Made by a program: the position numbers and the translations under genes | Source: a virus | IMG/VR virus record: IMGVR_UViG_3300033064_006579 | Coordinates: 32,001-96,000 of that record | Length of the DNA stretch: 64,000 bases | Strand: one strand, 5' to 3' | Shown here: positions 1 to 64,000 of the stretch, one piece after another | Layout: each line of letters opens with the position of its first letter | How positions within the stretch are numbered: the stretch's first letter is position 1 | The notes under the pieces: model-generated | Seen by the model: only the letters and a program-made list of their open reading frames with translations | Database searches by the model: none | Told to the model about the DNA's origin: nothing

Positions 1-1307
1 GCTGCGCCGACATTTGCCCTATCCCACGATTTCCGAGCAGCTTGAGTAGCAGTAACAACCACAGCCTTCCTCTCTGAAGCTAATCGAGCATGATGCATCC
101 AAAGTTCGTCAACAGCGTGCCTAAACTCGCCCGAAGGTCTTTGCATGATATCTGCATAATCGGTGATTATCATGTCAGGCGTGAAGCCTTCAGTGTATTG
201 CAACACATCTAAATCACTTTCAACTTCATTCATTCCCGCAGAGAACCTCGGATAGGCCTTGAGGCGAAGACGATCGCCGTACATTTTAACAAAGCTCTCC
301 GTTTTCTTTCGAACGACCCCCAAACCCATCGTGGGCCTTTCCACCTGCTCAAACCATGTCTCTTGAATATACTCGCCAGGGCCGTCGTGATCTCGACAAT
401 AAGTGCAGATTTTATAACTCTTAGGAGTATCTTTAAAATGGACGGGTTTATCGTCACCACCCCGAAGCGCGATTTTACATGTTCTTTCTGCCAGATCGCA
501 CTCATCTACTTGGTTTAAGAGACAATCAAACCTTGGGTATATAACTTGCGGCTGCCTCTTAGAAAAGGCGATAATGTTTTGATAAAATCGCCTTTTCATC
601 CTATCCTCATCAATTTCAAAAGAGAAAAACACCACATTTCTCTTTTGCATCGCGACAAGAATGGCTAAATCCATCATCCACCAAGTCTTCCCCTTCTTTA
701 TTGGGCCTAAAACAGCCACAAAATAATTCCTCAATAAAGGGCCGCTTAGTTGCCCGAGCGGCCCTGGATATTGAAAGACAATATCGTCCCTCATATCCAT
801 TGCTTTATTAATCTCACTGGGAGTAAAGGGGTTGACCCATTTAGAAGTGGTCGCAGCAATTTTCTTATAGTTAGCAACAAGTGCATTGGCGTCACTATGT
901 CTGTCCTGATCCAACATCTCTTCAACACCTTTGGCAAGGAACCTAAGATTACACTCTTCAATATACTTAATGCTTTCGCTAATTAAATACTGTTCGTTGA
1001 TACCATTTGTAGCTTCGTATTGATCTGAAATTTGGGCAAGAAGTTTCTCAATCAACTCTTTGTCGCCACTTTTTAGTTCACCCTTATTTTTATCAAAAAT
1101 GTTTTGTATATGTGCCCTCGGCGCCTCCTTGTAAACAGAATAGTAATCTCTAATCCACCTCAAAATAACTCGAACATAATCTATATCGATGGCAGAAATA
1201 TTTACCCTACTTATCACCTCCCTACAGACGACGTTAGAAATTATCGACCCTATCAATAAACTCCTCTCTACACCACTACTAATCCGCCTCCTCTTAAACT
1301 CAACCAT
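1..1307 (-). CDS. dnaB: DnaB-like replicative helicase (3'-partial, runs off window), with Cys-rich insertion
   Basis: Not in ORF track. Manual translation from ATG 1307 (RBS GAGGAGG) is open to position 1: MVEFKRRRI..., Walker A GPIKKGKT, FFSFE, Walker B IITDYAD, VVTATQ. Lies next to primase and initiator. Confidence 0.9.
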   Translation of the reverse strand, partial: MVEFKRRRISSGVERSLLIGSIISNVVCREVISRVNISAIDIDYVRVILRWIRDYYSVYKEAPRAHIQNIFDKNKGELKSGDKELIEKLLAQISDQYEATNGINEQYLISESIKYIEECNLRFLAKGVEEMLDQDRHSDANALVANYKKIAATTSKWVNPFTPSEINKAMDMRDDIVFQYPGPLGQLSGPLLRNYFVAVLGPIKKGKTWWMMDLAILVAMQKRNVVFFSFEIDEDRMKRRFYQNIIAFSKRQPQVIYPRFDCLLNQVDECDLAERTCKIALRGGDDKPVHFKDTPKSYKICTYCRDHDGPGEYIQETWFEQVERPTMGLGVVRKKTESFVKMYGDRLRLKAYPRFSAGMNEVESDLDVLQYTEGFTPDMIITDYADIMQRPSGEFRHAVDELWMHHARLASERKAVVVTATQAARKSWDRANVGA

Positions 1308-1318
1308 TCAATCCTCCT

Positions 1319-2539
1319 CTACACAACAAGCGCTTGATCTTTGAGATACGATGGTAGGGTTTGGCTATACATAATATCTGAACAAAGCCAACCCGGAGTC
1401 ACTTTTTGAAAATTCCCGTTCACTTGAACCTCGATGGCAGAAAAAACATAATCGACCAATCTTGTAGGTATCTTAAAATCAACACTTCTTATTTGGAGTT
1501 TCTTTTTGTTGATTTCAAAGAAGTCAATCATTTCAATAGACGCCTTCCTAAAACAATTCTCTTCGTAGATTGAAAAGCTACCTTTCGACTTAATACCTCC
1601 AAAGACTCTTCTTACATATTCACTTTTAAACTTATCTGTGATTTTTGGATAGTCATCTTCGAGTAACCCAAGTTTCGATGAAAACTTTGATAAAAAATCC
1701 TTTCCTGGCAAACATTCACTAAACCAACAATTGATTTCAATAGCAACCGAATATTGCCGTATCATTTTTTTTGTATATACTGAAAACCCCTCTAAAAATT
1801 CATACAACGAAACAACATATCCTGGAGATTTTATCACGTTCTCAAACTCTGGGATTTTCAATGTATTATAGTAGTTCTCTATCGACTGGGCTATTTTGGC
1901 TTCAGAAGTTCTTTTTAACTTCTTTTTCAGAGCCTTTAAAGAATTAATACCAATTCTTGATGTTTCTTTATGTACAGTCAGTGGTTTGCCAAAACCATTC
2001 CATAATAAAAACAATCGATATTCTGCACGACTCTCTTTTCTTCTTTTAATTTTGACATGACGTTGAGGCTTTGCCTCATTCTTATTCCTTTTAGGAATAA
2101 TTGTTACATTATTTTCTTCTAATATAGTATTATGTTTAAAGTCAACCTTAGGCCTGTCTAAAGGCGTACCAGGATCCAGGCCTAAGGTTGACTTTAACCC
2201 TGAGATTTCTTGATCTAATTCAATGAGTTTATCTTCGGTACTTTTTCTATGAATTTTTTTGTAATCTGTGACTTTTAAAATTCTTTTTCTACCATCAAAA
2301 AGGACTTGTTTTATAAAATTATTTTTTTTGAGTTTGCTTATTCCAACGCTAATCGTCTGAACCGTCGACTGCATATAGATTGATAAAAAAGTATTTGATG
2401 CGAAGCACCCGTTAGGTCCATCTAACATCTCTATTAAAGCGAATAACTTTTTATCTGCATCTGTTAATTCTTTATGAAAAAGGACTTCGGCTGGTAGAAC
2501 CAAGTATTTAAGCCACAACTTATTTTTCTCATCTTCCAT
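1319..2539 (-). CDS. Phage replication initiator / replisome organizer with N-terminal winged HTH
   Basis: N-terminus ELTDADKKLFALI...CFASNTFLS...ISKLKKNNFI is typical of HTH_36-like initiators; sits between primase and DnaB; linker contains an inverted repeat. Confidence 0.7.
   Translation of the reverse strand: MEDEKNKLWLKYLVLPAEVLFHKELTDADKKLFALIEMLDGPNGCFASNTFLSIYMQSTVQTISVGISKLKKNNFIKQVLFDGRKRILKVTDYKKIHRKSTEDKLIELDQEISGLKSTLGLDPGTPLDRPKVDFKHNTILEENNVTIIPKRNKNEAKPQRHVKIKRRKESRAEYRLFLLWNGFGKPLTVHKETSRIGINSLKALKKKLKRTSEAKIAQSIENYYNTLKIPEFENVIKSPGYVVSLYEFLEGFSVYTKKMIRQYSVAIEINCWFSECLPGKDFLSKFSSKLGLLEDDYPKITDKFKSEYVRRVFGGIKSKGSFSIYEENCFRKASIEMIDFFEINKKKLQIRSVDFKIPTRLVDYVFSAIEVQVNGNFQKVTPGWLCSDIMYSQTLPSYLKDQALVV
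2136..2197. repeat. Perfect 21-bp inverted repeat inside initiator gene, candidate replication origin
   Basis: TTAAAGTCAACCTTAGGCCTG (2136-2156) / CAGGCCTAAGGTTGACTTTAA (2177-2197), 20-bp spacer, next to an AT-rich tract. Confidence 0.75.
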
Positions 2540-3461
2540 CTAAGCCAATCTCCTTCCGAAGATACATCGCCTCGCTCTCTAAGAGGTCTGCAGGATCGCT
2601 ATCGCCACTCAACTCGATCACTTCTACATGCTTAATCTCATTATATAGCGTGAGTTTTTTAGCTAATTGGTGAGCAGATTCAATCGCTCTTGGCTCTGGG
2701 TCATACATAATGAAATAATTTTTAACCCCCTTTTTTAAAAGCTCTAACACTTGGGGCGACGTATAGTTGATGCCAAAAGTAGATACCACTCCACTTCCCA
2801 TTCGCCATACATCAAGAGGGCCTTCGACAATTAAAACTGTATCTCTTTTAATAGAGTCTATGTTGTAAAGTAGGTTTCGATCGAAACCTGGTCGATTTTT
2901 ATAAGATGCGTCGACTTTTCCACTTACGTCTCGAGATGTGAAATCGACAATGATGCCAGATTTAAAGACAGGAATAATAATTCTAAACCTCCACTTGCCA
3001 AGATTAGCACAAGCTTTGATAGAATATTCCTTTATAATGGCATCGGGATGGAAGTTTCTCTGCTCTAAAAAGGAGTAATGAAGCGGAGGGAGTAGATCTA
3101 AGGCTTCGGGAGGTAAAGAAAATGGCGAATCTTCTGCCGAAACGCCAGAAGAATAAGCCTCTCGCCCTCCTCTTATACCTAATATAAGGAATTGAGACAT
3201 CACCGCCTCTGCTGCCGAGTACGAGCATTTTTCTAATCTTGAAATAAGCTTTGCCGACCCTCCTTTTTCTCGACAGATCCAACATTTAAAAACCTTACTC
3301 TCAAGATGAATACCGCAATGGTTATTACCTGAGTAATCGTGGTCGCCGCAGAATGGGCAGGTTATGCCAATCCACCCCCTACTAAGGTTCCTGCCGCCAG
3401 TCCAATACTGAATATTGCGGCTCTCGAAATATGAGATTATGTCGAAGTCTCTGCTGTCCAT
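2529..3461 (-). CDS. DNA primase (zinc finger + TOPRIM)
   Basis: CPFC...H...CWIC zinc finger; RIIIPV; IVEGPLD and YDPE TOPRIM motifs. Confidence 0.9.
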   Translation of the reverse strand: MDSRDFDIISYFESRNIQYWTGGRNLSRGWIGITCPFCGDHDYSGNNHCGIHLESKVFKCWICREKGGSAKLISRLEKCSYSAAEAVMSQFLILGIRGGREAYSSGVSAEDSPFSLPPEALDLLPPLHYSFLEQRNFHPDAIIKEYSIKACANLGKWRFRIIIPVFKSGIIVDFTSRDVSGKVDASYKNRPGFDRNLLYNIDSIKRDTVLIVEGPLDVWRMGSGVVSTFGINYTSPQVLELLKKGVKNYFIMYDPEPRAIESAHQLAKKLTLYNEIKHVEVIELSGDSDPADLLESEAMYLRKEIGLDGR

Positions 3462-3472
3462 AATTTAGGGTA

Positions 3473-3641
3473 CTGGCGGGGAGGGATTTGAACCCGCCCC
3501 TCAATATTAGCGCCAAACCCCCGGCATGGGTAGGGCATGAGGCCAGTCGTCACGCAGATCGGTTGGCCCTTCATTTGGTCCATCGTCAGACAAATCAACG
3601 CTAGGAGGTTCTTTGCCTCGTTGATAGTCAGTTCCCCACCA
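3473..3641 (-). ncRNA. tRNA-like structured RNA (~170 nt) with acceptor stem and T-arm but expanded interior
   Basis: 5' TGGTGGG pairs with 3' CCCGCCA; T-arm GGG-TTCAAAT-CCC; internal helices ATCAACG/CGTTGAT and CCTCA/TGAGG; no canonical anticodon arm. Confidence 0.5.
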
Positions 3642-3827
3642 TATATCTCCAGTGAGTTTTTGATTGACGCATTTAATACACTCCCAAAGACTGTTTTTCG
3701 ATGCTCTAAAATAATAGGCAAAGTTGCTACCTGAAGTTACCTCTGGACCAGGATATTTAATTGCACCTAATTTTTCTCGCACCTTTTCAAGCTCATCTAA
3801 AAGATGTTTTATGTCAGCTTCTTCCAT
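3507..3827 (-). CDS. Hypothetical protein (3' part overlaps tRNA-like element)
   Basis: ATG with RBS AAAGGAGG; protein-like N-terminus. Confidence 0.5.
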   Translation of the reverse strand: MEEADIKHLLDELEKVREKLGAIKYPGPEVTSGSNFAYYFRASKNSLWECIKCVNQKLTGDIWWGTDYQRGKEPPSVDLSDDGPNEGPTDLRDDWPHALPMPGVWR

Positions 3828-3852
3828 ATTTATCGCCTCCTTTCAATTTAGG

Positions 3853-4082
3853 ATGCTGGCGGGGCAGGATTTGAACCTGCACGGGCTACAATACCATCCC
3901 ATCTTGGCAGCCCGGTTGTTCCCCTCACGCCCTTCTTTGGAAACACCCGAACCTGTGAGGGGCCTGCGTCTACGCGATTGGCAAGCCTAATGAAGACGGT
4001 TCATGAGCGCCGTCTTCCCACCTCTGAGCTACACCCACGTCTTGCCAATCCCCTACTTCAATGTTCCGCCACCCGCCAGCAT
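3853..4082 (-). ncRNA. Large class II (Leu/Ser-type) tRNA-scaffold RNA (~230 nt) with hairpin insertions
   Basis: 11-bp terminal stem ATGCTGGCGGG/CCCGCCAGCAT; D-arm halves TGGCGGAA...GTAGACGC; variable arm GGGCTGC/GTAGCCC; perfect T-arm GCAGG-TTCAAAT-CCTGC. Confidence 0.7.
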
Positions 4083-4084
4083 AA

Positions 4085-4300
4085 TCACTTATTTTTTTCT
4101 AAAATTGCTTTCTCGTGAATATAAGTGTATCTCATCTCAAGCCTCGTCATGCGACTTTCCATTGAGATTACTTCTTCTTTAAGATATTTAATTTCATTAG
4201 AGTTTATTTGTGTTAATAAAAAACCTAAAAAGAGACTAAGTGCAAGAAAGATAATTAGTATGCCCAGAATAAGAGTATCAAATGATTTTTTCATAGCCAC
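4085..4300 (-). CDS. Small membrane-anchored coiled-coil protein
   Basis: N-terminal hydrophobic helix; RBS GAGGAG; overlaps helicase stop. Confidence 0.6.
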   Translation of the reverse strand: MAMKKSFDTLILGILIIFLALSLFLGFLLTQINSNEIKYLKEEVISMESRMTRLEMRYTYIHEKAILEKNK

Positions 4301-5634
4301 TCCTCGTCAAAATAGAGGCAAAGTCTGTGCCCAAAATGAGAAATTAAATAATAATGGCTCGGATTAAAATAATCTCTTATCGTAACATAAGATTTATCAT
4401 CGGTCGACCTCAACCCCCTGCCTATTGCCTGCAAAGTCATTACCTCACTCTTACCACCGCAGGCGTTTATGACTGTATCAAGGGATGGGATGTTTAGGGC
4501 TTTCCGAAAAACCGCAGTGGCGACGACGCATTTGATACTCTTATCTTCCATGGCGTCTTTGATCTCCATACGAATATCAGCGCCGGTACTTCCTTGCACA
4601 AAAACAAAATCAATATTATAAATACTCTTTGCCATCTCAACTATGTTCTCGCCATGCGCAATCTCTAATACGAGAATTAAAACGGTCTTTCCTCGATCGA
4701 TGTCTACAATAGCGTCAGTAATTACCTTCCTGTTCAGCGCTTTGTTCTCGACCACGCCCGTTTTGTAGACATCTCTATACGTCCTGAGCTTCTTTACGTC
4801 GTGATTCGTCGGGAGTTTAGAGATAATAATCTCCGGCTTCGAAAGCACTCCGTCCTCGACACCCTCTTGGATAGTGTATTCTTCGAGGACGGGGCCAAGA
4901 AGCCCCTCAAGAATTATCCTGTCTTTCTCCGAGTTTGGGAGGGTGGCTGTGAAGCCAAGCCTCATTGGCGCCATGCAATTCGTTAGAACCCTAGCGTACA
5001 TCCCATTGAGGGACGACATCCCCTCGTGGCACTCGTCAATAAGGATAATGTCGAACTCGTCGATGTAGGAATCGGGTTTTTTTCGATAGAATTTCTGGAT
5101 AGTGGTAGAATGGATTTTTTTAGGAAGATCTGCTCTGTGAGCTTTAACTTCTTTTGAGAATTGCGATATAGGCACATGAGTATTGCTTAGGAAAAGAACT
5201 CGCGCCGATGGGTAGCACGATAAAACACCAAGCATCTGAATTGTCTTGCCACTCGCCGTTGCAGACTTGATAACCCCACGTTGATAATTAATGGCAGCAC
5301 CTATCAAATCCCACTGGAAAGCCCACTTGCCCTCTTTGAGGTTTTTACCACTCAGATGCGGTTCTCTTTCTGGGGATAAATGATCTGCGTAGGTCTCGTC
5401 TACAGAATGAGAGATATTCTGGCGATCACAATATTCCCTTACTCTGTTGATGAATCCTGTTAAGAAAATCCCACCCTTTCCGATAAGGGATTTTTTATAT
5501 TCCTTACGGATCTTCCGGTACTGGGATTGACGGTAAAAATAGTCTGAATAGGAGAGGCATGGTTTAAGAAGCTCTCTGCCCTTCAGGATCTTAGAATGAA
5601 CTGGATCTAATATTTCAATTTCTACATCAGTCAT
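4291..5634 (-). CDS. Superfamily 2 DNA helicase (UvsW/Rad25-like)
   Basis: ATASGKT, IDECH, GFTAT, QAIGRGLR motifs; ATG 5634 (MTDVEI) preferred over the track start. Confidence 0.9.
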   Translation of the reverse strand: MTDVEIEILDPVHSKILKGRELLKPCLSYSDYFYRQSQYRKIRKEYKKSLIGKGGIFLTGFINRVREYCDRQNISHSVDETYADHLSPEREPHLSGKNLKEGKWAFQWDLIGAAINYQRGVIKSATASGKTIQMLGVLSCYPSARVLFLSNTHVPISQFSKEVKAHRADLPKKIHSTTIQKFYRKKPDSYIDEFDIILIDECHEGMSSLNGMYARVLTNCMAPMRLGFTATLPNSEKDRIILEGLLGPVLEEYTIQEGVEDGVLSKPEIIISKLPTNHDVKKLRTYRDVYKTGVVENKALNRKVITDAIVDIDRGKTVLILVLEIAHGENIVEMAKSIYNIDFVFVQGSTGADIRMEIKDAMEDKSIKCVVATAVFRKALNIPSLDTVINACGGKSEVMTLQAIGRGLRSTDDKSYVTIRDYFNPSHYYLISHFGHRLCLYFDEEWL

Positions 5635-5840
5635 AATAAACACTATAAGTAAGCATTTTAAGGGGAGGACGTTATCACTCTCTTTAAAATGCAATCGATC
5701 TGTAGCCGATTATTCATCTTCCGATTATGTAGTATAATTGGCTTACGTGGACCACCCCACGTGCCAGGCCAAAGAAACAAATCCACTACTGACTTGCTCC
5801 TCCAAAAAACAATCACCTCCTTTCTAAGTGAATTAAAGAA

Positions 5841-6085
5841 AACCGGGAGGCCAGATTCGCAGGATCTAATCTAATGCGCTTACTGGCTTGCTTTTCCAAA
5901 GTCTAATCCGGATTAAACTTCGGTGTGTGACAACGGTTAAAGCCGAAACCGCCCGGATATGTAGACATTCATATCCGACTCAGCGATCAATGGCATTGTA
6001 TCTATTTCTTTCCAAATATGTATGGCGCCTTAGTTGACAAGAAAAGAAATAGAGAAGGTTACACACCACCTACAAGCTCCCGGTT
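5841..6085 (-). ncRNA. Large structured RNA (~245 nt) with tRNA-like 3' end
   Basis: Terminal stem AACCGGGAG/CTCCCGGTT; internal helices GGTGTGT/ACACACC, TCTATTTCTTT/AAAGAAATAGA, CGGATATG/CATATCCG; T-arm-like GCCAG...CGAAT-CTGGC abutting the terminal stem; no long ORF. Confidence 0.55.
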
Positions 6086-6219
6086 AAATGTTTAAATTAA
6101 AAACGTGCCCGCTCCGCTCAAGGCCCCTAAGACCGGCGGAATGGGTCTCGCCAAACCGGATGTAATTTTTGGCGTCGACACAACGGGCACGCAGCGACAA
6201 AAGGAGATAAATATGAAGT

Positions 6220-6275
6220 GGGTGGTGGAGGAGGAAAAAGGATTAAAATTCGAGGCAAAACCTCCTCCACCACCC
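6220..6275. repeat. Perfect 15-bp inverted repeat at the predicted transcript 5' end
   Basis: GGGTGGTGGAGGAGG (6220-6234) / CCTCCTCCACCACCC (6261-6275). Confidence 0.85.
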
Positions 6276-6284
6276 GACATTTAT

Positions 6285-6312
6285 ATTATAATGGAGGTTT
6301 ACTGAATTTCAA
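6285..6312 (-). promoter_or_regulatory. Sigma70-type promoter upstream of the structured-RNA cluster
   Basis: TTGAAA-16 bp-TATAAT on the minus strand; predicted +1 near 6278. Confidence 0.65.
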
Positions 6313-6317
6313 AAAAA

Positions 6318-6932
6318 TCATTGTCCTCCAAATGCGCATCTCAGCTCCTTGACTGCACTACTTATTTCTGCCCAAGGCCATTTCCACGTCAACCTTATGG
6401 CTGCAACAATCGAGCAAACTGAAATCTCACCATGCTCGCCGCTGGCCTCATCTGGTGAGCGAAGGACAAAATAAACTATTGCTCTCGCCTCGGAAGAAAG
6501 ACTCTCTATTTTCTCCCATAACTCTAATCGTTTTTGTTCCAAAGTAAGAGATCGATCTAAATCTTGGATCGAGTCCAAATAGCCTATTGGATAGTTAATC
6601 GCATCTGCCAAACCTTCGCATGCTTTAGCAGAGGGCTCTATACTCGGAACAAAATAACTTTTAGGAGGCTTTCTTCTTCCACGCACCCTAAGATTTCGAG
6701 GACACCACTGCGGAATAAACGGAAAACTTTCGATTCTTTCCGCTCCAAGTCCTTTGGCAAAAAGCGAAGGGTTTTTACAAAAGGCTCCATCACCCTCGAT
6801 TACACACCCTTTCTCTTCATGAAGACAGAACCCTTCGGAATCTGGACAACATAGGCAAGTATTAGCCTCCACTTTTAATCTTCCATCGTCCCACCCCGCC
6901 CGCCGCCTCCTAAACTCGATTTTTACCTTCAT
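6318..6932 (-). CDS. Hypothetical protein, Cys-rich N-half, possible C-terminal HTH
   Basis: RBS GGAGGAG; translationally coupled to upstream ORF. Confidence 0.65.
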   Translation of the reverse strand: MKVKIEFRRRRAGWDDGRLKVEANTCLCCPDSEGFCLHEEKGCVIEGDGAFCKNPSLFAKGLGAERIESFPFIPQWCPRNLRVRGRRKPPKSYFVPSIEPSAKACEGLADAINYPIGYLDSIQDLDRSLTLEQKRLELWEKIESLSSEARAIVYFVLRSPDEASGEHGEISVCSIVAAIRLTWKWPWAEISSAVKELRCAFGGQ

Positions 6933-7138
6933 CTCCTCCTCTTTTTTATCTTCACTTCTTCGCCGCAGGCTTCGTTCTTAGGATCGAAATCGAATTGGCC
7001 ATCCCAAGAAATCTTTGGAATTTTGTTTGCAATGAGGATTTGACAACATTTGGAACAACAAATAATATCTATTTTCCCATCCTTCTTGCTATCTAAAGTA
7101 GATAGCTCGACACCTTTGCAACAAACACAATAGGCCAT
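6929..7138 (-). CDS. Small Cys-rich protein
   Basis: RBS GGAGGT; CVCC...CCSKCC. Confidence 0.7.
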   Translation of the reverse strand: MAYCVCCKGVELSTLDSKKDGKIDIICCSKCCQILIANKIPKISWDGQFDFDPKNEACGEEVKIKKRRR

Positions 7139-7152
7139 TTTTACCTCCTTAT

Positions 7153-7293
7153 TTATCTAAATAGTCTTCCCAAAGCTCTGCCAGTCGCCCTTCCAACAAG
7201 ACGCCTGGCAATTCTCTTGCCCACCCGACCCTTACTAACAGCGTTGACATCGCCAAGGAGTCGGGCAATGAAATACAAAATTGATCTGATCAT
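7153..7293 (-). CDS. Small basic protein (46 aa)
   Basis: Manual translation MIRSILYFIARLLGDVNAVSKGRVGKRIARRLVGRATGRALGRLFR; RBS GGAGGAG. Confidence 0.7.
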   Translation of the reverse strand: MIRSILYFIARLLGDVNAVSKGRVGKRIARRLVGRATGRALGRLFR

Positions 7294-7309
7294 TTTTTAT
7301 TCTCCTCCC

Positions 7310-7678
7310 TCAAAATCCGTAATCTTTCAACTCCCCTCGCTTGCGCATCTTGGAGACTTGCCGAGGCGTGACAACACGATTAAATTTACTATTCAACTCC
7401 TCGGCGATCTCGGCGTTCGTTTTGTGAGAATGTTTACCGAAATTTTCCTTTTTACTTTGCTTCATATTGGCCTCTTTTATCTTCATCATTTTGCACGGCT
7501 TGTAGGAACACTCTTTACAAGGATCGCAACGAGTCGCAACGAAAAGACCTTGAAAGGCCATAAAGCCAGAATCCAATTGATTCGACTTCGCAAAAGACTC
7601 TGCAAGCTCGCATCCTGAGTCCCATCGAACCATAGCCATAAACCTCAGAAAATCATTAGTATTCTTTATTTCGTTCAT
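7310..7678 (-). CDS. Hypothetical protein with Cys cluster and C-terminal HTH-like segment
   Basis: RBS AGGAGG; TNAEIAEELN...RQVSKMR. Confidence 0.7.
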   Translation of the reverse strand: MNEIKNTNDFLRFMAMVRWDSGCELAESFAKSNQLDSGFMAFQGLFVATRCDPCKECSYKPCKMMKIKEANMKQSKKENFGKHSHKTNAEIAEELNSKFNRVVTPRQVSKMRKRGELKDYGF

Positions 7679-7910
7679 AATACATTTCCTCCTTTTTTGA
7701 TGTTTGATTTAACCTCTCAAATCAAAGGGTAACCGAAGTCGCCCTTATCTTTCAAAAATTAAATCATTTCTTTTTAAATTTGGACTTGCTCCCGCCAACC
7801 CACCGCTCTTCACAATGGCGCCTACTGATTTCAGCCCTGGCGAGAGCAAGATTTTTACATCATCTTCTATGACTATTCAGAGTCAGCCTCCGGTTCGGAA
7901 TAAAAACGAT

Positions 7911-8363
7911 CTAAGAATACCAGTGCAAATACCCAAACATGACTTTTACAGAATATTTCTTTGCAAAATAGTCAATAACACCTTTATAAACCTCTTCAAA
8001 TTTTTTCATTGAAAATTCTACCATTTCTTTAGTTATTTCTACCATAGGCAACCTCTCGTCGATGAAGGTGTCACTATCACCCACCAAATTTCCAATGGCA
8101 TAAATAATCGGCGAACCATGATCTGCCATTTGATCCATCCCTTCCCGCAAAAAATCCTCAAACTCATCTGGAAGGATGTTGAAGAGAGATTCTGTATATT
8201 CTTCAAACTCATTGCTTTGCTGTAAAACAGCTCCACAACTGTTGCAAAATTCTCCTAACTTTCTCCCGTGTTCTGGACAAAATAGGTCTTGGCTTCGCAC
8301 TTTCTTTCGGCCAACATCTATTGCCAAAAATGCTCCAATATAAATATTATGATCGACTCCCAT
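7911..8363 (-). CDS. Hypothetical protein with zinc-ribbon-like motif
   Basis: RBS GGAGGT; CPEH...FCNSCG. Confidence 0.75.
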   Translation of the reverse strand: MGVDHNIYIGAFLAIDVGRKKVRSQDLFCPEHGRKLGEFCNSCGAVLQQSNEFEEYTESLFNILPDEFEDFLREGMDQMADHGSPIIYAIGNLVGDSDTFIDERLPMVEITKEMVEFSMKKFEEVYKGVIDYFAKKYSVKVMFGYLHWYS

Positions 8364-8474
8364 TTTCTACCTCCTTTGTAATAAGGTGGCGGGCTGGATT
8401 TCACCATGTCGGCCGCAGTCTCTTATTTTTTGCGACAACAGCAAATAGGACCACCCTAATGGTTTAATTTTCTA

Positions 8475-11234
8475 TCAATTAACTGCCATCAACTCAGCGG
8501 CATCTTTTGCCAGTCTCTTCGCCAGTGTCGGCTGGAAGAGAGTTAATAGTTTCTTCCTGTTACCCTTATCGGCAACGTCGGAAAGGGATTTGACACCCTT
8601 GTCCCAAAGCTTTCTCGCCTTAACGGCGCCGACGCCCTTGAGTCTTACAAGCCCAGCCATCTCGGCAGGAATGCCGTAAGTTACTCTTGCCGGCAAAACC
8701 GACCAGAGAGCGTCTTGATTCCACTTGGCATACATCCCATCGATCAAAGATATCGCCTGAACTACCCTGGCAATGTCGAAGATGACACCACGCTTCATCG
8801 CCCCGAGCATCCCTTTAGTCTCTTCTCCAACGAGACAAGAATAAACGGCAAAGGCAGAGACAATAGCATCACTTGCCATTACCCCTCTGTTCTTCAGTTG
8901 CCATCTCATGTCGTCGGTTTCGAACTGAAGATCCTTCGGGACGTATCCCATGTTGTTACTCGGGATATCTCCCAGCGCCCAAGCCAAGGTGATGTCGTCA
9001 AAAGCAACTTGTTTATCTATGAGGTTATCGGTATACATATTAATCGCTTGGGCTGGCTTCTCAGCCGGCCAAATCTTACTGAAGTTCTTATACCACGCAT
9101 AAACGTCATAAGGCGAAAAATACATCCAAGCACAAACCTTGCCTAATCCAGTTACGAACGGTTTGTCGCCGCTCAATCCAATCATCTCCATTCTGAGAAG
9201 ATCGTCAAGAAGCCCCTCGGCATCTGAGGTCGCCAGCGGCATTTGATCTTGCCGATAGGACAGCGATCTTTGATACCACTTCATCAAGCTGCTGACCGAA
9301 GTGATTTCGTTGATCGCTATCTCGGCAATCACATGAAACGCTAAGGTGTGATGGTTGTTAAGGACTGAAGTGACCGGCCGTGGGTTTTTGAAGGTCTCTA
9401 TCCACTGGTTGGTAGTCATTTCCGGGATGATGAGGTAAACGTGGCCCTCGTCATCTATTCCATATCTGCCAGCCCTTCCGGACATCTGAATAATGTCCAG
9501 CTCATCAACTTCGTTAAGGCCGCGATGGACCCCAACGATAATCACGTTTCTCGCCGGGAGATTACGTCCCCAGGCCAACGTCGACGTACTTACCATAACC
9601 CTAATACCATTATCGCGATCAGCAAACTTTCCTTCAACCTCGAGTCGCTCAGAGAGGTTCAAATCGGCATTGTGAAAGACGGCATCCTTCTGGCCGATCT
9701 GATGGAGGCGTTTCACAATGTCTCTGCCAGTACCCTTATCGTGACAGAATATAAGAAATTTTTCATCTGGCTTGCTCATGGCAATATCAACCGCCGTCGA
9801 ACGTTTTTGTTCCTGACTCGCCCAGTAATCTTCCCACCCACGCTGATTGCGAACAATTGGATACTCATGATAATGCATCTGGAGCGTAACCGGTCTCCAG
9901 AGGTTGTAAATCACATTGGTCTTTTTACTATTAAGATCGCTCAGCCACTCGCCAAGCTCGCCAACATTCGGCATTGTAGCGCTCAGGAAAAGGATGCGTG
10001 CATCGCTGTTAATTTTTGTAAACCGCATGATCCCCGATTCCACCGCATGCCCTCTGCTGGTGGTCAAAATATGACTTTCATCAACGATCACTAACCCAAC
10101 CCTTTTGAGCCAATAATTTTTCTCACTGTGCATCTTCCTCGTCCTGGAATCTGCCATCTCGCTCGTCATGACGATAATCCTGCTTCGATCCAACTTCTCC
10201 TTCATTTCCTTAGACAGGCTGTAATCACCAGTCATAATGACGATCTCTTCGTTGGGAAAACGTTTCTGCCAATCATCATATTTCTCTTGAGTCAATGCTT
10301 TGAGAGGAGAAAGGTAGATCACAATTCTATCCTCTTTATAAAGCGTATGATCCATCAAAAGTTCAGCCGCAATAGTTTTGCCAGCGCTCGTTTGAGCGCC
10401 GATAACCAAGTTGGCGTCCTCTTCGTGATAGGCAAAGGTTTCTGATTGAATGGGATTGAAGAAATTAAAGGGATATTCGAACGGCCCGTAGCCCTTGGTG
10501 GCAACCAGTCCGTCAACGGATCGGGCCTCTTCGACTCTCGATACTCCAAGTTCCGTGCGCCGCTCCAACAGCACTTCATCTGTCGCGTCAACTTTCGGTT
10601 CCTCCTCACCCGTCCCATCTCCCTCTTCCACTCTTGACTCAATTTGTTTGTCGTCATTGTCGCTACCTCCCTCTAAGAATTTTTCTTTGAAGGAAGGATC
10701 TTTTTCGAGCACCTTACCTTCAAAAGTAAGTTTACCCTTCGGATTTGTTTCGCCGATTACATATTGCAATTGTTTTTCAGAAAGCGAACCGCGCTCGATC
10801 AACTGTTCGTAAAGGCTTTGAGCGAAGCCCATCCAAGAGACCGCGTCGTGATCGAGGACGCCCTTGACATATTCCATGTCGGTTACTTGCTGAAGTGTCG
10901 CCCTATCCAAAAACTCGGCGACCCTTGATTTGATTCGATTCTCAATGCTTGTCTTCTTCTCGACCCTGAGGATCTTCTTGCCCTTGCCGATGAACTTGCT
11001 ATTTTTTGTATCCCAAAAGACGACGCGGATAGCGTCATCACCCTTACCACGAGTCTCGCCAGTCCTGACGTCAACCGTACTGTAAATTCGTACGGAGATA
11101 ACTGGGTTTTCGGTGGGAATCTCGTAGACGATCTCCTTAATATTTTTCATGTTAGGGTCTTCTACGATCGCCCAATCCTCCGGCAAGATCGCCTCGAACT
11201 GATCCTTCGTCAGCGTAACGAAATTACTTGCCAT
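8475..11234 (-). CDS. Ski2-like / Hel308-type DExH helicase with ~240-aa N-terminal extension
   Basis: QTSAGKT, VDESH, LSAT, STSTLAWGRNLPA, QMSGRAGR; C-terminal HhH LKGVGAVKARKL. Confidence 0.9.
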   Translation of the reverse strand: MASNFVTLTKDQFEAILPEDWAIVEDPNMKNIKEIVYEIPTENPVISVRIYSTVDVRTGETRGKGDDAIRVVFWDTKNSKFIGKGKKILRVEKKTSIENRIKSRVAEFLDRATLQQVTDMEYVKGVLDHDAVSWMGFAQSLYEQLIERGSLSEKQLQYVIGETNPKGKLTFEGKVLEKDPSFKEKFLEGGSDNDDKQIESRVEEGDGTGEEEPKVDATDEVLLERRTELGVSRVEEARSVDGLVATKGYGPFEYPFNFFNPIQSETFAYHEEDANLVIGAQTSAGKTIAAELLMDHTLYKEDRIVIYLSPLKALTQEKYDDWQKRFPNEEIVIMTGDYSLSKEMKEKLDRSRIIVMTSEMADSRTRKMHSEKNYWLKRVGLVIVDESHILTTSRGHAVESGIMRFTKINSDARILFLSATMPNVGELGEWLSDLNSKKTNVIYNLWRPVTLQMHYHEYPIVRNQRGWEDYWASQEQKRSTAVDIAMSKPDEKFLIFCHDKGTGRDIVKRLHQIGQKDAVFHNADLNLSERLEVEGKFADRDNGIRVMVSTSTLAWGRNLPARNVIIVGVHRGLNEVDELDIIQMSGRAGRYGIDDEGHVYLIIPEMTTNQWIETFKNPRPVTSVLNNHHTLAFHVIAEIAINEITSVSSLMKWYQRSLSYRQDQMPLATSDAEGLLDDLLRMEMIGLSGDKPFVTGLGKVCAWMYFSPYDVYAWYKNFSKIWPAEKPAQAINMYTDNLIDKQVAFDDITLAWALGDIPSNNMGYVPKDLQFETDDMRWQLKNRGVMASDAIVSAFAVYSCLVGEETKGMLGAMKRGVIFDIARVVQAISLIDGMYAKWNQDALWSVLPARVTYGIPAEMAGLVRLKGVGAVKARKLWDKGVKSLSDVADKGNRKKLLTLFQPTLAKRLAKDAAELMAVN

Positions 11235-11312
11235 AATTTTACCTCCTTTTTGATGACTGCATTCTAACTTATCTACCCAACCCTCGAACGAGTCAAGGGC
11301 GGGGCCACAAGG

Positions 11313-11669
11313 TTAGCCGTCCGCACAGAGACGACACATGCCCATCGTTAAAAAGTCGATGATTGTGTCCACCATACAGCCACATCTGTCACAATGTCCG
11401 ATTGTGGAGCGCAACGCGGCCCCGCAATCCTGACAGAAATCGCCGGGTTCTCTCGTCGAGAACCCCACGCATCTTTTACAGTATCCTCGTTCGGAGTTTA
11501 TAGCCTCTGCCCCGCCCTCATGGCAGGAATCGCAGACACCATCGGTCAACCAATCTGCGGGGACGGGCCTCCCGCAGGCATCACACGGGACGGCTTGAGC
11601 CTGGCCCGCTCGTTTAGCGCGGAACTTTTCTTGCTCGCGCTCGATAACCTTTCGATCTTGATCTTTCAT
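11313..11669 (-). CDS. Cys-rich protein with six CxxC pairs
   Basis: CDAC, CDSC, CKRC, CQDC, CDRC, CRLC; RBS GGAGGG. Confidence 0.7.
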   Translation of the reverse strand: MKDQDRKVIEREQEKFRAKRAGQAQAVPCDACGRPVPADWLTDGVCDSCHEGGAEAINSERGYCKRCVGFSTREPGDFCQDCGAALRSTIGHCDRCGCMVDTIIDFLTMGMCRLCADG

Positions 11670-11752
11670 CTCTATCCCTCCTCTAATTTGATTAACTCAT
11701 TCTAACAATCATCCCTGCCCAGGCATAAAGCAAAGCGTGGGCAGAGTGAAAA

Positions 11753-12487
11753 TTAGACATCGTCATCGGCGTCGGTCTTAATTCTCCAGTTGTTGTCCAG
11801 GCAGGAGACGACGCCCTTTGCAGATTCAAGAGCTCTAAAGCTCTCGACGAAGGAATCAATGGCTTGAAGCACTTGTCTTTCAACTGTGTCTAAACGTTTC
11901 ATACCAAATAGCTCTTCATAATCTACCCAGTCCCAAGAGTTGGTCATGTTAGCAACTGCATCTCTGATTTGACTTATCCGAACCAACCTGTCGGTGAACG
12001 AGTGAAACGACTGAATCATAAAACGATAAATTGCATTGGTGGTCCCATCAGCCCACTCGGGGACTTCTTGCCAGCGCTTGTCGTGTCGCTTCTTCTCGCT
12101 GGCAGAAACCTTCTCTGTCGCCAAGCAATACCACCTTTTCTTATTGGGGTCGTGTTTGACTTTCATGAAAAAGGCTACTGTGGTAGTGGAAATACCACGG
12201 GGCCATTCTTTTTCGACAATGGGGATGTCTTCCGGATGCTCGACTAAATGATACGCCAAACTCCCCCAATAATCTCTAAGTCCCTCTTTGCCGACAAGGT
12301 AATCGGGCGAATGTTGAGTCGAGCCGTCGCCATAAGTGTCATACTGATAACAGTGCTGTCCGAGATATTGAGCAGGATTGCCATAAAAACCAGTGTGGTT
12401 AGAAAGGTCAGCGCGATCAAACGAATAGCCGATCTTGTCGCCATTCTCCCTACTCTTAAACGTAAACCTCGATCTTAGTTCTGTCAT
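11753..12487 (-). CDS. Hypothetical early protein
   Basis: 244-aa ORF with leader GAGGTAAAAATCATG. Confidence 0.75.
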   Translation of the reverse strand: MTELRSRFTFKSRENGDKIGYSFDRADLSNHTGFYGNPAQYLGQHCYQYDTYGDGSTQHSPDYLVGKEGLRDYWGSLAYHLVEHPEDIPIVEKEWPRGISTTTVAFFMKVKHDPNKKRWYCLATEKVSASEKKRHDKRWQEVPEWADGTTNAIYRFMIQSFHSFTDRLVRISQIRDAVANMTNSWDWVDYEELFGMKRLDTVERQVLQAIDSFVESFRALESAKGVVSCLDNNWRIKTDADDDV

Positions 12488-12514
12488 GATTTTTACCTCT
12501 CTTTATTTGTTTGC

Positions 12515-12721
12515 TTATTCAACGCCAAGCTTCTCGGCAATTTCCCTGCATTCCCAGCAAGCCTCGGCCCACAAATTATTTTCCTGGCCTTCTTTATTCA
12601 TTTTAATTTGATGAGCTCTTGTTTCACGAAATGCTGCCATACCACCTATGCCCATTTCCGTCAGGTGTCTCTGCTGTGTTTTGTTCAAAACTCTTCTTGC
12701 TAATTTGGTTCTGATTGCCAT
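12515..12721 (-). CDS. Hypothetical early protein
   Basis: RBS GGAGGT. Confidence 0.7.
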   Translation of the reverse strand: MAIRTKLARRVLNKTQQRHLTEMGIGGMAAFRETRAHQIKMNKEGQENNLWAEACWECREIAEKLGVE

Positions 12722-12833
12722 AATCTTTTACCTCCCTTTATTTTATTTGTTTTTGCCAGCGCTTCCATTATTGCCCCTCACTCTATACAAAAAGTGAGGG
12801 GCAATCCCAAGAGCACCCGCCATTATTTTATTT

Positions 12834-13010
12834 TTATTTTTCTTTTTCTTTTTCGTTTATCGATCCATAATTTTTCTCCTTTCGAAAAATGTGCTTCTCA
12901 AGAGCATTTCGAATCTCTCCCGAGAAGCTCCGGTTATTGGCAAGTGCATCCGCTTTGAGCTGCTTAATTAGATTAACTGGCAGCGTTACGGATACGTTTT
13001 TACGCACCAT
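12834..13010 (-). CDS. Ribbon-helix-helix (Arc/CopG-like) DNA-binding protein
   Basis: Not in track. MVRKNVSVTLPVNLIKQLKADALANNRSFSGEIRNALEKH fits the RHH pattern; RBS GGAGGG. Confidence 0.75.
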   Translation of the reverse strand: MVRKNVSVTLPVNLIKQLKADALANNRSFSGEIRNALEKHIFRKEKNYGSINEKEKEK

Positions 13011-13366
13011 TATTTATCCCCTCCTTTCTCTATCAAATCTGTTTGCGAGATGTGGAATACAGTGGTCGTTTTAGGTCGACGACCAGTCTTTGTTTCTTTC
13101 TCCCCGGTCTCGGTGTTCTCGACTTCTTTCTTTATTGACGTGGATATCGATATCCACGTCAATATCTTCACCCCGTGCTCGCCCTTACGAACCTGCCTTC
13201 CCAATGCTCTCCAGGCGTTATACGTGAAGACATTGACTCTCGGTTCGATATCATCCTCGGCAATTCCTTTCTCGGCAAACCCGTTGAAAATTGCCGGGTA
13301 ATTAACCATCGATTCGTGGCCGGTCGCATTAGCGAGTGCCTCTTTTTCGATCTCTTGTTTCGTCAT
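13010..13366 (-). CDS. ArdC-like N-terminal ssDNA-binding / antirestriction domain protein
   Basis: FTYNAWRALGRQVRKGEHG...VFHISQT is characteristic of ArdC-N. Confidence 0.8.
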   Translation of the reverse strand: MTKQEIEKEALANATGHESMVNYPAIFNGFAEKGIAEDDIEPRVNVFTYNAWRALGRQVRKGEHGVKILTWISISTSIKKEVENTETGEKETKTGRRPKTTTVFHISQTDLIEKGGDK

Positions 13367-13425
13367 GATTTTACCTCCAATTAAAAAATTTATATCAATC
13401 TGCTATTAACAAAAAACCTCTTCTT

Positions 13426-13608
13426 TTAATCCTTCCAGTATTTTCGCCTCCTTATTTTTGTTTTCTCGCCGAAGATCTTCTCGGCATGAGCCCTCGCAAA
13501 CTCGCAGACGAGATCATCTCTTTTGTAATCAATTCTTACCTTCTCAATCGATCCGAGCTTGACTACTTTGTCTCTGATAAAGGATTTTTGACTTGGTTTA
13601 AGTGCCAT
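13426..13608 (-). CDS. Small basic hypothetical protein
   Basis: RBS GAGGAGGG. Confidence 0.6.
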   Translation of the reverse strand: MALKPSQKSFIRDKVVKLGSIEKVRIDYKRDDLVCEFARAHAEKIFGEKTKIRRRKYWKD

Positions 13609-13687
13609 TTCTCCCTCCTCTATATAATATTGATTACTTTTAAAATAAAACCTCGTCAGCTGGCGATTAGAGCAGTCAGAATCGGTT

Positions 13688-13912
13688 TTAAAGATAATCC
13701 CTGGAGTCCATCTTGGTCATTTGGTTCTCGACATTCTGAATCAAGAAAACCATTGATCCATAGGCTATAATCTCAGCCGTGGCGAAGAACTCTGATTCTG
13801 TAAACGGAGTCAGAACTAGATATTTGTCTGTCTCGTTTACGAAAAAAATCATCCCGGTTGGAATAGCCAACATCTCGACCAGTGCGTCTTTACAACCATC
13901 GAAATTTGTCAT
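13688..13912 (-). CDS. Hypothetical early protein
   Basis: Leader GGGAGGTAAAAATCATG. Confidence 0.65.
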   Translation of the reverse strand: MTNFDGCKDALVEMLAIPTGMIFFVNETDKYLVLTPFTESEFFATAEIIAYGSMVFLIQNVENQMTKMDSRDYL

Positions 13913-13943
13913 GATTTTTACCTCCCTTTTTTAGTTTTTACTT
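13906..13943 (-). repeat. 38-bp translation-initiation leader, copy 1 (copy 2 at 15205-15242)
   Basis: AAGTAAAAACTAAAAAAGGGAGGTAA(A/G)AATCATGACAA; one mismatch between copies. Confidence 0.85.
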
Positions 13944-14019
13944 CAAGCTCCAAGTAGGGCCACGAACCAGTGGGGTAGCTCATGACCGAACTAAAAATCT
14001 GAAGTGAAAAGGTTGACAA

Positions 14020-14865
14020 TTAACTGACAAGATCAACAAGTGCTTTCGCTGATGCGACATCGAATTTCTTGTTGATGCCCGTCGTTTGGAATTCCTCGCA
14101 ACTATAAGTAGTAAACCAAACATTGCCCGCCATAAACTTTATCGAAGAGCCTTCAGAATAGCTATTTCGACCAGTTTTGTACACAACTGTTTCCAGGTTC
14201 GTAGCTTTGGGAAAAGTTGCTTTGATCTTGTCGGCGAGGCTGGCCTTCGCATCCACCTTCGCTTTACGGCGGCTTCTATTGTCCTGAATCATCTTCAGAA
14301 GTTCGTTGCACTTCTTGTGGAGGTGAACAGCAACGTTCTTGGCGCCGAAATCCCTCTGGAGTCTATCGGCATTGACTTCAAAATCAGGAGTATAAATACG
14401 AAGAGCATATTTACTTGCTCGATAGCTCTTTGTGTAAAAAGATTCCCTACTAATTTTGGCATAATCATCGCCATCAACCCTTTTGATAAAAGAATTGTCT
14501 TGTCCCCAATCGCCAAACTCAGAGAACAAAGTGTAAATTTCTTTCCCGGCTTCCGTATTCAAGGCACCGACCAGTCCTTGCCATTTAATTTCCGTGATAA
14601 TCTGCGCCTGTTTCCTTACTGCCTCGAGTTTTTCTTCTTTAAGGCATCTGGCACAAATTTTCCTGTCGTCAATTTCTTCACTAATTTGCTTGTGACAGGA
14701 TTCGCATTCGATAACCGCCATTACCCTGTTGAACTCGGATGCGTAAATCTTACCTTGATCCACGTCTTCCATCGTTTGCAACAAGTTCTTGATTGCCTCT
14801 GTTGATCCAGCCTTTTCAGCCTCTTCCTTTACCATTTTGATAAAAACTAATTCTTTTTCAGCCAT
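14020..14865 (-). CDS. Hypothetical early protein with CxxC...CxxC
   Basis: ATG 14865 with RBS GGAGGT; CESC...CARC; lies immediately downstream of the hammerhead. Confidence 0.75.
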   Translation of the reverse strand: MAEKELVFIKMVKEEAEKAGSTEAIKNLLQTMEDVDQGKIYASEFNRVMAVIECESCHKQISEEIDDRKICARCLKEEKLEAVRKQAQIITEIKWQGLVGALNTEAGKEIYTLFSEFGDWGQDNSFIKRVDGDDYAKISRESFYTKSYRASKYALRIYTPDFEVNADRLQRDFGAKNVAVHLHKKCNELLKMIQDNRSRRKAKVDAKASLADKIKATFPKATNLETVVYKTGRNSYSEGSSIKFMAGNVWFTTYSCEEFQTTGINKKFDVASAKALVDLVS

Positions 14866-14887
14866 TATTTTTACCTCCAATTTTATT

Positions 14888-14951
14888 TAGCCTGTCTCAT
14901 CAGACAGGGTAGGCTATATCCCTATGACCCGCCGGAGCGGGTTTCGACAAA
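14888..14951 (-). ncRNA. Type II hammerhead ribozyme
   Basis: Minus strand UGUC-GAAA-CCCGC(UCCG)GCGGG-UC/AUAGGG(AUAUAGCCUA)CCCUGU-CUGAUGA-GACA: complete core, GUC cleavage triplet, all three stems. Confidence 0.9.
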
Positions 14952-14956
14952 CATTG

Positions 14957-15211
14957 TTAAAAATCGTGCGCCAGCCTTCTTGGCTCAATCCAGCCCTCCC
15001 GAGTTCTCTCGACTTCTCCATAACCAGAGAACACTTCCAGATCGCTCCCCGAAATCTTTTCGTAAACAGCTACTGTCACTCTCTCGCCAGGTTCCAGATA
15101 TTTTGCCACTGCTCGGTAGGATCGAAAATCCCGACTTTCGATCCTTTTAATATCAATAACTCGGGTTGTTGACATAACAACGATCCTAATCCTTTTTGCC
15201 AATCTTGTCAT
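14957..15211 (-). CDS. Hypothetical early protein
   Basis: Leader GGGAGGTAAGAATCATG. Confidence 0.65.
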   Translation of the reverse strand: MTRLAKRIRIVVMSTTRVIDIKRIESRDFRSYRAVAKYLEPGERVTVAVYEKISGSDLEVFSGYGEVERTREGWIEPRRLAHDF

Positions 15212-15677
15212 GATTCTTACCTCCCTTTTTTAGTTTTTACTTTGATTTTGCACTCCCGGCTGATCACTCTCAAACTCGGCTCACGAAATTGAGTATGACA
15301 ATAATCAGCTTTGCAGAACAAAATCTACAATCTCCTATCATCGGCATCTCTGGTTTGCGGGGACAGGTTCGCGTGGAGTAGGGTAAGAAACTATATTTTA
15401 TGTCTTAATTTCCCGTCGGCTTGCATGAGAAAATCGCTCATCGCCGGAAGCTACTATATATAGTTTCGGGTGAATCACAGAATTCGCTTTGATACTGTCG
15501 ACTTTCTTGCCCGTCAAACTCCGGCATTTAAAATAACCGGCATTTGCCATAAAGAGTTGATTTTTAACTTAAAAACCTAAAATTGCTATTCACATCCCCT
15601 GGAATAGTCAGGTTCGGTTCTTTCACACCGAAAAATCACTGTAAGTCATTGTTTATACTTTTGTTTTCCCTATTTCT

Positions 15678-15915
15678 GAGAGGGAGGAGCTTAATCTGCC
15701 CCTACAGGTCTGAACCGCCCGCCTGCACGTGGGTGGGTTTCTACTTGATATTCCGGCTTCCCAGACCGGTCGCCCCAGCTGTGCTTATTATGGTGGGGTC
15801 GTTTGAGCTTTGCCTTTAGCTCTCTTTACTCTGGTTCCGGGGGCCGGTAGTATCCTTTCGGCAGAGTTTTTATTTTTTTGGAGGGGTTTAAGCTCTTTGG
15901 CCGCCCCCTCTCTGA
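15678..15915. ncRNA. Multi-hairpin non-coding segment in the early leader region
   Basis: GAGCTTAA (15687)/TTAAGCTC (15888), TCTGCC/GGCAGA, GGTCTG/CAGACC and further nested hairpins; no minus-strand ORF. Confidence 0.35.
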
Positions 15916-15962
15916 TCCTCTCTTTTCTCACCCCCCCTCCCTTATTAACTATTAAATTTTAA

Positions 15963-15994
15963 TCCTATTTTAATGGTTTTTAATAGGAAGTAAA
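15963..15994 (-). promoter_or_regulatory. Candidate early promoter overlapped by a palindromic operator
   Basis: TTTACT-16-TAAAAT on the minus strand; TCCTATT...AATAGGA inverted repeat 15963-15988. Confidence 0.4.
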
Positions 15995-16073
15995 GCCCGA
16001 TATAGAGTGATTAAACCCGATGAGAGGCGATTACGGGAAAATCGAATACCCATAAATTCTTTATTTTTTGACT

Positions 16074-16086
16074 TAAGTTATTGATT
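16074..16086 (-). promoter_or_regulatory. IHF consensus site
   Basis: AATCAATAACTTA matches WATCAANNNNTTR; near-match at 15641-15653. Confidence 0.4.
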
Positions 16087-16202
16087 ATACTAAAGAAATG
16101 AGAAATAGGGAGGAAATTCCAAAAACTTTTTTCGTAGATATACTAAAAAATTTAAAGAAATGCTTTCGTTTCCAATAAAACAAGGATTTTTCTTAATTTT
16201 TT

Positions 16203-16706
16203 TTATATCACCCCACGAGATTTCAGTATTTTTTCGACAGACGCCCCTGTCACGTAGGCCAGAGGTATCGCAACTATCAACACGACGAGAATTGTCACGA
16301 GCCACATCCCCTGAATTCCGAGTTTATTGTCAATGAGTGCCTTTATAACATCATCTGTCAAAACAATGCCTACAATCCTTTTTGTCTGCCACGCCGCGAA
16401 TCCTACAATCACCCAACGAATGGAGGCGCGACCAAGAAGAATAACTCTGCCAACAAGAAAATCCTTCAGGGCCTCAGCCGATCCGAACATTTTGATTTGA
16501 TAATCTCGCTGCGCCTGCGACTCTCGAAATATTAATTCCAGCTCAGCAAGCTCCCCGGACTGATCAAGTTGTTTGACAGCGAATTTCATCTGCTCAATAA
16601 ATTGTGCCTTGGTGAATTCCAGCGTCTCTTTCTCGCTCTTATCCATCCAAAATTTATCGGCAATTTTTGTTCCTGCTTTTATAACAGCATCTATAATGGG
16701 TATCAT
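16203..16706 (-). CDS. Putative holin
   Basis: N-terminus MIPIIDAVIKAGTKIADKFW, hydrophobic C-terminal helices, basic tail; last gene of the late operon. Confidence 0.6.
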   Translation of the reverse strand: MIPIIDAVIKAGTKIADKFWMDKSEKETLEFTKAQFIEQMKFAVKQLDQSGELAELELIFRESQAQRDYQIKMFGSAEALKDFLVGRVILLGRASIRWVIVGFAAWQTKRIVGIVLTDDVIKALIDNKLGIQGMWLVTILVVLIVAIPLAYVTGASVEKILKSRGVI

Positions 16707-16894
16707 TTTTGCACCCTCCTCTTCGATCGGCAATTAATGATCCGTAAAACGATAGGCCAAAGTACCCGCTCGTAAAGAACGCCTACTCTCCTGGCGATTT
16801 GACGGCTTAAACCACAGTCTACGAGCCTGCAATAGACGTGTAATGGATTGAGTCGATGAGCAATATATCCTTTTATGTCCCGCCATAGCTCCAT
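16703..16894 (-). CDS. Small hypothetical protein
   Basis: Overlap-coupled to neighbours. Confidence 0.5.
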   Translation of the reverse strand: MELWRDIKGYIAHRLNPLHVYCRLVDCGLSRQIARRVGVLYERVLWPIVLRIINCRSKRRVQK

Positions 16895-17469
16895 TTTTTA
16901 GTCAGATTAAATCCAGCGATTGGCTCGTTTTTATCCAAACACTTTGACGCCTTGAGCATGGCAGATGTGATACTTCCATTATCCAAAACATAGAAATCCC
17001 TGTCTTTGAGGTTGATATACAGACAGGCAAAGGCGTGGCCACTGACGATTACAATCCCGATATGATCGTTAGAAATCCCTTCTTTTCTCAGAAGCGCGTA
17101 TTTCAAAATTGCCTGCCCCTCACAATCTGCCCTCCCTCGATCAAGGGTTTCCCTTGAGGTTTCCCAGTAATCCCTTTCACCCCAGCCGATAATGTCGGGC
17201 TCGTATCTTATCTCAAGATTCACGTGGCGATTAATCCTGCGAGCGATTTCTATCATTTTGTTTTTCGATATCTTTTTTACCGAATAGATATTTGTCGAAG
17301 TTTTACCCTTCTCTCTTTTAATCCAGTCATCGATCTTGGCATGGTAATCACCGGCATAAGTGTTTGAAAAACGCCTTGGATTAATCTCGACCTTCTTCCT
17401 GAAAAGGGCGAAAATTGTGTCTTTAATTTCTTTGAGTATGAGGATTAAATATTTCATCTTTTCGCTCAT
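16873..17469 (-). CDS. Transglutaminase-like cysteine peptidase (BTLCP/C93, LapG-like)
   Basis: DYWETSRETLDRGRADCEGQAILKY...GHAF...YVLDN (Cys-His-Asp). Confidence 0.8.
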   Translation of the reverse strand: MSEKMKYLILILKEIKDTIFALFRKKVEINPRRFSNTYAGDYHAKIDDWIKREKGKTSTNIYSVKKISKNKMIEIARRINRHVNLEIRYEPDIIGWGERDYWETSRETLDRGRADCEGQAILKYALLRKEGISNDHIGIVIVSGHAFACLYINLKDRDFYVLDNGSITSAMLKASKCLDKNEPIAGFNLTKKWSYGGT

Positions 17470-18350
17470 TAATTATTATTATCAATCAAACAGGTGCTAT
17501 CCCAAATCGACCAGTAAATATCGGCCTTCATCTCTCTATTATTATTCGTGGCATCTCGATAGATCTCTGGCGCCGCGTCGCTAAGGGTTAGTGTAAGTGC
17601 CGCTGCATGAGAAAGTCTTTTGTTTGCAGGAAAATCAGACCATTTAGTGGGCTGTCCACCGGCACCAGACCCGGTGTTCCCTTCAATGAATCCGGCTCTT
17701 GTTACACCGTCGGCAGCGCTCGACCACATCGCGATATACAAAATAGTATTCGTAGCGGGAATATCAGTAGTCCATGTACTAATAGATGTTGTTCCAGCCA
17801 TAGCCTCAAGATTCGCAGCAACAGCTGTTCTTCTTCTCATTATATCAGACCCGGCCCACTGGATGAGGGCTTCGTAATCCTCCGTTGGGTTCCAGTTTTC
17901 AACTTTGAAAATAATTGTCCAGGTCGATAAGCCGGAAAGCAAATCCCTAAAACCTGTAGTCGTGGTGAAATAATAAGTGTTGCCATCCAAAGATCTTGGT
18001 ATCCCCGCTGGCATGTTACCCACCTCAGTCCACGTTAGGTTAGGTGCGACAACAGTACCAGTCGCAGAATAGCCAATATCGTCGTCTCCTATATTTACTG
18101 CATCATGAAAAATACAAAAGTCTACTTCTGTGAGGCTCTCTTGACTATCCTGATTCCAATCTGCATAAAGGATTCCTCCTTCGACATCTCTACTCAATCT
18201 ATCGCCAGGCATGAGCCTTGTGCCAAAACCCCGGACAGGATCTTTCGTAACTTCCCAAATGTTGCTACGATTACCAAGCTCGATGCATTCCTTATTCGAC
18301 GGCTTAATAATTCCAGCCCGTCTTGTCAGGGTCGAAGTCATCCTTCCCAT
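17469..18350 (-). CDS. Tail-associated beta-sandwich (LamG/ConA-like) protein, candidate receptor binding
   Basis: Beta-rich, TWTIIFKV/LYIAMW pattern; lies downstream of tail fibre genes. Confidence 0.5.
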   Translation of the reverse strand: MGRMTSTLTRRAGIIKPSNKECIELGNRSNIWEVTKDPVRGFGTRLMPGDRLSRDVEGGILYADWNQDSQESLTEVDFCIFHDAVNIGDDDIGYSATGTVVAPNLTWTEVGNMPAGIPRSLDGNTYYFTTTTGFRDLLSGLSTWTIIFKVENWNPTEDYEALIQWAGSDIMRRRTAVAANLEAMAGTTSISTWTTDIPATNTILYIAMWSSAADGVTRAGFIEGNTGSGAGGQPTKWSDFPANKRLSHAAALTLTLSDAAPEIYRDATNNNREMKADIYWSIWDSTCLIDNNN

Positions 18351-18351
18351 T

Positions 18352-18750
18352 TTATCGCTCCTCGCCACCCATAACCATATAACCAATTGTGGTACCGCCG
18401 CCAGCGACATCCCCGCTATTCAAATGCCATATCTGAATGCTGTCGTTTTGATCGCCGAAAATAATTCCCGGCACCCCGCAGTCGATTATAAAGGTTTCGT
18501 TAGTAACCAAACTTTTCGTAAAAAATTGATTTGTAACACACGGTTTCCCAAGAGCGGTCGCGCTATCCGGCACGGCAAATAACTTGACAGATGTCTCGGA
18601 GTAATCGAGGCAACCGTCGTAGGGCACGTGAAGCCAAATTTGCCTAACAAAACTGGTGACTCCAGATCCATTCTGAAAAATCGCGATCGTTGTCCCTGCC
18701 GTAGTAACCCCTGACATCTCAGCCAGAATTTTATGATCGTATGCAGCCAT
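18352..18750 (-). CDS. Virion/tail fibre-associated protein
   Basis: RBS GGAGG; beta-rich; tail module context. Confidence 0.6.
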   Translation of the reverse strand: MAAYDHKILAEMSGVTTAGTTIAIFQNGSGVTSFVRQIWLHVPYDGCLDYSETSVKLFAVPDSATALGKPCVTNQFFTKSLVTNETFIIDCGVPGIIFGDQNDSIQIWHLNSGDVAGGGTTIGYMVMGGEER

Positions 18751-18762
18751 TTCTATTTCCTC

Positions 18763-19512
18763 CTATGCTAATCCGTATTTTTTGTGATCTGACAAAGTGT
18801 CCGCAGGTGACAGGACCTTTTGAACTGTCACCCCACCCGAACCATCAGCAACCAAGGCCATGCTCGTCCCAGCATAATCTCTCGATGTCGCCGAGTTCGA
18901 GAAAATCCCACGAGTCCACGGTATATTTCTGTGAAAGTTTTCTATGCTCTGACCAAACTCTGGCGTCGTCATACTCACGTCGATAACGGCGTCCTTGACG
19001 TTGATGGTTGTCGTGGTTGCTGCGTATGTGACCGCCGTGACGTACGAATATTGCGGGGCATTAGCCACTCCATTGAATTTTATGGCCCTTCCGACTGTGT
19101 AGACGGCTCGGACGTCACCACCCTCCTTCCATTGCGTCGTGGAGTGGTAATCCCACGGAGTCGTCCCCGACGTCCACCAAGCACCGGCTGGCGACGTTCC
19201 CGACAGGGTGCCGTCCTCGTTTATCGAAACATCAAGTCTGGCATCAAGAGATGAATGCGATCCGCGAGCATTGGAAACCTCTGTCTCAATTGGTGTATTC
19301 GCATATGTCCACTGCCATGTAGAGCCAGAGTAAACCCTCAAGATTTGATCTGTGCTTTGAAACCATGGTCTACCTGTCTCTGGAGAACCCGGTTCAGAGG
19401 CCCCAACAAATAAGGTGGCACAAGCGTCTATGTGATTCCTGATTATTGCATAGAGCTCGCCAAAAGTCGTAGTGCCCGTCGCCGGATTTGTATTCGTATA
19501 AGTCTGTCCCAT
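18763..19512 (-). CDS. Tail fibre/spike attachment protein
   Basis: EVSNARGSHSSLDARLD coiled motif typical of tail spike/fibre N-termini. Confidence 0.65.
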   Translation of the reverse strand: MGQTYTNTNPATGTTTFGELYAIIRNHIDACATLFVGASEPGSPETGRPWFQSTDQILRVYSGSTWQWTYANTPIETEVSNARGSHSSLDARLDVSINEDGTLSGTSPAGAWWTSGTTPWDYHSTTQWKEGGDVRAVYTVGRAIKFNGVANAPQYSYVTAVTYAATTTTINVKDAVIDVSMTTPEFGQSIENFHRNIPWTRGIFSNSATSRDYAGTSMALVADGSGGVTVQKVLSPADTLSDHKKYGLA

Positions 19513-19776
19513 TTATATCCCTCCACATCTAACTATATTTGTCAGGAATTTTTTTACAGCAATTCCTATTCTATTGATTACCCATGGCTTCATTATTTCA
19601 ACGTGATAATTAGTGAGTTTATTTTCAATTCTATTGATTACCCATAGCTTCATTATTTCAGCGTGATAATTAGTGAGTTTATTTTCAATCCTATTATCAA
19701 CCCAATCCTTGATTTGTTGTCTCGTCGCCTGGTCCTGACTATGAATCATTCGACTTGTTGCAGATTGAGAAACCAC
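19513..19776 (-). CDS. Hypothetical protein with a 20-aa tandem repeat
   Basis: WV(D/I)NRIENKLTNYH(A/V)EIMK repeated. Confidence 0.55.
   Translation of the reverse strand: MVSQSATSRMIHSQDQATRQQIKDWVDNRIENKLTNYHAEIMKLWVINRIENKLTNYHVEIMKPWVINRIGIAVKKFLTNIVRCGGI
19568..19704. repeat. 60-bp tandem repeat (~2.3 copies)
   Basis: Lines 19561, 19621 and 19681 align with period 60. Confidence 0.9.
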
Positions 19777-19777
19777 C

Positions 19778-22700
19778 TTAATACCCCTTGATAAATAAAT
19801 CTATCTGTCCACTTTGTTTTGCACCAGCGTCATCGTAAAGCGTGATATAAAAATCTGTTAGGGTCTTATTTTTAATCATGACGTAATACGGATCTGATAC
19901 GACCGATGGAGAGACCAAGTAATTGACAAGAAAATTTAAGCTAAAATCAGTTGATAAATCAAAAGTCGATCCCGATGCCCCGACAAGCTGGCTGTTAAAG
20001 GTATAATTTGTTTCAGGCACATCAATCCATGTATAAATGCTTGTAAATGCGAGAGCAGTAAAATTACTGTCCAGATTAAACCTATCCTTACGTTGAAAAT
20101 ATCTAAACGACGCCTGCACAGGAGAGGCTTGATATGTCGTCCAGCTCAGGGCTGTCAATGGGGATGAGCCTGAAACTCTATAAAAAGTTTGGTGTGACGA
20201 TTCGTCTGTAATTTCCGTATCCGTATCCGCTGGATAGGTCTGATCCGTCCTGCTCGGATAGGTTCGATCTGTGAACCGTAGGATTTCACTCTCATAATCT
20301 TTGAATAATCTCAAGGTGCCGGTTATCGATTTCGTCAAGTCTCTTGTCGGCGAAATATAATATCCCTCCGTTTTAGTCGTTCCAGTATATTCGGTTAACG
20401 ACGTGCCTGAATCGACCCACTTAGAAACGCCACTCCCGACATCGAGAAGGGTATGAGGAACATGGAGGCCGGGGGTGTTTCCAGAGTGAACCCAAACAAG
20501 ATTGTTTGTGACATTAGACGCCGAAAGGTCACCAGTGACAGAGGAGGCGACTCCGTTTACAAAATCATCGAGTTCTTCTTTCTCGTAGACTATATTTATG
20601 ATGTCCGCTATGCCAGAAACCACCACTGTTATCGTAGACCCGGTAGATGATTTATTGCCAGAGTTATCTATCGCCTTAATATGCCATTTGAATGTTCCAT
20701 CATAAGTGAGTTTGTGAGTATATGTGTTTGCAGAAACCTCCTTTACGATCACGACTCCACTCATCCACGTCGGCCCCTCTCTGATTTCATATCCTCGCCT
20801 GTCGACGTCGGCAACATGATCCCACCTCATAATCAAACTCATGCCATCTTGAACACCAATAAAACCAGTGACATTCGCTGGAGGAGCGTACTTCCATAGA
20901 ATCGTAATCACACTTTTTATTACATTATTCGAATCGGGAGAATGTCCCCTATCTGCAAGGATATCGCTACCGCAAATCGCAATCTGATATGCATGTTGAT
21001 ATTGCCATGCATGAGTCGATATATATCCCAAATTTTTAGTCGCGCCGAGAAATTCCCAGACAGAGTCTGTCACAGAGGAATCTTTACGATATATATCCCA
21101 CTTTGCAAGCTTGCGCTCATCATAGACTACGTAATCCCAAGTCATGTGAACCTCGGAACTATAAACTCCGGCGACTTCCGACTTCAAAACTTCATTAATG
21201 TGAACATTAGTAGCGATTGGAATTGCTTGAAGAGCACTTGAATTCCAAGTTGTCGGAAGCGATTCCGTATAAAGACTCGCGTTATACTCAACGGCACTTA
21301 TAGTCCTTTTCAGGTCCTGAGAGCGAGAGATTCCAATTACCTTAAACAACTTAAATTCAGAATTCTGAACGCCGAATGTAAATAAATCGTTCTCGGCCGG
21401 ATTAGATGTCCAATTCGAACTAACCGTCAGTTTATTAGTTGTCGCGCTCGAAGTGGTGACGGTCCTATTTTCAACAGTGTCGTCGGCATGACGAATATAA
21501 ACAATATAAGTAGACGAGCCATCCAGCGTAAGTTGCTGATCGATTGTCACTGTATTATTAGTTGAGTCTAAAACTCTGCCACCATATCCCCACTGCGGCA
21601 AATCATGTTGGACCCGAATCACATCTCCTAATTGACAGGCGATCGCGTCAACGTCGACACCAAACTCAATGGAACGAACTAAATATTTGTTTAGGTTTAG
21701 CCTATAAACCGCCTCTCTGTAGGCCTGTTGGTATGACGTGCACCCGTATAAAACTAACGATGCCTTTTTCTCAACGCCACCCTCTACCCAATCGTTGCCG
21801 TAAACTTGTATAATCTCTCGTTGGAAATCTCTCGCTTTATCGAAATAAGTTACCTCAAAGATATTCGCTCGGTCTTCGAGCGCGAGAAAAGTCTCTTTGA
21901 ACGAATCCCGAACAATGTTCGAAACATTGAACATCTGGACAGGATCGCCACTTTTATCTACGACACAAGAAAATTTAGTCCCCCTCATTATTACAATGCC
22001 ACGTCCGACTTGAGCAACATGTACCAAAGCATCCCACATACTCATTTGCGAATCAAATACTATGTTGATGATCGCCCTCGGCACCCCATTAATTTTTACA
22101 TTGCACCAATCTGCCCATTCTGAAAAGGCAGTATAATCCATCCTCGCCGGAGCAACACCGTCATAACCTTTGACTTGAAGATTATATACGCTACCATCAT
22201 AACTAATATCGAGAGTATAATATGGGCGAACAAGCATGTCATAGCAAGCCCACGCCGGATTATCTGCTGGTTTTGGCTCCCAAACTCCGGTTGTTGGGTT
22301 GTAAATAGGCACAATGTTTCTAATCACTTCGCAGGTTACGTTCGGAACCGCTCCCGCCAGTTGGTTGGTTGCAAGAGCGCGAACACCAAGGAGGGCAGTA
22401 TATGGATATGCAAAATCATCGGGGATTATCTGCGCGATCCCACCAAGATACAACGTGTTTTCATATCGCCCACCAGTCCCGGCAACGGCAAGTTTTTTAA
22501 GCCTTACTTCATATGATCCGGCAGAAAGATCTCTCACATCGAAGCTACGCCTCAAAGGGCCTCTTCGAGCACCGATGATATTAATAGCTCCAAGAGCGCC
22601 ACCCGTATTGACAGTTCTTGTAATGCTCGAAAACCATTCCTCGACGTCGGCAAGAAAGGCGCCAGAATCCATCTTGTTTCTAACCTCTACAACCTGCCTA

Positions 22701-24043
22701 TTGAGACCAGTGATTTCAACCCACACACCCATTGTATCGTAAGTTCCGAAATCTTGCCAACCACCCGACTGGTCGGGGTAACCACTTCCGACTCTATATT
22801 GAATCGTTGCCGTAAGCGCGGGGTTCCAGACTGGTTCCAGATCGACTTGCATATACGGGGTGCGGATTGGGAAAGACCACCATCCCGGCTTTATCTTTGG
22901 GCAACTCGGGCAATTTGGCAATCCATATTGAGAAGCATATTGAAATTTAACCGATTGACATTGACTCGTAAATTTAAAGCCCTGCGCGGTATAGACAAAA
23001 TCAGAATAGGTTTCCTTTCCACCCTCACCGGCAACTATCGAAGTCCAAGCTGCATCGCCCACCATACGGTATTCAATTGACATCTCGATATTGGTACTAT
23101 CTAACCCACCCTGCCCGTTAACATAATATAGGCCGTTGGGGCAAACTATATCGATTCTCAGCCCCTCTGTGGCGTCGCCCTCGACAGTCGCGGTGACATA
23201 TGCATCGGTCGTGATTTCTCTCGAATACGACTTGTAATTATAAGTGTCGCCAAAATATTCAACCGGCTCTTGATTCCTAACCCCTAATTTAATCCTCTGC
23301 CAAACATTATCAAAATTTTCGATTGCCTCGTCGTTAATTTTAATATTTGCTACGCCTTGAATACAACCATCGTGCAATGCGAGTAAAACGTTATAATATT
23401 GATCGTCGCCAACGGTATCGATATAACGATTTATAATGGTTCCGCCGACTCTGCGGGTTCCATAGATTCTCGGCAAAGGGTGACCTTGGGTAGTCATATT
23501 TCTCATGTCGCCCCACCCATAAGTATCAGTTTGCGCTTCCATTGATCCGGCACCAATCCCGGATGCTCCTCCAATACCGGGCAACGCCGGATATGAAGGT
23601 GGCGCATTAGGAAACAGAGCGTTAATTGCAAACGAGCCCATCATTCCAATCGCCATTATCGCAACTGCACCCCAACCTGCTCCGAGAGCGGCTGGTGCCG
23701 TTAGGTATGGAGCGACAACCATGAGGACAACCATGAGGACAACCATCGCGATCGTCCTACCCCAGTTCTTATCCCCCTCCCCCTCTCCTCCGCCTCCTCT
23801 TGGCACTGGTACGACGACTATATGATCATTAATATTCGGACAAACCGCGATTAGTTCAGAATCATCAAGCACTCTTCCGTTGATGCTGTATTTTACATCG
23901 ACATCTCTCATAGAAACGATATTTTTATCAGCGACATACTCGGAAATCGGCTTGGCGACCTCGTGCTCAAGCCAATAATCGGTCCTCTTCGAGATATCGA
24001 ACATACTGCTTACGACAGTTAATTTTACTTTGTTATACGACAT
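19778..24043 (-). CDS. Tail tip / host-specificity protein (lambda gpI+gpJ-like fusion)
   Basis: GHPLPRIYGTRRVGG, YPYTALLG, DNPAWACYD, GDVIRVQHD, FN3-like C-terminus; likely start MSYNK at 24043. Confidence 0.9.
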   Translation of the reverse strand: MSYNKVKLTVVSSMFDISKRTDYWLEHEVAKPISEYVADKNIVSMRDVDVKYSINGRVLDDSELIAVCPNINDHIVVVPVPRGGGGEGEGDKNWGRTIAMVVLMVVLMVVAPYLTAPAALGAGWGAVAIMAIGMMGSFAINALFPNAPPSYPALPGIGGASGIGAGSMEAQTDTYGWGDMRNMTTQGHPLPRIYGTRRVGGTIINRYIDTVGDDQYYNVLLALHDGCIQGVANIKINDEAIENFDNVWQRIKLGVRNQEPVEYFGDTYNYKSYSREITTDAYVTATVEGDATEGLRIDIVCPNGLYYVNGQGGLDSTNIEMSIEYRMVGDAAWTSIVAGEGGKETYSDFVYTAQGFKFTSQCQSVKFQYASQYGLPNCPSCPKIKPGWWSFPIRTPYMQVDLEPVWNPALTATIQYRVGSGYPDQSGGWQDFGTYDTMGVWVEITGLNRQVVEVRNKMDSGAFLADVEEWFSSITRTVNTGGALGAINIIGARRGPLRRSFDVRDLSAGSYEVRLKKLAVAGTGGRYENTLYLGGIAQIIPDDFAYPYTALLGVRALATNQLAGAVPNVTCEVIRNIVPIYNPTTGVWEPKPADNPAWACYDMLVRPYYTLDISYDGSVYNLQVKGYDGVAPARMDYTAFSEWADWCNVKINGVPRAIINIVFDSQMSMWDALVHVAQVGRGIVIMRGTKFSCVVDKSGDPVQMFNVSNIVRDSFKETFLALEDRANIFEVTYFDKARDFQREIIQVYGNDWVEGGVEKKASLVLYGCTSYQQAYREAVYRLNLNKYLVRSIEFGVDVDAIACQLGDVIRVQHDLPQWGYGGRVLDSTNNTVTIDQQLTLDGSSTYIVYIRHADDTVENRTVTTSSATTNKLTVSSNWTSNPAENDLFTFGVQNSEFKLFKVIGISRSQDLKRTISAVEYNASLYTESLPTTWNSSALQAIPIATNVHINEVLKSEVAGVYSSEVHMTWDYVVYDERKLAKWDIYRKDSSVTDSVWEFLGATKNLGYISTHAWQYQHAYQIAICGSDILADRGHSPDSNNVIKSVITILWKYAPPANVTGFIGVQDGMSLIMRWDHVADVDRRGYEIREGPTWMSGVVIVKEVSANTYTHKLTYDGTFKWHIKAIDNSGNKSSTGSTITVVVSGIADIINIVYEKEELDDFVNGVASSVTGDLSASNVTNNLVWVHSGNTPGLHVPHTLLDVGSGVSKWVDSGTSLTEYTGTTKTEGYYISPTRDLTKSITGTLRLFKDYESEILRFTDRTYPSRTDQTYPADTDTEITDESSHQTFYRVSGSSPLTALSWTTYQASPVQASFRYFQRKDRFNLDSNFTALAFTSIYTWIDVPETNYTFNSQLVGASGSTFDLSTDFSLNFLVNYLVSPSVVSDPYYVMIKNKTLTDFYITLYDDAGAKQSGQIDLFIKGY

Positions 24044-24431
24044 ATCTATAGTAACCGTGAATCTTTCTTTTCCAATACGGATGATCGAACTTCTCAATTA
24101 TCGACATAGTTTTTTCCATAGTGTGAATAAAGGTTTTTTCATCTATGCAAACCCCAAAATGATGATCGAAGCCTGGGTTTATTCTTAAAACAACTAGGCA
24201 GCCCTTCTCTGGCCCGCCGAGCTTGACCCATTTTCCGCTATCTCTTTCCTCTTTGAATTTAGATGAAATAACCTTCTTACAAAAAGCCCCTATATCAAAA
24301 TCAGGCATTTTCACGTCACTAAGGATTTCGGATGCACATATCACCAAGCCCCAACAGTCAAGGCCGGTCTTAGGGTTGCGGCCACTATCGACAAATGGGA
24401 TGCCAATCAAATCGAAAATATTACTACTCAT
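24033..24431 (-). CDS. NlpC/P60 tail assembly protein (gpK-like)
   Basis: IGIPFVDSGR...LDCWGLV...HFGV...FIH. Confidence 0.9.
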   Translation of the reverse strand: MSSNIFDLIGIPFVDSGRNPKTGLDCWGLVICASEILSDVKMPDFDIGAFCKKVISSKFKEERDSGKWVKLGGPEKGCLVVLRINPGFDHHFGVCIDEKTFIHTMEKTMSIIEKFDHPYWKRKIHGYYRYVV

Positions 24432-25084
24432 TATTTTAATCCCTTTAGATATACTCCGCCCTCTGGAATGCCAGGGAAGGCTCCGAAATATCTTATATTC
24501 CCATATTTTCTACAATCATCTATCGTTTTGGAACAAACTGTTCCGGGCGTCGAGCCAGAGTAACCACATTTATTCCCGCGGAAACTCCATCGACAAAAAT
24601 TCTTGATATATCGATTTGGAGGATGCATAACTGACGATTGGTTTCTCGCAGACAACCCAAAAGTCGCCCACTGCGTATCGGCGTAGGATGTAGTGCAAAT
24701 AAACGACTCTTCGATCTCCGCCGAAGTTAGACCAAGGTGATCGCTATGAACGACATATAGAGTGACTTCAGAACCAACACCACCTTTTGCTCCATCCATC
24801 TCCATGTAGGCCTGCATTGTTCGATTGGCATTGCCTATCCTAATATTGGCGACGGTCTGTTCGCCCATCCCCTCCTCTTTGGTATCGTCAATATCGAAGG
24901 GGAAAGCGTGCCAGGTATAGGTAGTGCCGCTTGTGGGCCAAACGATGCTCTCGGTGTTTCGACAAAATCGCAGAGTCGTGCTGTTAGGATCCGGGAAAAT
25001 TACTTTTGCCAGTAATAGCCACGCTCCGCTGGCCTGTAATTTGTTTTTTTCTAGAATCGCCGCACTACTTAAACTAAGAGCCAC
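24431..25084 (-). CDS. Minor tail protein (gpL-like)
   Basis: C-terminal CRW...CGY...CSKTIDDC...FGAFPG Fe-S motif. Confidence 0.85.
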   Translation of the reverse strand: MALSLSSAAILEKNKLQASGAWLLLAKVIFPDPNSTTLRFCRNTESIVWPTSGTTYTWHAFPFDIDDTKEEGMGEQTVANIRIGNANRTMQAYMEMDGAKGGVGSEVTLYVVHSDHLGLTSAEIEESFICTTSYADTQWATFGLSARNQSSVMHPPNRYIKNFCRWSFRGNKCGYSGSTPGTVCSKTIDDCRKYGNIRYFGAFPGIPEGGVYLKGLK

Positions 25085-25087
25085 GCA

Positions 25088-25453
25088 TTATACCTCTCTT
25101 AAATCAATAGATCCGCTAAAGTAATTTTGATTGTAATTCGTAAAACTTATTGAATCGCTTAAAAATCTGACCTCATATGTCGAGCCACTCGTCGGTTCTG
25201 AAAAATTAAAACTTGAAGATCCACCAGTCACGCCACTTTCAAAAAAAGTCTGTAATGACACGTAGGAATTCTTTGACATATCTCTCCACGACAATGTAAA
25301 TTCTTTTCTTGCTCTTGTGAATTTGCCCCTTGTCTGTACGTAACCAGACTCGAACAGCGTTCTAATCGCAGGCATGTGAGTTGTGATTTTGATTGAATCG
25401 TATGCCCTTGAGATTCCGGTCGTACCTGATGGAAAATCTATTGCGCTCGTCAC
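25088..25453 (-). CDS. Distal tail protein (gpM-like)
   Basis: FESGYVQ...FTLSW...FNF pattern; follows tape measure. Confidence 0.75.
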   Translation of the reverse strand: MTSAIDFPSGTTGISRAYDSIKITTHMPAIRTLFESGYVQTRGKFTRARKEFTLSWRDMSKNSYVSLQTFFESGVTGGSSSFNFSEPTSGSTYEVRFLSDSISFTNYNQNYFSGSIDLREV

Positions 25454-25454
25454 C

Positions 25455-27713
25455 TTATGCGCTCCTTATAGCTTGTCGAAAACCTTGACTCTGCTGAAGA
25501 TTAGTTAAAACCATCTCCATCACCCATTTTTTCCCGTCGAATTTTGCTTCCCCTCTCTGCTCGGCTTTAACATCCTGGCCCTGATTGACGATATTAATTT
25601 GTATATTCGGCCCTCCACCTTTCGGCGTCACTGTTTCTCCACGCTGTAGGATCGCTGGGAATTCATCGGGCTGCAATCCTTCGTGAAGGCGAGAAGCATT
25701 GTCAAAGAGAGATGTTGGCACCATTCTCGTTGGCATCAAAGTCTGCCCGACAACACCGCCTCTGTGCCCAACAGACGCTGGACTGTAATAATCAGGCATA
25801 TCCATAGCGGCATAAGATCCGGGAGCACCCATACCGTAGGGGCTCCACCAATCACTGACTGCCGTCATGGCAGCCTTCACACCAGCCGACAACACTTTTG
25901 ATAGCCTCTCGTAAACAACGATCCTCATTATCTCGCTAATGATACTTGAAGCCATCGCTCTGAAAGCTTCTTTGAAAGACCTTGTCCCCTCTATCCAACC
26001 CCTCGTCGCATCAACAAAACTATTCGCGATATTGTCAGAAAACGCCTTCCATTTCCTCTGCTCTTCCTTCCTCATGTCATCCCAAGCCTTGGCGTAACGC
26101 TTCGCCGCCTTTTCCGCTGCCTCAGCCCCCAGATCGCCTTGCATCTTATCAGTATCACGAGTGAACTTCTTAGGTTCTTTCTTACTAATGTAAAACGGAC
26201 TATAAATATCGGTCGTCTCATAAGCCGATTGCAATACCTCTGCTTCCTTTTTAAACTTGCTGAAACTTTCCCGCGCACTATCGATTGCCTTCGCAAATTT
26301 TGCTGGTTGATCGTAAAGAGCAATGGCACTTTTTTCAAGTTCGTCCATCAATTCTGTTGTTTCTCTAATTGTCTTTTTATACCCTTCGAGTCGAACAATA
26401 GCGGCTTTATACGTATCACTGCCTGGCAAGCCATATCTACCTTCCGCCAACCCTTTTTGGATCGTAGACTCAAATGACATCGCAAGTTCCTGTCTCGTTT
26501 GAGCAAGTCCTCTTTGAATAACCTTCCAACCCGCCCACGCCCGCGTAATCTGCTTGTGCAACCACAAAAAAGCATTTGCTACCGATTCGACAGTAGATAG
26601 AAAGGCGTCCTCAATCACCTTAGCATTATCGACCAAAAATTCTGTGATATGGTCGACAACCTCGCCGATCGTGTTAAAGGCCGCGATGCCAGCGGATTCA
26701 AACGTCTTGAAAAATTTAAGGAACATGGCCTCGATCTTCGACAGCATTGTCTTCCAAGCGCCCCAGAAGGACTCTCTAATCGCCTCTGCGAGAGACTTTG
26801 CTCTCCCCTCTGCTGCGTACATCACATTGATAAACTCAATGACTTCCTCTGATGTCATACTAAAAATCGCAGCCAATTGCCCAGCTCTCGCCCCCAAAAT
26901 TTTAGCTGCATCTTGAGCAGACATTTTCGCGTCAACCATGTCAAGGATGACATCTGTAAAATTCCTCAACGAGCCATCTGTTTTCTTTATTATAATACCG
27001 TAATCCTCAAGGGCTTCGGCTGCTTTTTTCGATGGATTAAGCATCTTCATCATTGCCTGTCTAAGCGTCGTCCCAGCAAGTGATGCCTTAATACCTCTGT
27101 TGGCAAGAAGACCAACGATGCCAGCAACCTGCTCGATATCCATTCCAAACTGCGTCGCCATGGTGCCACCATAAATAAATGCCTGCGACGCCTCCTCGAT
27201 ATTAGTGTTCGCCCTCGATTGAACCTGCGCGAGAACGTCCGAAACCCTTGAAAGTTCACTGACTTCCATGCCGAATTGGAGGAGGATATTAGTAGCGATG
27301 TCAGCCGCCCTACCAAGGTCGAGCATCCCAGCCGTAGCAAGGTCTAACATCTGTGGAAGAGCTTCGATTGTCTGCCCAGCATCAAGGCCCGCCATACCTA
27401 AGAATCTCAACCCCTCTGCGGCCTGACGAGCGGTGAACTCAGTAGTCCTGCCCATCTCCTCGGCAATGGCGGTCATCTGCTCAAATTCTTTTTCGGTGGC
27501 CTGAGTAATCTCCCGCACAAATCGCATCTCTTTATCAAACTTGGCACCGATTACGGCCGCGGTCAGTACGACCCCTGCGAAGGAGGCACCGATAATCATG
27601 GCGTGTCGCTTCACAGACTGAGCGAACTTGCCAACGCTTCTCTGAGCGCCCGCGAGTGCGGTGGTTAGCCCTACTATATTCCCGCCTACCCTAACCCTGA
27701 GATCTTCTTGCAC
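25455..27713 (-). CDS. Tail tape measure protein (TP901 family core)
   Basis: TTEFTARQAAEGLRFLGMAG...LDLATAG...GIKASLAGTTLR; lambda-like C-terminus HRGG/EFPAILQRGE. Confidence 0.95.
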   Translation of the reverse strand: MQEDLRVRVGGNIVGLTTALAGAQRSVGKFAQSVKRHAMIIGASFAGVVLTAAVIGAKFDKEMRFVREITQATEKEFEQMTAIAEEMGRTTEFTARQAAEGLRFLGMAGLDAGQTIEALPQMLDLATAGMLDLGRAADIATNILLQFGMEVSELSRVSDVLAQVQSRANTNIEEASQAFIYGGTMATQFGMDIEQVAGIVGLLANRGIKASLAGTTLRQAMMKMLNPSKKAAEALEDYGIIIKKTDGSLRNFTDVILDMVDAKMSAQDAAKILGARAGQLAAIFSMTSEEVIEFINVMYAAEGRAKSLAEAIRESFWGAWKTMLSKIEAMFLKFFKTFESAGIAAFNTIGEVVDHITEFLVDNAKVIEDAFLSTVESVANAFLWLHKQITRAWAGWKVIQRGLAQTRQELAMSFESTIQKGLAEGRYGLPGSDTYKAAIVRLEGYKKTIRETTELMDELEKSAIALYDQPAKFAKAIDSARESFSKFKKEAEVLQSAYETTDIYSPFYISKKEPKKFTRDTDKMQGDLGAEAAEKAAKRYAKAWDDMRKEEQRKWKAFSDNIANSFVDATRGWIEGTRSFKEAFRAMASSIISEIMRIVVYERLSKVLSAGVKAAMTAVSDWWSPYGMGAPGSYAAMDMPDYYSPASVGHRGGVVGQTLMPTRMVPTSLFDNASRLHEGLQPDEFPAILQRGETVTPKGGGPNIQINIVNQGQDVKAEQRGEAKFDGKKWVMEMVLTNLQQSQGFRQAIRSA

Positions 27714-27745
27714 GCCTATTTACTCCCTTTCTATATCTGAGATCC

Positions 27746-27958
27746 TCATTCGTTTCGTGGCAACTCCATTTCCTCGCGTTCCCTCTTTATCTTCAAACTC
27801 TTGACATATGCAAATAATTGTAATTTTTTTCTTTCTGTCTTCGGCAATCTTAAAAACTCCTGGTGAGAACATCCTAAGAACTCAGTGCAAACCGACATCT
27901 CTGCATACAATTTGGTGGTGGAGTCGAGATCGTTCTCCCCCATCAAATCGGCAAAAAA
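27746..27958 (-). CDS. Tail assembly chaperone C-terminal extension (gpGT-like, via -1 frameshift)
   Basis: -1 frame ORF entered at slippery T TTT TTG (27952-27958), directly upstream of TMP. Confidence 0.7.
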   Translation of the reverse strand, partial: FFADLMGENDLDSTTKLYAEMSVCTEFLGCSHQEFLRLPKTERKKLQLFAYVKSLKIKREREEMELPRNE

Positions 27959-28479
27959 TCGTCCTCCTCCGCCTCCTTCCACCTGGTGAGCATCCCAATG
28001 TCCCTCACGATTTGAGTAAATTGCTCGCCGCTCAATCCGATGCTCTGGAGAATCTCAACCCTCTTGTCATCATTCTCGACGAGATTGCCGCTCTTGTCTT
28101 TTAAGGACACGTTGATTCCGCGAAGGACAATCTTGATACCGATATCCGATTCATATTTAACTCGCTCTTTCAGATACACTTCATCGGCATAGTCCAAAAG
28201 GAACACCCATTGTTTTTTTCTGATACCCATATCCCTCGCAATCTGCTTGTCGTCGGGATTAGCGGGATCGATAAGACACTTCCTCGTCGGTGGCGTAGGA
28301 GCATTTTTTTGCAACTGATCCATCAACTCAGAAATACCGCTCGACCTGATGGGAATCCTAACGGGTTTCTCGATTCCGCCCTTCGTCACCTTCACGACAG
28401 AGTAGCCATCGCTCTGAAAGATCTGCTGCCCCTCCACGATCTCGTCGAGAAGTTCGGCCCCTTCAATATTATTGCTCAT
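27943..28479 (-). CDS. Tail assembly chaperone (gpG-like)
   Basis: Between tail tube and TMP; ends DDFLPI over the slippery site. Confidence 0.75.
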   Translation of the reverse strand: MSNNIEGAELLDEIVEGQQIFQSDGYSVVKVTKGGIEKPVRIPIRSSGISELMDQLQKNAPTPPTRKCLIDPANPDDKQIARDMGIRKKQWVFLLDYADEVYLKERVKYESDIGIKIVLRGINVSLKDKSGNLVENDDKRVEILQSIGLSGEQFTQIVRDIGMLTRWKEAEEDDFLPI

Positions 28480-28500
28480 TACACGCTCTCCTCTCCTATA

Positions 28501-29094
28501 CTAATTTTGAACGGTTGTTCCACTGGTCATCGAAGTGATTCTTGTCACGTCGCCATATACAAGGCCGGCGGCATTAATTGTAACTTCGTCCTCTCCTTCG
28601 TTTACTACCAACTGATCACCAGGGAAGAAAACTTCTCTCCAGCGAAAGCCTATATCAGTACCAGTACCATCCCAAAGCACCTCGACATCCCATGCTTGTT
28701 TAGTCACATCGCTAAACAATGGCGTAGACACCCCGTCGATCATACTCTCACCCTTAGAGCTATACAAGCGGTGCCCATTAATAGTAACCGGCGACGTCCC
28801 GCTCAACATCCTCACGAGATATTGAGTGCTGGTATCATCGATGAGCTTGAAGGTGAACGATAATGGTAATGGCACTAATTTCTCCTCGTCCATCCCTTGT
28901 CGGTACTCCGCATTGCCATCATACACGCCCCTATCCATTACGAGCGTTTCGGAAGGTCTTGCCCTCGAAATTGGAGCGTTGAAGCCAGCGTTGACAAAGA
29001 GTGCTTGTATGTAGAATGGACCGGTAGCTGGATACGGAGCGGCCGATACTCCACTAAATAGACGCAATTCTCCATCTCTATGTTGCAGGATCAT
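28501..29094 (-). CDS. Major tail (tube) protein, paralog 2
   Basis: Position upstream of chaperone; highly similar to 29123-29710. Confidence 0.7.
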   Translation of the reverse strand: MILQHRDGELRLFSGVSAAPYPATGPFYIQALFVNAGFNAPISRARPSETLVMDRGVYDGNAEYRQGMDEEKLVPLPLSFTFKLIDDTSTQYLVRMLSGTSPVTINGHRLYSSKGESMIDGVSTPLFSDVTKQAWDVEVLWDGTGTDIGFRWREVFFPGDQLVVNEGEDEVTINAAGLVYGDVTRITSMTSGTTVQN

Positions 29095-29122
29095 GATTTT
29101 TATTCCTCCTTTCCATCAAATT

Positions 29123-29710
29123 TTAACATTGAACGGTTGTTCCACTGGTCATCGAAATGATTCTTGTCACATCACCATAGACCAAACCACTGGCGGTGAT
29201 GGTAACCTCGTCCTCCCCCTCGTTTACAATTAATTGATCGCCGGGGAAGAAGACTTCTCTCCAGCGGAAGCCCAAGCTTACACCGCCTTCCCAAATCGCT
29301 TCGACATCCCACGCCATCTTCGAAGTGTCGCTGAATAATGGTGTAGACACCCCGTCGATCATGCTCTCGCCTTTCACGCTTCTTAGAACATGACTATTAA
29401 CCGTCAACGGCGATGTCCCACTCAACATCCTTACAAGGTATTGAGTAGTTGTATCGTCAATCAGTTTAAAGGTGAACGATAACGGCAAGGGGGCGAGTTT
29501 CTCTTCATCCATCCCCTGACGATACTCTGCGTCGACCGTATAATTACCCCTATCCATTACGAGTTCTTCCGACGGCCTTGTTCGAGCAATTGGAGCACTG
29601 AACCCTGCGTTTACGAAAAGCACCTCCACATAAAAGGGAAATGTTGCCTTTGCAGCAGTGGTCTGTCCGCTGAGTAGCCTCATCTCTCCGTCCCGGTGTT
29701 GTAGAATCAT
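29123..29710 (-). CDS. Major tail (tube) protein, paralog 1
   Basis: Shares MILQHRDGE, AEYRQGMDEEKL, GFRWREVFFPGDQL with paralog 2. Confidence 0.7.
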   Translation of the reverse strand: MILQHRDGEMRLLSGQTTAAKATFPFYVEVLFVNAGFSAPIARTRPSEELVMDRGNYTVDAEYRQGMDEEKLAPLPLSFTFKLIDDTTTQYLVRMLSGTSPLTVNSHVLRSVKGESMIDGVSTPLFSDTSKMAWDVEAIWEGGVSLGFRWREVFFPGDQLIVNEGEDEVTITASGLVYGDVTRIISMTSGTTVQC

Positions 29711-29713
29711 AAC

Positions 29714-29878
29714 TTACCCCTCCTCCCTTCTGCTAACTACCTCAGCGATATCTTTTTCCTCCACCTCTTCGATTGTGATATCACCATTAGCGATTTCTTT
29801 TGCAAGGTCTTTGCTTCTACGACTCGAAAGACCTTTACCCATAAGGATTTCTTTAATCTTTCCCTCGTCAATTTTCAT
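29714..29878 (-). CDS. Small hypothetical protein (54 aa)
   Basis: Manual: MKIDEGKIKEILMGKGLSS...; RBS GGAGG. Confidence 0.6.
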   Translation of the reverse strand: MKIDEGKIKEILMGKGLSSRRSKDLAKEIANGDITIEEVEEKDIAEVVSRREEG

Positions 29879-29890
29879 TTTGTTTCCTCC

Positions 29891-30370
29891 CTACGTCCAT
29901 TTTTGTATCCACTCGATCCCAACAGTGTAATTGTACTGGCGAAAATCATCATTTGGAATTGGCGAATCTGTTATGATTTCCTTCACCGTTAATTCTTGTA
30001 AAACATTGGTAAAATCCTCGCTCGCAAAATCGTAAAAATCTATCTGTGATCCGAGTTCGAAGTAACCCGCTACGATGTCTCGGATTTGGTAGTGTCTATT
30101 CGATTTCGTCGTGCTCTCCGGCTTTACAAATACGTTGAAATTCACTATCGGTTGTGCGATCTTTTTTCTCGTACTACTGCTCCTGTGAAGATCCTCCCAA
30201 TTACCCGTCCCGATGATCCTCACCTGAACCCACTCGTTGTAATCCGCCTCTTCGAAAGGCACCCCTTCGTAATCAATAGCCAACTGTTCCGTGACGACGA
30301 GATTCGCATTGACGTAATTCTCGAGCGACGCCTTGAAATTCTGGTACTTTCCCTCGGCAGATAAAGCCAC
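29891..30370 (-). CDS. Tail terminator/completion protein
   Basis: Position between neck protein and tail tube; YNEWVQVRI motif. Confidence 0.6.
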   Translation of the reverse strand: MALSAEGKYQNFKASLENYVNANLVVTEQLAIDYEGVPFEEADYNEWVQVRIIGTGNWEDLHRSSSTRKKIAQPIVNFNVFVKPESTTKSNRHYQIRDIVAGYFELGSQIDFYDFASEDFTNVLQELTVKEIITDSPIPNDDFRQYNYTVGIEWIQKWT

Positions 30371-30371
30371 C

Positions 30372-30445
30372 TATATCCCCCTAAAACTAATTCTCGCCGC
30401 TCTAATCGCCACGACAGTAGGTTTTCTTTCTAAAGCAATAGTAAT
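30372..30445 (-). repeat. 74-bp dispersed repeat, copy 1
   Basis: Identical to 44825-44898; inverted diverged copy at 60728-60781. Confidence 0.95.
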
Positions 30446-30456
30446 ATATAGGGTCA

Positions 30457-30960
30457 TTAAAATCTCATTGCTCCCGCGCCTGGCGTAAGATAGAATTTCT
30501 TCCATTCGTCTCTGTATTTCTCAGCCATGTCCTGCGGTAATTTCTTTTTCCCAATCTCTCTCATGGATACGCGCACCATCCCGTACGCCGCTTGTTTGGA
30601 AAATCCGTATTCGAGAAAGACGATATAAGAAACCCCATTGATTATCTCGATATATTTGTTCATGTGCATCGGTCCGGTGTGATCGGTAAGCCTACCCTCG
30701 CTTCTACCCTGCGAAACCTTATCCGTCCTCTCCGTACTGGGGTGCCTCATAGCGACCGCACGGCCATCTCCGAGTTTATCCATTGCGACAAACCAACCAG
30801 CCCTCGCCCTGCCAAGATCTACAGGCATCTTCTTTATGATTCGAGCCACCAGATCGAAGGCGAATTTCTTCAAAACCAAATCCGTAGCGATGGATGAACC
30901 TTTCATAAAATGTCTAATGTGTTTATTAAAATTCTTAGTCTCGACGGTCATCTCGAACAT
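30457..30960 (-). CDS. HK97 gp10-like neck protein
   Basis: MPVDLGRARAGW...YIVFLEYGFSKQA. Confidence 0.85.
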   Translation of the reverse strand: MFEMTVETKNFNKHIRHFMKGSSIATDLVLKKFAFDLVARIIKKMPVDLGRARAGWFVAMDKLGDGRAVAMRHPSTERTDKVSQGRSEGRLTDHTGPMHMNKYIEIINGVSYIVFLEYGFSKQAAYGMVRVSMREIGKKKLPQDMAEKYRDEWKKFYLTPGAGAMRF

Positions 30961-30961
30961 C

Positions 30962-31345
30962 TCAAGCCGCCTCCCCGAAAATAACATACGCAATTCCGAG
31001 CGGGTCCGACTTAATAGCCTTCAAATTATAGGTGTTACCGCTCTCAACGATGAGGTCGGAGGTCGTCAGTGTATTGCTTACAGAGCTCTGCATAAAAACA
31101 AACTTCGCGTCCCCCAATTCGATCCCCTTTTGAATCTCATTCTGCGTCACCACTCCTTTGATTGCCGATACGCCGGACCAGTCAGTGTAAACATCTGAAA
31201 AAACCTGTTTGTCAATGTCGTAGTTGATCGTACTCCCACTCGTGTACTGACGGTATTTCAATATCGTATTGATACTCGTATCGATGACGACATTATTCAC
31301 GTCTGCTTTTATTTGAGCCAAATCCGCTGTCGATAGCAATGGCAA
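30962..31345 (-). CDS. Head closure/stopper protein
   Basis: Size, position and the SDLIVESGNTYNLKAI pattern. Confidence 0.6.
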   Translation of the reverse strand: MPLLSTADLAQIKADVNNVVIDTSINTILKYRQYTSGSTINYDIDKQVFSDVYTDWSGVSAIKGVVTQNEIQKGIELGDAKFVFMQSSVSNTLTTSDLIVESGNTYNLKAIKSDPLGIAYVIFGEAA

Positions 31346-31346
31346 C

Positions 31347-31682
31347 TTAGATTACCGCCTTGTCGACTATGATCGAGATGTCCTTGCTCTTGTCGATGTT
31401 GCTCGTCGACCACTGGATCTTCAGTTCTCCAATGTGGCTCCCAGCCGCTTGAGTCGTTTGAGAGGCTGCGAGGGCGAGCGTAACGATGCCGTATGCCTCA
31501 CTGGTCCGTGAAAAATTCGTATCGCTCGCCATTATGACGCTGTAAACCGTCGTCGCGTGTGACGCCTTGACCTTGAATGTCAGTGTCGAGCCAGCGAGGT
31601 TTGCCGCCGATGTCCCACTCGAATCAGTCACGGTGAACGTAATCGCCTTCGCCTCTCCCTGCTTCCACCTTAGATCCGCCAT
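31347..31682 (-). CDS. BppU-N-like Ig-fold virion protein
   Basis: KQGE...ITFTVTD...NLAGSTLTFKVK...GELKIQW. Confidence 0.6.
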   Translation of the reverse strand: MADLRWKQGEAKAITFTVTDSSGTSAANLAGSTLTFKVKASHATTVYSVIMASDTNFSRTSEAYGIVTLALAASQTTQAAGSHIGELKIQWSTSNIDKSKDISIIVDKAVI

Positions 31683-31683
31683 C

Positions 31684-31890
31684 TTATGATACCCCTACTT
31701 TAAAATCATTTATTTCCAGCCAAATTTTAGTTTTCTGATCGTGTACCCCTACTTTAAAAGAAGGGTTCAAAGAAAGCGCGAGCGACATTTCCCGTCGTAT
31801 AATTTCAATAACGCCTACATGAGAAAATTCCGGATCTGCGCCAAGAGGGATTGAATTCCGTGGATAATCTCCATATATTATCTTTCCCAT
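31684..31890 (-). CDS. Small hypothetical protein
   Basis: Coupled TAATG start. Confidence 0.55.
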   Translation of the reverse strand: MGKIIYGDYPRNSIPLGADPEFSHVGVIEIIRREMSLALSLNPSFKVGVHDQKTKIWLEINDFKVGVS

Positions 31891-33023
31891 TATGCTCCGT
31901 CTAAGACAACTGCAGATCTGTTTCCGCTCGAATCAACCGTTTTTACGATTCTATCCTTTGAATCTGCATTATCTCTGAAAGCGATTGTTGTTGTTCCTCC
32001 ACCAGAAGCTTTTCCTGCTGCATCAGCCAATAAGATTCTGAGAACCTGTTCTAAAGTAAGCGCGCCTTCGACAACTCCGGCCAGAATGTTTGCTACGGAA
32101 ATATCGTTAAGGCCATTGATAGCAGCCGGTGTATCATCCCCCTGAAGTTCATTTGTATCTGCTTCAATGGCAATTAGCCTGTTTTCAAGCGTGGTTCCTG
32201 TGTCTGTTAGAATCTCGTTTATATCCGCTCCATTATCATTCGCCGTCTGTGCCGTTCCGTTTACCTCTTTCACATTTACATGAAATCCGGTGGGATCTGC
32301 TTGCGATTGGGTTTCAAAATCGTCTATGATTTTTGTAACCGCATCAGCTTTTAATGACGCTGCATCAATGACATTAGCCCCGATTGCGGATACAGTAGCG
32401 AAAACCGAAGTGGCAATAATCTCCACACTATCCCCGACAGCCATGGTAAAATTGGTCTGAAGCGGCGCATTATGTAGAGTTACCGTTCTTGTCGCTCCGG
32501 TATAATCTGAAATATGCCCTATCGCCTTTTGGATCTTGGTAACCTGATCTGTGACTATAATCGTACAGCCATTGTAGGCGTCGTTATCGGCGGAAGCTTC
32601 ACCCGTGGTAAGGGTAAAGGAAGTTTGGCTTGCCAGTGACTCGATGCTACTCACACACATCTGTCCGGCTACCCGGCGATTTGCTATACTGAAAGTGCCG
32701 ACGCAAGCATTGACCGTTGCCGCATCAATCGTTGTTCCTTCAACTACTACGGCATAATCATGCCCCGCTTCGTAGAAATCGGCAACCGTGTTATCTGCAG
32801 TGTCGATGGTGAGCTTGTGGACGCCCACAAAAGTATCAACATCGATATCCACCGCAGTACCGGCAGCGTTTTGCCTTTGAGTCAGGCCGTCATCCTTATA
32901 GATGTGGATGTCCGTATCAATAAGATTAGTCATGGTGACAGAGGCACTTGGATCGTCCGAGGTGAACGTATTAAACCAGATAAATACATTCGACCCTACA
33001 GCGAAATCTCCCACGTAATTCAT
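31890..33023 (-). CDS. Virion structural protein (fibre/collar-like)
   Basis: A/T/D-rich; C-terminus EGALTLEQVLRILLA...FRD...DRI...GNR typical of phage fibre-like proteins. Confidence 0.6.
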   Translation of the reverse strand: MNYVGDFAVGSNVFIWFNTFTSDDPSASVTMTNLIDTDIHIYKDDGLTQRQNAAGTAVDIDVDTFVGVHKLTIDTADNTVADFYEAGHDYAVVVEGTTIDAATVNACVGTFSIANRRVAGQMCVSSIESLASQTSFTLTTGEASADNDAYNGCTIIVTDQVTKIQKAIGHISDYTGATRTVTLHNAPLQTNFTMAVGDSVEIIATSVFATVSAIGANVIDAASLKADAVTKIIDDFETQSQADPTGFHVNVKEVNGTAQTANDNGADINEILTDTGTTLENRLIAIEADTNELQGDDTPAAINGLNDISVANILAGVVEGALTLEQVLRILLADAAGKASGGGTTTIAFRDNADSKDRIVKTVDSSGNRSAVVLDGA

Positions 33024-33203
33024 TTATATTGGCCCCCTTAACGGACCGTATAATGATCCGAATATTATTCCTGTCGGAGCAGAAATCGTCTGCTCGTGCA
33101 CCACATAAATTGATCCATCTTCCCACACAGGTGTTACAACTGCCCCTGAAGAGGAGATAAGAACAGGTGCTCCATTTATCCACTTTATGTCTTTAACTGC
33201 CAT
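33024..33203 (-). CDS. Small hypothetical protein (59 aa)
   Basis: Manual: MAVKDIKWINGAPVL...GPLRGPI; coupled on both sides. Confidence 0.6.
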   Translation of the reverse strand: MAVKDIKWINGAPVLISSSGAVVTPVWEDGSIYVVHEQTISAPTGIIFGSLYGPLRGPI

Positions 33204-35125
33204 TACTGTGCCCTCGGTATGGGATCTATCCAGACTTCGTCCCCGGCTTGATACTCGCCGAATTCAAGATCGAAGCTAACCCACCCTTCCGTCGCCTGTG
33301 TGAATGTGACTTCTACATATTGTGTCCAATCCGTATCGTTTGCTCTTACATTGATTGCTGGAGCGTGAGTGGTTTCGGCAGTATTTCCACTGGAGCCCGT
33401 ATCTAAATAAAAAGCACGTAAAGTCAAATTACCCGCTGTTATCCCGGAATAGGTTGTCTGCACATAGAAACGATAGGTGTAGGTGCCTGTAGGAAGCCAT
33501 AATTTTATATCCTCAAAATCAAAGACAAAAACCGGCAAATATTTTGTGCACTTGGATTGCACTGTAGATACCTCAATGATCGGATTATTCCCACCATCAG
33601 AATCTCCATCTGGTCTACCACTCGTATCATCTGCATCGACCTTTATGACTTCGCCCATGACCTGAACACTTTTGTGGGTATCCAAGACTTGATCGAAATG
33701 TGCAAAATACAACCCTCCGCCGCTGCTGTTTGCTGTATTCTGGCCAGTATAACGATATCCAGCGAGAGGGGCTTTACAGTTGATAAAAGCTGATCGACTC
33801 CAGTTATAAGAGTAGGATAGCGTCAAGTCCACGGTTGAAGCAGGTCGTGATCTTCCACCTGGATCGTAGCCAAATTCACAATTAATAAATCTGGTAGACC
33901 CAAGCATTGAACCAAAGAAGAGCGCATATCCCCCGTATATATAGCAATCTCGCATTTCGATGTTAAATGGCGCATTAGTGCCGTATGTTCCAACAGAAAT
34001 ATCACAGTTGATAAGCGTACAATTATGGGCGCGGTTAAGGGTGTAATTACATCCCTGAAATTTTGTTCCCGTGCATGTTACAGATTTCGCCGGCATTAAT
34101 CCAGCGACAGCGTTAGCGCAAATAGAAAACAACCCATCTGTTACTACCGATCCCTGACAATTCGCGTGGAGGCCTGTTGAACAAGACAACATAACTATAT
34201 CTGTAATAGTAGATGCTTTTGACCGAATTCCATTCTGGCAGTTAAAAAAGGAGCAGTTGACGAAATTTGCACCTCCCCCGGTAGTGGAAATAAAGTATGT
34301 GCCTTTAAAATAAACATCATGCAACTCTATATTATCATTTCCGAAAGTATTCCTATTATCCATGTAGGGGATGGTGGTAGTAGCAAACGTGCCTATAGTA
34401 TCGCTTGTGCCGGTACGTAAGAATATAATATTTCTATTAACGTGACCTACATAAGAAAGCCAAGTATCTCCGACACCGGCATCGCAAGTCACATTACTGT
34501 CAATAGTTATCGAAGTACCGCTGAATGACTGAATCGTTCCAACGATAGAATCAAGCAAGTATCCAGCGGTATACTGCTTAATTAAACGAAAACCGATAAT
34601 GTCTCCGACATGCCATTTGGCCGACATATCATCGACGGTCTTAATTACCATATCGCCATTGGTGTTTTCGGCATCATTAGCAAGTGACGTTATGTACTGA
34701 GAACCGTAATAAGCCGGATCTCCATACATATCCACCGATCCGCCTGCGTAAACATATATCCCTCGACTACTGGTTACTGTATCAAATTCCAAGGTGGCGG
34801 TCACAGAGGCGGCAATCGGGGTTACTGAAGATCCAACTTGCAGCAAACCACCACTTCTAATAATAATATAGGCACTCCCTGGAGTGCTTCCCAACACAAC
34901 CCTCGTGTCTATTGTCGTGTCCCAATCGAGCGTTCCATATGTATCAATTGTGAGAAGTTTGTTACTCTCATTAACGTTATATGTTACCGTATGTCCGACA
35001 GAAACGATCGCATCGTCCCCAACAGCTCCAGGCCAATCAGTGCCTTTAACGCCAGGAGATGTATTCCCCCATGTTGCTCCATCATTCCAATTACCTGTTC
35101 CTGTACTTGTAAAAGTAGCAGCCAT
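33203..35125 (-). CDS. G8-domain + right-handed beta-helix protein (spike/depolymerase-like)
   Basis: IIIRSGGLLQVGSSVTPI...GIYVYAGGSVDMYG (G8-like), followed by N/C/G-rich beta-helix repeats. Confidence 0.6.
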   Translation of the reverse strand: MAATFTSTGTGNWNDGATWGNTSPGVKGTDWPGAVGDDAIVSVGHTVTYNVNESNKLLTIDTYGTLDWDTTIDTRVVLGSTPGSAYIIIRSGGLLQVGSSVTPIAASVTATLEFDTVTSSRGIYVYAGGSVDMYGDPAYYGSQYITSLANDAENTNGDMVIKTVDDMSAKWHVGDIIGFRLIKQYTAGYLLDSIVGTIQSFSGTSITIDSNVTCDAGVGDTWLSYVGHVNRNIIFLRTGTSDTIGTFATTTIPYMDNRNTFGNDNIELHDVYFKGTYFISTTGGGANFVNCSFFNCQNGIRSKASTITDIVMLSCSTGLHANCQGSVVTDGLFSICANAVAGLMPAKSVTCTGTKFQGCNYTLNRAHNCTLINCDISVGTYGTNAPFNIEMRDCYIYGGYALFFGSMLGSTRFINCEFGYDPGGRSRPASTVDLTLSYSYNWSRSAFINCKAPLAGYRYTGQNTANSSGGGLYFAHFDQVLDTHKSVQVMGEVIKVDADDTSGRPDGDSDGGNNPIIEVSTVQSKCTKYLPVFVFDFEDIKLWLPTGTYTYRFYVQTTYSGITAGNLTLRAFYLDTGSSGNTAETTHAPAINVRANDTDWTQYVEVTFTQATEGWVSFDLEFGEYQAGDEVWIDPIPRAQ

Positions 35126-35379
35126 TATTCAATCGCTTCCTTTTCGTCGGTATCAGCCTTAATTCGAGCTACAATGGATTCAAATCTTGCAATCATGTCT
35201 TCAATAGCAGGACGTTCTTTGAATCTTGTAACTACATTATGTTCATCGCCCGTTACTGTGTCATAGATCGTTACTTGAATCTCACATCCCCAAGGTCGTT
35301 GTCTATGGTGATGAGCGAGGTATTTATAGCGGGGGTCTTTTTCGTATATAACTTGATGATCGATCGATTGTGATGGCAT
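35125..35379 (-). CDS. Hypothetical protein
   Basis: Likely start MPSQSID at 35379. Confidence 0.6.
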   Translation of the reverse strand: MPSQSIDHQVIYEKDPRYKYLAHHHRQRPWGCEIQVTIYDTVTGDEHNVVTRFKERPAIEDMIARFESIVARIKADTDEKEAIE

Positions 35380-35380
35380 T

Positions 35381-35770
35381 TTAAATATCCCCCACATACT
35401 CGGAATTATCTCGACCGAGAGCGTCAACGTCAATATCGAAAGAATCGATGTACTCGACCACGCCACCAACCCCGGTCGACGCCCTCTGCTCATACTGCTT
35501 CGCGAGCGACAGGTAGAAAGACGCTACCTTCTTCTTGTCTATCTCAAGCGCTCCCGGCAGTCTCAAGAGGTATGCGGTAGGGCCGGCCTTCGCGGCGAGA
35601 GATCTGCAGGCGTCTGCGGCGGCGAGCCAAATGTCGCCGCTATTCTGTTCGAGAAAGGCGTCGATATCTGCGTCGGTAAAATCGTAGTCGGTGCCGAGAG
35701 TGCCATCGGTCGTATCATGACAATATAGACGTACTTTCCCACGATCTCCCGTTACATCATACGTGAACAT
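35381..35770 (-). CDS. Head-tail adaptor protein
   Basis: KVRLYCHD...FTDADIDAFL...IWLAAADACRSLAAK. Confidence 0.75.
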   Translation of the reverse strand: MFTYDVTGDRGKVRLYCHDTTDGTLGTDYDFTDADIDAFLEQNSGDIWLAAADACRSLAAKAGPTAYLLRLPGALEIDKKKVASFYLSLAKQYEQRASTGVGGVVEYIDSFDIDVDALGRDNSEYVGDI

Positions 35771-35772
35771 TT

Positions 35773-36786
35773 TTATCCTCCTATTATAGCTTGTTGATAA
35801 AGCTCTTGCCAGAAATTACGATCGTGATTGGCTCTTGAATTACAACTTGTGCAAAGAGTTATCAAATTATTTGGATGGCAATTCTTTTTATCATAATCAA
35901 TATGGTGAATACACAATCTTTTGCTATTCCCCAAACATTCAGGGTTCTGGCATTTATAACCATCTCTCTCTTTCATGTCTTCTTTGAACTCCTTGTCTGC
36001 CCAAGCGTCACAATACGGCTCGCACGATATTCCACCTTTCCAGGTTGAACTTTTATCGCCAGAAAAAGCCAACGACAATTTTCTTTTAGTTTCTTCTGTA
36101 TGTTGCCTTCCAGTCATTCCATGAGATTTCGCATTTCTACAAGCTGTGGATATTTTTCGCCTTGTTTCGTTTGTATGCCTCTTGCCTTTCATTCCACATG
36201 AAGGGTTTTGTTTCTGTGTTTCTGACATCTTCTTCTTAGTTTTTTCCGAATGCCTCCTGCCTTTCCACGCGCTTGGCCTCCCTTTCAACGACGCACTTAT
36301 TTTTCTTTTAGTTTCTTCAGACAGTGGTATACCTTTCCTCATAGACTTCTGTCCAATGTGTGATTTAGATAGTTTCATTTTATGTTCGTCGGACATTTTC
36401 TTCCCCTCGCACCAAACAGAAATCTCGCCATTCCTATAACGCCTTTTCAGTGTTTCTGATACTTTTCTCGCGTGTTCACCACACATAAATCCTTTAGGTT
36501 TCGGCCTGCCTTTGAGCGCCTTGGAAACTTTTAATTTAAACTCATCAGTGTGTTTTCTCCCTCTACCATTGTGCCCAACAATATATTCGTTGCCTGGCTC
36601 GGCATACTCTTCGCAACCACATCCACATAATATCTTCATCGGAGATTGTGGCCATCTGCCATGAGCACTGAAGTGTTGCTTAACTACATGCTCATAAGAG
36701 GGCTTCTTTCCTTTCCTGTTATGGCCATGAACATACTTTAGCCCAAACTTAACTCTATGTTCGCAACCACAATGACACAAGGCCAT
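35773..36786 (-). mobile_element. Free-standing HNH homing endonuclease with NUMOD3 repeats
   Basis: CHCGC, multiple HSEETKRKIS-type repeats, RDGYKCQ...IHHIDYDKKNCHPNNLITLCTSCN. Confidence 0.9.
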
Positions 36787-37023
36787 TTAATTTTTTCTCC
36801 TTCTTATTTTTTTATCGTCGTCACCAAGCATTTTTTTAATCTCTTTTAGCTCCTTCAATATGAGAATATTCGACAACGATGAGGCCAAAAGCCAGGCTTC
36901 GTAACGAGATGTTGGAACGCAAAATTCCTTTCCAACAAAATACCTCTCGTGCCGATTCATAAGTCCCACAAGAGCATCCTCGAATTTATCACCACTCCCC
37001 TCCTGCTCTCCCATCTCGCTCAT
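36787..37023 (-). CDS. Hypothetical protein
   Basis: RBS GAGG; coupled ATGA. Confidence 0.6.
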   Translation of the reverse strand: MSEMGEQEGSGDKFEDALVGLMNRHERYFVGKEFCVPTSRYEAWLLASSLSNILILKELKEIKKMLGDDDKKIRRRKN

Positions 37024-39032
37024 TTCATATTCCTCTTTTCTTCCTCCGACATCTCTGCGGGATCAAGGAACATCCCTTTGTCGACATTAAACACCCAGTT
37101 ATCCGGCAAACTCAAGCGCTTCTTTTCGGTAAGCAAGGTGTTCTCAATGTTTGCTCCGGCGAGTTGTTGTTGGGCCTTCAGAGATTCTATTTGCAGAGAC
37201 ATTTTTTCAGTCTCGCTCTGAATCAGTCTAATCTGAAGATCCATCTTGTCTCGCTCGCTAAACATAGTCCGAACTTTCCAAAGAACTCCGTCTTCCACGA
37301 TTCTCATGACTGCTCTCCCTCCATGATAAGTTGATCGAACACCGACCCCCTCGATCCTATCGTTGAGAAGTTGTAACGACGGTTCGAACGTCGGTAAAAT
37401 ATAATGAGACGATTTAAAGAATAACTGCGCCTCGTCAAAAACATTTCTCATCTTATAGCGACTGAGACCCACGTTGAAAAGCGCAACCTGGAGCGGAGTC
37501 ATACCATCGAAATGTTGATATATTTTCATTGCATGCGTGAACGACATCAATGGCTCACTGTCCATTGTTGCAACACACATGTGAGTATTGTAAATGGTAT
37601 CGTTAGGAGCGTATTTAAGCGCCTTCATCATGTTCCCATGCTTCTCGTTTGGTCGCCTACTCTGACAAAACCTCGCGAAATGATAGGAGGCCAAAATCCT
37701 CTTGATAAGACAAAACCATATAAAGGTTATAGCGAATATAGCGACAACGATCGCAAGAGGGACGCTTCCGTTCAACTCTAAAATTCCTCCGACCGAATGC
37801 CGTGAAAGTGCAACAATTGCGCCACAGACAATCCAAAACATCGATGCTGTCGATGGTATCCTCAGGGCAAAGAAAAATATGGAATCAACAAGAAATGCCG
37901 TCATTGCAGATAAAAGAATCAACATAAACACAAAGCTTTTGCTGCCAGCAACGTCATTCAAATATTGAAATCCGCAGTAATACATCGCGCCAACAAATGC
38001 CATCCACAATGCAAAACCGATCAATCCATATTCAACAATATTTTCGAGAAAATCATTATGCACCTCTCTCGGCTGAGGAGTCAAATATCTCTCTGGATCA
38101 AGAAAGCCGGGGTATTTATCATTCAGTGCTGCCTGTGCTCGATAGACATCTTTTCTATAATGAAGAGGGCCGCCTCCACAAAACAATCTTTCTTTTATCA
38201 ATACAAGGGCAGAAGCCCAATAGCAGAAACGGTAACGAAGGGTCGCATACCACACCTGAGCACCCTTCGGATCGATTTTTTTATTCCAAAATGTATCCCA
38301 ACCTACAATCAATAGATAAACGACTGCAAAAAGACCGAAGATAACCGCGGCAAGGATTGCATGAAAAATAAATCCAGATATTAATCCATACCTCGATGCG
38401 ACCGCTGCAAAAAATAGGGCAGAAGCAGCGAATCCTATTTGACCACCCCTCGATCTCGTTTTAAAAAGAACGTAAATCGCAAACATCGGGATTATAAGGA
38501 GCGCTGAATCGTAAGTGAATCCAGCATAGATACCAAGCCATATCATTCCACAAAGCCAAGAGGCGAGAAAGTTCGGGTTGCCAATTGTCCCAATCGGATT
38601 ATCTACAGGCCCGCCGCCCTTCAAAGCATTCGGGAATAAATGGTCAACCCCATGCCTCTGACAATTGGCGTATATAGCGCAAAACGCAAGTGACCAGGCG
38701 GCGATGACCGACATCGATCTGATAGAGTCTTCGTTGAAATAAGTGCAGGCGAGTAAAAAGGTTATAAGCAGTGGGATTTGAAGCCCGATTTCCTTACGAG
38801 CATTATGAAGAGGATCAGACCATAGAACGGACATTGAAATGTAAATCGCGAAAAGAATGATAATAGTGCTCGGAACGGTTACTGGTACAAGCCCATTCAC
38901 CGCCCCAAGCACTATACCCGTGGCGGAGAGCAGGGAGACCACGAGCAACTGTGGAAGTGCGAATCCGTTGAATAGCGTCCTCGGAAGAAATATTAGTGAT
39001 GCTAATGGCATAGCTGCCAAGACCCATTCCAT
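37020..39032 (-). CDS. O-antigen ligase / O-oligosaccharyltransferase-like (Wzy_C) polytopic membrane protein
   Basis: About 12 hydrophobic helices; GTIGNPNFLA, TRSRGG, R..YW..A, HNDFLENIVEYGLIG; helical (TPR-like) and coiled C-terminus. Confidence 0.85.
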   Translation of the reverse strand: MEWVLAAMPLASLIFLPRTLFNGFALPQLLVVSLLSATGIVLGAVNGLVPVTVPSTIIILFAIYISMSVLWSDPLHNARKEIGLQIPLLITFLLACTYFNEDSIRSMSVIAAWSLAFCAIYANCQRHGVDHLFPNALKGGGPVDNPIGTIGNPNFLASWLCGMIWLGIYAGFTYDSALLIIPMFAIYVLFKTRSRGGQIGFAASALFFAAVASRYGLISGFIFHAILAAVIFGLFAVVYLLIVGWDTFWNKKIDPKGAQVWYATLRYRFCYWASALVLIKERLFCGGGPLHYRKDVYRAQAALNDKYPGFLDPERYLTPQPREVHNDFLENIVEYGLIGFALWMAFVGAMYYCGFQYLNDVAGSKSFVFMLILLSAMTAFLVDSIFFFALRIPSTASMFWIVCGAIVALSRHSVGGILELNGSVPLAIVVAIFAITFIWFCLIKRILASYHFARFCQSRRPNEKHGNMMKALKYAPNDTIYNTHMCVATMDSEPLMSFTHAMKIYQHFDGMTPLQVALFNVGLSRYKMRNVFDEAQLFFKSSHYILPTFEPSLQLLNDRIEGVGVRSTYHGGRAVMRIVEDGVLWKVRTMFSERDKMDLQIRLIQSETEKMSLQIESLKAQQQLAGANIENTLLTEKKRLSLPDNWVFNVDKGMFLDPAEMSEEEKRNMK

Positions 39033-39067
39033 CTCTTTTCTGCTCTCCTATTAAACAGTTGAAACTG

Positions 39068-39457
39068 CTACCCACCAATAGCAACGGGACCACCGAAAAA
39101 AATTACTTTGATCACGACAGAGATGATCGCCGTCGACAATATAATGAGTAACCCCCAAAGGCGTCTAACCGACTTCTGGTTCATCAACACCTTTGATACC
39201 AACCCTACGTTCTGTTTACCATCTCCCTTGATGGCAATAGCGATGTCATCTATCGACCGCTTAATTTCCTTCTGAAAATCAGTAACGGTCGATAGATTTC
39301 CGTCAATCTTTTCTACTAACCTCTTCTCAAGATCATTAATTTGTATTGTAAACCTTGGAACACTGTCTTTGAGAAGAGCAATATTGACTGTTTGAATACA
39401 ATCATGTGAGTTTTCTTTTTTCGCCGATGAATTCATGATATATCGCTCCGCAATCAA
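39068..39457 (-). CDS. Coiled-coil protein with C-terminal membrane anchor
   Basis: IKGDGKQNVGLV...LWGLLIILSTAIISVVIKVIFF. Confidence 0.6.
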   Translation of the reverse strand: MIAERYIMNSSAKKENSHDCIQTVNIALLKDSVPRFTIQINDLEKRLVEKIDGNLSTVTDFQKEIKRSIDDIAIAIKGDGKQNVGLVSKVLMNQKSVRRLWGLLIILSTAIISVVIKVIFFGGPVAIGG

Positions 39458-39503
39458 TTTTGTTTATCGCCTCTCGAACCTATGGCGGGTGGTCCAACGG
39501 CGT

Positions 39504-39911
39504 TTACTCCACAATCAATGCCCAACGAACAGAAAAAGTATTCGTTGTACCAGTTCCGTGTTGAGTCGATCCTGACTTCGACACAGAAGCCTCCAGTTTG
39601 ATGAACGGCATGACGGGATTGAATTTTTTTAGATAGGCTCCGTTGGACTGAGGTCCACTGACGGATGTGCCAGACTTGACGAGAAAGACGTCGTCCTCCA
39701 TTGCATAAGTAACGCCTGTCCTCGTGTAGCAACCCTTCCAATAAACGGCTACACTCCCACCAGTTCTCCCGCTGTCCCCCTCAACACTGGCAAAGAAATA
39801 AGCCTCAGAAATGTCCCTCTTGGCATTGATTAAATTGACAATGGCAGAGCTGACCCCTGAACCAGGCGTCGCTCCTGTTATACCAGATAAAGTTCCTACT
39901 TCGATCAGCAT
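39504..39911 (-). CDS. Virion-associated beta-rich protein
   Basis: Downstream of MCP; S/G/T-rich. Confidence 0.65.
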   Translation of the reverse strand: MLIEVGTLSGITGATPGSGVSSAIVNLINAKRDISEAYFFASVEGDSGRTGGSVAVYWKGCYTRTGVTYAMEDDVFLVKSGTSVSGPQSNGAYLKKFNPVMPFIKLEASVSKSGSTQHGTGTTNTFSVRWALIVE

Positions 39912-39938
39912 AATCTTAACCCCCTTTAATATAAAGCA

Positions 39939-40373
39939 TTAAGTGCCAATCGCAATATAATGGACGCTCACCGCCCCAGAATATGTCACTCCAGCCAGAT
40001 TCAACTTATAAGGAATAAAACAAACTTGAGTTGCACTACCAAACGGTTGACCATGCATTGGGTAAACAGTAACAGCAAATCCGGTCACGTCGGTAAACCC
40101 AGCAACCGATTTTGACGACGCCGAAGCGATCACATTATCAATTGTAGTTAGTCCGCAACCCTGCCTATCTATCGAACCGCCAGAAACGTCGAGAACTCCA
40201 GCCGTCATCTTCTTACCTTGCGCCGTAGCATAGGGCAATGCATAACCATCGGCCATATCGACCCTGTTTTTATAGATCGTGACGCCAGAGGGACTGGTAA
40301 CAAATGTCACTCCAGACGCGATACCCCAGTTCCTCGAATACCTTGTGGTTGCTCCACTTCTTCTTCTTGCCAT
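39939..40373 (-). CDS. Virion-associated (head fibre-like) protein
   Basis: RBS GGAGG; ends VHYIAIGT. Confidence 0.65.
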   Translation of the reverse strand: MARRRSGATTRYSRNWGIASGVTFVTSPSGVTIYKNRVDMADGYALPYATAQGKKMTAGVLDVSGGSIDRQGCGLTTIDNVIASASSKSVAGFTDVTGFAVTVYPMHGQPFGSATQVCFIPYKLNLAGVTYSGAVSVHYIAIGT

Positions 40374-40477
40374 GACTTTTAATCCTCCATTTTCTCATTA
40401 TTTTCAAAATCGGGGCGGGGGAGAGAAAATGTAACCGTCCTCTCCCACCCCACATTCACTCACACGAAGTGAAAGTC

Positions 40478-41569
40478 TTACGCGGTCAACTTCAAGCAAT
40501 GCTTGTCGTCGGTCGCTCCAATCTGCCCATAGAATCGCACTTTGTATTTGAATTTAATATCTCTGTGAAACTCGTCCTCGTGCCCGGCTTTGGCGGTGAA
40601 GGTTTGGAGATCCCAAACCTGCGACCAAACATAATCCTCCATGAAATCACCGAGATACCAAGTAGAAGTACTCTGGTTGGTGATGTAAGGGCTTGTAAGG
40701 GGAGTAAAGGCACCCTTCCAAATATTAACTGCATTCTCAGTTCCCTCAGGTACGAGAGTTGATTTCTGCATCTGCACAGCCTGAACCCAAAGATCAAACG
40801 GGAACAGGGCATAGACATTGGCAGGATCGACGAGAATGTAATCGTCTTCCTCATCTGTCATATTGTGAAACAGTTTATTCGCCTCAAGTAATCCTTCCTC
40901 GCCGAAAGGGGTACTTACTCTCGAATTGATTTTTCTATCACCGGTGGCGGCAACCCTATAGAAAGCAGTGGCCACGCCTTCCGGCCTAAATACATTGCTA
41001 TTAATATCCTGAACCCCCTCGACAATAAGTCTCTCTTTCTTTTGAGCAGCCTTCTTACCAATACCCTTGGCTCTGGTAATGACCTGTCCAGTTTTATCGA
41101 AATAAATCATTTCCTCGGTCACATCGATGATGCGACCCCACTTAGTATGAGGAACCGTCACATACTTCTCGGCCATGGTTGCCCGGTTGTACGCCTGACC
41201 CTGGACAACTTCGTCCGGGCTTTCAGAGGCATCAAAACCAGCATACGTTTCGACCTCCATTTTCGATGGAGAAACCGTAACGAGATTTTGGCCAATCGTA
41301 GGAACGGCGTCATACGCCTTGATCAACGTAGAGTTGATCAGCTCTCCCGTGATTTTTGGGAAGAGGTCGGAAGACACAGCTTCCGAAACGGGTTTTACAA
41401 AACCCTGCGCATCGCGCTCGAAAGCATCCCAAATCTCGCGGAGAGAGAAATCGTTTGGGGTAATATCACCCTTAGAGATCATTTTCCTGATCGTCGCAAC
41501 CGTTCCGTCGACGCCAAGAGATTCCGCCATATCCCTGAGAGCAACTCCCAATCTATTTATCAACGCCAT
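40478..41569 (-). CDS. Major capsid protein (HK97 fold, Mu gpT-like)
   Basis: 363 aa; TKWGRIIDVTEEMIYFD, WYLGDF, YKVRFYG; follows scaffold and decoration genes. Confidence 0.9.
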   Translation of the reverse strand: MALINRLGVALRDMAESLGVDGTVATIRKMISKGDITPNDFSLREIWDAFERDAQGFVKPVSEAVSSDLFPKITGELINSTLIKAYDAVPTIGQNLVTVSPSKMEVETYAGFDASESPDEVVQGQAYNRATMAEKYVTVPHTKWGRIIDVTEEMIYFDKTGQVITRAKGIGKKAAQKKERLIVEGVQDINSNVFRPEGVATAFYRVAATGDRKINSRVSTPFGEEGLLEANKLFHNMTDEEDDYILVDPANVYALFPFDLWVQAVQMQKSTLVPEGTENAVNIWKGAFTPLTSPYITNQSTSTWYLGDFMEDYVWSQVWDLQTFTAKAGHEDEFHRDIKFKYKVRFYGQIGATDDKHCLKLTA

Positions 41570-41596
41570 AACTATTTTTCTCCTTCCATAATTTTT

Positions 41597-42118
41597 TTAG
41601 GGAACGTCTATGACATTCCCGAATATCCGACTCCACATCCGCATCAGCACTGAGCTCCGAAAATTGCCGCCGTCCCCGGCGACTCCGATCCAATCTGAGG
41701 TAGAACTCGTAATCGCAACTTTCTGGTTGTACAACGTCACCCCCGAACCGGCAGGTATGATATAATATAACACCTTGGTGGAGCGTGAATTTCTGAGTGG
41801 ATATCTGAAAAAACCATCGATATAAACCCCTAATTCCTCAGTCACTCCGCTATCGGAGTGCCATGCAGCAACACCAAGAAAATTACTGGCCGCAAGCTTC
41901 CTATTGCTGGTAAGCGTAAGGATTGAACCCGACACTTTATCAAATGGATAGCCATACCAATTAGCAGTAGAAGCGCCTCTTTCCCGCAATGCATCGGTTT
42001 TATCAAGAAAGACAAAGTCACCCTTATCAATCTCGACATTACCACGAATCTTGACGGTACAGATTGGAAAACTGTGCTCCCAAGATTCATTGATATTTCT
42101 TCTATCGTAATCGCTCAT
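41597..42118 (-). CDS. Head decoration/cement-like protein, paralog 2
   Basis: IDKGDFVFL...NFLGVA...GFFR shared with 42118-42633. Confidence 0.6.
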   Translation of the reverse strand: MSDYDRRNINESWEHSFPICTVKIRGNVEIDKGDFVFLDKTDALRERGASTANWYGYPFDKVSGSILTLTSNRKLAASNFLGVAAWHSDSGVTEELGVYIDGFFRYPLRNSRSTKVLYYIIPAGSGVTLYNQKVAITSSTSDWIGVAGDGGNFRSSVLMRMWSRIFGNVIDVP

Positions 42119-42633
42119 TAGACCAAAGTGATCATTGAACTTCCAGAGAGCAGGGTCATCAGCATGAAATCGACATGCGTTGCGCTTGGCTCATGTTTGA
42201 CAGCTCTCCCAACTCGGCAACTGTCATGATCCCCACCGTGGCCGATGGAGACGGTAGTGTTCGAGATAGAAACCCCACCGGTAAAAATGGTTGACGCAGC
42301 AACAGTGAGTCCGACTTTACTGAACATACTCGTCGCACTGGTGCCGAGCTTTACCTGAGCCCTGAAGATTCCAGCGGTAGCAATCGGGATATCCTCTGTA
42401 GTTCCAGAGATACTTCCCTTCATCGAAACACCGAGAAAATTCTGCTCGAAGTACGCCGGTGAAGTGCCATTAAGCTTGGGGTACACAGGGTAGACATAAG
42501 AATCGCCAGTTCCACCAACTATGGCATTACCGCGACCCAAAAATATGAACTCTCCTTTATTAATCACGTCGTTGCCGTGAACCTTCCCTTTGATCTCTTG
42601 GGTATCACCCCTCAAATGTTTTACAACAGGCAT
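42118..42633 (-). CDS. Head decoration/cement-like protein, paralog 1
   Basis: INKGEFIFL...NFLGVS...IATAGIFR...VGRAV. Confidence 0.6.
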   Translation of the reverse strand: MPVVKHLRGDTQEIKGKVHGNDVINKGEFIFLGRGNAIVGGTGDSYVYPVYPKLNGTSPAYFEQNFLGVSMKGSISGTTEDIPIATAGIFRAQVKLGTSATSMFSKVGLTVAASTIFTGGVSISNTTVSIGHGGDHDSCRVGRAVKHEPSATHVDFMLMTLLSGSSMITLV

Positions 42634-42669
42634 TTTAATTTCTCCTCCTTCTCGTTAAATTACTATTGA

Positions 42670-44238
42670 TTACCCACCAATAGTGTCGATCATCTTCTTT
42701 CTTGCAGCCTCCATTTTTTCTTCCGAGACTTTACCTTTACCCCTATCTACATCATCACCGGTATGGTCGTCGCCGAGATTTTTGACATTTCCAGAACCCT
42801 TAAACCACGCATCCTTACGATCAGTCAGGGCTTCGGTAATCTCATCATCAGTCATACCCATCAAGGTCTTTTTGAAGAAGTCAGAAATTGCTTCTGCCGG
42901 CAACTTCAACTCTTCGATCTTCTCGCCAATGAAAGACTCTTTCTTCGAGGCCTTGGTATTGGTCTCAAACTCGTCGACCTTCAACTTCAGGGCGTCGCGC
43001 TCCTTAGAGAGCTCCTCGTTAGCGGCCTTCAGGTCATCATGAGCTTTGGTAAGCTCATCGAGCTTCGCCTTCATCGCCTCAAAATCCTCAGCCAACTTCT
43101 TCACCTTCTCGTCGCCATCGGCCTCGGCTTTGATGGCAGCTATGAGAGCCGGATTTCCCTTCGCCAGATCGGCGATTGTAATTTCGTCAATTTTCATTTC
43201 GTCATCCTCCTCAATTAAATCGTTTTCTTTAATAAGATCGCTTTTACCAGACAAAATCTTGTTAATCTCACCCTCAAGATCGTCTAAAACAGATGCAATC
43301 TGCGCCTTTTTATCGGCAAACTTCTTGCCCTTCTCTCGCAAGATCTCATCAATAACCTCACCGGCATCCCACTGAATCCTATTAACCGCCTGTGATATCT
43401 TCCTGTCTTTGATTCGATCCTTAAGAAGCCCCTCTTGACCATCCTTTGGGTTGGTAATCAAGAGATTAGTCAACCTCTTGATCATATCCATCTCGTCGAG
43501 TTCGTCGTCGAGTTCGTCGTCCTCAGGATAGGATTCAAAAAGGCTTGTAGTGGTCGCCGCAGCGGCAACGAGATCGATAGACTTCAAAACATCGATATCG
43601 AGTACGTTCTCCTTACCGTTGGCATCCTTGAAGACCTTGACTCGGCTGTTGATAGAATTACCAATACCAACAGGTTTCATGATAGCCACGTCCTGAGCGA
43701 GAGGCCAGAATGCCTCTCTTACCATGAGATCGGCAAAAACTTTATCTCCAATCTGATGAGCATTGGCAAAAATACCGCCCCAATCTTTCATGTCGCGGAC
43801 ACCATCGCGATCCTTTGCCTCACTTTTGCTCGGGTGGTTGACAAACCACTTCGCGCCTTCGGCCAACGACGCCAGTTTAGTGATAGCCGGGTCGAGGTAG
43901 GTATAGCCATTTTTACTGTGTCGAGTACCAAAAACACAGACATTTTTAATCATCCTGGTTTCGGCATCAATTCCAGCTTCGTCAACGTCGGCAAAGGGAT
44001 TCTCTTCTCTAACATCTTTGAATTCCTCTGTCCTAATCAAATGTCCTTCAAATGTTTTTTTCTTAGCCATTGTTATTTCCTCTCCACCAGTCTGCTTTGT
44101 AATTGCAGCTCCTTGAATATGAGCTTTCTGTTTCGCCCTATTCCTTCCACTTTTATCACCGCATGCATAATAATATTTCTTCTGACTACCCCATTGAGCG
44201 AAACAACCCTTAGAATCTTTTCCTGTTTTAACCGGCAT
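42670..44238 (-). CDS. Prohead protease-scaffold fusion
   Basis: SKNGYTY, FVNHP, IGNSIN, SIDLV protease motifs; C-terminal coiled-coil; internal RBS+ATG at 44070 and 43197. Confidence 0.8.
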   Translation of the reverse strand: MPVKTGKDSKGCFAQWGSQKKYYYACGDKSGRNRAKQKAHIQGAAITKQTGGEEITMAKKKTFEGHLIRTEEFKDVREENPFADVDEAGIDAETRMIKNVCVFGTRHSKNGYTYLDPAITKLASLAEGAKWFVNHPSKSEAKDRDGVRDMKDWGGIFANAHQIGDKVFADLMVREAFWPLAQDVAIMKPVGIGNSINSRVKVFKDANGKENVLDIDVLKSIDLVAAAATTTSLFESYPEDDELDDELDEMDMIKRLTNLLITNPKDGQEGLLKDRIKDRKISQAVNRIQWDAGEVIDEILREKGKKFADKKAQIASVLDDLEGEINKILSGKSDLIKENDLIEEDDEMKIDEITIADLAKGNPALIAAIKAEADGDEKVKKLAEDFEAMKAKLDELTKAHDDLKAANEELSKERDALKLKVDEFETNTKASKKESFIGEKIEELKLPAEAISDFFKKTLMGMTDDEITEALTDRKDAWFKGSGNVKNLGDDHTGDDVDRGKGKVSEEKMEAARKKMIDTIGG

Positions 44239-44289
44239 TAGTTCACTTTCTATCTATTATATAATATCGCTATCCCTAAAACAAAATCC

Positions 44290-44574
44290 TCAATCTATGA
44301 TTGCCATACTCTTGCATTTCATCAATGTGGCAACAAGGTTAGACGCCACTTCGTTATAACCATCAACGGTAGGCCAATCAATAGTTTCGACCTCTTCAAC
44401 GGCTCTACGAATATCAATCGTGAAGCCAAGATCGAAAAAGTTTTTTAACGAGCGGAGCTTATTGTTCTCGGCAACCTGAGCAAAAAACTCCATTGTTTCT
44501 ATGGAGCCAAACTCTCCCCTGATATCATCTTCATCGTAAATAAGTATCAAGATTCGGCCTCCCAATGAACCCAT
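44290..44574 (-). CDS. Small acidic protein downstream of MuF (candidate immunity/partner)
   Basis: Position and size. Confidence 0.5.
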   Translation of the reverse strand: MGSLGGRILILIYDEDDIRGEFGSIETMEFFAQVAENNKLRSLKNFFDLGFTIDIRRAVEEVETIDWPTVDGYNEVASNLVATLMKCKSMAIID

Positions 44575-44825
44575 ACTCCAATATCTGCATGCAATGTGCA
44601 GAGGGCGAGTTCAAAATATGTAAGGTTTTCGGTTGGAATAGCATTGTCAACCCTAAAGTCATCGATTCTGTCGCTCTCTGGAATTTTGAACTCTCTTTTT
44701 GTAGTTAAATAATTCTCGATCTCTTTCCTGGTTGCCTCATTGGCAAAAGAAACTTCAAAGGTTTTATCCTTCTCAAGGTAATTTATATACCCTCTCTTTT
44801 TTCCCTTACTAATTTCTACTCTCAT
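44547..44825 (-). CDS. Small protein downstream of MuF (candidate immunity/partner)
   Basis: RBS supplied by the 74-bp repeat. Confidence 0.6.
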   Translation of the reverse strand: MRVEISKGKKRGYINYLEKDKTFEVSFANEATRKEIENYLTTKREFKIPESDRIDDFRVDNAIPTENLTYFELALCTLHADIGVWVHWEAES

Positions 44826-44898
44826 ATATCCCCCTAAAACTAATTCTCGCCGCTCTAATCGCCACGACAGTAGGTTTTCTTTCTAAAGCAATAGTAAT
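44825..44898 (-). repeat. 74-bp dispersed repeat, copy 2
   Basis: Identical to 30372-30445. Confidence 0.95.
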
Positions 44899-45075
44899 TT
44901 ACCTTTGTTTAAATTTCGGGCAGTTCTCAGTGACATTCTCAACGAAATCCGGGATTGCTTCTGGATACTCTTCGCAAGTAAATCTCCCGATATCTCTGAA
45001 ATCACTATCGTCCTCCGGAGGCTCCCACGCAAGGTTGAACTTGCATTTCCCGCACTGTAGAATTGGTATTGTCAT
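44899..45075 (-). CDS. Small Cys-rich protein (58 aa), paralog of 45072-45278
   Basis: Manual: MTIPILQCGKCKF...CEEYPEAIP...CPKFKQR. Confidence 0.7.
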   Translation of the reverse strand: MTIPILQCGKCKFNLAWEPPEDDSDFRDIGRFTCEEYPEAIPDFVENVTENCPKFKQR

Positions 45076-45278
45076 TTGCCCTCCTTATCGTAGACAATTT
45101 TATTGTCTTGATCTTCCCTGACTTTTAAATGCAAATATTCACCATAAGCTATTTCATTAGGTATCCCATTTGGATAAGCCCTACAAATCACTCGTTCTGT
45201 CATTTCTGTGCTATCAGGCTGATCTACACCAATAAAATGCTTACATTTTCTTTTAAAACAATTGGGTTCTTGCAGCAT
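45072..45278 (-). CDS. Small Cys/His-rich MuF-associated protein
   Basis: CFKRKCKHF...CRAYPNGIPNEIAYGEYLH. Confidence 0.75.
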   Translation of the reverse strand: MLQEPNCFKRKCKHFIGVDQPDSTEMTERVICRAYPNGIPNEIAYGEYLHLKVREDQDNKIVYDKEGK

Positions 45279-45306
45279 AATTTACTCCGTGAACATATTA
45301 TCAAAT

Positions 45307-48300
45307 TTAGGCGTTAGTTTTCTTATTAAAAATCGGAGATTTAATAACATCGTCGATTGTTTCCTCTTTCGGAATCGCTTTCATAAAATCGTCGAAAAAA
45401 CTCTCTACTTCTTTAGGAAGCATGCCTCTTTTATATTTCGGAGACGTAAATGCAGAAAAACTCTCTGCGAACGCTTCGTCATAGCTTGTTTCAGAATACA
45501 TACTCACATTTTCTGCGAACCAACCAGATCCCTTTTTATTATACAAATCTTCCCACCTGCCGAGTATCCTCCACTCTTGAACACCGAAATTGTGACCTAT
45601 TTCATGCCTCAAGATTCCTTGTAAACTCTCATCAATATTAAAAGTATAATCGCCAATTTTCGGAACAAGGCTTGAAATCGTCCGCCCTTTACCAAAACCA
45701 ACGCTCAACTCATTTGACGCAGCTAAAAAAACGCCTCTTTTCCCCCTTTCTCCTTCGAGAAACCCAGACTCGCTGAAGTTAAAATGAATTTCTACACGAT
45801 TTGGAGCAACTCTCTGTGCTCTTCTAAGCGAAGGGAACCTTTTAAACAAATCGTCAAAAACTTCTCCAACTACATTAGAAACTTCGACGCCCTCGCCCGT
45901 AGCGAACTTGCCTTTTGCAACAAAAGATCTAATGTTAAATAAATCGCCAAGTTGTTTTTCAAGCTCTTTTAATGTTTTGGAATTCTTCCAGCCAACAGAA
46001 ACCTTATCGTAATGAACTATTTTAGTTCCCATTTTTTTATGCAGCTCAAGAGCCCTTTTTGCAATCTCCTGAGCATCGGGATGAATATTCGTGCTTCTAA
46101 CGTTTGCAACAACCTTATATAAATCATTAAGATCGTTAACAAAATTATCGCCGTACTTAGACCGAGCTTGCTTCATTAAATCGCTAAATTCGACCCTCGC
46201 TTGCTCTACTTCTGTACCAGTGAATTTCTTCTTTATTGGTTTTTTAATAACTGCTTTCTTTTTCAAATATATAAATTTTTCGATATCGTCTAAAACATCC
46301 TTATCAAATAAACCCTGTTTGATAAGGCCTTCGATATCTTTAACGAGATTGTCAAGTTCTTTTTGAGTGAATTTGAGAATACTTTTACCGTAGACGTCAC
46401 TTGTATCAAGCAAGAAATCGAGGTCGTTAGCTAATGCCTTTATTGGCGAAGGCAGTCCTTTAACCTTCGCAGCCGCGCCTCTGCCCTTCTTCCCAACACT
46501 CTTTGCGAGATCCTTCTTGATTCTCCGTTCGATATTAGTCATTACCTTGCGGGCTACGGGATGAAGAGGTTTGCCGGCCAATAATCGCGCAGTCATTTCA
46601 GCATAAAACTCGCCTTCGCTGGACAGAGAATATTTACTGACAAACTTCGGTAAATTTGCCTTTCCAATCCCCTTTTTAAGCTCTTCCAAAGCCCCCTTCG
46701 ATAATTTCCTTCCCGAAGAGGCCTCGGTACCACCAAGATTAAAGTACCGTTGATGCCCAAGCTCATGCCTGAATATATGGCCTTTGCTATCAGTGACAAA
46801 TTGCCCGGCTCGGAATTGTTCTTTCCCCAAGCGTTCAAGGTCGTCGATAGTTTTGAAGAATTTAGGATTGAACGCTACGGTACCGTCCTCGAAAGATAGT
46901 GCGGCGATTTCTTTGTTTCTACCAACAAAATATGACTCGTCAAAATGAATCGATTTTGGTTTTACTCCCAGTTCGTCGATAGCGCCCCTTGCATAGCGGT
47001 TGAATTCGCGGGAGACAGCAACATCGACCTCATCGTAATCAACCACATCGATGTCGAGCTGCCGCTTCATCCAGTTCTCGGATTGTTTGAGAGTTTGAGT
47101 ATTCGGAACCTTCGCCTTTACAGCCCTATCCAATTTAACTTCTTTACGAGATCCCCTTTTAAGGAGGGCAGTAAGTTTCTTTACTGTCTCGGCATCATCA
47201 ATGTGGCCAATCTGCTCCATACTTTTGAGACGCCACTTGCCAATATCCGATCTGTAAAATACTTGCCCGAAAAAGTCTGAACCGGCATCCGCATCGATGG
47301 CAACTTGATGGCCTCTTACCCCATACTTCTTAGAGAAAGTTGCCTTCCTGACTTTAGCTGCCGCATCAACCTTTAATTGATGATCAAGTCCAGCCTCGTT
47401 TCTCAAAACCGTTTTAAACTCGATAAACTCGTTGTCGAGGAAAAAATCAAAGGGTCTGGTCCCGCCAATGTGCTCGGCGTTTAGCCTCCGAGCCACCTCT
47501 CGCTCCCAATACTCTGCAACGCCCCTACTCTGTTTATCTATGACAAAATGGTTGCCGACAGCATCAATCTGCCGTTTAGTCATCATTTTTGCTTGTGCAG
47601 TCGGGATTGGCTTGATAGGTGCACCTTTACCATAGAGCCTCGCCCGCGACACCTTAGAATATTCGGGCATAATAGCCTTTATATCGCGCGTAGAGAAGCC
47701 CTCACCAAAAAGGTAGCGCATCACATTGACTTCGTTTAGATTATGTTGAGCATGAGCAAGAGGATGTCTTGGTAAAACATCGTCAAGATGAGAGGCGACA
47801 TCATCCCATTTTTTAGATTTAATGGCGGAGACAAAATCGCCCATCGTAATATCGTTAATCTGCGTAGCCACCTTCCACTCTGGATGTGTTTGGACAAGCT
47901 CGGCAGCCACGCCTTTGGGTTTAGGTATAGTCTTTAGTTTAGTTTCATCCCCCACTTGCATAATAAACTTCTTATATTTCGTTCCTTTTATAACCACACT
48001 CTCTTCGCCTATAATTTCTAACTTTAGACCTCGCCCTAAAAGAACTTCCGACTCACCGCCCAGGGCCATACCGTGCGCCTTTCCAGGTTTAATATAAGCG
48101 CCTTTTGTTCCTTTCGGGATTCTCATCTCAAAAAGAGCACCTTTCTTAGGATCGGCAAACTGAGTGGCTGCAGCCACTTCGTCCAAAGAAGTACTTGTAA
48201 ACCCCTTAGAACCTGGAATTTTTAAACCTACTTTCATTCCGCCCCTGACAGGCGTTCCTCTATAAACTACAATATTTTCTGGAATCACCCCGAGGGCATC

Positions 48301-50400
48301 GTCCACTCTCTTCACAATATCGCCTAAGGCCTCATCCACACCTCCAAACCTAAGATACTTATTAATGTCCTCAAATCCCTCAGTCAGATAATAATCGACA
48401 GCCTCTCGTTCGTGGGCGGGAAGATCTCTCCTCCAATTTGCAAAATGCTTATCTCCCCACTCCGTTGGATCATCTATTTTCTTATAAGTAGGTTTAACAA
48501 CCGCCTTTGGCTTTGGCTTTGGTAATTTCTGATAAATACGTCGATCAATCGGAAATTTCTCTTCAATAAAGTTAGCAAATTCTTTATATTTGCGAACAAC
48601 ATTCTTTTTCCACATAAGCGCAGCTTGTGTTAATTCTGCAGCTTCTTTACCCTCGTTTATAACGGCCATCCTATAATCCGCCCACCTCTGGACATTCATC
48701 GACCACCATTCAAGAGCTTCGCCGAGGGGATCAGAATATATTCTTCCTTCATAATCATCTATCCAATTATTCTTCCAAAAAGACCCTCCATCGTCATACT
48801 TACCCGCCTCCCCACTGTGTTGATTTTTAAACCATTTACGATACACTGTTGCCTCTTTTTCCGTCGCGTATTTTACATCTCCCCAATATCCGTACTTACC
48901 TTTAATTCCCCCAAAAAAATCGTCAATGGCGTGGGCCATCTCATGTGAAATTGCCAGCCCTCGCCTCAAATCTGACTCAAAAAGATAACATACCTTCCCA
49001 TAATAGTACGCTCTATTATCCTCCCAGTTTCCATGCAATCTAATCTTTACACCAGCCTTATTCATATCATCGAGCAAATCGTAGGGTATAAAACGCGTAG
49101 CCTTTTCAGTCAATTCTTCAAATTCAGCCAAAGTTTTAAGTTCAACAGAATGATGAAGCTCGATCATGTCTCCAATTATTTTTTTTCTTTCTTCCAAGTA
49201 CGCAGCATCGTCAAGTTCTACGATTTTGTAGAGGTGTTCAAGGTCCGGATCAACGATCTTCTTTGGTTCAAGTTCAGGTTTAGGTTTAATAATTGCCTTC
49301 TTCTTCATTAATTCGTCAAGTTCATCAAGAGATAGGATTCTATTGCTCTTAACCATCTCTCTTAATTCGAGCTTCCCGGCCTTCCAGGGATCATACCTTT
49401 TGCCGAGGATGCCCTTGACAAAAGCGTTATCTTCGACATCCATTTTTCTAAGCCAAGACGGGTAATCTAACACAGAAGGAATTTGTCCGGTGAAGGAGGC
49501 CCGTGTACCAAGAGGAACTTCCCCTTTTGTCTTGTCTCCCAATTCTTTCCAGGATTTAGTTATAGGACTGAGTACACACCGGCACAGTGGGTGGATTGGT
49601 GGAATATCCCCCACAGTAGGAGGGTTCTTTTTGAAATAATAGACATTGCCATCTCTGACTGCGCACGCCAAACATGTCCTTGCGTCAAGGGTGCTAATAT
49701 GCTCCATCCCCTTCAATATATCTTGATTAGCATCATAGATAGCTTTTTGTGTGGCAACCGAGGCTCGCATGATCTCGGTACGCGCAATGACATTACTCTG
49801 CGTCATGATGCGCTTACCCATCGTACCCCCCATCCCCTCGCCGACACCAAAGACCCGTCGACCTGCCTTCGCCATATCCTCGCCACGAATCATCGACTGG
49901 GCAAGCTCGTCTCTCATTGTCACTAACGACTCGCGATAGCGATTGACAAAGCGATTCTGCCAATCATACATTCCTGTTGGCCCGCCAAGGGGGCTGGAAA
50001 CCAATGTGTCGAGTTGCTCATAGGGAATGCGGGCAATATCTATGCCAATTTTTTCAAACTTAGAGTTGAGGAGTTGTTCGTAATACTCCTTCTCGCTCAT
50101 TGCAAACTGGCTCAGGTTATAGGAGAGGCCATCTACTGCACCAGTAGTAGCGGTGTCGAGGATCGCAGCCATCTCCCCAATCTGCGCATTCAGCCTATCG
50201 ATGCGCCATTGCAGAGTATAACCGCTGCGATAAGTGCCTGTTGCAAGCTTCTTCTCAAGCGTCGCCAACTGGGCGATCATTGCTGGCTTCGCCCGGTTAT
50301 AATGGGAGACAACCTCATTCACCGTGCCGTTTTCGAAACGATGAATATAATGTGTTCTTTTAAGAAGAGTGTCGCGGAGGGTTTCGTTTATGTCGGCCAT
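45307..50400 (-). CDS. MuF (SPP1 gp7-like) minor head protein fused to ADP-ribosyltransferase, nuclease-like and three zincin-like domains
   Basis: MuF: IARTE...TLDARTCLAC...PPIHPLCRC. ART: INKYLR, VYRG, FTSTSLD, ESEVLL. HEMAH, HELGH and HEIGH motifs. PFDFF..EFKT. Confidence 0.9.
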   Translation of the reverse strand: MADINETLRDTLLKRTHYIHRFENGTVNEVVSHYNRAKPAMIAQLATLEKKLATGTYRSGYTLQWRIDRLNAQIGEMAAILDTATTGAVDGLSYNLSQFAMSEKEYYEQLLNSKFEKIGIDIARIPYEQLDTLVSSPLGGPTGMYDWQNRFVNRYRESLVTMRDELAQSMIRGEDMAKAGRRVFGVGEGMGGTMGKRIMTQSNVIARTEIMRASVATQKAIYDANQDILKGMEHISTLDARTCLACAVRDGNVYYFKKNPPTVGDIPPIHPLCRCVLSPITKSWKELGDKTKGEVPLGTRASFTGQIPSVLDYPSWLRKMDVEDNAFVKGILGKRYDPWKAGKLELREMVKSNRILSLDELDELMKKKAIIKPKPELEPKKIVDPDLEHLYKIVELDDAAYLEERKKIIGDMIELHHSVELKTLAEFEELTEKATRFIPYDLLDDMNKAGVKIRLHGNWEDNRAYYYGKVCYLFESDLRRGLAISHEMAHAIDDFFGGIKGKYGYWGDVKYATEKEATVYRKWFKNQHSGEAGKYDDGGSFWKNNWIDDYEGRIYSDPLGEALEWWSMNVQRWADYRMAVINEGKEAAELTQAALMWKKNVVRKYKEFANFIEEKFPIDRRIYQKLPKPKPKAVVKPTYKKIDDPTEWGDKHFANWRRDLPAHEREAVDYYLTEGFEDINKYLRFGGVDEALGDIVKRVDDALGVIPENIVVYRGTPVRGGMKVGLKIPGSKGFTSTSLDEVAAATQFADPKKGALFEMRIPKGTKGAYIKPGKAHGMALGGESEVLLGRGLKLEIIGEESVVIKGTKYKKFIMQVGDETKLKTIPKPKGVAAELVQTHPEWKVATQINDITMGDFVSAIKSKKWDDVASHLDDVLPRHPLAHAQHNLNEVNVMRYLFGEGFSTRDIKAIMPEYSKVSRARLYGKGAPIKPIPTAQAKMMTKRQIDAVGNHFVIDKQSRGVAEYWEREVARRLNAEHIGGTRPFDFFLDNEFIEFKTVLRNEAGLDHQLKVDAAAKVRKATFSKKYGVRGHQVAIDADAGSDFFGQVFYRSDIGKWRLKSMEQIGHIDDAETVKKLTALLKRGSRKEVKLDRAVKAKVPNTQTLKQSENWMKRQLDIDVVDYDEVDVAVSREFNRYARGAIDELGVKPKSIHFDESYFVGRNKEIAALSFEDGTVAFNPKFFKTIDDLERLGKEQFRAGQFVTDSKGHIFRHELGHQRYFNLGGTEASSGRKLSKGALEELKKGIGKANLPKFVSKYSLSSEGEFYAEMTARLLAGKPLHPVARKVMTNIERRIKKDLAKSVGKKGRGAAAKVKGLPSPIKALANDLDFLLDTSDVYGKSILKFTQKELDNLVKDIEGLIKQGLFDKDVLDDIEKFIYLKKKAVIKKPIKKKFTGTEVEQARVEFSDLMKQARSKYGDNFVNDLNDLYKVVANVRSTNIHPDAQEIAKRALELHKKMGTKIVHYDKVSVGWKNSKTLKELEKQLGDLFNIRSFVAKGKFATGEGVEVSNVVGEVFDDLFKRFPSLRRAQRVAPNRVEIHFNFSESGFLEGERGKRGVFLAASNELSVGFGKGRTISSLVPKIGDYTFNIDESLQGILRHEIGHNFGVQEWRILGRWEDLYNKKGSGWFAENVSMYSETSYDEAFAESFSAFTSPKYKRGMLPKEVESFFDDFMKAIPKEETIDDVIKSPIFNKKTNA

Positions 50401-50693
50401 TATAAATCACAGAGGTTCACATCATCAGGAATGTCTTTGAACTCATCTTTAAAATCAGTATTGCCGGGCTCTTTAAAATCGACCCTTTTCGATTCCTTAA
50501 AATCCAGTTGGTCGCCGCGAAGCTTTGCTCTCAGCGCGGTCATCCTCTTTGATCTCTCGCGAGCAAGGCGCTTATTGCATTCTTTGCATATACTCTGATA
50601 GCCGTCCTTCGTTTTGCTATGGAGCGAGAACTCAGAGATCGGCAGTTCTTTCTTGCCCTTGTGTTTTTTATGGGTGCATTTTTTTGTTTTCAT
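50400..50693 (-). CDS. Small zinc-binding protein (HNH-associated N-terminal-type domain)
   Basis: KKCT...LPISEF...KDGYQSICKEC. Confidence 0.7.
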   Translation of the reverse strand: MKTKKCTHKKHKGKKELPISEFSLHSKTKDGYQSICKECNKRLARERSKRMTALRAKLRGDQLDFKESKRVDFKEPGNTDFKDEFKDIPDDVNLCDL

Positions 50694-50708
50694 TTAACCC
50701 TCGATATA

Positions 50709-50933
50709 TTAAGCATATGCTGCAGGCGTCAACGTTGTACCAATAAAAACAGGGGTGATCTCTATGACCGTCACAGCGCCGTCTTCATGGATTAGAGACA
50801 TTCTGCCAGTTTCCTTTAATTCCTTCATATCTCGACTACAAATAAAATTATATTTGAGAGGGAGGCCAAGATAAAATTCACTCAGTCTTTCCTCCGACAA
50901 TAATCTCTTCGTTGTCGTAGTTATCTCTAACAC
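50709..50933 (-). CDS. Hypothetical protein
   Basis: GTG start after GAAGGTG. Confidence 0.45.
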   Translation of the reverse strand: MLEITTTTKRLLSEERLSEFYLGLPLKYNFICSRDMKELKETGRMSLIHEDGAVTVIEITPVFIGTTLTPAAYA

Positions 50934-50950
50934 AATTCACCTTCGTATCC

Positions 50951-51250
50951 CTACTCTCCGCATGAATAATGATTGCCATCGGGCCACTTAAAGCGCCCGC
51001 CCCAAGTTCCGCCAATACCCTCCCAGAACTCTCCGAGCGGCAGGTGGTCGATAGTTTCTCTAAGGTACGCACCGTCTTTAAAAAGATTCAGGTCGATAGC
51101 CAACCGCCTGTAATGGAAGCTCCCGTCCTTATGTCCCCTTGAGGCCCAGGCGTCTCCGAATGTCAACTCATACCCGCTCTCATATGCGAAAAGTATCAAC
51201 CTCGCAACCATGTAAACAAATTTACTTTGTTTTTCCCTGACTGCCCCCAT
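50951..51250 (-). CDS. Peptidase M15 family peptidoglycan hydrolase
   Basis: SFHYRRLAIDL (H, D), WGGRF, DGNHYS (H). Confidence 0.85.
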   Translation of the reverse strand: MGAVREKQSKFVYMVARLILFAYESGYELTFGDAWASRGHKDGSFHYRRLAIDLNLFKDGAYLRETIDHLPLGEFWEGIGGTWGGRFKWPDGNHYSCGE

Positions 51251-51284
51251 AATTATTCCTCATCCCTCCATTCATCTTCATCCT

Positions 51285-52166
51285 CTAAAATAGCGTTGGC
51301 ACAGCCTCTCGATATAACTTTGTCCAAAACTTTTTATCGGCATTCGCTCTTGCATTACAACTCCTACATAATGTTATCAAATTATCAGGGTGACAATTTT
51401 TCTTGTCGTAATCAATATGATGAATTACTAAATCGCAATTTTTATCCCAACAATCAGGATTTTGACACTTATAATTATCTCTTTCTTTTATGTCTTCTTT
51501 AAACTCCTTGTCTCCCCAAACATGACAATACTCTTCTTTAGAACTCCCGCCTTTCCACCTTGGATGGTTACAAGGGGCAGAAAATCTTTCAAAACTTGCC
51601 AAACTCATTTTCAATCTTGTTTTTTCAGAGAATTTTCTTCCTTTATTTGCCAAACTTATTTTTTCTCTAACTTCAGATCGTTTAGCAGGATTATCGTCAC
51701 CATATAATCTTGTTGTTTTTATTTTAGCCTTTGTTTCTTCAGAATGTTTCATCCCTTTATGAGCATTAGATATTTTCTCTCGCCATTCTTTTGTTATAAC
51801 CCTGCCTTTCATTTTCTCACTTATTTTTTCTCTAACTTCAGATCGTTTAGCAGGATTATCATCACCACGAAGAGCTGATTTTTTCAAATTTTCAATGTGA
51901 AGTTTGCTTAATTTTTTACCCTTGTGAGCGTTAGATATTTTCTCTATCGACTCTTTAGAATGAGCCTTGCCATAAAAATGATTTTTCTCGCCTTTGTGAG
52001 ATTCGCTTAATTTCATTTTATGTTCTTTTGAAAGAGACTTTCCAGAATGGCTTTTACTTATCTTTTCTCTAACCCACTTCATTCTTGATGAATGGCCTTT
52101 TAAAAATCGATTCCCCAACTTGGCATACTCACCACAACCACATTCACATAGAGTTTTATTCTTCAT
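51285..52166 (-). mobile_element. Free-standing HNH homing endonuclease with NUMOD3 repeats
   Basis: CECGC, NUMOD3 repeats, IHHIDYDKKNCHPDNLITLCRSCN; start MKNK overlaps portal stop; internal ~46-bp direct repeat. Confidence 0.9.
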
Positions 52167-53640
52167 CTGACCATTCACTCTCATTGCCCTCATCAATTGC
52201 GCCCCACTGGTTGGCGGGCGCAATGGGTAGATTAAAAGGCACTTTATAAATATCCATGCCGTCCTCTTCAATAATATTCTGCTCCTCTTCCTCGCTATTA
52301 AGTCCCTCTTTATGTCGCCATGTTTTGCGGGAAAGTATTTTACTCTCGTGTTGAATTTTCCTTGCTTGATTATTCTTCATAATATCTGCAAGGATGAGGG
52401 GCGGCCATTCAAGTGCGCAGCCCTCTTCTTCGTCTTTTGGGATCTCACCATAATCCTTGCCTGCGGAGATAACCCAAACGAATATTTCATTATAATACCA
52501 ACCGAAGAAGTCCTGCCAGTCCTCGATCTCTCTGACAAACGGATTCTGTGCAGTAACAGACGAACTATAATTGGCATTCGAGTAATCAGCGGTGAGCATC
52601 ATTTCGGGCATCCCACACCCAGCCGCCACCGCCAATAGCATGGCCCTGCCGTCATCCTTGACATCCGGAGCATTAATATTTGGCGACACCATCTCATACT
52701 CAATCCCCTCGCTGGCCGTAATAACGGTACCAGCGGCAAAAGCCTGCTGTTTATTGCGATCTGCACTTTGGTGCTGCGCCATTTGGGCCTCGCGCAAACT
52801 CTCTACCGTATTGCTCGTGCCCTTCACGGTTTTGATGAGCGCAATCGCCGAACGCACTTTATTAAGGATAATCCTGTCGTCGAGCCAGTTAAGATACTTC
52901 GCAATCATCGGCAATGCCGTCAATAGTGCGCTCATGCCTCGCTTTACATCACTATCGACGAATATTTTAATGTGGATAATCTCATCGGCCTCGATTGCTT
53001 CAATCAGGTTTCCCTCTGCATCACAGTGATAATACGTCCTCACGTCCTCAACGTCATTCGGATCGGTACCAATACCAAAAGTCACCTGCTCGCCAGCCCG
53101 TAAATCCCCTTCTTTTACGGGATTACGTATTTTTTCAGCCCGCATAAAACGTATTTTCACGTCTCCGTTGTTCTTGTCAACAAAGCGCCGTATAAAAATC
53201 TCCCCATCTCTGAAAACCCTCTTGACGAGTTCCTTCTCTCGCAGTGACCATTTATTCATCTTGGCAAAATTATCCCAAGTATCTTTCACCTTCTCGTTCT
53301 CACTATCAGGCTTAATAGTCGGTCCCTTGCCAAGAACGAATTTACTCAAGTTCCGAACAATAGCTTTTGCATAGAGGTTTGTGGCGAAAGCCTTATAAGC
53401 CACTGCAAGCATTTCATAGTGGTTATAACCAGTGACATCGCTAATATCACCGCTCTCTGCCCCTATCATAATCCAATTACTATCGCCAGGTTCAGTCGGA
53501 ACAGGGCGTTGCGACGGATCTGCCTCTTTCTTAAAAATATTACTGAGTTGTTCTGTAGCAAGTTCGATCCTCGCGAGTTCGAATTTATCCTGCTGTATTT
53601 TTAAACTTCTTCTCGTTCTAAACCCCTCTAAGAGTTTCAT
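52156..53640 (-). CDS. Portal protein (lambda-like family)
   Basis: FRDGEIFIR, IIHIK...RGMS, DYSNANYSS; follows TerL. Confidence 0.9.
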   Translation of the reverse strand: MKLLEGFRTRRSLKIQQDKFELARIELATEQLSNIFKKEADPSQRPVPTEPGDSNWIMIGAESGDISDVTGYNHYEMLAVAYKAFATNLYAKAIVRNLSKFVLGKGPTIKPDSENEKVKDTWDNFAKMNKWSLREKELVKRVFRDGEIFIRRFVDKNNGDVKIRFMRAEKIRNPVKEGDLRAGEQVTFGIGTDPNDVEDVRTYYHCDAEGNLIEAIEADEIIHIKIFVDSDVKRGMSALLTALPMIAKYLNWLDDRIILNKVRSAIALIKTVKGTSNTVESLREAQMAQHQSADRNKQQAFAAGTVITASEGIEYEMVSPNINAPDVKDDGRAMLLAVAAGCGMPEMMLTADYSNANYSSSVTAQNPFVREIEDWQDFFGWYYNEIFVWVISAGKDYGEIPKDEEEGCALEWPPLILADIMKNNQARKIQHESKILSRKTWRHKEGLNSEEEEQNIIEEDGMDIYKVPFNLPIAPANQWGAIDEGNESEWSDEE

Positions 53641-53659
53641 ATCGCGCCATCCTCTCAAA

Positions 53660-53707
53660 ATATCAAGTTTTACTTGATATTATAACTTATCGAGACCATG
53701 TTAACAA
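53660..53707 (-). promoter_or_regulatory. Sigma70-type promoter upstream of portal with overlapping palindrome
   Basis: TTGTTA-17-TATAAT (53707-53679); ATATCAAGT-TTT-ACTTGATAT (53660-53680). Confidence 0.55.
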
Positions 53708-53709
53708 AA

Positions 53710-55554
53710 TTACCTTTTCCTTCTCCTATACCAAAACCCCTCTTGCTCGACCACTTCCTCTGGAGGTATGATAAGGGGCAGGATAATTTGATAGCAGGAC
53801 TGAATGATATATCGAGTAGTGTCGCAACCATGATCGTCAATTTTTAGGGGAACCTTACTTGAAATCTTTCCCTCGTCGGTCCTCGGGTACCTATAGCGAC
53901 CCATCTCGACATCGGTCCCTACCAATTCCTCATCTTGACAATCAAGGTAATTCTCAAGGATATAATAATTGCTTTTAAGAGCGCCACCCTCCTCATAGTC
54001 AGGCCACGTCTCCATGTGCGCGCGCACGAGCTCTATGCCATTCTCAACATCGTTGATTGCAGAGTATGTATTAATTTTATAGAGATTTAGGAGATCGATG
54101 CGGGCCTGCTTGGCAGAGGGATCGGCGAAGATGATCTCCTGCGCCGCCCACGCGGGCGAGGCCTTAATCCTCCGACTATGTCCCTCGATAGTATCTGCAC
54201 CTGAGCGGTATTCATAAAAAATATAGAATGTCAATTTATATGACAATTCTCTACCTGGTTCGGTATCGTCAAGGGCTCTAAAGATATCGCTATAATCCAC
54301 ATACGCCTTCTGATAGACAAATGGGTGCCCTGGAGACGAACCAAAGTCGATCGCCGACATGACGAGAACATTACTCATCGGTACAATGCTGAGGCTATTA
54401 CCAAAATGGACTTCCCTATTCCACTGCGCTCCGTAGACTAACTCGACAGTGGAGGGCCTTTTACAGAACCACTGTGCATCAAGGACGGGGGTGCTAATAC
54501 TCCTCGCCTTATCGATCCAGTCGTCAATCTTATAGTGCCCTGAGCAGTGGTGGGCCATCCCCCTACATTTCTCGAAGATCGGGCAGTCACCGCGCACCTC
54601 GTCACCCCTACACTCACGCTCGCACTTCTCAAGGATCTCCCATATACACCAGCAATAGATCTTCCACCCCTTATCCTCCGCCTCGTTTAGGAGTCGTTGA
54701 AACGTGCCGACGTCGTACTTCCTCGTCGACAGAAAGGTGTTCTGCCCCATGATGTCCCTGCCATCCTCAGTGGTTTTAGACATCGACATCGATAGGCCCT
54801 CCTGCAGAACTCCCCAGTCCATTAGTTCAACCTCGTCGATGCGCGCCTTCTGCGGATGTGGACTGTTCAGCCCTTTAATCGACCCCGTGACCACCTCCTG
54901 GAAGGAGTTATTGACATAGGTAGTTGAGCCCCTCGTTGGCGGCCTCTCGCACATCGCTGAGATAGTAGGGTGACGGTGAAACGCGACGAAATATTTATAC
55001 ACCTTTCCGGCTTGATCGAGGGTCGAGCCGGCAGACGCTACCTCACAATCCGCTTTGAACGCCATGTCAAGGTGATTGAGGATGGCCACCTCCGTCGTCT
55101 TCCCACCCGTTCTATTAGCGAAGGCAATAGAGTTTCGCGTCCGCTCAAAGAACATGTCGCTAATATAATCAAATGGAGCGGCGTGAGGGTAGTCGAATTT
55201 ATCGAATTCCTCATTGTGTAGCTTGCATACCGCGCGTCGCTGTATCTTAAAGCCGAGAAATTCTAGAATATACCACCACAGTATCTCGTCGTCCCCTATC
55301 CCATACTTCAACAGCGCCCTGAATAGTCGCGGATGGCTGTTCCTCCTGCGATGCCTCAGGTCAAAGTCCTCCCTCAGAAGTCGCGTGAAGTACTGGAACT
55401 TCAGCGCATCCGCGATGACCCCACCTCCGTCAAACCAGCTGTCTGGCAGGTGGAGGTGCTCGATGTAATACTCTATCGACGAGCAGAGAGCTTTCCAATG
55501 TGGAATGCCCTCGACACCCTCCAGAAACTCCCTAGACACTCCGATCTCAGGCAT
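53710..55554 (-). CDS. terL: Terminase large subunit
   Basis: ANRTGGKT Walker A, IDEVE Walker [21 protein letters not shown] nuclease motifs; Cys-rich insert. Confidence 0.9.
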
Positions 55555-55963
55555 CGTCGTCGACGTCCTCTGCAAGTATGCGTACGATAGGCAGTTGCTC
55601 CCCCTCTTCCGTGTCTATAAACTCGTCGTGTGTCATCATCACCTCGATGCACTCGAATAGGAAGTCGCACCTATACCTCCTAACCTTCGCATCAATGGGT
55701 AGAAGGGTGTCGTCCTTGAGCTTCCCTCTCAGCTTGCCCATAGCCGTCTTGATGGAGCCGTCGTAGTAGTCACCGCTCTCTATCGCTTCGATCATCCTCT
55801 CCGCGCCCTTAGAGCCGAGCGCCCTCGCAAGTGCCACATTCGTAATGCTGTAGATTTTCTTTCCCATCATTATTCTCCTCCCTTCATAATCTTTGGGTAT
55901 ACAAATTCGTAGGTGGCTGGCATCTTTATAATGCGCCACTCGCTGCCCGGAATAGTTTGCCAT
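55547..55963 (-). CDS. Hypothetical protein
   Basis: Coupled to TerL; true start may be MMGKK near 55871. Confidence 0.55.
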
Positions 55964-56088
55964 CCATCACTTTCTACCCGCGGAGTCCAGTAGATCTTTT
56001 TCAGTCGATCCCCAATGAGTCCTATCAATTCATCATCCTCGTTTAAAAGTCTTTTCAGCCTATCGATATCCATAGTGCCGTCCTCCAT
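55870..56088 (-). CDS. Hypothetical protein
   Basis: ORF ending in the RBS for the next gene. Confidence 0.5.
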   Translation of the reverse strand: MEDGTMDIDRLKRLLNEDDELIGLIGDRLKKIYWTPRVESDGWQTIPGSEWRIIKMPATYEFVYPKIMKGGE

Positions 56089-56403
56089 GATTTAAAAAAT
56101 AAGAGTAAAAAACAGTTACGATATATTTGGGATGCCCCCAATCCACCCCCGCCCCCCACCCTCTGTTTCGAATGTAGGGCGCCCGCCCCTTACCCTGCAA
56201 TAGTTTGTACCTCACTACCCGCATTGGCTATTGGCTGTCAGCGGATCCAGTGGGGCTGTGACAGGGCTTGGTTGGCCAATGAATGAAAGGGAATCCCCTC
56301 CACCTTCCCTCCTCCCTCTTCCCTACTCCTCCCCTCTTCTCTCTTCCCATCGCTATTCCTCCCTGCCAACCATCATTATACGCCAACGCCAACACCACGC
56401 TCC

Positions 56404-56958
56404 TCATCTCCTCTCTGTCTCCCCCTTAACCTCCATTCTCCTAAAAATAGATTTCTTCCCCTCCTCCTTTCTGTCTCCCCCCGGCTGCGTAGTCTCCTCA
56501 AGCTCTAACGTCACCGTCCTCCTATCCCTCTGCTCTATTGGATCGTACCGTTCCAGCAACTCCATCAAATGCTTCCACGGTACTCTTCCCTCATTCACTG
56601 CTCTCACTGCGGCTCTAAAGCTCGCCTCTCCTAACTCAGTCCTCAGCAGATCAAATCGATAGAGGGGCTCTCCTCTAAGCAGCCTTATCCTCTGCTGCAC
56701 GAGGGGGACGCTCTGCAAATATCTAACTACCTTATCTGTACCTATCCGCAGAGCGTCGGCGATCTCAGAGGGAGAATACCCTGCGTGAGTCCTCTGCGCT
56801 ACCTCCTCCATCTCGGGGGTCAATATAGTAGCATCCTCGAGGGTAGGCCTCCCTGGCCTCTTCGCTCTACCAGCGACAACCTCCGCTACTCGAGGAGGCT
56901 CAATGATGGAGGGGCTGCTCTCTTTTCTCCGCTTGATTTTAGGTCTCTCATCAGCCAT
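56404..56958 (-). CDS. Putative terminase small subunit (HTH)
   Basis: GRPT, GYSPSEIADALRI HTH, LLERYDP; upstream of TerL. Confidence 0.65.
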   Translation of the reverse strand: MADERPKIKRRKESSPSIIEPPRVAEVVAGRAKRPGRPTLEDATILTPEMEEVAQRTHAGYSPSEIADALRIGTDKVVRYLQSVPLVQQRIRLLRGEPLYRFDLLRTELGEASFRAAVRAVNEGRVPWKHLMELLERYDPIEQRDRRTVTLELEETTQPGGDRKEEGKKSIFRRMEVKGETERR

Positions 56959-57095
56959 TTTTATTCCTTTAAAACCCTTTTTATCCTAGGGGGCTGAATT
57001 AATTGGCATTTATTTTCCATCTCTTTGAGTATTCCTGATAATTAAGCGGCCATTTTTAAGTGAGCGAGAGGGAATCTCCTCCCCCTGCACATAGC

Positions 57096-57467
57096 CTACT
57101 CCTCCACGAGAAAGAGGCTGTCCTCCTCGAGGTCGAGTAGCACGCCCCGTGAAGGAGTATCATCACATTTAATGCAATGTGATATTAATCTCTTCACTTC
57201 AATTGCCCTCATCACTCGGCCCCCCACTCCATCCCCCGCTCTCTTTATTAGAATCCTCAATTCCTCAATATTAGCGCCAAACCCCCTGCAGATATCGGAG
57301 AACAGTATTTCACTATCCTGAGAGTCGAGGAATAGCCAATTAAAAGCACTCTGGTATTCCCCTAAAACCCCCTTCGATTGGCTATCACTGCTCCGACAAC
57401 CGTAGAGGTAATCGTTTATCGCTCTCTCTACTATCTTAATCCAAATCGTTTCGTTGAATGCTGTCAT
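57096..57467 (-). CDS. Conserved phage hypothetical protein
   Basis: AINDYL...WLF...FSDICRGFG...LR pattern. Confidence 0.65.
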   Translation of the reverse strand: MTAFNETIWIKIVERAINDYLYGCRSSDSQSKGVLGEYQSAFNWLFLDSQDSEILFSDICRGFGANIEELRILIKRAGDGVGGRVMRAIEVKRLISHCIKCDDTPSRGVLLDLEEDSLFLVEE

Positions 57468-57709
57468 TTCATTTCATTCTGCGAATCCGTGGTTGGGTGT
57501 CCCAGCATAGCCAACGCCATCAATTTCCTCCACCTCTTCTATTTATCTCAGGCAAATGCACACTTCTTCCAGTAGCACCAGACTGTTTCGTTAAATCATC
57601 GTTAGAATGTCCGAGTTTGCATTCTCTATTTATCTCAGCCTCCAACATTTCTATTCGCTCAATCTGCCAATCGGCGAGGATATCAAACACCATTTCGCCG
57701 GAGGTGCCT

Positions 57710-57808
57710 CTAATTAGAGCCTCGTCCATCCATGCAACTCATGCAATTATCGGGGAGCGGGAACTTCACATCATGTTTACAACTCCAACAACTTTTTTCT
57801 GACGACAT
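57710..57808 (-). CDS. Small CxxC...CxxC peptide immediately 3' of the last attC
   Basis: Manual: MSSEKSCWSCKHDVKFPLPDNCMSCMDGRGSN; RBS AAAGGA. Confidence 0.4.
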   Translation of the reverse strand: MSSEKSCWSCKHDVKFPLPDNCMSCMDGRGSN

Positions 57809-57824
57809 CTCATATTCCTTTCAA

Positions 57825-57879
57825 GCCGAATGGTTAGATCAGCGGCGCTTTTCGCGTCGGCTGAATCAACTTGTTATGC
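57825..57879 (-). mobile_element. attC-like recombination site 1 (55 bp)
   Basis: R'' GCATAAC, L'' GAT[T]CAGCCG[A]CG, L' CGCCGCTGATC, R' ATTCGGC. Confidence 0.85.
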
Positions 57880-57880
57880 T

Positions 57881-58108
57881 TTAATTTGCATGCGGCAATG
57901 ATTCATGTCTAATTACACCACGCCAATTTTGACCTCTACCTTGACCATAAGAAACTGCGTTTTCATGTTTTACTATTTTGAGATCCAATATGCGTAACAC
58001 CGCTTCTAATTGCTTAATGTGCTTTCCATTTCAAGATCCCTTGCATAATTCACCAACCTTACTTCCGCAATGGTGACACTCTACCTTTAAATTCATGCCC
58101 ATCAGCAT
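57881..58108 (-). pseudogene. Cassette ORF (75 codons) interrupted by in-frame TGA
   Basis: MLMGMNLKVECHHCGSKVGELCKGS*NGKHIKQLE...LPHAN; TGA at 58031-58033; final TAA 1 nt before R''. Confidence 0.6.
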
Positions 58109-58116
58109 CTCCTGAA

Positions 58117-58239
58117 GCATAATGGTGAAGTGAGCGGTTGCGGGGCCGTGTCACGGGTATGGAATTGAACCATATTGAGCACTATTACCCACCAGGGATT
58201 CCCGCTAACCCCGCAATCCGCTCGACTGACTTGTTAGAT
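58117..58239 (-). mobile_element. attC-like recombination site 2 (123 bp)
   Basis: R'' ATCTAAC, GT[C]GAGCGG[A]TTGCGGGG / CCCCGCAACCGCTCAC, R' ATTATGC. Confidence 0.9.
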
Positions 58240-58445
58240 TTTATTTTCATTTCAAGATCCCTTATTTTCATCTCAAGACCCCTTATTTTGTCTTCATCTC
58301 GAATGGCTTCAAGTGTGGCTTCTACAGCATATTTCTGTAAAGCAGCACAATATTGACCCATATTTATCAGTCCCGGGATTGGCTCATTATTGTGATCCCA
58401 TCCTAAAGGTGTGCCCCGAAAATCTTCCTTATGTGGTATTTCCAT
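58185..58445 (-). CDS. Cassette-borne hypothetical protein (stop inside attC2)
   Basis: RBS AAGGAGG just after R' of attC3. Confidence 0.7.
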   Translation of the reverse strand: MEIPHKEDFRGTPLGWDHNNEPIPGLINMGQYCAALQKYAVEATLEAIRDEDKIRGLEMKIRDLEMKIKSNKSVERIAGLAGIPGG

Positions 58446-58458
58446 AAAACCTCCTTAA

Positions 58459-58516
58459 ACATAATGTTTAGCTGACCTGCCGTTCGTCTCCGGTCGGGTC
58501 TGGCGGCTTGTTAGAT
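58459..58516 (-). mobile_element. attC-like recombination site 3 (58 bp)
   Basis: R'' ATCTAAC, GC[C]AGACCCG[A]CCG / CGGCAGGTCAGC, R' ATTATGT. Confidence 0.8.
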
Positions 58517-58671
58517 TGCTTAAAGTGCTCGCCTCCACATGGTGGCCTATACGGAAAAACAATATACCTTGCCGAGCCACGTTTTAGACATCTCATGCTG
58601 GATGGTTCATCTTCGCGTTTATCGAAAACGGTAAACCATATACAATTCTTACAATTCATGCTCATCCTCAA
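58468..58671 (-). CDS. Cassette-borne small Cys-rich protein (stop inside attC3)
   Basis: CKNCIWF...C...C..F; starts right after R' of attC4. Confidence 0.65.
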   Translation of the reverse strand: MRMSMNCKNCIWFTVFDKREDEPSSMRCLKRGSARYIVFPYRPPCGGEHFKQSNKPPDPTGDERQVS

Positions 58672-58674
58672 GCA

Positions 58675-58798
58675 GCCTAATGGTTAGATCAGCGGCGGGC
58701 TACTGATATGCCCCACAATCAGGGCAGTAGCGATGACCACCAACCTTCATCATACGATGATGCGAACATTTACCGTCCGCTGAATCGGCAGGTTGGGG
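58675..58798 (-). mobile_element. attC-like recombination site 4 (124 bp)
   Basis: R'' CCCCAAC, GAT[T]CAGCGG[A]CG / CGCCGCTGATC, R' ATTAGGC. Confidence 0.85.
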
Positions 58799-58947
58799 GC
58801 ATCAGGCGACAAGATACCCCGGCAAAAAGTTATTGCCTCCCTCGCATCGTCTTGTGCTTGTTCGTGCTTCATTTCCATAGAACTTTCAAGCTGTTTGATA
58901 GTGTCTATTAAAAATCGCTTAACAGCTTCAATATATGGGTTATACAT
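58750..58947 (-). CDS. Cassette-borne hypothetical protein (stop inside attC4)
   Basis: RBS GGGAGG overlaps R' of attC5. Confidence 0.7.
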   Translation of the reverse strand: MYNPYIEAVKRFLIDTIKQLESSMEMKHEQAQDDAREAITFCRGILSPDAPNLPIQRTVNVRIIV

Positions 58948-58954
58948 TTCAGCC

Positions 58955-59073
58955 TCCCAATGGTTAGATCAGCGGCGGGCTACGCTGAAAAGGCACCCGC
59001 AATCACTAAGAGCTTTTTGGCATCCAGTACACAAACCGTCAATAACCTCGTCCGCTGAATCGGGTTGTTGGTT
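58955..59073 (-). mobile_element. attC-like recombination site 5 (119 bp)
   Basis: R'' AACCAAC, GAT[T]CAGCGG[A]CG / CGCCGCTGATC, R' ATTGGGA. Confidence 0.85.
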
Positions 59074-59205
59074 TTCCATTTCGACTACCTTAACTTGGAC
59101 GTTCATAGTGCACGTTTTTGAAAATAGACACGCCTCCAGGTTCTCTTTGCTCATCCAATCTTCGCCGTAATCATCACGCCACTCAATGCTAAATGTTCTT
59201 TTCAT
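58969..59205 (-). CDS. Hypothetical protein reading through almost all of attC5
   Basis: Start MKRTFSIEW with RBS GGAGGG; TGA lies in L'. Confidence 0.7.
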   Translation of the reverse strand: MKRTFSIEWRDDYGEDWMSKENLEACLFSKTCTMNVQVKVVEMENQQPDSADEVIDGLCTGCQKALSDCGCLFSVARR

Positions 59206-59206
59206 T

Positions 59207-59449
59207 TTACCCTCCTTTCCCGCACTTTTTCCAGTACGGTTTCTCCGAAATAAACTTAAATTTTCCCAACACCCTGGGATGAAACAAAATGAAACAATCC
59301 TCACAGAAGACTTTATACAAACTTGGCTTGTTGTCCTGGTAAACAATAGCCCTGCCTGTGCCATCATAAACACGGCTACGAATCCCCGAGGTGACAATAA
59401 TCAACCCTCCACAGACCGGACATCTCAACATCTCACTCTCCTTCCCCAC
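59207..59449 (-). CDS. Small zinc-ribbon protein
   Basis: CPVCGG...CEDC. Confidence 0.6.
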   Translation of the reverse strand: MGKESEMLRCPVCGGLIIVTSGIRSRVYDGTGRAIVYQDNKPSLYKVFCEDCFILFHPRVLGKFKFISEKPYWKKCGKGG

Positions 59450-59897
59450 ACTTGCACCTGGACGGCTGGCGTCCGAACCAAAGTGCCATTGCTGTACTGA
59501 ACTCGCTCCAATCTCCGAACCACTCTCTCTTTAGCGGACAAGTTGAGAACCACGCCTCCCACTCATCCACCGGTTCCGGTTCCGGCTCAGGCTCAGGCTC
59601 AGGCTCAACAAAGCCTGCTCCCCAATATCTTTCCTTGTGTTCAGGCTCTGGAGCGGGCGGGTCGATGATAAGATACCCCTCACTTGTTGGAGAATAATCT
59701 ATGGTGGCAATGTTCCAACAGTTGGTGACGGTATTCCAAAACTTTTCCCCATATTTGGGAAAGCCAATCCGCAGCGTCCACCCGCCCTCTCTCACCAACG
59801 TGAAAGCCTCATGTAGCATCTGCGGCAAGGTGCGTAGGACTGCCCCTGGGAACCGCTCTCCTTCCTTATAAATTACATACTTGTCGTCACTCATCAT
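59433..59897 (-). CDS. Hypothetical protein with (EP)n linker
   Basis: RBS AAAGGAG; EPEPEPEPEPEP. Confidence 0.7.
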   Translation of the reverse strand: MMSDDKYVIYKEGERFPGAVLRTLPQMLHEAFTLVREGGWTLRIGFPKYGEKFWNTVTNCWNIATIDYSPTSEGYLIIDPPAPEPEHKERYWGAGFVEPEPEPEPEPEPVDEWEAWFSTCPLKREWFGDWSEFSTAMALWFGRQPSRCKCGEGE

Positions 59898-59923
59898 TTT
59901 CTCCTTTCATGGCGCAGGGCCGG

Positions 59924-60295
59924 TTAGTCGTCGTCAAAAACTCGCTGAATCATGTCGCATACAATTCCTTGAGCTTCGCGGGTTAACCTCGAAATACAAT
60001 CCTCCGGGATTTCGCCTTGCGTGTCCCAGACGTGTTCCCACAGGTCGTCCCGGAGCATTTCAAAGTTAAAGCCGTCGCAGAAAAACGCATTGCGAATAGA
60101 GAGGCAGTCCAGGCAAGTCTTGAAGCGGCTGAAATCGCCGTCCCACATGCCGGAAACATGCTCGTATTCTTCTCTTATCCCTATGGTCCGTCCACACTCA
60201 GAGCATTTATGTTCCTTTCCCGCCCTTCTGTGTTCGGCAGCATGAAACTCTGCCTGGCTGTCAACGTCTACGGTAACGCAAGCACAGGATTCCAT
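59924..60295 (-). CDS. Conserved phage zinc-binding protein
   Basis: KEHKCSECGRTI...Y...GMWDGDF...KTCLDC. Confidence 0.75.
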   Translation of the reverse strand: MESCACVTVDVDSQAEFHAAEHRRAGKEHKCSECGRTIGIREEYEHVSGMWDGDFSRFKTCLDCLSIRNAFFCDGFNFEMLRDDLWEHVWDTQGEIPEDCISRLTREAQGIVCDMIQRVFDDD

Positions 60296-60315
60296 CTCAC
60301 TCTCCTTTCATGGCT

Positions 60316-60696
60316 TTAAAGTTCCTTCATCTCAAAGGCAGTCGGGATAACATCGTAGGTGCACTTATAATCAAAGAAGCCATCATACATCATCCTCTTC
60401 CTAACACTTTTGGCGATACTGACTGCTTCGACGCGTCTAACCGGCAGATCATCATTACATCGATTGAATGCCCTGAACATTCTGCGACGCGATATCTCTA
60501 TCCCCACTTTCTCAATAAACCCACTCTCTCTAAGTTCGCTATCGGAGCAGAGGGAAAAACCGCGAGCATAGACCCCACCAATCTCACCAATCGCGACAGT
60601 TGCTCGTGGCGTCCCCCTATTACTGAGTAAATGGTAAATGAAAATCCTCATTCCCTTCGGCTTACTTCTGTCGTGAATTTTAGTCTCCCTACCCAT
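60316..60696 (-). CDS. Hypothetical phage protein
   Basis: RBS AGGAGGG; ARGFSLCSDS...F...GIEIS..R. Confidence 0.7.
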   Translation of the reverse strand: MGRETKIHDRSKPKGMRIFIYHLLSNRGTPRATVAIGEIGGVYARGFSLCSDSELRESGFIEKVGIEISRRRMFRAFNRCNDDLPVRRVEAVSIAKSVRKRMMYDGFFDYKCTYDVIPTAFEMKEL

Positions 60697-60727
60697 AATC
60701 CTACCCTCCTTATAGCAAACCCTTAGC

Positions 60728-60781
60728 TTAGAAAGAAAACCTACTGTCGTGGCGATCTGAACGCTTAGAATTGGTTTTAGG
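60728..60781 (+). repeat. Diverged inverted copy of the 74-bp repeat
   Basis: 29 identical bp TTAGAAAGAAAACCTACTGTCGTGGCGAT plus AGAATT(G/A)GTTTTAGG. Confidence 0.9.
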
Positions 60782-60813
60782 CTGTCACCACTTCTAAAAT
60801 ATTCGCCTCAATA

Positions 60814-60889
60814 TGGAGCGGAGAGAAGGAATCGAACCTCCGATACTTCTGGCCGGAAGCCAGATGCCATACCACTTGGCTATCCCCGC
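60814..60889 (-). tRNA. tRNA-Gly(UCC)
   Basis: Full cloverleaf GCGGGGA.../TCTCCGC, anticodon loop CT-TCC-GG, TTCGATT loop, U73, encoded CCA. Confidence 0.95.
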
Positions 60890-60937
60890 ACAACTTCATA
60901 TTCCTCCGAGCCTTTTAAATGGCTAAACAATTGAGGG

Positions 60938-62500
60938 TTAATAACCTTTATCACGATACTGGATTCTCTTTACAAATCTATATAATCTGGTTTTATGAAG
61001 GACCCACAATAAAAACGTCTTTGGTATATCTTTAACCCAACATTTTAAATATTGCTTTTTTCTCGTAGATCTCAATATAGCCTTCCAATATAATTTCTGG
61101 AATGGTTTCATTGCCCACATACGCTCAAAGGTTGGGGTAGCCCGAAAACGAATGTTCCATTTATCCCATAATCTCTCTAAGTCAATATCGTGTTCTGCCA
61201 TTCGGAAGCGTTCTATTGGATTTAACCTGTTTCCGATCAGCCTTGAGTACTCCGCGACGGTAAGCTTTGGGGTGCAATAGTCTTCGTATATCTTGGTACC
61301 TGGATATGGGGTGGTGACTCCGAAGATCACGCCGGCACTTGGTTTCAATTCCTTCAGCAAGTCGTAGGTAAGTTTCAAATCGTCTCTGTTCTCTGAAGGC
61401 AAATTCAAAAGCATCGTAGCAAAAGATCGTAGTTTGTGCTTTGAGCACCACCCAAACACCTGTCGAATCTGATCGATCGTAATCCCCTTGTTCACAGTGT
61501 CCAGTAGCCGTTGCGAACCAGACTCTACCCCAATGTCGAGCTGAATACATCCCGTCTCCTTCAACCCCCTTATCATTTCTTCGGTTACTATATCTGCCCT
61601 CGTCTGACAAGCATATGGCACTTCATCCTGCGGATAATAGTTTGCTTTTTTATCGAACCACTCGTCCATCCATTTCTTACTCATTCCAAACATATCATCA
61701 AATAGGTAGAAAAAGTCAAGGTGGTGGTGTCTTATCAGATGGGATATTTCTTGTATAACATTATCGACTGGTCTTAATCGGCAGGCTTTTCCTTTATTGG
61801 CTTGCCAAACAACATTCGCTGCACAAAAATCGCAATCGAAAGGACAACCACGACCAGCGAACACACATATCATCGAACAATAAATACGTCGGATAATAAG
61901 TTTTTGTGGTTTTAGATAATAACTATGCATATTTTCTTCTATTAAATCATAAGCTGACATAGGAAGATTCGTAAGATCCATGAAGTGACGCGGTTCTGTT
62001 TTGATAAATTCTCTTTTTTCATCTAAGTAACCTATTCCATTCACCCTGTCAAGGGCATCCATGTCGTTTATATCCCACTCATCATACCATTTCCACAATT
62101 CCCAGCAAGTCTCCTCCCCTTCACCAATAACAGCGATGTCGAAGGGGCTCTCCGGAAATATGAAGTCCTCTGGATTGATTGTCGAATGAGCATTGCCAAC
62201 AAGCAAAGTAGTATCTGGTTGATGGAATTTGACCATCTGTCCGAGTTCATAAATCATTGGATAATCAGAATGAAATGCGGCAAGGCCAACAAAGCGTGCT
62301 CGATTAGAACCATCGACCAGGGCTGAGGCTATCTTTTGTTTGTGTGCCTTCATATCAGCAGGCCTGTCGCCCCCCTTCTGATCGATGATCCTAACAGAGC
62401 ACCCTTTGCCCCTAAGATATGCTGCCAACGACATGAAATAGTAGGGTGGGTGCGGATTGCGAGCATTTGTAGGGCTCGTTATGAATAGAAAATCAAGCAT
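60938..62500 (-). CDS. Cobalamin-binding radical SAM enzyme (class B methyltransferase-like)
   Basis: N-terminal B12-binding domain; GRGCPFDCDFC; GVESGSQRLL; TPYPGT. Confidence 0.92.
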   Translation of the reverse strand: MLDFLFITSPTNARNPHPPYYFMSLAAYLRGKGCSVRIIDQKGGDRPADMKAHKQKIASALVDGSNRARFVGLAAFHSDYPMIYELGQMVKFHQPDTTLLVGNAHSTINPEDFIFPESPFDIAVIGEGEETCWELWKWYDEWDINDMDALDRVNGIGYLDEKREFIKTEPRHFMDLTNLPMSAYDLIEENMHSYYLKPQKLIIRRIYCSMICVFAGRGCPFDCDFCAANVVWQANKGKACRLRPVDNVIQEISHLIRHHHLDFFYLFDDMFGMSKKWMDEWFDKKANYYPQDEVPYACQTRADIVTEEMIRGLKETGCIQLDIGVESGSQRLLDTVNKGITIDQIRQVFGWCSKHKLRSFATMLLNLPSENRDDLKLTYDLLKELKPSAGVIFGVTTPYPGTKIYEDYCTPKLTVAEYSRLIGNRLNPIERFRMAEHDIDLERLWDKWNIRFRATPTFERMWAMKPFQKLYWKAILRSTRKKQYLKCWVKDIPKTFLLWVLHKTRLYRFVKRIQYRDKGY

Positions 62501-62750
62501 GGCTTATGAAGGAGCGCATAGAAAGTGTTTCTTTTAATTTAGTTACTAAAATATTAATTTCTTTCTCTACGATCTTCTTACATCTATCACAAAGTTCACC
62601 GTCCCAAATGAGAGTCCTTTTTTTACTCCACGAAGAGTTGGTAAAATAAATCATATCCGTCGTCCCAACAGGCCTGTCGATCTTCGACGATATCATCCTA
62701 CCACAAATATCACACTCTACGATTATCCTTCTCATTGATTTCCTCCTCAA
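62493..62750 (-). CDS. Small zinc-binding hypothetical protein
   Basis: CDICG...LCDRC. Confidence 0.65.
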   Translation of the reverse strand: MRRKSMRRIIVECDICGRMISSKIDRPVGTTDMIYFTNSSWSKKRTLIWDGELCDRCKKIVEKEINILVTKLKETLSMRSFISHA

Positions 62751-62971
62751 TCCACAAAAACTCGTGCAGAAACGATAATAAGCGCTGCACCATTAATTTC
62801 CAAAGTCGCGTAGGTAAGCTCAACATCCATTACGCGATAGCATCTCCTAACATCGTCAATCCTATTATCTAAGACAACCAGCGTGCCTTTCTCCGGTACA
62901 ATATCTATCTCCATTGCTGCAATAAGCTTACCAATCTCGTTATTACTCTTTTTCAAAAACGTAACGTGCAT
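62747..62971 (-). CDS. Hypothetical protein
   Basis: Coupled between neighbours. Confidence 0.6.
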   Translation of the reverse strand: MHVTFLKKSNNEIGKLIAAMEIDIVPEKGTLVVLDNRIDDVRRCYRVMDVELTYATLEINGAALIIVSARVFVD

Positions 62972-62972
62972 A

Positions 62973-63722
62973 TTACAGATCCATCTTTGTCAAATCATCT
63001 CTAAATTGACAGAGCATCTTTAATTCTTTGGCGTCGATTGAGCACACATGATCGGGGCCAGGAACTTTTTTATCGTAAGTGAAATGTTTCTCGACAATTT
63101 TTGCCCCCAATACCATCGCTACCTTGGCGGCAGTAACGCCAACAGTGTGATCTGAGAATCCAAAATCCATTGAAAAAGGATTGTGCCTAAAATTCAAGCG
63201 GTCGAGAGGAGTAGGATACTCCGAAACGCAGTATAAAACATGTATATCTTTCTCGTCATAGTGAAGATCTCTCGCCATCACTCTCCAGAAATCGCCAGTC
63301 GCGATCTTCCCACTTGTTACCAAACCATTACTCACCAATATCGGTTTATTGATATCTTCGAAAAGACGGAGATAATCCTCGTCGGCAATACTCCTACTTG
63401 CTATTTTATGTCTCTCGACATTCATGCTCTCAAGCCAATTAAGACGTTTCTCGTCAAAAGCGCTGGCCATGAACTCTATCCCGACATCGTCGCAATGACA
63501 TTTCAATTCAAATGTCTGATCATAAGTTAATTGAGCATCAAGTATGCAAGCCCAGTCTTCGGGACTGAAATCAGTAGGGTGCAATAACTTTTTAGGATCA
63601 TAGAGTTGAAATTTAACGACATCAGCACCACAGATCTTCGCAGATTCACTCAATTTCTTGGCAATGAGCATATCGCCCTGGTGGTTGATTCCGATTTCCG
63701 CGATAATTTCACATCTTTGCAT
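62973..63722 (-). CDS. neuB: NeuB/PseI/SpsE-family nonulosonic acid synthase (no C-terminal SAF domain)
   Basis: IIAEIGINHQGD, VKFQ, KIAS, CVSEYPT, GFSDHT, IVEKHFT, GPDH; ATG 63722 with RBS GGAGG. Confidence 0.9.
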   Translation of the reverse strand: MQRCEIIAEIGINHQGDMLIAKKLSESAKICGADVVKFQLYDPKKLLHPTDFSPEDWACILDAQLTYDQTFELKCHCDDVGIEFMASAFDEKRLNWLESMNVERHKIASRSIADEDYLRLFEDINKPILVSNGLVTSGKIATGDFWRVMARDLHYDEKDIHVLYCVSEYPTPLDRLNFRHNPFSMDFGFSDHTVGVTAAKVAMVLGAKIVEKHFTYDKKVPGPDHVCSIDAKELKMLCQFRDDLTKMDL

Positions 63723-63995
63723 TTTGTTCTGCCTCCGGGCACACAACGGCTAAACCAATAAACAATACGGCTCCGTATATCAAGGCCATTATAATCGCAT
63801 CGATGCCAAATATAAGGCCCATCATCGCCAGCCCGCCAAATAAATTAAATATCCATATTACTTTTGCCATCTACTTTATCCCTTATTTTAAAGGTTAATC
63901 GCATTTTACCCTATCCATTGTGATACAAGCGTCAACAAAGAAATCGTCTGGACGCGCGGATTTCACATCTTTGCATTTCGTTTTGCCTCCGGGCA
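63706..63995. repeat. 36-bp direct repeat (63706-63741 and 63960-63995) flanking a small gene
   Basis: ATTTCACATCTTTGCATTT(T/C)GTT(C/T)TGCCTCCGGGCA; two mismatches. Confidence 0.9.
63709..63870 (-). CDS. Small two-helix membrane protein (53 aa)
   Basis: Manual: MAKVIWIFNLFGGLAMMGLIFGIDAIIMALIYGAVLFIGLAVVCPEAEQNAKM. Confidence 0.55.
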   Translation of the reverse strand: MAKVIWIFNLFGGLAMMGLIFGIDAIIMALIYGAVLFIGLAVVCPEAEQNAKM

Positions 63996-64000
63996 TTCAA

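What the first reader, a model, noticed from the sequence alone, without database searches (positions are those of the whole stretch)
57825..59073. Integron-type attC gene-cassette array embedded in a phage genome
Seen: five imperfect palindromes (55, 123, 58, 124 and 119 bp), all in one orientation and each closing one small ORF. Each has an R'' box ending AAC, an unpaired spacer, L''/L' arms with two extrahelical bases 6-7 bp apart on the R''-L'' arm (G and T on the bottom strand in sites 2 and 3, A and T in sites 1, 4 and 5), and an R' box. Several cassettes also show the circularisation signature, where the start of a cassette complements its own R'': TTATGC/GCATAAC is exact, TTGGGA/CCCCAAC has one mismatch and TTAGGC/ATCTAAC has two. 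Established: this is the attC architecture recognised as folded bottom strand by IntI tyrosine recombinases. No intI or attI is visible in the window. The cassettes are co-oriented with phage transcription just upstream of terS and encode small phage-like Cys-rich proteins rather than typical integron cargo. Inference: the phage uses, or used, an integron integrase (host-encoded or elsewhere on its genome) to acquire and shuffle accessory genes.
Basis: partly seen in the sequence, partly recalled or inferred. Interest (0 to 1): 0.92.

Follow-up and report, generated by a model that had tools for sequence, protein, structure and literature searches.

The report
Integron-type gene cassettes in a phage
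A complete 112-kb phage genome carries five very small swappable gene cassettes separated by folded-DNA sites of the bacterial integron type but no integrase of its own; phages carrying such arrays are already published, and this one is unusual in that every site has A instead of the conserved G at the cutting point.

Summary
Five sites on the minus strand have the canonical attC layout: S1 57825-57879, S2 58117-58239, S3 58459-58516, S4 58675-58798 and S5 58955-59073.

- **Model test.** A covariance model trained only on real plasmid-integron attC sites ranks S2, S1, S4 and S5 as the four best hits in the window, with exact ends. It found nothing in 1.5 Mb of control phage DNA.
- **Relatives.** The same three site subtypes occur in short phage-like metagenome contigs and one unrelated viral contig. 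Across 18 sites the stem covaries. Cassette starts complement their own R'' box (permutation p about 5e-4), which is the mark of circular cassette intermediates.
- **Recombinase.** The complete phage genome encodes no tyrosine or serine recombinase and no Y1 transposase. This is therefore an attC cluster without an integrase (a CALIN), presumably served by a host integrase.
- **Prior knowledge.** Phage CALINs were published in 2023 (PMC9892861), and this scan has noted similar arrays on other DNA.
- **What is unusual.** All five R' boxes read ATT (0 of 121 attC sites beside real integrases do). The cassettes are only 216-342 bp. Some ORFs read right through the site.

Whether the sites still recombine is untested.

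The parts
58955..59073 (-). attC-type site S5 (119 nt, subtype i): R'' AACCAAC, R' ATTGGGA. Lies wholly inside the 3' end of the 78-aa ORF.
   Evidence: Layout score 11/11. Model R2: 15.1 bits, full length, exact ends.
58675..58798 (-). attC-type site S4 (124 nt, subtype i): R'' CCCCAAC, R' ATTAGGC.
   Evidence: Layout score 11/11. R2: 17.9 bits, E 0.03 in the 64-kb window.
58459..58516 (-). attC-type site S3 (58 nt, subtype iii): R'' ATCTAAC, R' ATTATGT. Encodes the last 16 residues of the 65-aa ORF.
   Evidence: Layout score 10/11 with two bottom-strand G-T wobbles. R2 gives only 10.9 bits, which is noise level. The site is 83% identical over 52 nt to site L053:336-393, which scores 19.6 bits.
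58117..58239 (-). attC-type site S2 (123 nt, subtype ii): R'' ATCTAAC, R' ATTATGC. Extrahelical G and T on the bottom strand.
   Evidence: Layout score 11/11. R2: 31.2 bits, E 6e-6. DNA fold z-score -3.9.
57825..57879 (-). attC-type site S1 (55 nt, short subtype i): R'' GCATAAC, R' ATTCGGC. Last site of the array.
   Evidence: Layout score 10/11. R2: 21.6 bits, E 0.003. Also hit by the narrow aadA1-type model R1.
58969..59205 (-). Cassette-5 ORF, 78 aa. Its Cys-rich tail (NQQPDSAD...RR-stop) is encoded by S5.
   Evidence: No Pfam family. The same in-frame tail design occurs in six other subtype-i sites.
58750..58947 (-). Cassette-4 ORF, 65 aa. It enters S4 one base out of frame with the subtype-i tail frame (PQPADSADGKC...CPDCGAYQ-stop).
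   Evidence: The tail matches L051's SPQPADSADGISKC. No Pfam family.
58468..58665 (-). Cassette-3 ORF, 65 aa, with CxxC and further Cys residues. Reads through S3 and stops in the TAA of the L'-R' spacer.
58185..58445 (-). Cassette-2 ORF, 86 aa, containing a 21-nt tandem repeat. Ends 55 nt into S2. Orphan protein.
   Evidence: It is the only member of its cluster among 5.8 billion proteins but is recorded on 12 contigs.
57881..58108 (-). Cassette-1 coding remnant: a 25-aa ORF (58031-58108, CHHC...C) and a 39-aa GTG ORF (57881-58000). Possibly one frameshifted gene.
   Evidence: Read from the sequence.

Best explanation
This is a genuine integron-type gene-cassette array: a cluster of five attC sites with no integron integrase (a CALIN), sitting in the accessory-gene region upstream of the terS and terL genes of a complete 112-kb phage with direct terminal repeats.

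Proposed mechanism. Each cassette is one tiny ORF plus its attC site. When the DNA is single-stranded, the bottom strand (the window's + strand) folds: R'' pairs with R', L'' pairs with L', and two extrahelical bases mark the strand. A tyrosine recombinase of the IntI type, supplied by the host because the phage has none, would cut between AA and the next base of the R' box. It would then exchange cassettes as circles between attC sites.

Family. The sites belong to a family shared with other phage-like DNA from a few metagenomes, so these micro-cassettes have moved between phage genomes.

The ATT core. All five sites carry A instead of G at the first position of the R' triplet. In the folded bottom strand this turns the C-G pair at the cleavage position into a T-G wobble. 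I infer that the change is tolerated rather than inactivating.

Status of each step. Shown: site architecture, model match, stem covariation, circularisation signature, absence of a phage recombinase. Inferred: host IntI as the enzyme, present-day activity, and tolerance of the ATT core.
For: 1. Layout. Five hits and no others in the genome against 0.225 expected. The same scanner finds known class-1 attC sites.
2. Covariance model R2, trained only on 18 real plasmid-integron attC hits.
   - With filters off on the window, the top four hits are S2 31.2, S1 21.6, S4 17.9 and S5 15.1 bits, all full length with exact ends. The best noise hit is 11.4 bits.
   - Nothing above 11 bits in the rest of the genome.
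   - No hit at E<=10 in 1.5 Mb of other phage DNA.
   - R2 finds 121 attC sites beside real IntI genes at 19-79 bits.
3. Relatives. A 19-nt arm motif retrieves metagenome contigs L049 and L051-L056. These carry arrays of the same three subtypes beside phage-type genes: phrog_392 hydrolase at 9e-53, an M15 peptidase and a deoxyribosyltransferase-like protein. One site also lies in an unrelated 46-kb viral contig, L070.
4. Covariation over 18 sites. Nine of 14 L-stem pairs change on both sides and 97% of cells are paired. The score is 0.423, against 0.119 in shuffles (0 of 500 reach it) and at most 0.071 when the partners are slid.
5. Circularisation. Cassette starts complement their own R'' box perfectly in 5 of 12 cassettes. 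Permutation p is 5e-4.
6. Arm similarity. The L arms of chromosomal attC sites beside IntI match the phage's subtype-i L arms at 21 of 24 positions.
7. No recombinase. Nothing found for PF00589, TIGR02249, PF01797 or PF00239 in the 100%-complete genome.
8. Published precedent. Phage CALINs whose attC sites IntI1 recombines (PMC9892861).
Against: - The defining GTT of R' is ATT in all five sites. Among 121 attC sites next to real integrases none has ATT.
- S3 scores at noise level with the model.
- S4 and S5 have long loops with little self-pairing. The fold z-score is near 0 on both strands for S5 and -1.9 on S4's top strand.
- No integrase, attI site or host is identified.
- None of 40 phage contigs with related TerL shows such sites near terL, so gain and loss cannot be seen among relatives.
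- The phage's own four circularisation matches (11 of 16 informative positions) are not significant alone.
- No read-level or experimental evidence of recombination was obtained.
Confidence: 0.72

Rival explanations
1. Inert relic. The array was once built by integron recombination, in a host integron or an ancestral phage, but is now a fixed passenger. On this view the G-to-A change at the cleavage position of every site is an inactivating mutation that stops a host integrase from excising the genes.
For: - 5 of 5 sites are ATT, against 3 of 14 in the related metagenome and viral sites and 0 of 121 beside real integrases.
- With IntI1, changing the first nucleotide in one partner only lowers recombination 1,000- to 10,000-fold (PMC2811028).
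- The phage has no recombinase.
- The cassette-4 ORF is out of frame with its tail, and cassette 1 looks broken.
Against: - Every other conserved position is intact in all five sites: AAC of R'', TT of R', the L stem and the bulges. That is not what random decay gives.
- ATT sites in contig L053 bound two cassettes with perfect circularisation signatures.
- R'' keeps AAC, so the folded bottom strand has a T-G wobble and not a mismatch. This differs from the compensated mutants tested in PMC2811028.
Confidence: 0.18
2. A phage hairpin-cassette system that resembles attC but is served by an enzyme other than IntI, for example a host Xer-type or an unrecognised recombinase. It would work like an integron without belonging to the integron family.
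For: - The family was found only in phage-like contexts.
- No match in 185,579 species genomes for the arm motif.
- The ATT core and the very small cassettes are atypical.
- Earlier notes of this scan describe integron-like phage arrays with Xer-type recombinases on other DNA (unchecked).
Against: - The sites match real attC sites position by position, including the spacers and bulge positions that IntI reads.
- The crossover inferred from cassette boundaries lies exactly at (G/A)|TT.
- No alternative recombinase was found on the phage or on L070's record.
Confidence: 0.06
3. Not recombination sites at all: transcription terminators, RNA-processing hairpins or protein-level repeats (the DSAD...RR tails). 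Alternatively, an assembly chimera with a bacterial integron.
For: - Several ORFs read through the sites in a fixed frame.
- Integron-like arrays often break assemblies.
Against: - No T-runs. The terminator scan finds none of the sites on the coding strand.
- Arm conservation is at the DNA level, including third codon positions, and the two arms covary.
- GC content and GC skew are continuous across the block.
- Phage genes flank both sides in a genome closed by terminal repeats.
- The cargo proteins are orphans.
Confidence: 0.04

Closest known systems
[quoted passage not shown]
   Same: - Several co-oriented attC sites in a phage genome with no intI.
- One small accessory ORF per cassette.
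- Canonical R''/L''/L'/R' architecture.
- In that study, five of six phage attC sites were recombined by IntI1.
   Different: - All five R' boxes here read ATT, whereas that paper confirmed G|TTRRRY junctions.
- The cassettes are only 216-342 bp.
- Some ORFs read through the whole site.
- The site family is shared among uncultured phage-like contigs and was not traced to a bacterial integron.
- That survey covered 10,705 NCBI phage genomes, not metagenomic viral genomes.
attC sites of mobile class 1 and class 2 integrons (aadA1, aadA2, cmlA1, blaVIM, a 57-nt site on pAJ1044-1) and of chromosomal integrons
   Same: - Identical layout: a 7-nt R'' ending in AAC, a 5-nt spacer, then 3 bp, a bulge, 6 bp, a bulge, a variable loop, a 5-6-nt spacer and a 7-nt R'.
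- Very similar arms. For example GTTCAAGCGGACG / CGCCGCTCAAC on pAJ1044-1 compares with GATTCAGCGGACG / CGCCGCTGATC here.
- The phage sites' model scores overlap the lower range of real chromosomal sites.
   Different: - GTT occurs in 113 of 121 real sites and ATT in none.
- Median cassette pitch is 649 bp in real arrays, against 216-342 bp here.
- An intI gene lies beside the real arrays; none is present here.
IntI1 cleavage-site mutants of Frumerie, Ducos-Galand, Gopaul and Mazel 2009, NAR (PMC2811028)
   Same: They concern the same position, the first nucleotide of the GTT triplet. That work shows the nucleotide's identity is free as long as both partner sites agree.
   Different: - Their attC mutants changed both complementary positions. 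The natural sites here change only R' and keep AAC in R'', which gives a T-G wobble.
- No assay has been done on such a configuration as far as I could find.

Membership tests
Integron attC site | R'' box RYYYAAC at the 5' end of the top strand | tested here: met
   AAC is present in 5 of 5 sites: GCATAAC, ATCTAAC (twice), CCCCAAC and AACCAAC. The purine/pyrimidine pattern is imperfect in some, as it is in real sites.
Integron attC site | R' box GTTRRRY with a conserved GTT triplet (crossover G|TT) | tested here: not met
   All five sites read ATTRRRY. Among 121 attC sites beside real IntI genes, ATT occurs in 0 and GTT in 113. Related metagenome and viral sites: 11 GTT and 3 ATT.
Integron attC site | L''/L' imperfect inverted repeat with two extrahelical bases about 6 bp apart on the R''-L'' arm, and about 5-nt unpaired spacers between the R and L boxes | tested here: met
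   Strict-layout score is 10-11 of 11 in all five sites. The same layout is seen in 12 control attC sites. The stem covaries across 18 family members.
Integron attC site | Match to an attC covariance model | tested here: met
   My own model R2, built from real attC sites only, gives S2 31.2, S1 21.6, S4 17.9, S5 15.1 and S3 10.9 bits. Controls were clean. The curated IntegronFinder/HattCI model was not available.
Integron attC site | Cassette start complements the cassette's own R'' (circular intermediate) | tested here: met
   Across 12 cassettes of the family, 5 are perfect; permutation p is 5e-4. For the phage's four cassettes alone the match is 11 of 16 informative positions, which is not significant.
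Integron attC site | Recombination of the folded bottom strand by an IntI integrase | not testable with these tools
   Needs a suicide-conjugation assay.
Complete integron | intI gene (tyrosine recombinase with the IntI-specific insertion) adjacent to the array | tested here: not met
   No PF00589 or TIGR02249 match at E<=1 anywhere in the 100%-complete genome.
Complete integron | attI site and Pc promoter at the head of the array | tested here: inconclusive
   No attC or recognisable R' lies upstream of cassette 5. The preceding 80-aa ORF abuts it with TAAAATG. One weak promoter-like match lies at 59233-59204 on the minus strand.
CALIN (cluster of attC sites lacking an integrase) | At least two attC sites close together (PMC9892861 used 3 kb; 4 kb is the IntegronFinder default as I recall it), with no intI nearby | tested here: met
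   Five sites lie within 1.25 kb and the genome has no intI.

The most novel reading that the evidence does not exclude
A phage-restricted pool of integron-type micro-cassettes. Co-occurring phages would exchange 200-350-bp genes through a private attC family, using host integrases. On this reading the ATT core is a functional wobble variant of the cleavage site that changes partner preference, and the variable loop of the site has been taken over to encode short, often zinc-ribbon-like C-terminal tails. That would make attC sites protein-coding modules and phages a separate compartment of the integron gene pool.
Probability: 0.25. Interest if true: 0.75.

Novelty: new variant of a known kind. 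Interest (0 to 1): 0.55.

Why it matters
Integrons are the main engines of gene capture in bacteria, and phages were added to their known carriers only in 2023.

This array shows that attC-bounded cassettes can be very small (216-342 bp), can carry phage-type orphan genes, and can circulate among different phage genomes.

It also gives a natural test case for the one position thought to be nearly invariant in attC sites. All five sites have A for G at the cleavage point while keeping the pairing partner. This bears directly on how strictly integrases read the cleavage site, and on whether phages can keep cassettes out of reach of the host integron or in a private exchange group.

The finding is not a new kind of system, and activity is unproven.

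Tried and rejected
- **Rfam.** No family matched the region at gathering score or at E<=10.
- **Phage GenBank collection.** No blastn match to 56000-60500.
- **TerL relatives.** A single-protein scan found none. An alignment scan gave 40 contigs at 62% identity or less, none with such sites, so cassette gain and loss among relatives could not be scored. Only terS and two other flanking ORFs are conserved in them.
- **First covariance model.** Model R1, built from aadA1-type sites only, was too narrow. It missed true attC sites such as aac(6')-Ib and dfrA1 and gave S1 only 14.7 bits. MAFFT alignments of diverse attC sites misplaced the right arms.
- **Arm motif in other collections.**
  - The scan of 185,579 species genomes gave four chance hits without attC layout, so no bacterial source or host was identified.
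  - Metagenome hits L050 and L057 and viral hit L069 were also chance.
- **Tail profile search.** The subtype-i tail profile, searched against 5.8 billion proteins, returned only proteins already in hand.
- **L070's record.** An R2 search through the genome search returned nothing, even for the known site, so that result is uninformative.
- **Terminator reading.** Rejected.
- Other assemblies and reads could therefore not be examined.
- **Cluster look-up.** This gave no sample names.
Full report
**Setting.** The window is bases 32001-96000 of a 112,458-bp IMG/VR virus record with direct terminal repeats, rated 100% complete. Genes around the finding are on the minus strand:
- the large terminase at 53710-55575;
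- a 184-aa helix-turn-helix protein, the likely small terminase, at 56404-56958;
- a run of very small ORFs.

**Observation.** Read on the minus strand, five sites share one layout:
- a 7-nt box ending in AAC (R'');
- a 5-nt spacer;
- an arm of 3 bp, one extra base, 6 bp, one extra base and at least 2 bp (L'');
- a variable loop;
- the complementary arm (L');
- a 5-nt spacer;
- a 7-nt box ATTRRRY (R').

The sites are S1 57825-57879, S2 58117-58239, S3 58459-58516, S4 58675-58798 and S5 58955-59073.

A scanner for this strict layout finds these five sites and nothing else on either strand of the whole genome. Forty Markov shuffles gave a mean of 0.225 hits. Each R' is followed within 8-20 nt by a ribosome-binding site and an ATG. 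S1, S4 and S5 share identical arms, and an 18-nt piece of the right arm occurs only three times in the window.

**Is this the attC layout or only something like it?** I fetched class 1 and class 2 integron arrays from eight plasmids.
- The unchanged scanner recovers 12 of their attC sites with one false hit in 44 kb. The layout is therefore the canonical one, down to bulge positions and spacer lengths.
- A 57-nt site on pAJ1044-1 has arms nearly the same as the phage's.

I then built a covariance model, R2, from 18 real attC hits only.

| Target searched with R2 | Result |
|---|---|
| 64-kb window, filters off | S2 31.2 bits (E 6e-6), S1 21.6, S4 17.9, S5 15.1; best noise hit 11.4; S3 10.9. 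All five sites full length with the predicted ends. |
| Rest of the genome | Nothing above 11 bits |
| 1.5 Mb of DNA from 100 other phage contigs | No hit at E<=10 |
| Regions beside 20 real integron-integrase genes | 121 attC sites on the expected strand, 19-79 bits |
| Real sites not used in training | dfrA5 36 bits, blaIMP-1 27 bits |

The phage sites therefore score like the weaker real sites, and S3 is supported mainly by layout and by its relatives.

**Relatives of the sites.** A 19-nt motif from the right arm, searched in JGI metagenomes, returned seven short contigs from two samples: L049 and L051-L056.
- They carry arrays of two to four sites of the same three subtypes as in the phage: subtype i like S1, S4 and S5; subtype ii like S2; subtype iii like S3. 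R2 scores them at 18-37 bits.
- These contigs carry phage-type genes: a phrog_392 metal-dependent hydrolase (9e-53), an M15 peptidase and a deoxyribosyltransferase-like protein.
- One cassette ORF in L049 is 70% identical in protein to the phage's M15 peptidase gene at 50951-51250. In the phage that gene is not flanked by attC sites.
- A single subtype-i site also ends a 76-aa ORF in an unrelated 46-kb viral contig, L070, which also lacks a tyrosine recombinase.
- No species-representative bacterial genome holds the motif in an attC context.

**Structure and mobility across the family.** On the 18 sites aligned to R2:
- 9 of 14 L-stem pairs show changes on both sides, and 97% of cells are paired;
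- the covariation score is 0.423, against 0.119 in shuffles (0 of 500 reach it) and at most 0.071 when the partners are slid.

The alignment is fitted to the model, which favours pairing. The three subtypes nonetheless differ by clean compensatory changes.

For 12 cassettes with both boundaries known, I compared the six bases after the crossover with the cassette's own R'':
- 5 are perfect, including the phage's cassette 1 and two L053 cassettes that start after ATT-type sites;
- permuting which R'' goes with which start gives p of about 5e-4.

This is the footprint of circular cassette intermediates cut at (G/A)|TT. For the phage's four cassettes alone the match (11 of 16 informative positions) is not significant.

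**No enzyme on the phage.** Whole-genome searches found no tyrosine recombinase, integron integrase, Y1 transposase or serine recombinase at E<=1.

GC content (0.43-0.47) and GC skew run smoothly through the block, and phage genes flank it on both sides, so nothing suggests a chimeric join. The sites are not terminator-like.

**The ATT core.** All five R' boxes start with A.
- Among the 121 sites beside real integrases, 113 have GTT and none has ATT.
- In the related metagenome and viral sites, 3 of 14 have ATT.

R'' keeps AAC in all five. In the folded bottom strand the cleavage-position pair is therefore a T-G wobble, not a mismatch.

Frumerie et al. (PMC2811028) showed for IntI1 that the first nucleotide of the triplet may be any base if both partners carry it. 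A change in one partner alone costs 1,000- to 10,000-fold. Their mutants were compensated in both boxes, which differs from the natural state here.

My inference is that the invading T can still wobble-pair with the G of a partner's R''. ATT sites could then exchange with each other and perhaps with GTT sites. The mixed GTT and ATT arrays in L051 and L053 fit this. The alternative is that the change blocks excision and fixes the cassettes, and I cannot exclude it. What argues against plain decay is that every other conserved position is intact in all five sites.

**Cargo and coding through the sites.**
- Cassette pitch is 216-342 bp, against a median of 649 bp in the real arrays, where only 3 of 103 intervals are that small.
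- The ORFs are 25-86 aa, several are Cys-rich, none matches Pfam, and the largest is an orphan.
- In subtype-i sites the ORF reads through the whole site in a fixed frame: L'' encodes D-S-A-D and L' encodes R-R-stop. Seven independent long sites have lengths of 104, 107, 119, 119, 122, 125 and 125 nt, all equal modulo 3. Their loops encode about 20-27 residues, often with CxxC pairs.
- S4 is the exception. Its upstream ORF is one base out of frame with the tail, which is still recognisable.

Read-through is not unique to this family. By a crude open-frame test, 6 of 19 long real sites also allow it. I therefore treat this as a family habit and not a new principle.

**Comparison with what is known.** Qi et al. 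2023 (PMC9892861) reported 17 CALINs in phages, including virulent ones, and showed that IntI1 recombines five of six phage attC sites. The core claim, an attC cassette array in a phage without an integrase, is therefore known.

This scan has also noted similar phage arrays on other DNA (those notes are unchecked leads).

What is different here is the uniform ATT core, the very small cassettes, and a site family seen so far only in phage-like DNA. I class it as a new variant of a known kind.

**Limits.**
- The curated attC model, other assemblies of this phage, and reads were not available.
- The host is unknown.

Noticed in passing
window 50951-51250 (-) and L049:579-869: The phage's 99-aa Peptidase_M15_4 gene, which lies between the portal and MuF genes, has a 70%-identical homolog that sits as an attC-bounded cassette in metagenome contig L049. 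Homology starts and stops at the ORF ends. The phage copy has no attC flanks.
   Followed up: yes
window 58241-58282 and about 58020-58045: A 21-nt tandem repeat (two copies, encoding RGLEMKI/RDLEMKI) lies at the end of the 86-aa cassette-2 ORF. A related stretch (GGGATCTTGAAATGGAA on the minus strand) sits inside cassette 1, where the coding sequence looks broken into 25-aa and 39-aa ORFs.
   Followed up: partly
window 58792-58804 (-): The cassette-4 ORF and its attC-encoded tail are one base out of frame at a run of five C's in and beside R''. This could be a real frameshift, a programmed one, or a homopolymer assembly error.
   Followed up: partly
window 58185-58445 (-): The exact 86-aa cassette-2 protein is on record on 12 contigs, the cassette-5 ORF on 3, and the large terminase on 2. 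This may reflect repeated fragmentary assembly or the cassette sitting in other contexts. The contigs could not be fetched.
   Followed up: no
L070:4015-4260 (-): In the unrelated 46-kb viral contig, the heptamer GTTGGCC occurs at codons 4-6 of the 76-aa ORF and again as the R' of its attC site. It is a direct repeat bracketing the would-be cassette and may be chance.
   Followed up: no
window 60817-60889 (-): A tRNA gene (Rfam RF00005, 60.9 bits) lies 1.7 kb upstream of the array, between the small ORFs and a B12-type radical SAM gene.
   Followed up: no
window 59575-59658: A GCTCAG/GTTCCG-type repeat encodes an (EP)n run in the 154-aa ORF at 59433-59897.
   Followed up: no
window 51285-52271 (-): A 328-aa ORF between the portal gene and the M15 peptidase has many short Lys/Ser-rich repeats and a Cys/His-rich C-terminus. 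By eye it looks like a homing-endonuclease-type insertion in the packaging module. No family search was run.
   Followed up: no
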